Source: Candidatus Eiseniibacteriota bacterium (GTDB lineage Bacteria; Eisenbacteria; RBG-16-71-46; DASYSL01). From it: a stretch of 33,409 nt of DNA. The notes below the pieces were generated by a model, which had not been told where the DNA came from, ran no database searches, and was given only the letters and a program-made list of their open reading frames with translations. Every line of letters starts with the position of its first letter. Position 1 is the first letter of the stretch. The translations under genes were made by a program, and so were the position numbers. Shown here one piece after another: positions 1 to 33,409 of this stretch. Location: assembly GCA_031431875.1 (NCBI GenBank), contig JANPEF010000095.1, positions 1 to 33,409 of the forward strand, in the 5' to 3' direction.

Positions 1-46
1 CGGCCGTCCCGGTCAGCGCACGGTAGACGGCGAGGCTGGCGCTCAC
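1..46 (-). CDS. N-terminal fragment of the next gene, running off the window; possibly Kdo transferase (WaaA/KdtA) or another lipid A gene
   Basis: GTG at 46-44 overlaps the lpxB TGA (GTGA), as at most junctions here. It reads MSASLAVYRALTGTA, open to the window edge. The identity is a guess from context only. Confidence 0.4.
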   Translation of the reverse strand, partial: MSASLAVYRALTGTA

Positions 47-1200
47 CGGCGCCCCGCGACGAGCCCGGCCGCGAGCCCGGCCACGCGGGTGCTGGCTCCG
101 GGGGTGCCGAGCAGGCCGCGCACGCGCCTCACGCGCGCCAGCGCCTGGGCGCGCGGCGCGCCATCGTCCCATTGCGGCAGCAGCGCCGCGAGGATGCGTG
201 CGGGCGTCACCGCGGACTGCAGCAGCTCCGGCGCGACGTCCTCTCCGGCGACGATGTTGACCAGCCCGAAGCGCGGCAGGCGCACGACGCGGCGGGCGAT
301 CACATGCGAGATCGCCGCCATCCGGTAGACGACGACGAGCGGCGTGCCGAGCGCGGCGCACTCGAGCGTCGCCGTGCCGGAAGCGACGACGGCGGCGCGG
401 GCATAGGCGAGTGCCTCGCGCGTGCCCTCCTCGACGACGCGCACGAACGGGCGCTCGGCCGCGGGGACGGCGGCCGCGAGACGGTGGCGATGCGCGGCGG
501 ACGCTGCGGCGACGACGGCGCGCGCGGTGGGACGGGCCCGGCGCAACGCGGCGAAGGTCCCGAGCAACGGCCCCGCCAGGCGTTCGACCTCCTGGTTGCG
601 GCTGCCGGGCAGGAGCGCGAGCCACGGCGCTTCCGGATCGAGGTCGCAGGAGCGCGCGAACGTCGCGCGGTCGCGCGGCGGCTCGAGCCCGTCGAGCAGC
701 GGGTGGCCGACGAACGTCGCAGCGACACCGTGTTCGCGAAAGAACGCCTCCTCGAAGGGCAGGATGACCGCGAGCCGGTCGACATCGCGCCGCAACGCGG
801 CCAGGCGACCGCGCCCCCACGCCCAGACCTGCGGGGCGACGTACTGCAGGACGGGGACGCCGCGACCATGCGCGCGCGCGGCCAGGGGCAGGTTGAAGCC
901 GGGAAAGTCGATGGGCAGGAACAGGTGCGTGCCGGCGGCGGCGCGCGCGGCGTCGCCGGCGCGACGGGCGTGGAGCAGCGCGGGGAGATGCCCGAGGATC
1001 TCGGCGAAGCCGACGACGGCGACGTCCTCCATGCGGGCCAGCGCGCGCACGCCCGCGGCGCGCATGGCCGGGCCGGCGATCCCCTCGAGTTCGAGTCCGG
1101 CGAGGGCGGGCTGCGCCTTCAGTGCGGTCGCAAGGAGCGCACCGTGGCGGTCGCCCGACGGTTCGCCGGCGACCAGCACGATCCGCCCGGGGCCGCTCAT
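43..1200 (-). CDS. lpxB: Lipid-A-disaccharide synthase
   Basis: MSGPGRIVLVAGEPSGD start; IDFPGFN, YVAPQVWAW, ILPFE, FVGHPL, LLPGSR and SGTATLE motifs. ATG at 1200 overlaps the upstream TGA. Confidence 0.96.
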   Translation of the reverse strand: MSGPGRIVLVAGEPSGDRHGALLATALKAQPALAGLELEGIAGPAMRAAGVRALARMEDVAVVGFAEILGHLPALLHARRAGDAARAAAGTHLFLPIDFPGFNLPLAARAHGRGVPVLQYVAPQVWAWGRGRLAALRRDVDRLAVILPFEEAFFREHGVAATFVGHPLLDGLEPPRDRATFARSCDLDPEAPWLALLPGSRNQEVERLAGPLLGTFAALRRARPTARAVVAAASAAHRHRLAAAVPAAERPFVRVVEEGTREALAYARAAVVASGTATLECAALGTPLVVVYRMAAISHVIARRVVRLPRFGLVNIVAGEDVAPELLQSAVTPARILAALLPQWDDGAPRAQALARVRRVRGLLGTPGASTRVAGLAAGLVAGRR

Positions 1201-2315
1201 CGGGGCGGCGGAGGCGCCGCCGACCACCCCGCCAGCCGCGCGCGCATCGCCGCGCGCACCTGCTCGGCGACGGCGAGTGCGGCGCGACCCTCCTCGCCGC
1301 GCGCCAGGCCCAGCCTGCCGGGCCCCGCGTGTTCCCGTCGCGACACCGGGGACGCAGGATCGCCCGCGTGGCCGCCGGCGATGGCGGCGGCGAACGCCTC
1401 GAGCTCGAGCGTGAGCGGCAGGCCGGCCGGCGCCGCGAGCGCACGGCGGTCGAGCAGCGCGGTCCAGTCGGGAGCCGCGGCCTCGGGTGCGGGCGCCGCC
1501 CCCGCCGCATGCGCGGCATGAAGCGCGTAGACCTGCGCCGCCTGCGCCAGCGCCGCGGGGTCGACGACCAGCGACTCGGCGGTGCCGTGCAGGCAGTCGA
1601 GCGTGAAATAGGCGCGCTCGGCGAAGACGCGAATCTTTCGCAGCTTCTCGGGTGAGACGCGGCTTGCCGTGAGCGAGGCCACCGCACCCGAGGGGAACTC
1701 GAGTCGGGCGTTCGCCAGGTCCTCGCTCTCGGTCAGCACCGCGACGCCGATCGCATCGACGCGCATGGGCATTTCCCCGACGAATGCGAGGGCGAGGTCG
1801 ATGTCGTGGATCATGAGGTCGAGCACGACGTCGACATCGGTGGCGCGGGGCGTGAACCCGGCGAGCCGGCGCGCCTCGATGTAGCGCGGCGCCGTGAGCG
1901 AGGGTGCAGCGGCGCGGACGGCAGGATTGAAACGCTCGGAATGGCCGACGAACAGGCCCCGCCGCGCCGCGCGGGCCCGCTCGATCAGCGCATCGGCGGC
2001 CGCGGTGGAGTCGGCGATCGGCTTCTCGACGAAGACGTGTGCACCGGCAGCGAGCGCGATCTCGGCCACGGCGCGATGGGCGACCGTCGGCACGGCGACG
2101 ACGATGCCGTCGCAAGCGGCAGCGAGCGCTGCGGCCGAAGCGGCGACGGCGGTGCCGCACGCGGCGGCGGCCGCCGCGGCGCGCGCGGAATCGAGGTCGA
2201 ACAGGCCGCTGAACTGGAGCGGGGCGTCGGCGCGGGCGGCCAGTTCACCCAGCGTGCGCGCGTGACGGGCGCCCAGCGCGCCCACGCCGATGAGGCCGAT
2301 CCGCGGGCGGCTCAT
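1197..2315 (-). CDS. Gfo/Idh/MocA oxidoreductase, GnnA-like (UDP-GlcNAc 3-dehydrogenase candidate)
   Basis: GxGxxG Rossmann motif (IGVGALG), VEKPI, VGHSERFNP, DLMIHDID, TASRVS. Lies between lpxA and lpxB. Confidence 0.85.
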   Translation of the reverse strand: MSRPRIGLIGVGALGARHARTLGELAARADAPLQFSGLFDLDSARAAAAAAACGTAVAASAAALAAACDGIVVAVPTVAHRAVAEIALAAGAHVFVEKPIADSTAAADALIERARAARRGLFVGHSERFNPAVRAAAPSLTAPRYIEARRLAGFTPRATDVDVVLDLMIHDIDLALAFVGEMPMRVDAIGVAVLTESEDLANARLEFPSGAVASLTASRVSPEKLRKIRVFAERAYFTLDCLHGTAESLVVDPAALAQAAQVYALHAAHAAGAAPAPEAAAPDWTALLDRRALAAPAGLPLTLELEAFAAAIAGGHAGDPASPVSRREHAGPGRLGLARGEEGRAALAVAEQVRAAMRARLAGWSAAPPPPR

Positions 2316-3085
2316 CGGGCCAGGCCACGCCGGGTGTCGAGCGCAAAGCCGATGAAGTGCTCGAGCTCGGGCGAGGGCGGCAGCTCGGCGCGCATGCGGG
2401 CCGTGGCCGCCTCGACATGCAGTTCGCTGCGGTACAGCAGCCGGTAGGCCTGTTTGAGCTCGGCGATACGCTCGGCGGTGAATCCGCGCCGGGCGAGGCC
2501 GATCGCGTTCAGGCCGATGGGCTTGAGCGGTTCGCCGGCGGCGCGGGTGTACGGCGCGACGTCCTGCGAGACGCGGCAACCGCCGCCGACCATCGAGTGG
2601 GCGCCGACGCGCACGAATTGGTGCACGGGCGTGAGGCCGCCGATGATCGCCCAGTCCTCGATCGTGACGTAGCCGGCAAGCTGCACGCCGTTGGCCAGGA
2701 TGACGTGGTCGCCGACCACCGTGTTGTGCGCGATGTGGGCGTACGCCATGATCAGGCACTGCGCGCCGATCCGCGTCGTCGCGCCCTCCTCGCTGGCCAG
2801 GTTCGCGGTCGCGCCCTCACGGACGACGGTGTCGTCGCCGACGGTGAGGAACGTCGTCTCGCCGCGGAACTTGAGGTCCTGCGGCGGTCCGCCGAGCACG
2901 GCGCCGGCGTGCAGGCGCACGCGTGCGCCGACCGTGGTGTGGCCAGCGACGCGCACGTGCGAGTCGAGAACGGTTCCGGCACCCAGGACGACGTCCGGGC
3001 CCACCCAGCAGAACGGGCCCACCTTCACGTCGGCGGCGAGCTGGGCCCGCGGATCGACGACGGCGAGCGGGTGGACGTCCGCCAT
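2312..3085 (-). CDS. lpxA: Acyl-ACP--UDP-N-acetylglucosamine acyltransferase
   Basis: Hexapeptide repeats, PQDLKF, MAYAHIAH, VHQFVRVG, GLNAIGLARRGF. ATG at 3085 overlaps the lpxC-fabZ stop. Confidence 0.96.
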   Translation of the reverse strand: MADVHPLAVVDPRAQLAADVKVGPFCWVGPDVVLGAGTVLDSHVRVAGHTTVGARVRLHAGAVLGGPPQDLKFRGETTFLTVGDDTVVREGATANLASEEGATTRIGAQCLIMAYAHIAHNTVVGDHVILANGVQLAGYVTIEDWAIIGGLTPVHQFVRVGAHSMVGGGCRVSQDVAPYTRAAGEPLKPIGLNAIGLARRGFTAERIAELKQAYRLLYRSELHVEAATARMRAELPPSPELEHFIGFALDTRRGLAR

Positions 3086-4392
3086 CAGCGTTCCACGATG
3101 CTGGACGTGAGGACCGCCTCGGCGACCAGCTGGCCGTCGACCGTCGCGGTGCCGCGCATGCGGCAGATGCGGCCCTTGAACTTGTCGACCGTGAGCTCGA
3201 AGCGCAGCACGTCGCCGGGCAGCACCGGCTTCCTGAACTTCGCCTCGTCGATGCCGATGAAGTAGACCAGCTTGCCGCTGGGATCGTCGACCATGTTGAG
3301 CAGCAGCACGCCGCCGCACTGCGCCATCGCCTCGATGATGAGGACGCCCGGCATGACCGGATGCCCGGGGAAGTGGCCGACGAAAAACGGCTCGTTGATC
3401 GTGACGTTCTTCTGCCCGACCACGCGCTTGCCTTCCTCGAGCTCGAGGATACGGTCGATGAGCAGCAGCGGGTAGCGGTGCGGCATCAGGTCGATGATCG
3501 AGCTGATGTCCCACTCGCCGCGCGGCCGCCCCGCGCGCCGGCCGGCCCGCGGGATCTCCTTTGCCAGCTTGCGCACGAACTCGACGTGCGACTGGTGGCC
3601 CGAGCGCGCCGCGATGATGTGGCCGAGGATCGGCCCGCCGAGCAGCGTCAGGTCCCCCATCAGGTCGAGCACCTTGTGGCGCACGAACTCGTCTGGGAAG
3701 CGCAGCCCGCCCTCGTTGACCACGCCGTGGTCGCCGATCACGACCGCGTTGGCGAGCGAGCCGCCGCGGATGAGCCCCGAGGCGCGCAGGGCCGCGACGT
3801 CGCGCTCGAGCACGAACGTGCGAGCCGGTGCGATCTCGCGCTCGAAGATCACGTCATCGATGTCCCAGCTCGCGTACTGCGTGCCCACGGCGGGGTGGTC
3901 GTAGTCGATGGTGAACGAGATGCGGAAGCGATCGGATGGCACGGCGGTCAACTCGATCGCGCCGTGGCGATAGGTGACCGGCTTCGAGATCTTGATGTGT
4001 CGCCGCCCGGCCTTCTGCTCCACGGTGCCGGCGGAGCGCAGCAGCGCCGCGATGGGGGCCGCCGAGCCGTCCTCCGGCTCGGCGATCTCCATCGCACTCG
4101 TCTCCATCAGCAGGTTGTCGATCCCGAGGCCCGAGACGGTGGCCAGCAGGTGCTCCATCGTGTGGATCTCGACGCCATTCTCGGCGAGGATCGTGCGCCG
4201 CCCCGCGCCCTTGTCGTAGACCGCGTTCTCGGGGCGCACGTGCACGCGCGGCTCCCCCGGCAGGTCCTTGCGGACGAAAACGAGGCCACTGAACTCGGCG
4301 GCGGGCCGCAACGTGACGGTGCTGGCGACGCCGGTGTGGATGCCGACGCCGTGGAGCGTGACTTCGCGTGCGATCGTGCGCTGCTGGCGCAT
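3085..4392 (-). CDS. lpxC/fabZ: Bifunctional LpxC-FabZ (UDP-3-O-acyl-GlcNAc deacetylase / 3-hydroxyacyl-ACP dehydratase)
   Basis: LpxC motifs QRTI..GVGIHTG, TMEHLL, EIAPARTF and HKVLD, followed in frame by FabZ motifs MPHRYPLLLID and GHFPGHPVMPGVLIIEAMAQ. Confidence 0.96.
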   Translation of the reverse strand: MRQQRTIAREVTLHGVGIHTGVASTVTLRPAAEFSGLVFVRKDLPGEPRVHVRPENAVYDKGAGRRTILAENGVEIHTMEHLLATVSGLGIDNLLMETSAMEIAEPEDGSAAPIAALLRSAGTVEQKAGRRHIKISKPVTYRHGAIELTAVPSDRFRISFTIDYDHPAVGTQYASWDIDDVIFEREIAPARTFVLERDVAALRASGLIRGGSLANAVVIGDHGVVNEGGLRFPDEFVRHKVLDLMGDLTLLGGPILGHIIAARSGHQSHVEFVRKLAKEIPRAGRRAGRPRGEWDISSIIDLMPHRYPLLLIDRILELEEGKRVVGQKNVTINEPFFVGHFPGHPVMPGVLIIEAMAQCGGVLLLNMVDDPSGKLVYFIGIDEAKFRKPVLPGDVLRFELTVDKFKGRICRMRGTATVDGQLVAEAVLTSSIVER

Positions 4393-4424
4393 GGACTCTC
4401 CGGGAACGAAGGGGGACGCGAGCG

Positions 4425-5570
4425 TCAGGGGCGGGCGCCGGCCGGGGTCGTGGCTCGCGCCGACTCCGGGTCGGACGCCGCGGCGGTGCCAGGAGATGCG
4501 GGCGTTGCGCCGGCGGCCGTGGCTCGGGCGGCCGGGCCGGGATCGCCTGTCAGGTCCGCCACTCTCTGCTCGAGGCGCAGGACGCGCTGCACGAGTTGCG
4601 GCAGGCGGGCGATCGACGCCTGCAGGCGCCGCTCGATGGCGTGCGGCCGGGCCGGGAACACGCCCGACATCACCGCGCCCGCCGCCACCGACTTGGTGAC
4701 CCCGCCGCGCGTGGCGATGATCGCCCCCTCGCCGATCTCGATGTGACCGTTGACGCCCGCCTGGGCGCCGATGGTCACGTTGTCGGCGACACGCGTCGAG
4801 CCGGCAATGCCGCTCATCGCGGCGACGATCACGTTCTTGCCCAGCTCGACGTTGTGCCCGATCTGCACCAGGTTGTCGATCTTGGTCCCGGCGCCGATGC
4901 GCGTCGTGCCAGTGGTCGCCCGGTCGATGCACGTGTTGGCGCCCACCTCGACGTCGTCCTCGAGCACGACGTTGCCCACTTGCGGCACCTTGAAGTAGGT
5001 GCCCTCGTTGCGCGCGTAGCCGAAGCCGTCGGCCCCGACGATGGTGCCCGAGTGGAGCACGACGCGCGCGCCGAGCCGGCACTCCTCGCGCACGACCACC
5101 TGCGGGTAGAGGAATGCATCGGCGCCGATCTGCACGCGGTGCCCGACGTAGCACTGGGCCATCACGACCGCGCGATCGCCCAGCACCGCGCCCTCCTCGA
5201 TCACCGCATGCGGCCCCACCGAGACGTCGTGGCCAAGGACGACGCCCGGGCCGATCACGGCGGTCGGGTGGACACCGATTGCCGGGCGCGGGCGCTCCTG
5301 GCGGAAGATGCGGACGGCCTTGAGGAACGCGAAGTAGGGATCGCGGGCGACCAACTGCGGGATGGCGCAGTCGGGCCGTGATTCGGCGAGCAGGACGGCG
5401 CTCGCCCCGGTGTCCCGGAGATACGGTTCGTACCGCGGGTTGACCAGGAACGTGACGTCCCCCCGTCGGGCCTCGCGCAGGCCGGCGACCCCGGTGATCT
5501 CCACGGTGCCGTCCCCGACCAGGCGGGCGTCGAGGAGGGTGGCCAGTTCGGCCAGGGAATGCGCAGTCAT
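4425..5570 (-). CDS. lpxD: UDP-3-O-acylglucosamine N-acyltransferase
   Basis: MTAHSLAELA start, hexapeptide repeats, GADGFGY, KVPQVGNV, GTKIDNLVQIGHNV. Ala/Pro-rich C-terminal tail. Confidence 0.96.
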   Translation of the reverse strand: MTAHSLAELATLLDARLVGDGTVEITGVAGLREARRGDVTFLVNPRYEPYLRDTGASAVLLAESRPDCAIPQLVARDPYFAFLKAVRIFRQERPRPAIGVHPTAVIGPGVVLGHDVSVGPHAVIEEGAVLGDRAVVMAQCYVGHRVQIGADAFLYPQVVVREECRLGARVVLHSGTIVGADGFGYARNEGTYFKVPQVGNVVLEDDVEVGANTCIDRATTGTTRIGAGTKIDNLVQIGHNVELGKNVIVAAMSGIAGSTRVADNVTIGAQAGVNGHIEIGEGAIIATRGGVTKSVAAGAVMSGVFPARPHAIERRLQASIARLPQLVQRVLRLEQRVADLTGDPGPAARATAAGATPASPGTAAASDPESARATTPAGARP

Positions 5571-5593
5571 GCGGCTCCGTTCGGCATGGCGGG

Positions 5594-6175
5594 TCAGCGG
5601 GGAGTCGTCGCGGCGCCGGCAGGATCCTTCGCCAGCTCGGTCAGGACCCGGTCGGTCAGATCCAGCCCCTTCACTCCGAATATCACATTGCCGTCGGCCG
5701 CGTCCAGCACCAGGTCGTACCCCTCCCGGTAGGCGATCGTCTCCACGGCGTCGCGGATCTTGCCGATGACCTCCCGGGTCATCTCGTCGTTCATGCGCTG
5801 GACGCGCCCGCCGGGGCCCCAGAACTCCTGCACGAAGCGATCGTACTCGGAGACGGACTTGGACAGGGCGCTCTCCTGCTCGATCTTCTTGGAGTCGGTG
5901 ACCAGGGCCTCCTGGTCCTTGATCTCGTTGCGCAGGACGTCGAGCGCCTTGCGGCGCTCGTCGGCCTCGGTGCGCCACGCGGTGATCTCGCGGCCGAAGC
6001 GCTCCTGGGCTTCCTGCGCGCCCTTGTAGGTCTCGAAGATGCGCTGCGAGTCGACGAACCCCAGGCGAACGTTCTGCGCCGCGGCCGGCGAGCTCGCGAG
6101 CAGGCTCGCGGTCACCAGGGCGAGGCCGACGAGGGCGCGGCGCAGCGCGGCGGGCAGTGCGGATCGAGGGATCAT
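5594..6175 (-). CDS. skp: Skp/OmpH periplasmic chaperone
   Basis: Signal peptide ending AAA-Q, GFVDSQRIF, coiled coil, GYDLVLD..DLTDRVL. Lies between bamA and lpxD. Confidence 0.92.
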   Translation of the reverse strand: MIPRSALPAALRRALVGLALVTASLLASSPAAAQNVRLGFVDSQRIFETYKGAQEAQERFGREITAWRTEADERRKALDVLRNEIKDQEALVTDSKKIEQESALSKSVSEYDRFVQEFWGPGGRVQRMNDEMTREVIGKIRDAVETIAYREGYDLVLDAADGNVIFGVKGLDLTDRVLTELAKDPAGAATTPR

Positions 6176-6186
6176 CGGGCCTCCGC

Positions 6187-8618
6187 CTAGAAGAAGAAGT
6201 TACCGAACAGGAAGTGACCCTTCCAACCCGGCGCGATGCGGTCGAAGCCGTACGCATAGTCGAAGCCGACGTTGCCGAGGATGGGGATCTCGACCCGCAG
6301 GCCGACGCCGGCACTCTTGTACCAGTCCCCGATGCGCACGTCGGCCACGCGGTTCCAGGTGTTCCCGCCCTCGGCGAAGATCAGGGCGCGCACCGGGTTC
6401 ACGATCGGAAACTGCTGCTCGAGGGTGAGGATCGTGAACGCGCGACCGCCGGGATAGGGAGTCGGAACAAGGGCGAAGTTCAGGAGGGTCACCTCGGTGC
6501 CCGGGTTGAAGCGCGGGTAGTTGATGTTCTCGAGCGGCACGATCGAGTAGTCCTCGTAGCCGCGCAGCCCGTCGAATGTCACGCCGCCCAGCCGGAAGCG
6601 CTCGTACAACGGCACGGTCCCGCTGCGGATGACCGAGCCCAGCATGCCGCCGCGCACGCGCACCATGTTCGCCCATCCCTTGAGGAATGACTGCGAGTAC
6701 CAGCGCGAGTCGAAGCGGACCTTGCTGAAGTCGTAGTCGCCACCCAGGAAGCTGCCGACGAACTCGTAGGACAGCGACCCCTTCTGCCCGCGGTTCGGGT
6801 AGAAGGGATGGTTCGTGCTGTTGCGCGTGGCCGACAACTCGATCCCCGAAGTCAACTGCTCCCCCTCGGTCTGCAGCGCGCGCAACGACGGAGTCGCGGT
6901 GGCCGGATTGTCGATCGTGATCGTCGTCGCCTCGAGCCGGTAGCGGATGAGCCCGCGCGTGTAGCGCAGGTGTGGGATGGGACGCCCCGACTGCAGTGAG
7001 AAGCCTCGCCGCCTCTCGAAGTACGCGGTGCTCGCGCCCGAGTTGACATCGCGCTCGCTGTAGTAGGCGGTGCCGCCCACCTGGGTCGGCGTGTTGCGGA
7101 ACCAGGGATCGGTGAACGACAGGTCGACCGCACGCCGGCTGCTGCCGCGCTCGAGCTGGATGTTCACCGCCTGGCCGTTGCCGAACAGGTTGTTGTGGCC
7201 GAGGTTGACGAAGCCCGACAGCCCACCGTCCGACGAGTAGCCGGCGCCCGCCGACGCCGTGCCCGTCTGCTTCTCCTTGATCTTGAGGACGACGTCGACG
7301 TCCGTCGATTCTGCGGGCTGGAAGTCGACGCCGACGTCCTCGAAGAAGCCCAGGCGGAACACGCTCTGCTGCGTGTTGACCAGCTGCGAGCGGCGAAACA
7401 GGTCGCCCTCGTGCAGTTCGAGCTCACGGCGGATCACGTTTTCCTTCGTGTAGGTGTTGCCGGTGATGCGCACCTGGCGCACCTTCGACGGCGGCCCTTC
7501 GGCGATCTGGAACGTCACGTCGACGACATTCGAGTCGCGGACGAACTCGGTGGCCTCGACCTGCAGGTAGAGGAAGCCCTCCTCGGCGTACGCCGCGTAG
7601 GCGCCCTCCACCGCCTGGCGAATCTTCGTGCCGTTGTAGTACTCACCGGACTGCGGCTGCGGCAACGATGCAAGCGCCGGCGACTTGATGATCTCGTTGC
7701 CCGCCCAGTGCACTTCACCGGTGCGGTAGCGCGGGCCCTCGACGATCTTGTGCGTGAGCACCACGCCCCCGCCCTTGGGATCGTCGACGAACGGGGCCCG
7801 CTCGACGGTCACGTCGCGAAAGCCGTTCTCGCGGTAGAACGTGCGGATGCGCGTCTCGTCCTCGATGATGTTCTCTTCCTTCACCGTGCCGCTGCGGAAC
7901 GGGAAGCCCTTCTTCTTCGACTTGAGCCGTTTGGCGAGCGCGTCCTCGCCAAAGGCGCCGATGCCTTCGAACGCAACCGCGGTCACCTGCGCCTTCTTGC
8001 CGTCGACGATGGCGAAGCGTACCCACACGCCGGCGCCGGTGCTGTCGGCGGTTGCTGTGACCGCGGTCGCGCGGTAACCCTCCTTGCGGTACTCGCTGAG
8101 GATCGAATCGCGGGCCGCGACCAGCAGTCGTGGGCGCCACGAGTCACCGGGGCGGAACCCGAGGTGAGGAAGCAGGTCTTCCTCCGAGCGCTTCTGGTTG
8201 CCCTCGAACGAGATGCGCGCAACCCTGGGCCGCTCGGCGACGGCGAGGACGAGATGGACGCCCGCCTCATCGGTCGAGCCGCGGACCTCGAGGTCGTCGA
8301 ACAGCGACGTCTCCCACAGGCGCAGCAGGCCCGCCCGCACCTCGCGTGCGTCGTAGGGGCGGCCGACGCGGACCTCGAACGCGCGGGCGATCCGCACCGA
8401 GTCGATGCGGGCGCGGCCGGCGAAGCGGATCGAGGCGACGAGCGGCGCAGGCGTGCGGGGCGCCGCCGCCATGGACGAGTCCGCGGGTTCCATCCGCGGC
8501 GCCGGCAAGTTCCCCTGGGCCAGGGCCGAGCCGGTCCCAAGGACGAGCGCCCCGACCCCCGTCACGAGGGTCAGGGCGACGAGGTACGACAGGAGTTCGA
8601 CGCGTCGGGCGAATCCCG

Positions 8619-8622
<4 letters not shown>
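6187..8622 (-). CDS. bamA: Outer membrane protein assembly factor BamA
   Basis: Signal peptide, five POTRA-like repeats (e.g. ITGNTYTKENVIRREL), NLFGNGQ, SFTDPWF, LRGY motif, C-terminal Phe. Confidence 0.95.
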
Positions 8623-11078
<2,456 letters not shown>

Positions 11079-11101
11079 GACCCTGGGCCTCCTCGCGGGT
11101 G

Positions 11102-12184
11102 CTACCCGCGTCCGCCATCGCCGGTTTCGGAAATCGCGCGCTCCAGTCGAGCCCGCACGAGTTCGGCGCGAAGAAGATTCCGTTCGGGCGCCTCGAGGGC
11201 GCGGCCGGCGCCACGCTGCAGGTGCGCCGGCTGGGTGAAGACGAGCAGTTCGTTGACCACGGCCAGCGGCGGCAGCCCGGCAAATCCGAGCGCCACCCCC
11301 AGGCGGATCGCGGAACAGAGGTTGATCACTTCCTGGCTCGACATGTTGCGGCCGTAGCGCAGGCTTCCATAGGCACGCCAGACCTTGTCCTCGATCTGGG
11401 TGCGAGCGTCGCGCAGCATCACGTCGCGCGCCCGTTCCTCGTAGTCGAGGATCTGGCGGGTGACGCGATCGAGGCTCTCGATGCTCTCCTGCTCGCTGTG
11501 GCCGAGCGTCGTCTGGTTCGAGAGCTGGAAGAGGTTGCCCATCACATCGGATCCCTCGCCGTAGAACCCGCGCACGGCGAGCCCGACCTGCATCACCGAC
11601 TTGAGCACCTTGTCGATCTGCTTGGTCAGCACGAGCGCCGGCAGGTGGATGAGCACCGAGGCGCGCATGCCCGTCCCGACGTTCGTCGGGCAGGCGGTGA
11701 GGTAGCCCAGTTCGTCGGTGAACGCGTACTCGAGCGCGGCTTCGAGCTCCTCGTCGGCGTGTTCGGCGACGGCCCACGCCTCGGCCAGCTGGAAGCCCGA
11801 GCACAGGGCCTGCAGCCGGACGTGATCCTCTTCGTTGACCATCACCGACAGCCGCTCGCTCGGCCCGATGTAGAGGCCGCGCGGGCGGGCGCCGTCGGAC
11901 AGTTCGTGCGACACGAGGTGCCGCTCGACCAGGAACTGCCGCTCGATCGGCGTCAGCTCGTGCATGCGCAGCAGGCCGCCCCCGGCGAACGACACCGAGT
12001 CCTTCGCCGCGCGCTCGACCGCGCCGAGCACGCCGACGAGTTGCTCGTCACGGGCGCGGTGCGAGAACGGCACGCCGCTCAGGTTGCGGGCCAGCCGCAC
12101 CCGGGTGGAGACGACGAGGTCCGCGCGCGGGCCACTGCCGTCGAGCCAGGGGCCGGGATTGCGGGCCAGGGTGTCGAGATCCAT
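11102..12184 (-). CDS. mcsB: Protein arginine kinase McsB
   Basis: STRVRLARNL, NEEDH, LGYLTACPTNVGTGMRASV, QLSNQTTLG. Lies between mcsA and clpC. Alternative GTG start at 12187. Confidence 0.95.
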   Translation of the reverse strand: MDLDTLARNPGPWLDGSGPRADLVVSTRVRLARNLSGVPFSHRARDEQLVGVLGAVERAAKDSVSFAGGGLLRMHELTPIERQFLVERHLVSHELSDGARPRGLYIGPSERLSVMVNEEDHVRLQALCSGFQLAEAWAVAEHADEELEAALEYAFTDELGYLTACPTNVGTGMRASVLIHLPALVLTKQIDKVLKSVMQVGLAVRGFYGEGSDVMGNLFQLSNQTTLGHSEQESIESLDRVTRQILDYEERARDVMLRDARTQIEDKVWRAYGSLRYGRNMSSQEVINLCSAIRLGVALGFAGLPPLAVVNELLVFTQPAHLQRGAGRALEAPERNLLRAELVRARLERAISETGDGGRG

Positions 12185-12711
12185 CACGCCTCCGCCGGGC
12201 CGGTCGCCGCGCCCTGCTGCTTCTCGAGTCCCTTGATGCGGTCGCGGATCTCGGCCGCGCTCTCGAAATCCTCGCGCTCGACGGCCCGCTGCAGGTCGTC
12301 GTACAGGTGCGACAGGGCGCGGGCGGGCGACGGGGCGGCCTCGGCGTGCAGAGGCAGCTTGCCGACATGGCGGGTGGAGCCGTGAATCCGGCGCAGGAGC
12401 GGGCGCAGCTTGCTCTGGAACGCGACATAGCAGTCCGCGCACCCGAGACGCCCCGTGTCCTTGAACGCCGAGTAGTGCATGCCGCAGGACGGGCACTGCA
12501 CCGGACCCACGCGCTCCTCCTCGGTGGTGGACATCTTGTCCACCATCGTGGCGAGCAGGTCGGCGATCGAGAACTTGGGCGTCGCCGGCACGCCGACGAG
12601 ACCCCGCTCCTCGGCGCAGGCGCGACAGAGGTGCACTTCCGTCATCCGATTGTCCTGGACGTTCGTGAAGTGCAGCTGGGCCGGATTCTTATGGCAGCTC
12701 TGACATTGCAT
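12184..12711 (-). CDS. mcsA: McsA (activator of McsB; UVR domain)
   Basis: Four CxxC motifs (CQSC, CRAC, CPSC, CADC), IHGSTRHVGK, and UVR motif EDFESAAEIRDRI. RBS GGAGG upstream. Confidence 0.94.
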   Translation of the reverse strand: MQCQSCHKNPAQLHFTNVQDNRMTEVHLCRACAEERGLVGVPATPKFSIADLLATMVDKMSTTEEERVGPVQCPSCGMHYSAFKDTGRLGCADCYVAFQSKLRPLLRRIHGSTRHVGKLPLHAEAAPSPARALSHLYDDLQRAVEREDFESAAEIRDRIKGLEKQQGAATGPAEA

Positions 12712-13462
12712 CGGCGTTCGGGCCTCCCTCCGCAGAGAGCGTCCCCCGGATCCTTCCGGCCTGACCGCGCCGGGATGTCCTTCCTGCATCCAAAGTTAGC
12801 ACGCTGTCCGCGAGAGCAGAAAGCCTTTCATTGTGGGTCGCAACCAGCACCGCAGGACCGTCTTGCGCCACCGCCACGAGGAGCGCGTGGAGGCGGTCGG
12901 CGTTCTCCCGGTCGAGGTTGCCCGAGGGCTCGTCGGCGAGCAGGAGGCGCGGCCGGTTGATCAGGGCCCGCGCCACCGCCACCCGCTGCGCCTCGCCGCC
13001 CGAGAGCTCGCCCGGCCTGTGCGCCGCGCGTGCGGCGAGCCCCACGCGATCGAGGGCGGCGAGCGCGTCCCGTCGCACCTCGGCCTCGGGGCGGCGGGCC
13101 AGACGGCCGGGCATCATGACGTTCTCGAGGGCGTCGAACTCGGGTAGCAGGTGATGGAACTGGAAGACGAATCCCAGCGTGCGCGAGCGGAAACGCGCCA
13201 ACTCGGCCGGCCCACAGGCGAACAGGTCGCGCCCGTCGATCCACACGCTGCCGGCGTCGGGCGTGTCGAGGCTGCCGACGATGTGCAGCAGCGTGCTCTT
13301 GCCCGTGCCCGAGGCCCCGAGCAGCACGACCACCTCGCCGGGGGCGACTTCCAGGTCCACGCCGCAGAGGACGGGCAGGCGGCCGCCGTCGGGGAGCGGA
13401 TACGACTTCTCCACCCCCCGCACGGCAAGGACGGGTGGCTGTGGCGCGCGCGCGTCGTTCAT
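12689..13462 (-). CDS. lolD: Lipoprotein-releasing ABC transporter ATPase LolD
   Basis: GASGTGKST, GFVFQFHHLLPEF, LSGGEAQR, LLADEPSGNLD. Follows a LolC/E-type permease. Confidence 0.9.
   Translation of the reverse strand: MNDARAPQPPVLAVRGVEKSYPLPDGGRLPVLCGVDLEVAPGEVVVLLGASGTGKSTLLHIVGSLDTPDAGSVWIDGRDLFACGPAELARFRSRTLGFVFQFHHLLPEFDALENVMMPGRLARRPEAEVRRDALAALDRVGLAARAAHRPGELSGGEAQRVAVARALINRPRLLLADEPSGNLDRENADRLHALLVAVAQDGPAVLVATHNERLSALADSVLTLDAGRTSRRGQAGRIRGTLSAEGGPNADAMSELP
12793..12822 (-). promoter_or_regulatory. Possible internal promoter (extended -10, TG-C-TAACTT) for mcsA-mcsB-clpC, inside the lolD 3' end
   Basis: Minus strand reads TTTCTG-N18-TAACTT with TG just upstream of the -10. 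It lies in an AT-enriched patch with atypical codons about 80 nt before mcsA. Confidence 0.4.
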
Positions 13463-14691
13463 GCCTTCCTCAGCGAATCAACCGGGGTGCGCCGCGAAGC
13501 CCACCACGCGGGGTAACCCGCCGCCGCCAGGCACAGCAGCAGCGTGATGGCGATCACGAGGACGACGTCCCCCGCCTCGACCCGCACGGGCAGCGTGGAC
13601 AGGAAATAGACGTCGCTCGGGATGTCGATGAAGCGGAAGCGCGCCAGCGCCCAGCAGCCGGCGAGGCCCAGCGCCGCGCCGAGAACGGTGCCGACGACCC
13701 CGATCCCCAGCCCCGCGACGAGGAAGATCCGGACGATGTCGCCCTGCGACGCGCCCATCGCCAGCAACGCACCGACGTCGTGGCGTTTCTCCATGGCCAG
13801 CAGGATCAGCGTGCTCACGATGTTGAGCGCGGCGACGAGGACGATCAGGGCGAGGATGAGGAACATCGTCGTCTTCTCGATCTTCATGAAGCGGAAGAGG
13901 TTCGCGTTCTGCTCGATCCAGTCGCTGCTGCGGTACGGATAGCCGCCGACGTCGCGCACGACGGTGCGGGCCACGTCGGGAGCGGCAAACAGGTCGTGGA
14001 GCTTGAGCTGGATGCCGGTCAGCCCGGGCGTGTCGAACAGGTCCTGCGCCGCCGCGATCGACACGTAGGCGAGCGACGAGTCGTACTCGAACAGGCCCGA
14101 CTCGAAGATGCCGACGACGCGGAACGGGCGCAGCCGCGGCACGAGGCCCAGCGGCGAGTCGACTCCACTCTGCAGCGTGGCGAGGACGACCTGGTCGCCC
14201 ACGCCCGCCCGCAGGCGCGACGCCACCTCGATTCCCAGCACGACGCCCGCGGCGCTGTCCGCGGTCGACTCGGGAATGACTTCGAGCGCCGGGTGGATGT
14301 CGCGCGCGACCGTGGTGACCATGCGCTCCTGGCGCAGGTCGACGCCCTTGACGATGATGCCGTCGGCCATGCCCTCGCGCGTGATCAAGGCCTTGGCATA
14401 GACGAACGGCGCGACGCCGGCGACGTCCTTGCGGGCGCGCAGCTTCGCCATCGCCACGGTCGTGTCGCTGATGCCCGCGGGATCGTAGGACAGGAGCAGC
14501 ACGTGCGCGTTGGTGCCGGCGATGCGGTCGCGCACCTCGGTTTCGAAGCCGTTCATGACCGCGGGAACGATGACCAGCGCGGCGACACCGATGGTCACGC
14601 CGAGGATCGAGATCCACGCCAGCAGGTTGATGAAGCCCGACGTGCGGCGGGTGCGCAGATAACGGCCGGCGATGTGGAGGGTGACGTCCAC
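13459..14691 (-). CDS. lolC: Lipoprotein-releasing ABC transporter permease LolC/E
   Basis: GVTIGVAALVIV..VMNGF, GIFESGLFEYD, IVLVAALNIVSTL, YFLSTLP, YPAWWA. Confidence 0.9.
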   Translation of the reverse strand: MDVTLHIAGRYLRTRRTSGFINLLAWISILGVTIGVAALVIVPAVMNGFETEVRDRIAGTNAHVLLLSYDPAGISDTTVAMAKLRARKDVAGVAPFVYAKALITREGMADGIIVKGVDLRQERMVTTVARDIHPALEVIPESTADSAAGVVLGIEVASRLRAGVGDQVVLATLQSGVDSPLGLVPRLRPFRVVGIFESGLFEYDSSLAYVSIAAAQDLFDTPGLTGIQLKLHDLFAAPDVARTVVRDVGGYPYRSSDWIEQNANLFRFMKIEKTTMFLILALIVLVAALNIVSTLILLAMEKRHDVGALLAMGASQGDIVRIFLVAGLGIGVVGTVLGAALGLAGCWALARFRFIDIPSDVYFLSTLPVRVEAGDVVLVIAITLLLCLAAAGYPAWWASRRTPVDSLRKA

Positions 14692-14692
14692 C

Positions 14693-16249
14693 CTATTCCG
14701 CGGCCCCGTCGCCCGGCGCGTCCGGACCGTCCTCGAGCGCGGCGCGTCCCTCCTCCGGACGCAGGGCCGGGAAGAGCACGACGTCGCGGATCGAGCGGCT
14801 GTCGGTGAGCAGCATGACCAGGCGATCGATGCCGATCCCCAGCCCGCCGGTCGGCGGCATGCCGTACTCGAGCGCCCGGATGAAGTCCCGGTCGAGCACC
14901 TGCGCCTCGTCGTCGCCGGCGTCCTTGCGCTCCATCTGGAGGCGGAACTGGCGCTCCTGCTCGGCCGGGTCGTTCTGCTCGCTGAACGCGTTGCCGATCT
15001 CCATGCCGCAGACGAACGGCTCGAAACGTTCGGTCACCGCCGGCGCGCCGCGCTTCACCTTGGCCAGCGGCGAGATCTCGCGCGGGTGGTCGACCACGAA
15101 CGTCGGCTGGATCAGCGACGGCTGGACGAGCGCGCTGAACAGCTCGTCGAGCATGCCCCCCGCCCCGCTCCCCGCGCGCGCCTCGAGGCCGTGCTTCGCG
15201 CACAGGCGGCGCATGCGCGCCTCGTCCATGTCCGCGACGTCCTCGCCCACGGCTTTCGTCACCGACTCGAGGATCGACACCTCGGGCCACGGCGGAGTGA
15301 AGTCGAGCTGCCGGCCCTGGTACTCGACGACCAGGCCGCCGGTGAGCGCCTCGGCACAGCGGACGATCATCTCCTCGGTCAGGCGCATGATCTGCCGGTA
15401 GTCGGCGAACGCCTGGTAGACCTCGAGCATGGTGAACTCGGGGCTGTGCGATTTGTCGATGCCCTCGTTGCGGAAGTCGCGCGCGAACTCGTAGACCCGG
15501 TCGAACCCGCCGACGAGGCAGCGCTTGAGGTAGAGCTCGTTCGAGATGCGCAGGTAGAGGTCCATGCCGAGTGCGTTGTGGTGCGTCGTGAATGGCCGGG
15601 CGAACGCGCCGCCGTACAGCGGCTGCAGCACCGGCGTCTCGACCTCGAGGAAGCCGCGCCCATCGAGGAATCGGCGGATCGTCTGGTGGAGCAGCGCACG
15701 CCGGCGGAACACCTCGCGCACCTCGACGTTCATGAACAGGTCGGCGTAGCGCTGGCGGTAGCGCGTCTCGGGGTCGGACAGCCCGTGCCACTTGTCGGGC
15801 AGCGGGCGCATCGACTTCGACAGCAGCACGAGTTCGGTCGCCTGCACCGTGATCTCGCCGGTGCGCGTGCGGAATACCGGCCCCTTCACGCCGACCCAGT
15901 CCCCGACGTCACACAGGTCCCAGAGCGCGTAGCCGTCGGGGCCGAGCACGTCGGCGCGGCAGTACACCTGAACGCGCGCGCTGGCGTCGAGCACGTGGCC
16001 GAACCCGGCCTTGCCATGGCCGCGGCGCGCCATCAGGCGCCCCGCGACCGCGACGACGGCGCCCGGCTCGGTCGTGACGGCGTCGCCCAGGTCGAGCACC
16101 TGCTGCGCGCGGTGCGTCGCATCATAGGAATACGGGTACGGCTCGATGCCGCGGGCGCGCAGCGCGTCGAGCTTTGCCTGGCGCGCCTCGCGCCAGCCGA
16201 GCGCGGCCTCGCCGGGCGCGTCCACGCGCGTCTCGTCCGGGCCGCTCAT
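14693..16249 (-). CDS. lysS: Lysine--tRNA ligase (class II)
   Basis: OB-fold anticodon domain, RYRQRYADL, YGGAFARPF, FRNEGID..HSPEFT, YGMPPTGGLGIGIDRL. Confidence 0.98.
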   Translation of the reverse strand: MSGPDETRVDAPGEAALGWREARQAKLDALRARGIEPYPYSYDATHRAQQVLDLGDAVTTEPGAVVAVAGRLMARRGHGKAGFGHVLDASARVQVYCRADVLGPDGYALWDLCDVGDWVGVKGPVFRTRTGEITVQATELVLLSKSMRPLPDKWHGLSDPETRYRQRYADLFMNVEVREVFRRRALLHQTIRRFLDGRGFLEVETPVLQPLYGGAFARPFTTHHNALGMDLYLRISNELYLKRCLVGGFDRVYEFARDFRNEGIDKSHSPEFTMLEVYQAFADYRQIMRLTEEMIVRCAEALTGGLVVEYQGRQLDFTPPWPEVSILESVTKAVGEDVADMDEARMRRLCAKHGLEARAGSGAGGMLDELFSALVQPSLIQPTFVVDHPREISPLAKVKRGAPAVTERFEPFVCGMEIGNAFSEQNDPAEQERQFRLQMERKDAGDDEAQVLDRDFIRALEYGMPPTGGLGIGIDRLVMLLTDSRSIRDVVLFPALRPEEGRAALEDGPDAPGDGAAE

Positions 16250-17664
16250 CGCGCCCCCGCCAGCGGCGCGCCGTTCGGCGGGCCCTCGAGGGCGAGCTTC
16301 GCGGGGTCCTCGTCGCCGACGATCGGGTACTTGCCGGTGAAGCAGGCGTCACACCAGCCCGTCGGATCGCTCTCGCACGACTTCATGCCCGCTTCCGAGA
16401 GGTAACCGATGGAGTCGACGCCGAGGAAGTGCGCGATCTCGTCGCGCGACAGGCGCGCGCCGATCAGCTCGCTGCGGCTCGGCGTGTCGATGCCGTAGAA
16501 GCACGGCGAGGCGACCGGCGGCGAGCCGACGCGGAAGTGCACCTCGCGCGCACCGGCCTTGCGCACAAGGGCGACGAGCTTCCGGGACGTCGTCCCGCGC
16601 ACGATCGAGTCGTCGACCATGATGACGCGCTGGTCGCGCAGGATCGCCTCAACGGCGTTGAACTTGACGCGCACCGAGTGATCGCGCACTGCCTGCGTCG
16701 GATGGATGAACGTGCGCCCGACGTAGTGATTGCGGATCAGGCCCAGCTCGTAGGGGATCCCGGAGCGCTCGGCGTAGCCCAGCGCGATCGAATTCGACGA
16801 GTCGGGCACCGACATCACGAGGTCGGCCTCGATCGGGTGCTCCTCGGCGAGGCGGCGGCCAAGCCGGCGGCGCACCCGGTCGACGGTCTCACCGAACACG
16901 ACCGAGTCGGGACGCGAGAAGTAGATGTGCTCGAAGATACAGCGCCGTGCCTCGCGCGGCGGCAGCAGGGCGCGCGTGGCCAGCCCCTGCGCGTCAAGGC
17001 GCACGAGTTCGCCCGGCGCCACCTCGCGCAACATGGTTGCGCCGAGCAGGTCGAGGGCACAGCTCTCGGAGGCGAGCACGTGGGACCCCGAGTCGAGGCG
17101 ACCGAGCACGAGCGGGCGCCAGCCGTGCGGATCGCGCAGGCCGTACACCGCCGACGTGGTCATGAGCACGAGCGAGTAAGCGCCCTCGACCTGGCGGCAG
17201 GCCGCGGCGAGGCGATCCTCGAAGGTGCCGTCGGCCTGGGCCATCAGGTGCAGGAACACCTCGGTGTCGAGCGTGGTCTGGAACAGCGAGCCCGATTCCT
17301 CGAGCCGCCGCCGGAGCGATCGCGCATTGACCAGGTTGCCGTTGTGCGCGATCGCCACCTCGACGCCACGGAAGCGCACCGTCAGCGGCTGCGCGTTCGT
17401 GAGGTTGAGCCCACCCGTCGTCGAGTAGCGATTGTGGCCGATCGCCTGGCGCCCGGGCAGGCGGGCCAGCCGGTCGGGCGTCATCACGTCGGCGACGAGC
17501 CCCAGGCCCTTCTCGATGAAGAAGCGGCCGTCGTGTGCGGTCACGATGCCGGTCGACTCCTGACCGCGGTGCTGCAGCGCGTACAGGCCGAGCTGCGCCA
17601 GCTCACTGGCACGATCGGCGCCGTGGATGCCGAACACCGCACACTCCTCACGCCACTCCGCCAT
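16246..17664 (-). CDS. purF: Amidophosphoribosyltransferase (propeptide and Fe-S type)
   Basis: MAEWREE-C (Ntn catalytic Cys after a short propeptide), LQHRGQE, GHNRYST, VDDSIVRGTT, PCFYGID, CDACF. Confidence 0.97.
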   Translation of the reverse strand: MAEWREECAVFGIHGADRASELAQLGLYALQHRGQESTGIVTAHDGRFFIEKGLGLVADVMTPDRLARLPGRQAIGHNRYSTTGGLNLTNAQPLTVRFRGVEVAIAHNGNLVNARSLRRRLEESGSLFQTTLDTEVFLHLMAQADGTFEDRLAAACRQVEGAYSLVLMTTSAVYGLRDPHGWRPLVLGRLDSGSHVLASESCALDLLGATMLREVAPGELVRLDAQGLATRALLPPREARRCIFEHIYFSRPDSVVFGETVDRVRRRLGRRLAEEHPIEADLVMSVPDSSNSIALGYAERSGIPYELGLIRNHYVGRTFIHPTQAVRDHSVRVKFNAVEAILRDQRVIMVDDSIVRGTTSRKLVALVRKAGAREVHFRVGSPPVASPCFYGIDTPSRSELIGARLSRDEIAHFLGVDSIGYLSEAGMKSCESDPTGWCDACFTGKYPIVGDEDPAKLALEGPPNGAPLAGAR

Positions 17665-18259
17665 CGCTCCCTCCCGCGGGCGCCGGCGCGCCGATCGAGT
17701 CCGCCGCCGGCAGCGCCGGTCGGTCCCAGGCATGGACGAACAGTCGCGCTTCCTGCGACTGGGGCTGCACGAGCAGGCCGGTGTGCCGACGCTTGGCGAA
17801 GGCCGCGGTCTCGAGCAGCGTCGGCACGTCCTCGCCGCGCTCGACCGGCCAGGCCAGCGTCCACACCGTGCCACGGCGCACCTTCCAGCGACCGCCGAGA
17901 GCGTGTCCGAGCGTCAGCGCATGAGCGCGGCTCTCGCTCGCGCCGCGATCGACCGCGACGACGTGGCCGATCGACGGCCCGCTCTCGGGAGCGGCATCGT
18001 CGAGCAGCTTGCCGCGGTCCCGGCTGGGGTTCATGAACAGGTTCGAGGTGCGCATCCATGTCTCGAAGCGGGCGTGGCGCTCGGCGCCCGCGGCCGCATC
18101 CTCGGCGTCGTCGCCGGATTCGATCTCCCACAGGTCGGCGCGCCCCACGCGCGCCGGCGCGTCCTGCCCCATCAGGAGCTGGAGCGTGTGGCCCGCGGTC
18201 CACGCGGCGGGATCGAGTTCGAGTCGCTCGACCCATAACTGCAGGATGCGTCCGTTCAC
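17648..18259 (-). CDS. Hypothetical protein, probable tandem (double) PurS-like FGAM synthase subunit
   Basis: 203 aa, translationally coupled between purQ and purF. First half has PurS-like DP (LDPAA) and NP (LFMNPS) motifs; second half ends in an analogous LLVQP. No other purS in the window. Confidence 0.6.
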   Translation of the reverse strand: MNGRILQLWVERLELDPAAWTAGHTLQLLMGQDAPARVGRADLWEIESGDDAEDAAAGAERHARFETWMRTSNLFMNPSRDRGKLLDDAAPESGPSIGHVVAVDRGASESRAHALTLGHALGGRWKVRRGTVWTLAWPVERGEDVPTLLETAAFAKRRHTGLLVQPQSQEARLFVHAWDRPALPAADSIGAPAPAGGSDGGVA

Positions 18260-19113
18260 CGCACCTCCATGCGCTCTCGCGTCGACACCCCGAGGTGCCA
18301 GGCGAGGCCGAGAAACAATCCGTGTCCGGGGCCCGCCGCGGCGAGGCCGGCCACGTCGCCGCGGGCGCGCCGCCGCCGATCTCCCCACGGACCAGGCAGG
18401 TCGAGCGGAACCTGCAGCAGCCGATCGGCTCGTTCCGGGTGCGGCATCAGGGCGAGCACGTTGCCGGCGGCGTTGGTCACGCCGGCCGCGTCGGCCGCGG
18501 AGCCGTTGGGGTTGTCCGGCCACACGACCGGCTCCCCTGCTCTTGCCGCAGCGTACGCGAATGGCACGGCTCCGCGGGCGGAAAGCTCCGGCAGGCGCCC
18601 CGGGTCGCGCGCGGTGAAGCGCCCCTCCCCATGGGCCATCGGCATCGGCACGCGTTCGCCGGGTGCGTAGGCCTCGGTCCACAGCGATCCGGTGCGCGCC
18701 TCGAGCGTGACCCAGCGCGAGAGATACCCGTCGCGGTCGGGCAGGCGGTTGGTCGCGAGCGCAAGCGCGATGCGATCCTCGCCGGGCGCGCCGCCGGGCA
18801 CGAGGCCGGCCTCGACCAGGATCTGCGCGCCGTTGCAGATGCCGAGGATGGGCGTGCCGCGATCGGCTGCAGCGGCGAGCACGTCGAGCCGCGGGTCCTT
18901 CGCCGCGACCGCCCCGGCGCGAACGCGATCCTGGTAGGAGAATCCGCCCGGCAGCACGTAGGCGGCGAAGCCCTCGAGTGCGGCCGGCGCCGCATCCCAG
19001 CCGACGAGCGCGGGCGACAGCCCGGCGGCGGCCAGGGCACGCATGGTCTCGTCCTCGCAGTTCATGCCGGGCAGGCGCACCACGGCGACCGTCGGCGCGG
19101 CGTGGCGGATCAC
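18256..19113 (-). CDS. purQ: FGAM synthase glutaminase subunit
   Basis: PGMNCEDE, LPGGFSYQD, GICNGAQIL (Cys nucleophile), AHGEGRF, NPNGS, MPHPER. Confidence 0.96.
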   Translation of the reverse strand: MIRHAAPTVAVVRLPGMNCEDETMRALAAAGLSPALVGWDAAPAALEGFAAYVLPGGFSYQDRVRAGAVAAKDPRLDVLAAAADRGTPILGICNGAQILVEAGLVPGGAPGEDRIALALATNRLPDRDGYLSRWVTLEARTGSLWTEAYAPGERVPMPMAHGEGRFTARDPGRLPELSARGAVPFAYAAARAGEPVVWPDNPNGSAADAAGVTNAAGNVLALMPHPERADRLLQVPLDLPGPWGDRRRRARGDVAGLAAAGPGHGLFLGLAWHLGVSTRERMEVR

Positions 19114-21554
19114 GCGATCACCTCCGTCGATACGGTGAATGCGGCTACAAGAGCGGTGGACCAGGCGGCGTGGAGCGGGGCACGCTCGAGTTCGGCCACG
19201 TCCAGGCCGGGCGTGTGCAATCGCCAGTGCGGCACGGCGTCGACCGTGCCCAGGCGCCCGAGCGAAACCCCGAGCGCCCGGGCCCAGGCCTCGAGCTCGG
19301 GGAGATCGGCCGAGTCGACCTCGAGCACGAAGCCGGGCTCCTCGGAGAACCACGCCTCGACACCGCCAACACTCACGACCGTCCACGGCGCAATATCTGC
19401 CGTGAAGCCGAGTTCCCCGCCCGAGGCGAAGGACATCTCGGCCAGCGCCTGGACGACGCCGCCTTCCGACACGTCATGCGCTGCGAGCACCCGGCCCCGC
19501 GCATGGGCCGCGACGACGAGCGCAATCTCGCCGCGCTCGCGGCCCGGCGCGAACGCCGGGAGCGCGCGCCCCGCGATCCCGTGACGCTCTGCGTAGACCG
19601 AACCGCCGAGTGCGCCGCGCGGTGGACCGACGAGCAGCAGCACACTCCCGGCCGTCTTGAAGCCCGGCGTCGAGTGGTGCGAGACGTCGGGGAAACGGCC
19701 GAAGCAGGCGACGATCGGCGACGGCGGGATCGCTGCACCCGCCTTGTCTTCGTTGTAGAGGCTCACGTTTCCACTGACGAAGGGCAACGGCGGGAGCTCG
19801 CCGCGCACGCGGGCCGCCCACGCCTCGACCCCCTCGTCGATGCCCAGCTCCGGCAGCGTGCCGAGGCCATGGGCGGCGGCGGCGAGGCCGGCAATCCCGC
19901 TCGTCAGCGCACCCATGACCGACGGGTCCTCGGGCCGGCCGTAGTTCAGGCAATCTGTGAGGCACCACGGGTAAGCACCGATGGCGGCGACGTTTCGCGC
20001 TGCTTCGCCCACCGCAAATGCCGCCCCCAGCCGGGGATCGAGCGCGCCCAGCCGCGGGTTTCCGTCGACACTGACCGCGAAGCCGAACGGCGCCCCCGGC
20101 ACGGGCGCCACGGCTCCGGCGTCGGCCTCCCCGGCGCGCACGAAGGTGACGCCGCGCACCTCGGGGTCGTAACGGCGGAAGAGCGGGGCGCGGGAACAGA
20201 GTGCAGGAGAGGAGAGGGCTGCGGCGATCTCGGCGGCGAGTTGGGCGGCAGAGGCCTGGCCGGCCTCGCCGGCCGGGATGGCTTCGTCGTCGAGTGGCTT
20301 CACGATCGCCTCGCGATCGCGGCGGACACCAGACGTGAGGAACGACACCGGGCACTCGACGACCGTCTCGCCATGCCACGCCGCGCGATAGACCCCGTCG
20401 CTGCGCGTGCGTCCGACGACGGACGCGCCGGCGCCGGGATAGATGTCCCCCAGCCGGAAGCGGTCGCGGAAAAGGGCGACGACCTCGTCGCGCACCTCCC
20501 ACGGGACGACCCAGCAGAAGCGCTCCTGCGTCTCGGCACAGAGCAGCACCTCGGGCGGCAGCGGGTCGGCCACGCGATGCGCGCCGTCGAGGAACACGTC
20601 GACCCCGACGCCACCGGCATCGGCCAACTCGCTGGTGACGCAGGCGATGCCACCGGCGCCCAGGTCCTTCCAGCCGATTGCCCAGCCGGCGGCCTTCGCG
20701 CGTTCGAGCACGGCGGCGTTGGCCACGGCGAGTACGCGCTTGAGGAAGGGATCGGGCAACTGGACCGCGCCGCGCTGGTCGGTCGAGTCGTCGAGCACAC
20801 CCGACGAGAACGCGGCGCCACCGAAGCCCGAGGAGTCGGTCGGCTTGCCGACGAGCACGAACGCGTAGTCGCCCGGCCCCGGCACACGCGAACGCACCAG
20901 CGAGTCCGCCTCGACCACGCCGACGGCGACGACGTTGACCAGTACGTTGGCGTCGAAGCCCGCGTCGAACACCAGGTCGCCACCGAGGTTCGGCACGCCG
21001 AGCGCGTTTCCGTAATCGGCGATCCCGCCGACCACGCCGGCCAGGATCTCGCGCGCGAGCAATCCCCCACCCCGCCGACCCGTGCCCATGCGCAGCGCGT
21101 CGAGCACGCCGACGACCTCGGCGCCCATGCAGTAGACGTCGCGCACGATGCCGCCCACGCCAGTGGCCGCACCCTCGTAGGGCACGACCTGGCTCGGGTG
21201 GTTGTGGCTCTCGTGCGCGACGACCAACAGCCAGTCGCGACCGGCATGCGTGCCGAGCGTCACCGCGCCGGCGTCTTCGCCGGGTCCGAGCACGACCTGC
21301 GGGGCCTCGGTGGGCAGGCCCTTGAGCAGGTGGCGCGTCGACTTGTACGAGCAGTGCTCGCTCCACATCGTATTCATGATCACCAGCTCCGCCCAGCGCG
21401 GGGTGCGTCCCAGGCGCTCGACGAGCAGGCGCAACTCGGAGGCATCGAGGCGGATGCCGGCGGGTGCGAGGCGCGCCGCCAACGCGCGACACGACGCCTC
21501 GTCGCGAAAATCGGCAAGGTCGTAAGGCGCGGGGCGCGCGGCGGCGGCGGTCAC
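19110..21554 (-). CDS. purL: FGAM synthase subunit (small PurL)
   Basis: MWSEHCSYKS, ESHNHPS, GAATGVGGIVRD, DLGAGG, ETQER, SGNVSLYN, AHDVSEGG. GTG start overlaps the purB stop. Confidence 0.96.
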   Translation of the reverse strand: MTAAAARPAPYDLADFRDEASCRALAARLAPAGIRLDASELRLLVERLGRTPRWAELVIMNTMWSEHCSYKSTRHLLKGLPTEAPQVVLGPGEDAGAVTLGTHAGRDWLLVVAHESHNHPSQVVPYEGAATGVGGIVRDVYCMGAEVVGVLDALRMGTGRRGGGLLAREILAGVVGGIADYGNALGVPNLGGDLVFDAGFDANVLVNVVAVGVVEADSLVRSRVPGPGDYAFVLVGKPTDSSGFGGAAFSSGVLDDSTDQRGAVQLPDPFLKRVLAVANAAVLERAKAAGWAIGWKDLGAGGIACVTSELADAGGVGVDVFLDGAHRVADPLPPEVLLCAETQERFCWVVPWEVRDEVVALFRDRFRLGDIYPGAGASVVGRTRSDGVYRAAWHGETVVECPVSFLTSGVRRDREAIVKPLDDEAIPAGEAGQASAAQLAAEIAAALSSPALCSRAPLFRRYDPEVRGVTFVRAGEADAGAVAPVPGAPFGFAVSVDGNPRLGALDPRLGAAFAVGEAARNVAAIGAYPWCLTDCLNYGRPEDPSVMGALTSGIAGLAAAAHGLGTLPELGIDEGVEAWAARVRGELPPLPFVSGNVSLYNEDKAGAAIPPSPIVACFGRFPDVSHHSTPGFKTAGSVLLLVGPPRGALGGSVYAERHGIAGRALPAFAPGRERGEIALVVAAHARGRVLAAHDVSEGGVVQALAEMSFASGGELGFTADIAPWTVVSVGGVEAWFSEEPGFVLEVDSADLPELEAWARALGVSLGRLGTVDAVPHWRLHTPGLDVAELERAPLHAAWSTALVAAFTVSTEVIA

Positions 21555-22855
21555 GCGGGCTCCACGACGGCGCGGGCGCGGGCGAACAGGGCGTCGACGG
21601 ATTGCAGGTAGAACTCGACGTCGAAGCAGGCGGCAAGTCCGTCGCCCAGCTTCGCCTGCACCGCCGGCTCGGCGGCAAGCAGCGCAGCGAACACGCCCTC
21701 CCCCCGCCACGCCCTCATCGCGCAGTCCTGCACGACGGCATACGCCTCCTCGCGCACCATCCCGGCCGCGGTCAGCGCCAGCAGGACGCGCTGCGAGAAC
21801 ACGAGGCCGCCGCTGGCGTCGAGATTGGCGCGCATGCGCGGGGCATCGACGCGGAGTCCCTCGATTACCCACGCGAGGCGGTCGGTCAGGTAGTCGGCGA
21901 GCAGGAATGCGTCGGGCAGCACGACCCGCTCGACCGACGAGTGGCTGATGTCGCGCTCGTGCCACAGGGCGACGTTCTCGAGGCCCGCGGTCGCGTAACC
22001 ACGAAACAGCCGCGCCAGCCCGGTGATGCGCTCGCAAACGACCGGGTTGCGCTTGTGCGGCATCGCCGAGCTGCCCTTCTGACCGGCGCCGAACGGCTCC
22101 TCCAACTCGCGCACCTCGGTGCGCTGCAGGTGTCGGATCTCGGTGGCGATGCGTTCGTAATTTGCCGCCAGGTGCGCCAGCGCGGCAAGCAACGAGGCAT
22201 GGCGATCGCGGGCGACGACCTGCGTCGCCACCGGCTCGGGCACGAGGCCCAGCGCCGCACAGAAGCGTTCCTCGACCGCGAGCGGCAGGTGCGCCGCCTG
22301 GCCGACCGCGCCCGAGAGCTTGCCCACCGCTGTCTCGCCCAGGGCGGCGGCCAGCAGGTGGCGCGAGCGCGCGAGCGCGGTCGCCCAGCCCAGCACCTTG
22401 AGCCCGAAGGTCATCGGCTCGGCATGCACGCCGTGCGTGCGGCCGACCATCACGGTGCGACGATGCCCCTCGGCCAGCGCGAGCAATGCAGTGGCGAGGC
22501 GGTCGAGACCCGGCGCGAGCGCGCGTCCCGCCTCGCCGATGGCGAGGGCGAGTGCGGTGTCGACCAGGTCCGACGACGTCATCCCCTGGTGCAGGAATCG
22601 CTTCTCGGCGCCGAGCGACGCCCCGACGTCGGTGAGGAACGCGATCACGTCGTGGTGCAACGTCGCCTCGAGAGCGTCGATGCGCGCCGGATCGAACGCG
22701 GCGTTGCGTTCGATCGCGGCCGACGTGCCCGCGGGCACGAGACCGGCCGCTTCCTGCGCGGCGAGTGCCGCCACCTCCACGGAGATCCAGCGGCCGAAGC
22801 GCGCGCGATCGTCCCAGATCGCGGCCATCGCGGGCCGGGAATATCGTTCGATCAT
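21551..22855 (-). CDS. purB: Adenylosuccinate lyase
   Basis: MIERYSRP start, HDVIAF, GRTHGVHAEP, GSSAMPHKRNP, LWHERDISHSSVER. Confidence 0.97.
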   Translation of the reverse strand: MIERYSRPAMAAIWDDRARFGRWISVEVAALAAQEAAGLVPAGTSAAIERNAAFDPARIDALEATLHHDVIAFLTDVGASLGAEKRFLHQGMTSSDLVDTALALAIGEAGRALAPGLDRLATALLALAEGHRRTVMVGRTHGVHAEPMTFGLKVLGWATALARSRHLLAAALGETAVGKLSGAVGQAAHLPLAVEERFCAALGLVPEPVATQVVARDRHASLLAALAHLAANYERIATEIRHLQRTEVRELEEPFGAGQKGSSAMPHKRNPVVCERITGLARLFRGYATAGLENVALWHERDISHSSVERVVLPDAFLLADYLTDRLAWVIEGLRVDAPRMRANLDASGGLVFSQRVLLALTAAGMVREEAYAVVQDCAMRAWRGEGVFAALLAAEPAVQAKLGDGLAACFDVEFYLQSVDALFARARAVVEPA

Positions 22856-23997
22856 GGCGTGACCTCCGAGTGCTCGGCGAGAGTCATCGTGGCGTCGAGC
22901 GGCTGCCCGGCGCGCTCGAGCGCAAGGCGCACGCGGTCGCCGACGCCGACACCGAAAATCGAGCGCTGCGCATCCTCGGCCGTGTTCACCGCCTCGTCGT
23001 TGACCCGGTAGATGATGTCCCCGACGCGCACACCGGCATCGGCAGCCGGGCTCTTCGCCTCGACGCGGCTGACGACCAGCCCGCCGGGCTTGGCGATGTT
23101 GAGGCGCGCGGCGAGGTACGGTGTGACCGGCTGCACCTGCAGCCCCGACCAGGCGAGGCGGATCCGGCCGTACTTGTCGATCTCCCTGAGGATGCGTTTC
23201 GCGGTCCCGATCGGGATGGCGAAGCCCATGCCCAGCGAACCGCCGCCGCGGGTGAAGATGAACGTATTGATCCCGATCACCTCGCCCAGCCCGTTGACCA
23301 GCGGTCCGCCTGAGTTGCCCGGATTGATCGCCGCGTCGGTCTGGATCATGTTCTTGTAGATGCCGCCCTCGGACACGCCGCCCTTGATGTCGCGCCGCGT
23401 TGCGCTGACCACGCCGACGGTGACCGACGGTGACGGGTCGTTGAGCAGGAAGCCGAACGGATTGCCGATCGCGATCGCCCACTCGCCGACGATCAAGTCG
23501 TCGGAGTTCCCGAGCCGCGCCACCGGCAGACGCGCCGCGGGCGCGTCGACGCGAAGCACGGCGAGGTCGTAGACGGCGCTCGCGCCTCGGAGCGTGGCCG
23601 GAAAGGTGCGTCCGTCGGGCAGCGTGACGCGGATCTCCTCGGCGCCGCGCACGACGTGCTCGTTGGTCAGGAGCGTTCCGTCGGCGGCGACGATCACGCC
23701 GGAGCCCAGCCCCGGCACATCCTGGCGGCTCTCGGCCTGCGGGTAGAAGCGCTCGAAGAACTCGTCGGGAAAGAACGAGAGGAACGGATTCTCGCGGACC
23801 ACGCTGGTGCGCGTCACCGAGATCGACACCACCGCCGGCATGACCTGCTCGGCCGCTCGCACGAGTGCGTTGCGCCGGGAACGGTCGATGTCCTGGTGCA
23901 CGCCGACAGGGTCCTTGGTCGTGGCGGCTCCGGCCGGCGGCGTGATGATGAGGAGCACAGCAACCACCAGAATCCTGACGCCTCGCGCCGGCATCAT
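22852..23997 (-). CDS. HtrA/DegP-family serine protease (S1C) with a single PDZ domain
   Basis: Signal peptide, GLGSG, TNEHVV (His), DLAVL (Asp), QTDAAINPGNSGGPL (Ser), C-terminal PDZ (SPAADAGVRVGDII). Confidence 0.94.
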   Translation of the reverse strand: MMPARGVRILVVAVLLIITPPAGAATTKDPVGVHQDIDRSRRNALVRAAEQVMPAVVSISVTRTSVVRENPFLSFFPDEFFERFYPQAESRQDVPGLGSGVIVAADGTLLTNEHVVRGAEEIRVTLPDGRTFPATLRGASAVYDLAVLRVDAPAARLPVARLGNSDDLIVGEWAIAIGNPFGFLLNDPSPSVTVGVVSATRRDIKGGVSEGGIYKNMIQTDAAINPGNSGGPLVNGLGEVIGINTFIFTRGGGSLGMGFAIPIGTAKRILREIDKYGRIRLAWSGLQVQPVTPYLAARLNIAKPGGLVVSRVEAKSPAADAGVRVGDIIYRVNDEAVNTAEDAQRSIFGVGVGDRVRLALERAGQPLDATMTLAEHSEVTP

Positions 23998-24794
23998 GCG
24001 ACCTCCCGTCCCCAGCCATCGACCACTTCGCCCAGCGGCGCGCAGTGCGCGGGATAGAGCACGCCCGCGAGCGTCAGGCCGTCCGCGGGCGCGGTAGGCC
24101 CGGCGAGGCGCCGATCGCACGCGGCGAGGACTGCGGCCATCGATCCCGCCTCGATCCGCCCGCGCTCGATCGCCACGGCAGTACCGACCAGGTTGCGTAC
24201 CATGTGATAGAGGAAACGGTTGGCGTGCACGCGGAAGATGACTCCTCGTTCCCACGGGGTGAACTCGAGCGCCCGAACGCGACACCGTCCGTGCGCCCCT
24301 GGCACCGTCTCGGGCGACTTGCCGGCGAACGACCGGAAGTCGTGTTCGCCGATCAGCGGCGCGAACGCCGCGGTCATCGCGACCGCATCGAGCCGGGCCC
24401 ACGGCCACCAGGCACGGCCCGCCCACGGCGCGCATGGGGCATCGAGCAACCGGTAGGCGTAGCGCCGCTCCACCGCCGAGTGCCGGGCGTGGAACGACGG
24501 TGGCATCACGGCGAGGCCGCGCACCGATACGTCCGCGGGCAGGAGGCCCGCCAGCGCACGCGCCAGGCGCGACAGCGGCACGTCGCTCGCGGTGCGGAAG
24601 TTCGCCACCTGTCCCTCGGCGTGCACACCCGTGTCGGTGCGACCCGCGACCGTGAGCAGCACGCGCTCGCGCAGCACGCGCGAGAGCACCGCCTCGAGTT
24701 CCTCCTGCACCGTGCGTACTTCGGGCCGCGCCTGCGACTGCCAGCCGTGGTAGCGCCCCCCGTCGTACTCGATCACCAGCCGAACGTTCCTCAT
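23994..24794 (-). CDS. truA: tRNA pseudouridine(38-40) synthase
   Basis: IEYDG..YHGWQ, AGRTDTGVHA (catalytic Asp), FHARHSA, HDFRSF, FLYHMVR, TAPADGL. Confidence 0.96.
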   Translation of the reverse strand: MRNVRLVIEYDGGRYHGWQSQARPEVRTVQEELEAVLSRVLRERVLLTVAGRTDTGVHAEGQVANFRTASDVPLSRLARALAGLLPADVSVRGLAVMPPSFHARHSAVERRYAYRLLDAPCAPWAGRAWWPWARLDAVAMTAAFAPLIGEHDFRSFAGKSPETVPGAHGRCRVRALEFTPWERGVIFRVHANRFLYHMVRNLVGTAVAIERGRIEAGSMAAVLAACDRRLAGPTAPADGLTLAGVLYPAHCAPLGEVVDGWGREVA

Positions 24795-25513
24795 CCGCCC
24801 CCGAGGCTCGCCGCGAGCAGCGGCAGCGCCACACCGGCGACGGCGAGCCCGCGGTCGCCGGCGTCCCAGCGCCGGACGACCGGTGGCGTCCGGGCGGCGG
24901 CGCCGAAATGGCGAGCCTCGAGCACGAACGCCAGGCGATCGGCGCGCCGCACGGCGGTCAGGACGAGCGGCACCGCGACGGCCGGCGCGGCCCACAGGCC
25001 CGGCGTGCGATCGACGCGCAGCGCGACGGTGCGCACGAGGCGGCGTCCCTCGGCGGCGATGAGCGGGCCGAAACGCAGCGCCACCATGGCCAGCACCGCG
25101 ATCGCGTCGCCACGGCGACCGAGCCAGCGCAGCGGGCCCGCGGCCAGGCCGTCGAGCGCGCTCCCGGCACGCGTCGTCGCGGCCAGCCCGCCGAACGCGA
25201 GCGCGGTCACGACCAGACGGGCTGCCGTCCAGGCACCAACGCGCAGCCCCTCGCTCCACGTGCCAACGCCGCCCAGAGGTCCGCGCGTCGACAGCGCGGC
25301 GGCGGCGACGTTGACGGTGAGGGCAAGCAGGCCGAGGACCAGCGCGGGGCCGATCATGCGGCGCAGCGCGTCCGCGCGTCCGGCGGCCAGCGTGCCGCCG
25401 GCGGCCAGCAAAACCAGCCCGGCGAGCAGCCACGGCGGTTGCGCCGCCGCCGCGGCGATCGCGAGGCCCAGCGCCCAGACGACGCGCGCGCCGAAGGCCC
25501 GCTCGCCGCTCAC
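24791..25513 (-). CDS. ECF transporter transmembrane component (EcfT/CbiQ-like)
   Basis: Several TM segments, ALRFGP..E, AVRRADRLAFVLEARHF resembling the EcfT coupling-helix motifs. Directly upstream of truA. Confidence 0.75.
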   Translation of the reverse strand: MSGERAFGARVVWALGLAIAAAAAQPPWLLAGLVLLAAGGTLAAGRADALRRMIGPALVLGLLALTVNVAAAALSTRGPLGGVGTWSEGLRVGAWTAARLVVTALAFGGLAATTRAGSALDGLAAGPLRWLGRRGDAIAVLAMVALRFGPLIAAEGRRLVRTVALRVDRTPGLWAAPAVAVPLVLTAVRRADRLAFVLEARHFGAAARTPPVVRRWDAGDRGLAVAGVALPLLAASLGGG

Positions 25514-26532
25514 GACGCCGTTGGAACGCCGGCGCGGCGCGCCAGCGCCTCGGCGATCTGCACCGCATTGAGCGCGGCGCCCTTGCGCAGGTTGTCGCAG
25601 GCGATGAACAGGAGCAGGCCGCGCTCGTGCGACGGATCGCGCCGGATGCGGCCGACCAGCGCCTCGTCGCGGCCGGCGGCGAGCAGCGGCGTCGGGTAGC
25701 GATGGAGCAGTGGCTCGTCGACCACGGCGACGCCGGGCGCGCGGGCGAGGATTGCTCGCGCCTCGGCGGGATCCGGCCGGCGCGTGAACTCGAGGGCCAC
25801 CGCCTCGGAATGCGCCACGCGCACGGGGACGCGCACGGTCGTTGCGGCGAGACGCAGCTCGGGCAGCCCGAGGATCTTCCGCGACTCCCACAGCAGTTTC
25901 ATCTCCTCGCGGCACGAGCCGTCGGGCAACGCATCGTCGACGTGCGGCAGCACGTTGAAGGCGATCGGGTGCGGGTAGATGCGCGCCTCGGCAGGCCGGG
26001 CCGCGCGGTCGGCATCGACCTGCGCATCGAGCTCGTCGAGGGCTTCGGCACCGGTGCCCGAGACGGACTGGTAGGTCGAGACGATCACGCGCTCGAGCCC
26101 GTACGCTGCATGCAGCGGGGCCAGGGCGAGCACGAGCTGGATCGTCGAGCAGTTGGGATTGGCGATCAGACCGGGATGTCCGGCGAGCGCCTCCGGATTC
26201 ACCTCGGGGACGACCAGCGGCACGTCGTCGGCGAGGCGGAACGCCTGCGAGTTGTCGATCACGGTCGCGCCCGCGGCGCGGGCGATCGGGGCCCACGCCC
26301 GTGACGCGTCGGCACCGGCAGAGAAGAGCGCAAGGTCGATGTCGCAGAACGAGTCGGGCGCCGCCTCGCGGACCTCGAGGGACGCGCCGCGGAACGGCAC
26401 GCGACGTCCGGCCGAGCGTTGCGTGGAGAGCAGGACGAGTTCGGCGAGCGGGTAGGCGCGCTCTTCGAGCACGCGCACCATCGTGCCCCCGACGGCTCCG
26501 GTGGCTCCGAGGATGGCGACACGTTGGGTCAA
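25510..26532 (-). CDS. asd: Aspartate-semialdehyde dehydrogenase
   Basis: ILGATGAVG, LVVPEVN, NPNCST (catalytic Cys), YQSVSGTG, RVPV..HSE, DNLRKGAALNAVQIAE. TTG start with GGAG RBS overlaps the lnt TGA. Confidence 0.96.
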   Translation of the reverse strand: MTQRVAILGATGAVGGTMVRVLEERAYPLAELVLLSTQRSAGRRVPFRGASLEVREAAPDSFCDIDLALFSAGADASRAWAPIARAAGATVIDNSQAFRLADDVPLVVPEVNPEALAGHPGLIANPNCSTIQLVLALAPLHAAYGLERVIVSTYQSVSGTGAEALDELDAQVDADRAARPAEARIYPHPIAFNVLPHVDDALPDGSCREEMKLLWESRKILGLPELRLAATTVRVPVRVAHSEAVALEFTRRPDPAEARAILARAPGVAVVDEPLLHRYPTPLLAAGRDEALVGRIRRDPSHERGLLLFIACDNLRKGAALNAVQIAEALARRAGVPTAS

Positions 26533-28151
26533 CGGGGTCTCCGACGGAACGGGGCTCGGGCGGGCGACGTCCGCAGTGTATCCGCCGATCCCGACGCGGT
26601 CAACCGAGGCCGCGCCAATGCGGCGGCGACGAGCGCGCCGAGGGCCAGCAGGGCGATCACCGGACCGAGAACATCGCCGGTGCGCGTGAAGGGCGTGCGG
26701 TTGCGCGGCCGCCCGGCCAGCGGCGCGACCACGACGTGGTCGGCAAACACGGGTCCGGGATCGACCACGCGGCCGTACGGATCGACGAAGAACGACAGCC
26801 CGGTGTTTGCCACCCGGGCCATCGGCACGCCGAGCTCGACCGCGCGGAAGACCGCCATCGCGGCGTGTTGCTGCAGCGCGGCGCTCTCGCCGAACCATTC
26901 GTCGTTCGTGATGTTGACCAGCCACGTGGCCCCGCGCAGGACCTGCTGGCGCGCGGGATCGGTGAAGATCGCCTCGAAACAGACGAGCACGCCGGCCGGC
27001 CCCAGCGGGGTCGGCAGCGGCGCGGGGTCGGTGCCGGCGGTCCACTCAGCCTGGCCCATGTCGAACTTGCCGAGGACCGGCAGCAGCGACTGGAACGGCA
27101 TGCGCTCGCCGAACGGCACGAGATGGATCTTTGCATACTGCGGCCCGAGGCCGGTCCCCGGCCAGAACACGCCGGCCGCGTTCCACGAGCGGTAGCGCGT
27201 GGCGTCGATGAACTGGTAGTCGGGATAACCCGCGAGCACCGCGACGTCCGTGGAGTCCACCCAGTCCTGGAGGCGCACGCGGCGCACCAGGTTCTGCCGC
27301 AGGTAGCTGCCGGTCGAGGTCTCGGGCCACAGGATGAAGCGGGCTCCGCGATCGACCGCTGTCTGCGACAGGAGCAGGAACTTGCCGAGCACCTGCTCCT
27401 CGGCCTTGCCGCTCCACTTGACCGCGCCCGGGACGTTTCCCTGCACCAGCGCCACCGGCGGGCCCGTGCGCTCGAGCGGCGGAATGCCGGGCCCGAGCCC
27501 GACGAACGGTGCGATGACGACGAGCGCGAGCGCAGCGAGCGTGAGTCGAAGTTCACGCCCGACACCCGACCGCCGTGCCGCAAGCACTGCCAGGACCAAC
27601 CCATTCACCAGCGCCACCCACGCGCCGACGGCGCTGACGCCGCCGAGGGCTGCCAGTTGCAGCACCGGGAGCACGCCGACCTGGCTGTAGCCCAGGTGGA
27701 GCCACGGAAAGCCCAGTTCGCCCTGTGCGCGCAGCCACTCGGCGGCGAGCCAGAACAGCGGCCAGCCCACGGCGACCGGGAGACCCAGTCGCCGTCGTGC
27801 GAACGCCGACGCGGCCCCGGCCAGCGCGGGATAGAGCGCGAGGTACAGGGCCGCCACGACCCACGACGGGTACATGATCCATGCGACGGTGACGGCGACC
27901 TTGGAGAGGAGCGCGATCCAGTGCAGGCCGGCGAGGAAGAACACGAAGCCGGTGGCGTAGCCGAAACGGAAGCCCTGGCCGGTCGTGCGCGGCGCGTCGT
28001 CCTTGTCGCCGGCGAGCCACAGGCCGCCGGGCACGAGGCCGATCCACGCGAGCGGGGCGAGACCCGCAGGCGGAAAGGCGAGCCCCAGGGCGGCGCCCCC
28101 GGCCAGCACCGCGATCCAGGCGCCGCGGCGCCGCGAGCCCGGCGTCGTCAC
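26529..28151 (-). CDS. lnt: Apolipoprotein N-acyltransferase
   Basis: TM N-terminal region, GFPWLHLGYSQ, VQGNV, WPET (Glu), KIHLVPFGE (Lys), VCFE (Cys), NITNDEWF, ANTGLS. Confidence 0.95.
   Translation of the reverse strand: MTTPGSRRRGAWIAVLAGGAALGLAFPPAGLAPLAWIGLVPGGLWLAGDKDDAPRTTGQGFRFGYATGFVFFLAGLHWIALLSKVAVTVAWIMYPSWVVAALYLALYPALAGAASAFARRRLGLPVAVGWPLFWLAAEWLRAQGELGFPWLHLGYSQVGVLPVLQLAALGGVSAVGAWVALVNGLVLAVLAARRSGVGRELRLTLAALALVVIAPFVGLGPGIPPLERTGPPVALVQGNVPGAVKWSGKAEEQVLGKFLLLSQTAVDRGARFILWPETSTGSYLRQNLVRRVRLQDWVDSTDVAVLAGYPDYQFIDATRYRSWNAAGVFWPGTGLGPQYAKIHLVPFGERMPFQSLLPVLGKFDMGQAEWTAGTDPAPLPTPLGPAGVLVCFEAIFTDPARQQVLRGATWLVNITNDEWFGESAALQQHAAMAVFRAVELGVPMARVANTGLSFFVDPYGRVVDPGPVFADHVVVAPLAGRPRNRTPFTRTGDVLGPVIALLALGALVAAALARPRLTASGSADTLRTSPARAPFRRRPR
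26575..26603 (-). promoter_or_regulatory. Sigma70-type promoter inside the lnt 3' end, upstream of asd
   Basis: Minus strand TTGACC-N17-TACACT; the -10 ends 42 nt before the asd start. Confidence 0.65.
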
Positions 28152-29173
28152 GCGGAGGTGAGGCGGACCTCGCGGCCCTGCTCGGCCGAGCGGTAGATCG
28201 CGTCGATGATCCGCATGACCTCGAGCACCTCGCGCGCCGTCGCGATCGCGGGCGCGGCCTGGCCTTTGCGCACCGAGTCGGCGAAGGACTCGATCTGGGC
28301 CTCGATCGACTGCTTGTAGACATTGCGCGGCGAGTCGACCGTCGGTGTCACGTTGACCAGGCTGCCGTGCATCCCCTTGTGGATGCGTAGCGGGTTCCAC
28401 AGCGCTGCACCGCTTTGCCCGAAGAGGTTCACGTAGGCGAAGTCCTTCTCCATGAGCAGGCCCCAGGTGACCTCGAGATTGAGCACGCAGCCGCCAGCGA
28501 GACGCACCAGCGCCACGACCGAGTCCTCCACTTCGGCCTTGCCGGCGCGATGCGCCGAGGCCGACACCGACTCCACCTTGGGATGACCGAGGATGTGCAG
28601 CGTGAGGTCGAGCATCTGGACGCCGAGGTCGAGCAGCACGCCGCCGCCGGAGACCTGCTTCTGCTGGCGCCACTCCTCGGTCCGCCAGTCGGTGCGCTGG
28701 CGCAGCCAGCCGGACTTGGCGTAGAAGACGTCACCCAGCTCGCCGCGGTCGACGAACTTCTTGAGGATGCGCGTGTCCTCGCGGAAGCGATGCGCCAGCG
28801 CGCAGGCAAGCACGCACTCGGCCTTGTCCGCGGCCTTGACCATCTTCTCGGCCTCGGCGGCGTTGCGCGCGATCGGACGCTCGACCAGCACGTGCTTGCC
28901 GCTCTCGAGCGCGGCGATGGCCAGCGGCGCGTGCAGGAAGTTCGGCGTGCAGATGTCGACGATGTCGATCTCGGGATCGGCAAGGATGGCGTCGAAATCG
29001 GTCGTCGCCGTCGGCACACCCGCGCGCTGGGCCACGCGCTGCGCCTTCTCGAGGTCGCGATCGCACAGGGCTACGAGTTCGACTCCCTCGAGCTTCTTCC
29101 ACGCCGGGATGTGACTCACCTGTCCGGCCACGCCGACGCCGACCAGCGCCGCCCTGAGAATCTTCTTCGCCAC
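28148..29173 (-). CDS. Gfo/Idh/MocA family NAD(P)-dependent oxidoreductase
   Basis: VGVGVAG, ICTPNFLH, GKHVLVERP, SGGGVLLDLGVQMLD. GGAGG RBS before GTG. Confidence 0.9.
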   Translation of the reverse strand: MAKKILRAALVGVGVAGQVSHIPAWKKLEGVELVALCDRDLEKAQRVAQRAGVPTATTDFDAILADPEIDIVDICTPNFLHAPLAIAALESGKHVLVERPIARNAAEAEKMVKAADKAECVLACALAHRFREDTRILKKFVDRGELGDVFYAKSGWLRQRTDWRTEEWRQQKQVSGGGVLLDLGVQMLDLTLHILGHPKVESVSASAHRAGKAEVEDSVVALVRLAGGCVLNLEVTWGLLMEKDFAYVNLFGQSGAALWNPLRIHKGMHGSLVNVTPTVDSPRNVYKQSIEAQIESFADSVRKGQAAPAIATAREVLEVMRIIDAIYRSAEQGREVRLTSA

Positions 29174-29200
29174 GCCGTTCCTCCCGGGCCGCGGCCCCGT

Positions 29201-30139
29201 CTAGGGAACCGTCCCGCGCTTGAGTTTCTTCCACAGTCCCTGGCGCGACAGGCCGAGCAAGCGGGCCGCCGCACCCGGGGCGCCGTGCGTCACCGCGAGC
29301 GCCTCCTCGATCCGTCGCCGCTCGAGGGCCGCGCACTCGGCCGCGAGCGTGCGCACCAGGGCATTGCCGGACGCATCCATTCCCGGCGCACACACGCGCG
29401 GCGGCAGCGCGTCGACACCGATCGTTCCGTCAGCGGCGGCAAACAGCGCGGCTCGGGCGACGGCCGACTCGAGCTCACGCACGTTGCCGGGCCACGCATG
29501 GTGCTGCAGCGTGCGCATGGCGACGGCGTCGAAGCGGGCGTCGGGAGCGACGCGCGCCAAGGTCGCGCGCGCGAGCCGGCAAACATCGGATCCGCGCGCA
29601 CGCAACGGCGGGAGAGTCACCTCGATCGCGGCCAGACGGTACCACAAGTCGTCGCGGAAGCGACCCTCGACGGCGTCACGCGCGAGGTCTTTGTGCGTCG
29701 CGGCGAGCACGCGCACGTCGGCCACGCGCTCGCAGGCCTCGCCCAGCCGGCGATAGCGGCCCTCAGCGAGCAGGCGCAGCAGCCGCGCCTGGAATGCCGG
29801 CGATGCGTCGCCGATCTCGTCAAGGAACAGCGTGCCGCCGGCCGCCTCGGCGACGAGTCCGCCCCGGGCGGCGAGCGCCCCGGTGAACGCGCCGCGGGCG
29901 TGGCCGAACAATTCCGCCTCGAGCAGCCCATCGGGGAACGCACCGCAGTTGAGCGCGACGAACGGGCCGCTGCGTCCGGAACGCCCATGCACCGCGTGCG
30001 CCGCGCGCTCCTTGCCGGTGCCGGTCTCCCCCAGCACGAGGATGGGGAGTCGGGTCGGCGCCGCCCGTGCCAGCAGGCGGCAGGCGGCGAGGAACGCGGG
30101 CGAAACGCCCACGCCAAAGTCCGCATACGAATCGTGCAT
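29201..30139 (-). CDS. Sigma54-dependent enhancer-binding protein (AAA+ plus Fis-type HTH) with no N-terminal sensor domain
   Basis: GETGTGKE, ELFGHARGAFTGA, LFLDEIGD, FRDDLWYRL, WPGNVREL, HTH AARLLGLSRQGLWKKLK. purM ends 32 nt upstream, leaving no room for a regulatory domain. Confidence 0.88.
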   Translation of the reverse strand: MHDSYADFGVGVSPAFLAACRLLARAAPTRLPILVLGETGTGKERAAHAVHGRSGRSGPFVALNCGAFPDGLLEAELFGHARGAFTGALAARGGLVAEAAGGTLFLDEIGDASPAFQARLLRLLAEGRYRRLGEACERVADVRVLAATHKDLARDAVEGRFRDDLWYRLAAIEVTLPPLRARGSDVCRLARATLARVAPDARFDAVAMRTLQHHAWPGNVRELESAVARAALFAAADGTIGVDALPPRVCAPGMDASGNALVRTLAAECAALERRRIEEALAVTHGAPGAAARLLGLSRQGLWKKLKRGTVP

Positions 30140-30171
30140 GCACCGCACCGCGGGGGCGATGTCCGGAAAGC

Positions 30172-31191
30172 CTAGACCAGAACGACCTCGCGGGGCCCGG
30201 CCTCGATCGACCCGAGGCGCCAGGGGCGCTCGCCGCGCGTCTCGAGTTCGGCCCGCACTGCGGTTGCCTCGTCCGGCGCGACGATCAACACCATCCCGAC
30301 CCCGAGGTTCATCACCCGCTCCATCTCGTCGCCGGGCACCTCCCCGAGTTCCTGCAGCGCGCGGAACACCGGCGGCCACGTCCAGCTGCCGCGCTCGACC
30401 CGGGCCCGCACCCCCGCGGGCAGCGCGCGCACCAGGTTCCCCGCCAACCCCCCGCCGGTGACATGGGCGAGGCCGTGCAGTGCGCGGCGATCGAGCAGGG
30501 GCCCGAGCACCGAGAGGTACGAGCGGTGGGGTGCGAGCAGCAGGTCGGCGAGCGTGCCATCGGCGCCCGGAAGTGAATCGTCCCAGGTCAGGCCGGCGCG
30601 GGCGACGATGCGCCGGGCCAGCGAGTAGCCATTGGTGTGCAAGCCGAGCGACGGCAGCGCCCACAACTCGTCGCCGGGCCGGATCGCCGTGCCGTCGAGC
30701 ACGCGATCGCGCGCCACGAAACCGACGATCGTGCCGGCGAGGTCGTAGTCACCCGGCGAATACAGGTCGGGCATCTCGGCGGTCTCGCCGCCGAGCAGCG
30801 CGACGCCGTCGGCGCGGCAGGCCTCGGCGATGCCGCGCACGCTTTCCTCGAGCACGATCGGCTCGAGCGCGCCGCAAGCAAAGTAGTCGAGAAAGAACAG
30901 CGGCCGCGCACCGAGCACGAGGATGTCGTTGACGCAGTGGCGCACGAGGTCCCCCGCCGCGCCAGCCCAGCGCCGCGTATCGCGCGCAATCAGGATCTTC
31001 GTGCCCACGCCGTCGGTGCTGGCTGCGATCAGCGGCGCGTCCGGCCCCGCGCCCGGAAGCTCGCACAGGCCGGCGAAGTGACCAACGTCGCCTTTCACGT
31101 GCGGCGTGAAGGTCGAGCGGATGACGGCCTTGAGCCCCGACAAAGTGGCGTCGGCCTTGGCGATGTCGACGCCGGCGTCGCGGTAACGCAT
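30172..31191 (-). CDS. purM: Phosphoribosylformylglycinamidine cyclo-ligase (AIR synthetase)
   Basis: YRDAGVD, TDGVGTK, VNDIL..GARPLFFLDY, GGETAEMP, GLHTNGYSL, AHVTGGG, NLGVGM. Confidence 0.97.
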   Translation of the reverse strand: MRYRDAGVDIAKADATLSGLKAVIRSTFTPHVKGDVGHFAGLCELPGAGPDAPLIAASTDGVGTKILIARDTRRWAGAAGDLVRHCVNDILVLGARPLFFLDYFACGALEPIVLEESVRGIAEACRADGVALLGGETAEMPDLYSPGDYDLAGTIVGFVARDRVLDGTAIRPGDELWALPSLGLHTNGYSLARRIVARAGLTWDDSLPGADGTLADLLLAPHRSYLSVLGPLLDRRALHGLAHVTGGGLAGNLVRALPAGVRARVERGSWTWPPVFRALQELGEVPGDEMERVMNLGVGMVLIVAPDEATAVRAELETRGERPWRLGSIEAGPREVVLV

Positions 31192-32540
31192 CAGGCGCCC
31201 CGGCGCACGGGCGGCAGGTCGAGCGCGTCGTCGTTCGACAGGCGCGGCGCGAGGGCCGGAAACGTGCCCGCGGCGACGAGCCGCTGGAGGGCTTTCACGA
31301 CCGCCGCGTCGAACTGGGTCCCGGCGTGCTTGCCGAGCTCACCGACGGCGCGCGCCGGATCCATCGCCCGGCGATACGGTCGATCCGAAGTCATCGCATC
31401 GTAGGCGTCGGCGACCATGACGATGCGCGAGCCGATCGGGATGTCGTCACCCCGCAGTCCCGCGGGGTAGCCGAGGCCGTCGGGGCGTTCGTGATGATTG
31501 CGCACGATCGCGGAGGCGCCCCGCAGGGCGCGCACCTTGGCCACGATCTCCGCTCCCTCCGCCGGGTGGGCGCGCATGGTCGCCTGCTCCTCGAGCGACA
31601 GACGCCCTGGCTTGGTGAGGATGTACTGGTACTGTCGGCCGACCTTTCCCAGATCGTGCAGCAGGGCGCCGTACTCGAGGTCGAGGACGGCCCGCTCCGA
31701 CATACCGAGCGCACGGGCGATGATCTTCGAGTACTCGGCGACCCGCACCGAATGCTGCCGCGTGTAGGGATCGACTTCCTCGAGCACCTCGGACAGCGCG
31801 CGGACGAACTCGAGCAGGTCCTGCTTCATCTCGAAGTAGCGGCGGAAGGACAGCGCCGCGATCAGCAGCGGCAGGCAGAACATCACGAGCGCAGCGGGGC
31901 CGCCGCGGAAGAACGCGAACGCGGCCACGACGCCGAGCGCGATCATTCCCAGATGCTGCGCCGCGGTCACCGCGTAGTTCACCTGGAATACGCGCGTCAG
32001 GGATCCCGCGCCGGTCAGCGCCAGCACGGTCGAGAGCCCGATGCCGTTGACGAAGAAATAGGTCAACCCGGCGAGGCCGATCGCAAACGCGTCGCCTGGC
32101 AGGTCGAGCCGCCCGGATGAGCCGCCCAGGCCGTGCAGCACGGCGTCGGCCGCGCCGATCATGAGGACGTACAGCGCAGCGTTGAACACCGTGCGCTGCA
32201 GCGGCTTCTTGCGCACCATGAGCTGGGCGACGAGCGTCGAAGCCACGTTGAGCGCCGCCGTCCACGGCCCGCCGAAGATGAGGAGCGCCGCGAAATCGAG
32301 GCTGGCGCCGGGCGTGGCGAAGCCGCCGCCGGGCATGCGCACCGGGGCCAGGTCGGCGAGGATCATGAGGCAGAGCGTGACGGCGAGGCCCGTCCACGGG
32401 AGCGGGTCGAGCCCGGGCGCATGCCCGATCAGCCAGGCGAGCGCGCCGGCCACGACGAGCCCATAGAACGGGAGGAACAGGGGATGGCGCGCGGACGGTC
32501 CGGGGCTCGACGGGGCCGTCCTTGCTGCACGCACTTCCAT
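31191..32540 (-). CDS. Membrane-sensor HD-GYP cyclic-dinucleotide phosphodiesterase (multi-TM, MASE9-like N-terminal domain)
   Basis: About 230 aa with many hydrophobic helices, then DPYTRQHS, LLHDLGK, HHERPDGLGYP, VADAYDAMTSDRPYR. GAGGT RBS 10 nt before ATG at 32540. The MASE9 label is from recall, not a search. Confidence 0.92.
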   Translation of the reverse strand: MEVRAARTAPSSPGPSARHPLFLPFYGLVVAGALAWLIGHAPGLDPLPWTGLAVTLCLMILADLAPVRMPGGGFATPGASLDFAALLIFGGPWTAALNVASTLVAQLMVRKKPLQRTVFNAALYVLMIGAADAVLHGLGGSSGRLDLPGDAFAIGLAGLTYFFVNGIGLSTVLALTGAGSLTRVFQVNYAVTAAQHLGMIALGVVAAFAFFRGGPAALVMFCLPLLIAALSFRRYFEMKQDLLEFVRALSEVLEEVDPYTRQHSVRVAEYSKIIARALGMSERAVLDLEYGALLHDLGKVGRQYQYILTKPGRLSLEEQATMRAHPAEGAEIVAKVRALRGASAIVRNHHERPDGLGYPAGLRGDDIPIGSRIVMVADAYDAMTSDRPYRRAMDPARAVGELGKHAGTQFDAAVVKALQRLVAAGTFPALAPRLSNDDALDLPPVRRGA

Positions 32541-32558
32541 CCCTGGGCACACCTCACA

Positions 32559-32581
32559 TGAAAGAAGAGACCGACACCGAC
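32559..32581 (-). promoter_or_regulatory. 3' arm of a long-range inverted repeat followed by a U-rich tract (terminator/attenuator-like)
   Basis: Minus strand GUCGGUGUCGGUCUC-UUCUUU; the arm is complementary to 32916-32930. Confidence 0.5.
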
Positions 32582-32635
32582 CTGGGGCTCATCTACCCTG
32601 GCAGCGATCCGGACTCAGCGAGGGTCGTCGTTCCA

Positions 32636-32653
32636 CCGCGGGCGAACCCGCGG
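32636..32653 (-). other. RNA hairpin with a UUCG tetraloop just after the peptide stop codon
   Basis: Minus strand CCGCGGG-UUCG-CCCGCGG, a perfect 7-bp GC stem with no adjacent U tract. Confidence 0.65.
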
Positions 32654-32657
32654 GGAC

Positions 32658-32810
32658 CTACCAACCAGCCTTGCCCTTATCGGACGTCGCGTCGTCCCAG
32701 CCGCCCTTGCCATCATCACCAGCGGCCTGGTCCCAACCCGCCTTGCCGTCGTCGGAAATCGTGAAGATATCGACAACGGAGTCAGCCAGCAGCATCAAGA
32801 TCGAAAGCAT
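32658..32810 (-). CDS. Small multi-core Trp-repeat peptide, 50 aa: MLSILMLLADSVVDIFTIS-DDGKAGW-DQAAG-DDGKGGW-DDATS-DKGKAGW
   Basis: Hand-translated; it is shorter than any ORF in the track. Strong RBS 7 nt before ATG. Three repeats at a 12-aa period with synonymous codon variation; TAG directly after the last Trp. Confidence 0.85.
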   Translation of the reverse strand: MLSILMLLADSVVDIFTISDDGKAGWDQAAGDDGKGGWDDATSDKGKAGW

Positions 32811-32817
32811 GTGAGAA

Positions 32818-32826
32818 CACCTCCCC
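32818..32826 (-). promoter_or_regulatory. Strong Shine-Dalgarno sequence of the peptide gene
   Basis: GGGGAGGTG on the minus strand, 7 nt upstream of ATG at 32810. Confidence 0.85.
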
Positions 32827-32865
32827 TAGACTACGTTGAGAACGGAGGAGCCGGACGGCCCCTCG

Positions 32866-32910
32866 CTTCGTTGGGTTGGCGCTCCGCTTCGGATCTTCGC
32901 TTCGCTTCGC
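32866..32910 (-). repeat. CGAAG pentamer repeats in the peptide 5' leader
   Basis: Five CGAAG copies (three in tandem at 32895-32909, plus 32887-32891 and 32866-32870) and one CGGAG variant (32882-32886). Confidence 0.6.
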
Positions 32911-32911
32911 C

Positions 32912-33409
32912 TTACGCCGATGTCGGTCTCAGTTCGTACTCCACAGGCTCGGCCACCCGAAGGCCGCCGAGCACCCGGTTGACCGCGGCCAGCGTCGCGT
33001 AGACCACCGACTGGGTCAGATCCTGTTCCACGGTGCAGGCCCCCACCAGCGTCTTTTCCGAGCGCTGGGCGAGGAGCTTCACCGCCACCACCACCGTGTC
33101 CTGTCGGCCCATCCGGACGACCTCGACGTCGTGCGCCGAGAGCGTCACATCGGGACCGAGGAACGGCGCCAGCGCCGACAGCGTCGCCGACGCGAGCAAC
33201 CGGTGTGCGTTGTCCCGGGCGGACGCGCCGGTCGCATTGCCGACCCGGGTCGTGCCCTGCCAGGACAACTCGACTTCGGCCTGCGTCCGCAGGCCGCTGA
33301 CGAACAGGTTCGCATTGACGAACCGGATCCTTGTCGTTTCGGCAGGCCCGGGAACCGGGACTGCAGAAACCGTTTTTGACTCCGCCACCACCGAGGGCGC
33401 CGGGGGAAG
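32912..33409 (-). CDS. Hypothetical protein, 5'-truncated by the window; C-terminal alpha/beta domain
   Basis: Frame stays open to the window edge (LPPAPS-VVAESK...). A Pro-rich linker precedes RIRFVNANL..EVELSW..ASATLSAL..LVGAC..SVVYATLAAVNR. Confidence 0.75.
   Translation of the reverse strand, partial: LPPAPSVVAESKTVSAVPVPGPAETTRIRFVNANLFVSGLRTQAEVELSWQGTTRVGNATGASARDNAHRLLASATLSALAPFLGPDVTLSAHDVEVVRMGRQDTVVVAVKLLAQRSEKTLVGACTVEQDLTQSVVYATLAAVNRVLGGLRVAEPVEYELRPTSA

Follow-up and report, generated by a model that had tools for sequence, protein, structure and literature searches.

A conserved G-K/R-x-G-W peptide tail that accompanies MASE9-type membrane sensors points to a candidate peptide signal for c-di-GMP control in Candidatus Eiseniibacteriota

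Background

What is the role of a gene of fifty codons that lies directly before the gene of a membrane-bound, putative cyclic di-GMP (c-di-GMP) phosphodiesterase? The question is raised by one end of a 33,409-nucleotide stretch of Candidatus Eiseniibacteriota DNA (contig JANPEF010000095.1, analysed as a whole and hereafter called the window). Three co-oriented genes are indeed present there, as stated in a preliminary description of the locus: part of an uncharacterised gene (protein X), a small open reading frame (ORF) and a gene for a membrane HD-GYP protein. These genes and all further features given below lie on the minus strand. The preliminary description read them as a quorum-sensing-like circuit in which the membrane protein senses a Trp-ending peptide.

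The membrane protein resembles the MASE9-HD-GYP proteins TM1467 of Thermotoga maritima and HdgA of Streptomyces venezuelae, which likewise combine a membrane sensor with an HD-GYP domain (10.1101/2021.11.05.467447, PMC6205966). MASE9 is a widespread sensor domain that occurs in model organisms such as Thermus thermophilus, T. maritima and Streptomyces (HdgA). It has no assigned ligand, and the proposal is that ligand binding takes place within the membrane (10.1101/2021.11.05.467447). For HdgA, a membrane-bound protein, the mutant shows no developmental phenotype, which the authors attribute to a missing activating signal (PMC6205966). The main text of the MASE9 preprint does not use the word 'peptide', and neither an S-component fold nor an RNA helix nor a small partner gene is named in the passages covered (10.1101/2021.11.05.467447). 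No description of the module studied here was found in the literature covered, which included few subscription journals and had supplements outside its scope; nor did a search with the same journal coverage return anything on DUF5317 or on GKAGW or GRAGW.

The small gene and its conserved core

The small gene (32658..32810) was delineated by its ORF and by comparison with relatives. The 50-aa product, hidden between its larger neighbours and equipped with a strong ribosome-binding site (32818..32826), was confirmed as previously described. A 21-residue acidic, hydrophobic N-terminal part is followed by three cores, GKAGW (32733..32747), GKGGW (32697..32711) and GKAGW (32661..32675), which are separated by 7-residue acidic spacers and the last of which abuts the stop codon. 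Among the 1465 SD-led ORF starts of 8-60 aa in the genome, only this ORF ends in [KR]xGW. The preliminary description had proposed as a test that small Trp-ending ORFs should accompany homologous receptors, and such an ORF precedes the receptor gene in 81 of the 87 loci examined. Because the ORF is unique among these starts and is kept in 81/87 loci, sequence comparison indicates that the small gene is real and not a chance reading frame. Within the core, third codon positions are free to vary but the encoded residues are kept, and the stop codon changes between loci (TAA in 46, TAG in 28 and TGA in 5 of 79). Neither Pfam nor NCBIfam holds a named family for these peptides. The peptide is present in RNA contigs of four studies; none of the contigs listed forms a long piece on the receptor gene, and their cover and depth cannot rank the genes.

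The conserved unit is broader than the GK(A/G)GW first proposed: a core was rightly recognised, but the unit reads G-K/R-x-G-W, and the acidic residues of the DDG stretch before it are limited to the family of the source genome. Similarly, the three cores seen here represent a derived state, since most relatives have a single core. The commonest form comprises 16-17 residues with one core. Tandem cores arose twice, in a supported clade of family f1 and at locus L059, sister to the single-core L060. Over the compared loci, peptide length ranges from 8 to 49 aa (mode 16), and the N-terminal part changes from acidic amphipathic to hydrophobic while the core stays; 65 of 79 N-terminal parts are net negative and 7 net basic. 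Helix and core are set apart in family f7 by a linker rich in Gly or Pro, the length of which varies. On these alignments the C-terminal core is the conserved unit and behaves as a module. A terminal Trp is found in the core of the source phylum but is not universal, as 10 of 22 peptides from Actinomycetota have no Trp in the tail; the peptides of Actinomycetota and Bacillota resemble a membrane helix and often lack Trp.

The membrane receptor

The receptor gene (31191..32540) encodes 449 aa from the ATG at 32540, with a GTG at 32552 as a possible alternative start, and its product is predicted to fold with a pLDDT of 90. It is followed by purM (AIR synthase; 30172..31191), a conserved downstream neighbour, and then by a gene for a sigma-54 activator with AAA+ and Fis HTH domains (29201..30175), both recognised by profile. 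That the receptor fuses a membrane sensor to an HD-GYP domain with intact motifs was borne out by Pfam (HD_5, E 4e-34) and motif alignment. The HD-GYP domain (31299..31799), delimited by profile, fold and motif alignment, contains all of the HD, HHExxDGxGYP, D-A-M..R-x-Y-R and ExxD motifs of HD-GYP phosphodiesterases (EEVDPYT at residue 254, HD at 295, HP at 325, HHERPDGLGYP at 349 and DAYDAMTSDRPYR at 378). Its predicted structure has the fold of the solved HD-GYP domains 9rbz, 4mcw and 4r8z (Z 24.5-24.9). The predicted output, based on motifs and fold, is c-di-GMP phosphodiesterase activity.

The N-terminal multi-helix membrane domain before the HD-GYP domain is a MASE9-like trait. The receptor scores 21.5 and 23.3 bits against Pfam MASE9 (PF20972), below the cut-off of 24.3, and relatives pass it with the same profile (L237, 34.9 bits; L157, 27.6 bits). 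Residues N120, F162, N165 and S170 of this domain are conserved in 91-96% of 78 sequences. The domain (residues ~18-232; 31845..32489) models as an ECF S-component, a ligand-pocket fold with a six-helix core, preceded by an extra N-terminal helix. The best structural match is 4m5c (Z 14.9, rmsd 3.4, 189 residues aligned, where helical bundles reach about Z 13 by chance), followed by 3p5n (13.6), 5d0y (13.4) and 4dve (13.1). The 14 matches listed for this domain all belong to ECF-type membrane transporters; a separate structure comparison lists RibU, FolT and ThiT. Kinases with an S-component fold sense small molecules such as pyruvate, and the 5TMR-LYT kinases BtsS, YpdA and KinB have the same arrangement as the receptor, namely an extra N-terminal helix and a six-helix S-component core leading into a cytoplasmic signalling domain (PMC11109136). 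The known ligands of such kinases are small metabolites and not self-encoded peptides, and the paper names no MASE domain or HD-GYP protein (PMC11109136).

The preliminary description set a second-messenger output against a histidine kinase. This is too narrow, as the same genome also encodes two further MASE9-type proteins, a His kinase and an HD-GYP-PP2C protein.

Distribution and relocation of the peptide gene

The occurrence of the peptide was compared with that of its neighbours in 201 genomes of the phylum. Profile searches, in which the controls Thermus thermophilus and Thermotoga maritima were positive, including for MASE9, detected a MASE9-type domain in 184/201 genomes and in none of the 14 genomes of family f13, where none of the pattern matches listed reads as the peptide either. 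As f13 is one clade, this loss of both counts as one event. Family f7 retains the peptide in 34 of 41 genomes and X in 1/41 (a weak match). DUF5317 is absent from the source genome and has one match in the 201 genomes, in a search in which control genomes did give matches. Genomes G041, G053, G090 and G144 keep the peptide, and their MASE9-type proteins are only kinase and stand-alone forms. Judged by gene content across the 201 genomes, the distribution of the peptide follows the MASE9 domain, not X, DUF5317 or the HD-GYP output. A MASE9-type domain without detected peptide occurs in G033, three f14 genomes, G082, G118, G140, G154 and seven f7 genomes, with patterns that miss diverged cores. 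In G137, the receptor behind the peptide gene retains only about two helices of its membrane domain, and the genome has two other MASE9-type matches. The peptide gene adjoins MASE9 genes across three phyla; viral contigs gave HD-domain matches only (42 loci).

In families f7, f8 and f10, the peptide gene lies apart from the receptor and is often duplicated. No MASE9-type gene was present in the flanking 5-10 kb examined at eight relocated loci from these families. A sigma-54-type motif lies 85-99 nt before the peptide start in all nine upstream regions of relocated genes (loose background, 0.15 per 270 nt). The reading that both peptide and X were lost from f7 was rejected, because the peptide gene had relocated. 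Since the gene has moved away from the receptor, was duplicated and has a sigma-54-type promoter of its own, the peptide probably acts in trans. These natural deletions and gene moves strip DUF5317, protein X and cis regulation from the required parts.

The core as a candidate ligand

The conserved tail, found wherever the membrane sensor occurs, points to a candidate, so far undescribed peptide signal controlling c-di-GMP. We consider it rather probable that the core G-K/R-x-G-W is a trans-acting ligand of MASE9-type membrane domains, which here belong to HD-GYP, kinase and phosphatase receptors. The N-terminal helix would take the peptide to the membrane, and the core, either tethered or cleaved off, would enter the S-component-type pocket. 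A filled pocket would then make the fused cytoplasmic domain, here the c-di-GMP phosphodiesterase, more or less active. The dose of cores may be raised in three ways, by tandem cores (source genus), by duplicated genes (f7 and others) and, probably, by a separately stable mRNA piece closed by an RNA helix. Receptor residues 15-430 and the 50-aa peptide, whose own fold is uncertain, were predicted as a complex with scores of 0.00 and 0.01 against a mark of 0.32, a result that weighs neither for nor against the ligand. If the core is the ligand, peptide signalling would be linked directly to c-di-GMP, and the concept of S-component receptors would widen from metabolites to self-made peptides. 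In the source lineage the candidate ligand shrinks to a motif of five residues, which is commercially obtainable for assays with purified or chimeric receptors.

Whether such a ligand would leave the cell is a separate matter. A released cell-to-cell signal is a tentative possibility, and a tethered or same-cell ligand seems somewhat unlikely. We also entertain, with reserve, a phylum-wide peptide quorum-sensing system, in which one released, Trp-ended pentapeptide addresses several receptors of S-component fold with c-di-GMP hydrolysis, His kinase and PP2C outputs; in some families, the sigma-54 promoter, together with a neighbouring GAF-type activator, would close an autoinduction loop. MASE9 would thereby gain its first ligand class and, as far as the literature covered shows, a self-made signal peptide would for the first time be wired straight to c-di-GMP turnover.

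Known peptide systems offer partial likenesses. In agr and comQXP, a small precursor gene lies beside a multi-pass membrane receptor, and the ComX signal contains Trp. The locus shares the adjoining of precursor and multi-pass receptor as well as Trp in the putative signal, but differs in receptor fold and in outputs, which include c-di-GMP hydrolysis and PP2C. No ComQ prenyltransferase lies beside the peptide, where the neighbours are X, the receptor and purM. A search for AgrB gave no match, either near the peptide gene or elsewhere in the genome, and the control genomes also stayed below its cut-off. The peptide contains no Cys for an agr-type thiolactone ring, the core ends at the stop codon in most members, and Trp is terminal, not set three or four residues back as in the comQXP type. 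The source genome has no C39 peptidase transporter, its sole C39 match reading as a secreted-type protein, and C39 domains of any kind are patchy (43/101 genomes). The basic N-region and long hydrophobic core of a Sec/Phr-type leader do not describe the 79 N-terminal parts, 65 of which are net acidic, but do appear in Actinomycetota and Bacillota. RopB-type receptors are cytoplasmic transcription factors, whereas the candidate receptor here is a membrane domain. The leaderless communication peptides that work with them are very short, unprocessed signals (PMC10518010), and the shortest peptide here has 8 aa.

The peptide might instead be a small subunit within the membrane whose helix binds MASE9 proteins, with the tail as a mere anchor or contact and nothing sensed in the pocket, which we regard as improbable. 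MgrB and SafA, tiny membrane-associated proteins that act in trans on the membrane sensor PhoQ, provide the precedent. Such a subunit would agree with the hydrophobic helix of the N-terminal part in f7, f8, f10, Actinomycetota and Bacillota and with the failure to find a maturase or exporter, and it would account for the co-distribution with MASE9 equally well. The peptides of the source order, however, mostly comprise 16-17 aa, and their N-terminal part of 11 residues includes 2-4 acidic ones; they are too short and too charged to span a membrane, and the shortest have 8 and 12 aa. Unlike in MgrB and SafA, the conserved part is a repeatable terminal pentapeptide and many members cannot span the membrane; it is hard to see what a helix partner bound 1:1 would gain from tandem cores or Gly/Pro linkers. 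The CD1980.2 family of Clostridioides difficile, compared by description, likewise consists of small, membrane-associated proteins that occur in several copies and have a link to c-di-GMP signalling, but it sits downstream of c-di-GMP riboswitches and controls sporulation (PMC13724677); no riboswitch was found here.

We consider it highly improbable that the small gene yields an abundant amphipathic peptide with a job of its own (surfactant-like, type I toxin-like or a modified-peptide precursor) that is tied to MASE9 by shared regulation or ancestry. Its amphipathic N-terminal parts and its presence in RNA contigs would suit such a product, as would 5'-3' mRNA pairing, known from type I toxin mRNAs, and multiple cores, known from RiPPs. 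Against it, the constraint lies on the five-residue tail and not on the helix, no modifying enzyme is encoded among the neighbouring genes, and the peptide gene adjoins MASE9 genes in three phyla.

RNA elements around the cistron

A long-range RNA helix supported by covariation encloses the peptide cistron. Its 5' arm (32916..32930) lies within the final codons of gene X, with the peptide start 120 nt on, and its 3' arm (32567..32581) is followed by a pyrimidine-rich tract (32560-32566). Among 22 loci outside the source phylum, 8 have near-identical arms, alongside an X-like gene, a small ORF and a MASE9-type gene. The peptide leader also contains twin AGCG(A/G)AGCG repeats (32880..32906), identified by comparison of loci; two copies are present in 66/82 loci, and the pair occurs once in the source genome. 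Rfam gave no match at the gathering score in 19 loci, including window positions 30300-33409, and thus no riboswitch. A GC-rich local hairpin lies 3' of the peptide stop (32636..32653); as a conserved terminator-like element it was rejected, for the median z over 79 loci is -0.3 and only 10/79 fall below -2.

The helix may regulate expression of the receptor, separately from the action of the peptide. We give little probability to the peptide being itself a cis-acting leader, ribosome-stalling or Trp-sensing, that controls read-through into the receptor gene together with helix and pyrimidine tract. Its position directly upstream of the receptor, the terminal Trp codon, the tail resembling RAGP-type arrest motifs and the conserved helix before a pyrimidine-rich tract would all fit an attenuator. 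The obligate cis position of such a leader is contradicted by the distant, duplicated copies of f7, f8 and f10 with their own promoter motif and by G041, which keeps the peptide after deletion of the receptor gene. The distance from stop codon to helix arm, which varies from ~10 to 80 nt, the use of three stop codons and the 10/22 actinomycetotal tails without Trp speak against it as well.

Protein X

The window holds the C-terminal part of X (32912..33409), truncated by the contig end; the N-terminal part forms the start of contig C101. The C-terminal part has the fold of the LeuA/CimA regulatory domain (LeuA profile, E 5e-6; 3f6g, Z 9.0, rmsd 3.0, 109 residues aligned). X has no Pfam or NCBIfam name and falls into unnamed clusters only in the protein atlas, and no sigma-54-type motif was found at a fixed place before or within it. 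The preliminary description counted this upstream protein as part of the system, a view that did not survive the comparison: X is dispensable, the peptide being kept in 34 of the 41 f7 genomes and X giving one weak match among them, and gene content marks it as a neighbour and not a required part. A cytoplasmic target of the peptide, either X, whose LeuA/CimA-type domain would bind the terminal Trp, or the HD-GYP domain, is scarcely probable: X does precede the peptide at most loci, Bacillota included, its C-terminal fold has amino acids as ligands in LeuA and CimA, and G041 retains X and peptide without an adjacent receptor, but f7 has the peptide without X, all 14 genomes of f13 have X without peptide or MASE9-type domain, and four genomes (G041, G053, G090 and G144) pair the peptide with kinase and stand-alone MASE9-type proteins only. 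A specific fold for the N-terminal domain of X was rejected, as many small alpha/beta structures match at a generic Z of 7-8; a full-length relative of X shows this part to be an additional small alpha/beta domain.

Receptor and membrane domain

The window is the complete contig C95 of a 3.75 Mb genome with 70% GC (Candidatus Eiseniibacteriota, G000), and protein X (32912-33409), the 50-aa peptide gene (32658-32810) and the receptor (31191-32540) all lie on its minus strand. The receptor carries the full set of HD-GYP motifs and was modelled at pLDDT 90, and a structure search paired its catalytic part with solved HD-GYP domains (Z about 25). By protein identity (94%), the nearest named records to the genome belong to Candidatus Eisenbacteria. 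Its membrane part scores slightly below the Pfam cut-off for MASE9, and each of the 14 structure-search rows listed for it is a membrane transporter of ECF type, the top one at Z 14.9; some of them are NikM or FolT entries. This fold likeness, drawn from a model, points to a possible pocket and identifies no ligand. MASE9 is described as a sensor domain lacking a known ligand (10.1101/2021.11.05.467447); 5TMR sensor kinases share the ECF-type fold, according to a paper that leaves MASE domains unmentioned (PMC11109136). Receptors of family f7 have altered catalytic motifs (HHW for HHE; the Glu of ExxD lost) and keep the polar membrane residues, and the f7 receptors L065-L069 may be catalytically impaired. 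The genes of the latter lie directly 3' of pfkB.

Peptide gene and conserved core

We examined 87 receptor loci, taken from the best matches and spread across families (84 of 328 profile matches, one metagenome contig and two reached via X); locus L039 was excluded for want of upstream DNA. The preliminary description had proposed looking for small Trp-ending ORFs with an RBS next to homologous receptors, and 81 of the 87 loci have an SD-led ORF with a terminal core of G-K/R-x-G-W type (a script called 79, and two were identified by reading). The six loci without one are that of genome G033 and five of f7. The peptides measure 8-49 aa, mostly 16-17, with variable third codon positions and use of every stop codon. 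Of 1465 SD-led starts of short ORFs in G000, this is the only one that leads to such a core. Judged from sequence, the peptide gene is real.

Peptides with three cores occur in the genus of G000 and three metagenome contigs, and those with two in a sister genus (public record L003; identical peptide in G015), the spacers being acidic, 4-7 residues long and nearly always Asp-first. A second expansion in f9 comprises three GGHAWW units with two-residue spacers, its sister locus having a single core. The two expansions fall apart in a receptor tree, a quick one of 50 of about 115 sequences with midpoint root and SH-aLRT support only. A variable-length Gly- or Pro-rich linker joins helix to core in f7 peptides. 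Cores are strongly diverged in G018, G081 and G107, where the HD-GYP receptor is the only MASE9-type match; the receptor is likewise the only match in G044, whose core is not strongly diverged. The core is the conserved unit of the peptide.

Related ORFs, hydrophobic and with a Lys start, GGA and often Trp, were seen 5' of 22 of 35 actinomycetotal loci, one of which is a duplicate. Three records of a plasmid collection, from Bacillota and Actinomycetota, also hold such ORFs; in two of them X is located upstream and DUF5317 downstream. At locus L072 (NZ_CP144220.1, Natranaerobius) both the receptor gene and the DUF5317 gene are broken into two pieces, and the peptide ORF is unannotated.

RNA around the cistron

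The peptide cistron is flanked by an inverted repeat of 12-15 bp (arms at 32916-32930 and 32567-32581), with its 5' arm falling within the final codons of X or immediately beyond. In 56 of 82 loci, picked for both arms matching the motif and hence biased toward pairing, 91.6% of cells pair and double changes occur at 10 of 14 pairs; their covariation score was reached by none of 500 shuffles, and slid controls pair at 32-45%. In an unselected test, the helix beats all eight shuffles in 58 of 82 loci. The arms are near-identical in 8 of 22 loci of other phyla, linking both peptide types to a single origin.

RNA contigs from four studies cover the cistron, stopping at 32586 in two studies and, for some, at 32916-32922 in three, the inner edges of the helix arms. 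Several of these ends carry what we presume to be sequencing adapter, and the ends by themselves are a weak hint of a processed RNA piece. Twin AGCG(A/G)AGCG repeats with variable spacing stand in the peptide leader (32880-32906) in 66 of 82 loci, once in G000, and are possible sites of protein binding to RNA or DNA.

Protein X and neighbouring genes

The contig boundary truncates X. Modelling of a full-length relative gave a small N-terminal alpha/beta domain connected by a flexible linker to a fold of the LeuA/CimA regulatory-domain type. In those f13 and f10 loci that were fetched, X has purM or further housekeeping genes as neighbours and both peptide and receptor are missing; the X tails inspected there are without the LRPT-type stretch at the C-terminus, whose codons form the helix arm. 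X has a role of its own. The X genes retained without peptide or receptor are L161-L173, L175 and L177-L179, mostly from f13 and f10. A sigma-54 activator nearly without N-terminal sensor domain (29201-30175) overlaps the end of purM, and similar genes lie downstream in some relatives.

Distribution across the phylum

Among the 201 genomes sampled from the phylum (families coded f1-f18; counts take in the unpublished G015), the membrane-domain profile matches 184 and none of 14 in f13, X occurs in 151 (f13, 14/14; f7, 1/41), and DUF5317 in one. This last match (L105, G152 C156) lies in a 685-aa open frame, probably a fusion. Pattern scans for the peptide are noisy and matches were read individually; among those listed, peptides occur in 34/41 f7 genomes (mostly tandem pairs), 11/12 of f10, 4/6 of f8 and 1/1 of f6, and were absent from f13. 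A comparison of the distributions of X, DUF5317, domain and peptide shows the peptide following the MASE9-type domain. Alongside its one peptide gene, G000 encodes three MASE9-type proteins, with HD-GYP, HD-GYP-PP2C and His kinase outputs; in G041, G053, G090 and G144 the domains were found solely on His kinases and stand-alone proteins. Against this, the joint absence in f13 is that of a single clade, and in G137 (L180, C29) the peptide precedes an HD-GYP gene that has retained about two helices of its membrane domain. Pattern scans found no peptide, with the domain present, in G033, three f14 genomes, G082, G118, G140, G154 and seven f7 genomes. G033 keeps X and receptor (L061, C1) and has lost peptide ORF, repeats and arms; two patterns detected no peptide elsewhere in its genome.

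Nine loci were fetched around orphan peptide matches. Five f7 loci hold two peptide copies, without the helix, flanked by genes for a dCache membrane protein and for Lon; in three f8/f10 loci the peptide gene is directly 3' of a GAF-sigma-54 activator; and G041 has deleted the receptor and retained X and peptide. From gene order, the peptide can presumably act in trans. A TGGCA-N-GC motif of sigma-54 type precedes the start by 85-99 nt in all nine moved-gene upstream regions and lies upstream of all five f7 receptors. We infer a loop from peptide through kinase to sigma-54. Extra peptide genes off the main locus, at most three per genome, were seen in G006 (C5), G158 (C248), G129 (C25) and G021 (C41 and C52).

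Proposed role of the peptide

We favor, with some reservation, the C-terminal core as ligand of MASE9-type pockets: it would occupy the pocket and tune the attached output, at the window locus c-di-GMP hydrolysis. The module would work like peptide-receptor signaling but fails the tests for the agr, comQXP, PCAT and Phr types; AgrB, DUF5317 and a C39 transporter were not found genome-wide in G000, the AgrB search being one in which the control genomes also stayed below the cut-off. Peptide leaders in the phylum are mostly acidic, those of other phyla hydrophobic. A peptide serving as in-membrane subunit is unlikely, though the strongest of the alternatives. Far less credit goes to an independent product, given its recurrence beside receptors, and slightly less still, about equally, to a cis leader, given the copies moved away from receptors, or a cytoplasmic partner. 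No description of the peptide/MASE9 module was found in the literature searched, and some of its parts have nothing in common with characterised peptide systems.

Of the further MASE9-type proteins of G000, L234 (C44, about 6940-9230, minus strand) combines the domain with HD-GYP and PP2C phosphatase parts, its gene lying directly 3' of two PilT-like ATPase genes, so named from sequence; a small peptide gene was not seen upstream. L235 (C159, 15769-17205, minus strand) is a His kinase, and in G041, G053, G090 and G144 no MASE9-type protein with an output domain was found other than kinases like it. Stand-alone proteins of about 240-250 aa without output domain (L157, L158, L160, L241, L242 and L243) are possible decoys, sinks or transporters. 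A secreted-type protein with a C39-like domain (G000 C24, 38142-40232), patchy in the phylum, lies beside a small secreted-looking ORF.

Follow-up and report, generated by a model that had tools for sequence, protein, structure and literature searches.

Several bacterial signalling systems, among them Agr (AgrBD/AgrC) and ComQXPA, combine a peptide precursor with a membrane receptor. In the streptococcal ComS/XIP system, a 17-aa precursor yields a 7-aa mature form that carries a double-Trp motif (PMC5131902). For the MASE9 sensor domain (Pfam PF20972), ligand binding within the membrane has been proposed (10.1101/2021.11.05.467447). That paper names no ligand and does not contain the word 'peptide'; in its MASE9 section there is no word of an ORF upstream, of an RNA element or of the fold of S-components (10.1101/2021.11.05.467447).

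Here we describe a small gene upstream of a MASE9 gene in Candidatus Eiseniibacteriota. The window, the whole stretch of 33,409 nucleotides that was analysed, is a complete contig (C95). The gene order on its minus strand is 'up', peptide, MASE9-HD-GYP and purM, with the 5' half of 'up' lying on another contig, C101. The protein downstream of the peptide joins to HD-GYP a domain like the described MASE9 (10.1101/2021.11.05.467447). An initial annotation, made from the sequence alone, had proposed that the 50-aa ORF encodes a multi-copy pheromone or a multi-core RiPP precursor. It gave no strand, and it overlooked the MASE9-HD-GYP partner, the RNA element and the spread of the family over several phyla. 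We find that the ORF is a real, conserved gene under selection, and we show that peptides of this kind are coupled to MASE9 across four phyla.

How does this locus compare with described systems? The likeness to ComS/XIP (PMC5131902) lies in a precursor of 16-25 aa, in an unannotated ORF beside the receptor gene and in a Trp motif within the last few residues, which is WW in one Eisenbacteria family. ComR, however, is cytoplasmic and reached by import (PMC5131902), whereas the sensor here would be a membrane protein of S-component fold with c-di-GMP output; multi-core and protease-borne forms and a conserved RNA element belong to the MASE9 loci. No RRNPP (HTH-TPR) cytoplasmic receptor is adjacent: the neighbours are 'up' and MASE9-HD-GYP. 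With Agr and ComQXPA the locus shares the logic of precursor and membrane sensor and, in Bacillota and Actinomycetota, a dedicated membrane protein (DUF5317). Unlike them, its peptides lack a ring Cys/Ser motif, there is no ComQ-like gene, and its output runs through HD-GYP or another effector of MASE9. The AgrB profile has no match in the genome; the control was matched in 1/14, below the cut-off. In the literature searched (subscription journals lie outside its coverage), there is no description of the peptide, the RNA element or the peptide-MASE9 pairing. The newness lies in the parts: we found no homologous precursor, RNA family or known ligand, and the logic resembles known peptide signalling.

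The peptide ORF begins with ATG, and its TAG stop abuts Trp50 (Table 1). Re-reading the window reproduced exactly the ORF, the core residues and the three codon strings of the initial annotation, together with the Asp that follows both internal Trp residues; we also agree that the leader lacks a basic n-region. A six-frame scan of the 3.75-Mb genome finds GKxGW 16 times, and three of these matches lie inside this ORF; DxGKxGW is unique to it in the same scan. Because these motifs are so rare, the ORF is not a product of chance. The D(D/K)GK(A/G)GW cores first proposed describe the ORF itself correctly, but the Asp residues are missing from most relatives, and the core conserved across relatives is G-[KR]-[AGNS]-G-W. 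Pfam and NCBIfam hold no family for the peptide or for six orthologues, and weak signal-peptide-like matches fell far under the cut-off.

Table 1. Positions of the features of the peptide locus in the window
Feature	Position	Strand	Remarks
Peptide ORF	32658..32810	-	50 aa; three GKxGW cores after a 19-aa hydrophobic/acidic leader
Core 1 (residues 20-26)	32733..32753	-	Same as the sole core of one-core relatives (alignment A5)
Core 2 (residues 32-38)	32697..32717	-	
Core 3 (residues 44-50)	32661..32681	-	Stop codon next
Shine-Dalgarno of peptide ORF, GGGGAGGTG	32818..32826	-	AGGAGGTG invariant in alignment A2
'up', 3' half	32912..33409	-	LeuA-regulatory-like domain; cut by contig edge
MASE9-HD-GYP	31191..32552	-	MASE9-like membrane domain (about 31773-32492; predicted ECF S-component fold) fused to HD-GYP
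Stem P1, 5' arm	32916..32930	-	Within last codons of 'up'; pair probabilities 0.97-1.0; covariation
AGCGNAGCG box 1	32898..32906	-	Invariant in alignment A2
AGCGNAGCG box 2	32880..32888	-	Box pair at only 2 places in genome
Local hairpin	32845..32864	-	Predicted; between boxes and Shine-Dalgarno
UUCG-loop hairpin	32636..32653	-	Predicted; right behind stop; sequence kept only in closest relatives
Stem P1, 3' arm	32567..32581	-	Pairs with 5' arm
Pyrimidine tract	32560..32566	-	Behind 3' arm

The MASE9-HD-GYP protein probably starts at an ATG at 32540, with a putative Shine-Dalgarno (SD) sequence at 32550-32555. Its HD-GYP motifs (HD, HHExxDGxGYP and AD-YDAM-RxYR) are intact. On the window protein the MASE9 profile PF20972 scores 21.5 and 23.3 bits (E 2.5e-4), short of its cut-off of 24.3; on aligned Bacillota orthologues it scores 37-40 bits, above the cut-off. 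Ahead of 'up', C101 carries genes for pfkB, argS, rsfS, a polyprenyl synthase, a CCA enzyme, an M20 peptidase and an ABC ATPase. Elsewhere in the window (8619-12496, minus strand), a gene for a McsB-like guanidino kinase adjoins clpC, in a diderm that has lpx and bamA genes downstream.

Is the small gene kept in relatives? Among 61 genomes of the order we took the best 30 HD-GYP loci, 29 of which (the window and 28 relatives) have upstream DNA. All 29 hold a small ORF with an SD sequence that ends in [KR][AGN]GW-stop. Nine additional genomes also carry it, giving 37/37 same-order relatives with upstream DNA, a count that overstates independence since the genomes are related; one of the 37, G007 (unpublished), is a single row in the counts and in alignments A1, A4 and A5. 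The relatives' ORFs run to 8-49 aa with one to three cores and the [KR]xGW motif, and all lie between 'up' and the MASE9-HD-GYP phosphodiesterase. The largest family has a one-core form of 16 codons and the window's genus has three cores. One lineage has a leaderless ORF of 8 codons (L038, L159), and the form at L041 continues for five residues beyond the Trp.

Variation among these ORFs bears the marks of selection on a protein. Across 45 terminal cores, in which the Gly-Trp identity is imposed by the search pattern, Lys occurs 31 times and Arg 14 times, and the codons used number four for Gly, four for Ala and seven for Lys/Arg. Uncorrected pN/pS among the 23 orthologues of 16 codons is 0.35 in the core and 0.72 in the leader (the pairs are not independent); these 23 peptides have no core Asp and no acidic residue at core positions 12-16. 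Compared with the two closest genomes, the ORF has in its first 28 codons 4 synonymous and 0 replacement changes in one case and 0 and 1 in the other, and every length difference is in frame. Internal cores are conserved as well as terminal ones. Selection at the protein level, which the initial annotation had read from synonymous codon differences between the repeats, is thus borne out by conservation, synonymous codons and in-frame indels. It had further named frame-breaking changes, or loss of the ORF or its ribosome-binding site in relatives, as evidence that would tell against a gene; the length differences keep the frame, and the small ORF is present in all 37.

Beyond the order, the peptide follows the sensor. 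'up' is present in 150 of 201 genomes of the phylum, and we took 39 loci from other families: 14 with MASE9, 19 in which 'up' runs directly into purM, and 6 truncated or rearranged. A peptide ending in GW, WW or HW precedes MASE9 at 13 of the 14. The sole exception, L067 (G078:C1:234300-239500), has MASE9-HD-GYP after 'up', with boxes and peptide seemingly lost or degenerate. The 19 'up'-purM loci all lack MASE9; two of them match the peptide rule and, by eye, are without the family's leader and boxes. Across other Eisenbacteria, peptide and sensor are usually retained or lost together. One of these families has multiplied its core independently, with two and three copies of a GGHxWW unit. At four loci (L066, L069, L071 and L074) the peptide is relocated 300-900 nt from 'up'. 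Boxes are kept in L066 and L071, and by eye three of the four have promoter-like TTGAC sites.

The same association appears when the peptide is left out of the search. A pattern made of nucleotides only (two boxes and an SD sequence) found at least 119 metagenome loci, of which 118 were analysed. Among the matches listed, 34 of the 39 with 'up' or MASE9 context have an ORF of 6-60 aa with Trp in its last three residues, two of the five misses being cut by contig ends, against 0 of 79 loci where that context is lacking. The box pattern is also matched by an unrelated recurring element with a common ACGTTGAA flank and neither 'up' nor MASE9 (L097, L116, L121, L126, L129 and L186).

MASE9 proteins also occur where no peptide was detected: two of the three in the window's genome, the sigR-rsrA-type locus L336, L067 and 13 of 29 Chloroflexota loci, which by the fixed peptide rule have neither peptide nor repeats. 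One of the two in the genome is a second MASE9-HD-GYP (L048; G000:C44:7957-9222, minus strand), directly after two PilT-like ATPase genes, with no peptide or boxes seen. A paralogue in which MASE9 is joined to a histidine kinase (L378:2773-4206, minus strand, equal to G000:C159:15772-17205) itself ends in QAGW, like the peptide core. Of 51 genomes of the order, 50 have retained it, and a Gly/Ser-Trp tail closes about 19 of 30 orthologues, counted by eye; the gene preceding that of the kinase resembles, again by eye, an enolase-family dipeptide epimerase.

Does the pairing extend to other phyla? A search that started from distant relatives of 'up' gave 80 named loci in Bacillota, Coriobacteriia, Armatimonadota, Chloroflexota and Sumerlaeota, the Bacillota hosts including Desulfosporosinus, Thermincola, Caldanaerobacter and Symbiobacterium. 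A peptide by the fixed rule is found at 58 of the 69 named GTDB loci with MASE9, against a background of 43 in 1547 control gene starts of the window's genome. Among loci picked by the MASE9 profile alone, it is found in Actinomycetota at 20 of the 29 top loci and at 10 of the 17 weaker ones, and in Chloroflexota at 14 of 29. In Bacillota and Actinomycetota the peptides have a basic start and a hydrophobic stretch and, past an AGGA-type boundary, end in a variable tail of 4-6 residues that includes an aromatic one. Trp is missing from many Bacillota tails, so the shared feature is an aromatic residue and not Trp itself.

The peptide genes of these phyla vary in number, orientation and context. 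Tandem copies occur at four loci (L318, L321, L327 and L349), and at three (L331, L333 and L337) the gene is divergent, on the opposite strand. Independent multiplication of cores is seen in Actinomycetota, as it is in two families of Eisenbacteria. L319 and L325 encode two-core peptides, and a small ORF at L374 contains DLITW repeats. At four loci the genes directly upstream of MASE9 encode subtilases with Trp-pentapeptide tails, five in all: two at L328 (808-2439 and 2493-4070, minus strand) and one each at L363, L369 and L375. In the secreted Chloroflexota subtilases, Trp recurs at every fifth residue of the tail, and a Pfam Pentapeptide_2 match there is probably compositional. W followed by D recurs in several of these forms from other phyla. 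The first suggestion of a multi-copy signal precursor gains from the independent multiplication of cores and the W/D junctions in other lineages, as well as from the conservation, synonymous codons and in-frame indels described above.

In 45 of 52 Bacillota/Actinomycetota-type loci with enough DNA, the next gene encodes the membrane protein DUF5317, which is found in none of the 61 genomes of the window's order. It has two invariant Asp residues and invariant NxxGxMP, LAD and SxGD motifs (for example, L221:6206-6766), and is a candidate peptide-processing protease. A more specific proposal, an LspA-like protease cutting a lipobox-like site, has no statistical support: hhalign gives a probability of 0.8% against signal peptidase II (A8), equal to the control; PF01252 is matched by 1 of 24 members (E 0.53); and an Atlas search for such a protease came back blank. 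The literature searched, with subscription journals outside its coverage, holds no mention of DUF5317. The module in Bacillota and Actinomycetota often stands behind hpf (S30AE) (L212, L230, L260, L262 and L288), with secA following in L249 and L260 and raiA-motif RNAs within a few kilobases in L230 and L288. Some Actinomycetota loci (L334, L338, L339, L343 and L344) have an extra AGCGGAGCG box right before the start of MASE9; among the peptide ORFs, some seem to begin at non-standard codons.

What might MASE9 bind? A model of the domain built from 93 sequences has a pLDDT of 95.7. In a comparison with 48,161 chains, every one of its 15 best structural matches is an ECF S-component (Z 9.1-14.9, with 152-189 residues aligned at an rmsd of about 3-4 A). 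MreD follows at Z 8.3 and one more S-component at Z 6.0, with the remainder at Z 6 or less; Foldseek agrees, at E 0.006 and weaker. The domain is thus predicted to have the ligand-binding fold of ECF S-components, a fold that does not by itself identify the ligand. S-components bind small ligands from the outer face. The predicted fold is common to RibU, ThiT, FolT, BioY and NikM/CbiM (PDB) over about 160-190 residues. MASE9 differs in being fused to signalling domains and not serving a transporter, with a presumed peptide ligand. A prediction of the complex between the MASE9 domain and the 50-aa peptide scored 0.00, with the peptide fold uncertain, and counts neither for nor against binding.

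We favour, at slightly better than even confidence, a model in which the ORF encodes the precursor of a short Trp-ending signal that is bound by MASE9 and tunes c-di-GMP breakdown. The 50-aa product would be exported and its three C-terminal G-K-x-G-W cores released by cleavage, for example at W|D. The cores would bind the MASE9 domain of the next gene and alter c-di-GMP breakdown by the fused HD-GYP domain, in a direction that we leave free. Because the peptide genes may be divergent or in tandem, and because internal cores and protease-borne repeats occur, we take the product to be trans-acting and dose-dependent. Several observations weigh against this model. Scans of ORFs on C95 and C101 revealed no dedicated exporter or protease in the Eisenbacteria locus, and DUF5317 is found in none of the order's 61 genomes. 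The leader lacks a basic n-region, and its pN/pS is just 0.72. The 8-codon form has no leader at all, the L041 form extends five residues past the Trp, and MASE9 proteins occur where no peptide was detected.

Some of these observations suit a different model, in which the small protein is not processed but remains entire, in or on the membrane, and acts directly on MASE9-HD-GYP as a modulator, the repeats giving avidity and the GW end serving as a docking motif. MgrB, which modulates PhoQ, would be a precedent. An amphipathic or hydrophobic helix is present in nearly all forms of the peptide, the missing exporter and protease would not be needed, and the Gly-Trp-type tail of the paralogous MASE9 histidine kinase fits a docking role. 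Ligand binding in the membrane, as proposed for MASE9, would fit as well (10.1101/2021.11.05.467447). We nevertheless consider the model unlikely: the 8-codon form has no leader, the window's peptide has long, acidic, soluble repeats, repeats are also borne by subtilases, and in other phyla the peptides come with an AGGA boundary and DUF5317.

The precursor model must also account for an RNA element that surrounds the ORF. A long-range stem, P1, encloses the boxes and the peptide ORF and stops right before the SD sequence of the HD-GYP gene, in a region with a folding z of -3.4. Among 28 relatives, 91% of cells pair in P1 (31-42% in slid controls), and 22 cells have changed on both sides, against a shuffled mean of 6.8, with 0 of 500 shuffles reaching 22. 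The 5' arm has shifted from the gene into the spacer in some genomes. Other phyla retain the stem in different sequences. At 21/38, 6/11 and 34/58 loci none of 100 mononucleotide shuffles scored as high as the cognate arms, some misses being due to the choice of sequence interval; the mean helix score of cognate arms is 33, against 21 for non-cognate arms. The tract after the 3' arm contains 4.4 and 4.1 T per 10 nt, often with no clean U run. P1 is a doubtful candidate for a classical terminator: many of its 3' tracts are mixed pyrimidine or A-rich. Rfam gives no match at E<=5 in the window stretch and none over the element in 17 other loci.

The AGCGNAGCG boxes sit right before the anti-SD strand. 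Boxes were scored at 72 of the 77 Actinomycetota and Chloroflexota loci, five with short flanks being skipped; 'up' is in the genome at 29 of 31 loci with boxes and at 7 of 41 without, in genomes that are related and partly incomplete. 'up', which in Actinomycetota often adjoins the locus on the opposite strand, is predicted to combine a BolA/CDF-CTD-like N-terminal domain, encoded on C101, with the LeuA-regulatory-like domain. Judged by co-occurrence alone, the 'up' protein is probably a binder of the AGCG boxes. In the precursor model it would thereby control peptide output, and the element as a whole (anti-SD, enclosing stem, pyrimidine tract and AGCG boxes) would set the ratio of peptide to receptor.

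Part of the element is seen in RNA. Seventeen runs recorded as RNA contain part of the stretch; of the 19 runs listed, four, from four studies, were examined, and each of these has contigs that overlap the element in part. Strand, level and true ends are not readable from such contigs, in which DNA may be present. One contig, 98% alike, spans 32586-33359 and ends 5 nt before the 3' arm; a contig of a second study also starts at 32586, carrying 23 unaligned letters. In two studies adapter-bearing ends fall at 32916-32922, inside the P1 5' arm. The HD-GYP gene has little contig cover, although cover cannot rank expression. The ends at the stem give a weak hint of processing or termination there.

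So elaborate an element would also fit a model in which the ORF acts in cis, as a leader: ribosome passage, or stalling at KAGW-stop, would decide whether the transcript ends or is cut at P1 and the pyrimidine tract, before HD-GYP. The SecM arrest motif is RAGP, and the RAGW of some peptides resembles it. The covarying stem around the ORF that finishes right before the HD-GYP SD sequence, the anti-SD pairing, the 4.4 T per 10 nt past the arm in GC-rich Eisenbacteria genomes, the motif adjoining the stop, the minimal form of eight codons and, as a weak hint, the RNA contig ending at 32586 beside the 3' arm are all in keeping with a leader. The objections are genetic. Opposite-strand peptide genes at three loci argue against a role in cis only, and a leader explains neither tandem gene copies nor internal cores conserved like terminal ones, nor the Trp-repeat tails of subtilases, nor peptides without boxes in genomes without 'up'. 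Since many orthologues lack a Trp codon, attenuation by Trp starvation is unlikely. We think the leader model, on its own, distinctly improbable; a cis role could supplement the precursor model instead of displacing it, and direct modulation by an unprocessed protein can overlap with it too. MgrB-PhoQ and SafA share with the MASE9 loci a small ORF by a sensor gene, and TnaC and SecM a motif by the stop; to our knowledge, none of them has repeated cores, divergent or duplicated genes, or protease-borne copies.

The initial annotation had also raised a multi-core RiPP with Lys-Trp or Lys-Asp cross-links, to which ComX-type prenylation of Trp may be added. In its favour stand the Lys, Asp and Trp of the three cores, the gene for a polyprenyl synthase that lies about 4 kb upstream, on C101 and likewise in relatives, and one C39 peptidase elsewhere in the genome. 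The annotation saw no maturase in the window, which holds for the ORFs scanned on C95, and looked to the DNA past 33409 for one. C95 ends there, and no radical-SAM, ATP-grasp or C39 gene is among the 29 ORFs scanned on C95 and 11 on C101. The SPASM profile (PF13186) has no match in the 98%-complete genome (control matched in 8/14); the graspetide ligase PF21068 has none either, nor does its control. Neither Asp nor Lys is conserved in the core, where Arg replaces Lys in 14 of 45 terminal copies. The polyprenyl synthase, the nearest PF00348 gene, stands behind rsfS, argS and pfkB. It carries both DDxxD motifs, and the genome has just one other such gene, which fits a housekeeping enzyme; no dedicated isoprenyl transferase adjoins the precursor, and ComX-type prenylation was rejected. 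With no maturase among the ORFs scanned on either contig, cross-linking as first proposed lacks support, and we judge modification of either kind highly improbable. A type I toxin mRNA, in which 5'-3' pairing silences a small membrane toxin as in hok and aapA mRNAs, would explain a small hydrophobic ORF with a sequestered SD sequence in 5'-3' paired RNA, but it is scarcely credible for a single-copy, syntenic gene that is linked to MASE9 across phyla, has acidic and very short forms and matches no Pfam or NCBIfam family.

Taken together, do these loci represent one system? The three-core gene of the window links the one-core micro-genes to the Trp-repeat tails of subtilases, and this suggests a single system. 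We propose tentatively, with somewhat less than even confidence, an undescribed multi-phylum system in which aromatic-ended oligopeptides, supplied by micro-genes, multi-core precursors and subtilase tails, would be read by MASE9 receptors of S-component fold that drive HD-GYP or other outputs, while a dimeric LeuA-regulatory-like protein would control synthesis through AGCG-box RNA. The literature searched contains nothing on subtilase Trp repeats or on an RNA motif joined to a short ORF.

If direct modulation or a leader ORF proves to be the right account, the finding reduces to a variant of small-protein or leader-ORF control. The element is missing from Rfam, and it gives a candidate RNA-binding role to the 'up' family, which has 3100 representatives at 50% identity. 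MASE9 has been an orphan sensor, with a range that takes in Thermotoga and Thermus as well as Streptomyces and Bacillota; a candidate class of ligand can now be named for it, and the receptor has a predicted fold with a known ligand pocket. Synthetic peptides of 5-7 residues make the question of the ligand testable in hosts available in culture, Desulfosporosinus, Caldanaerobacter and Symbiobacterium among them. If the proposed multi-phylum system is real, these loci would carry out direct peptide-to-c-di-GMP signalling between cells, here in a diderm candidate phylum.
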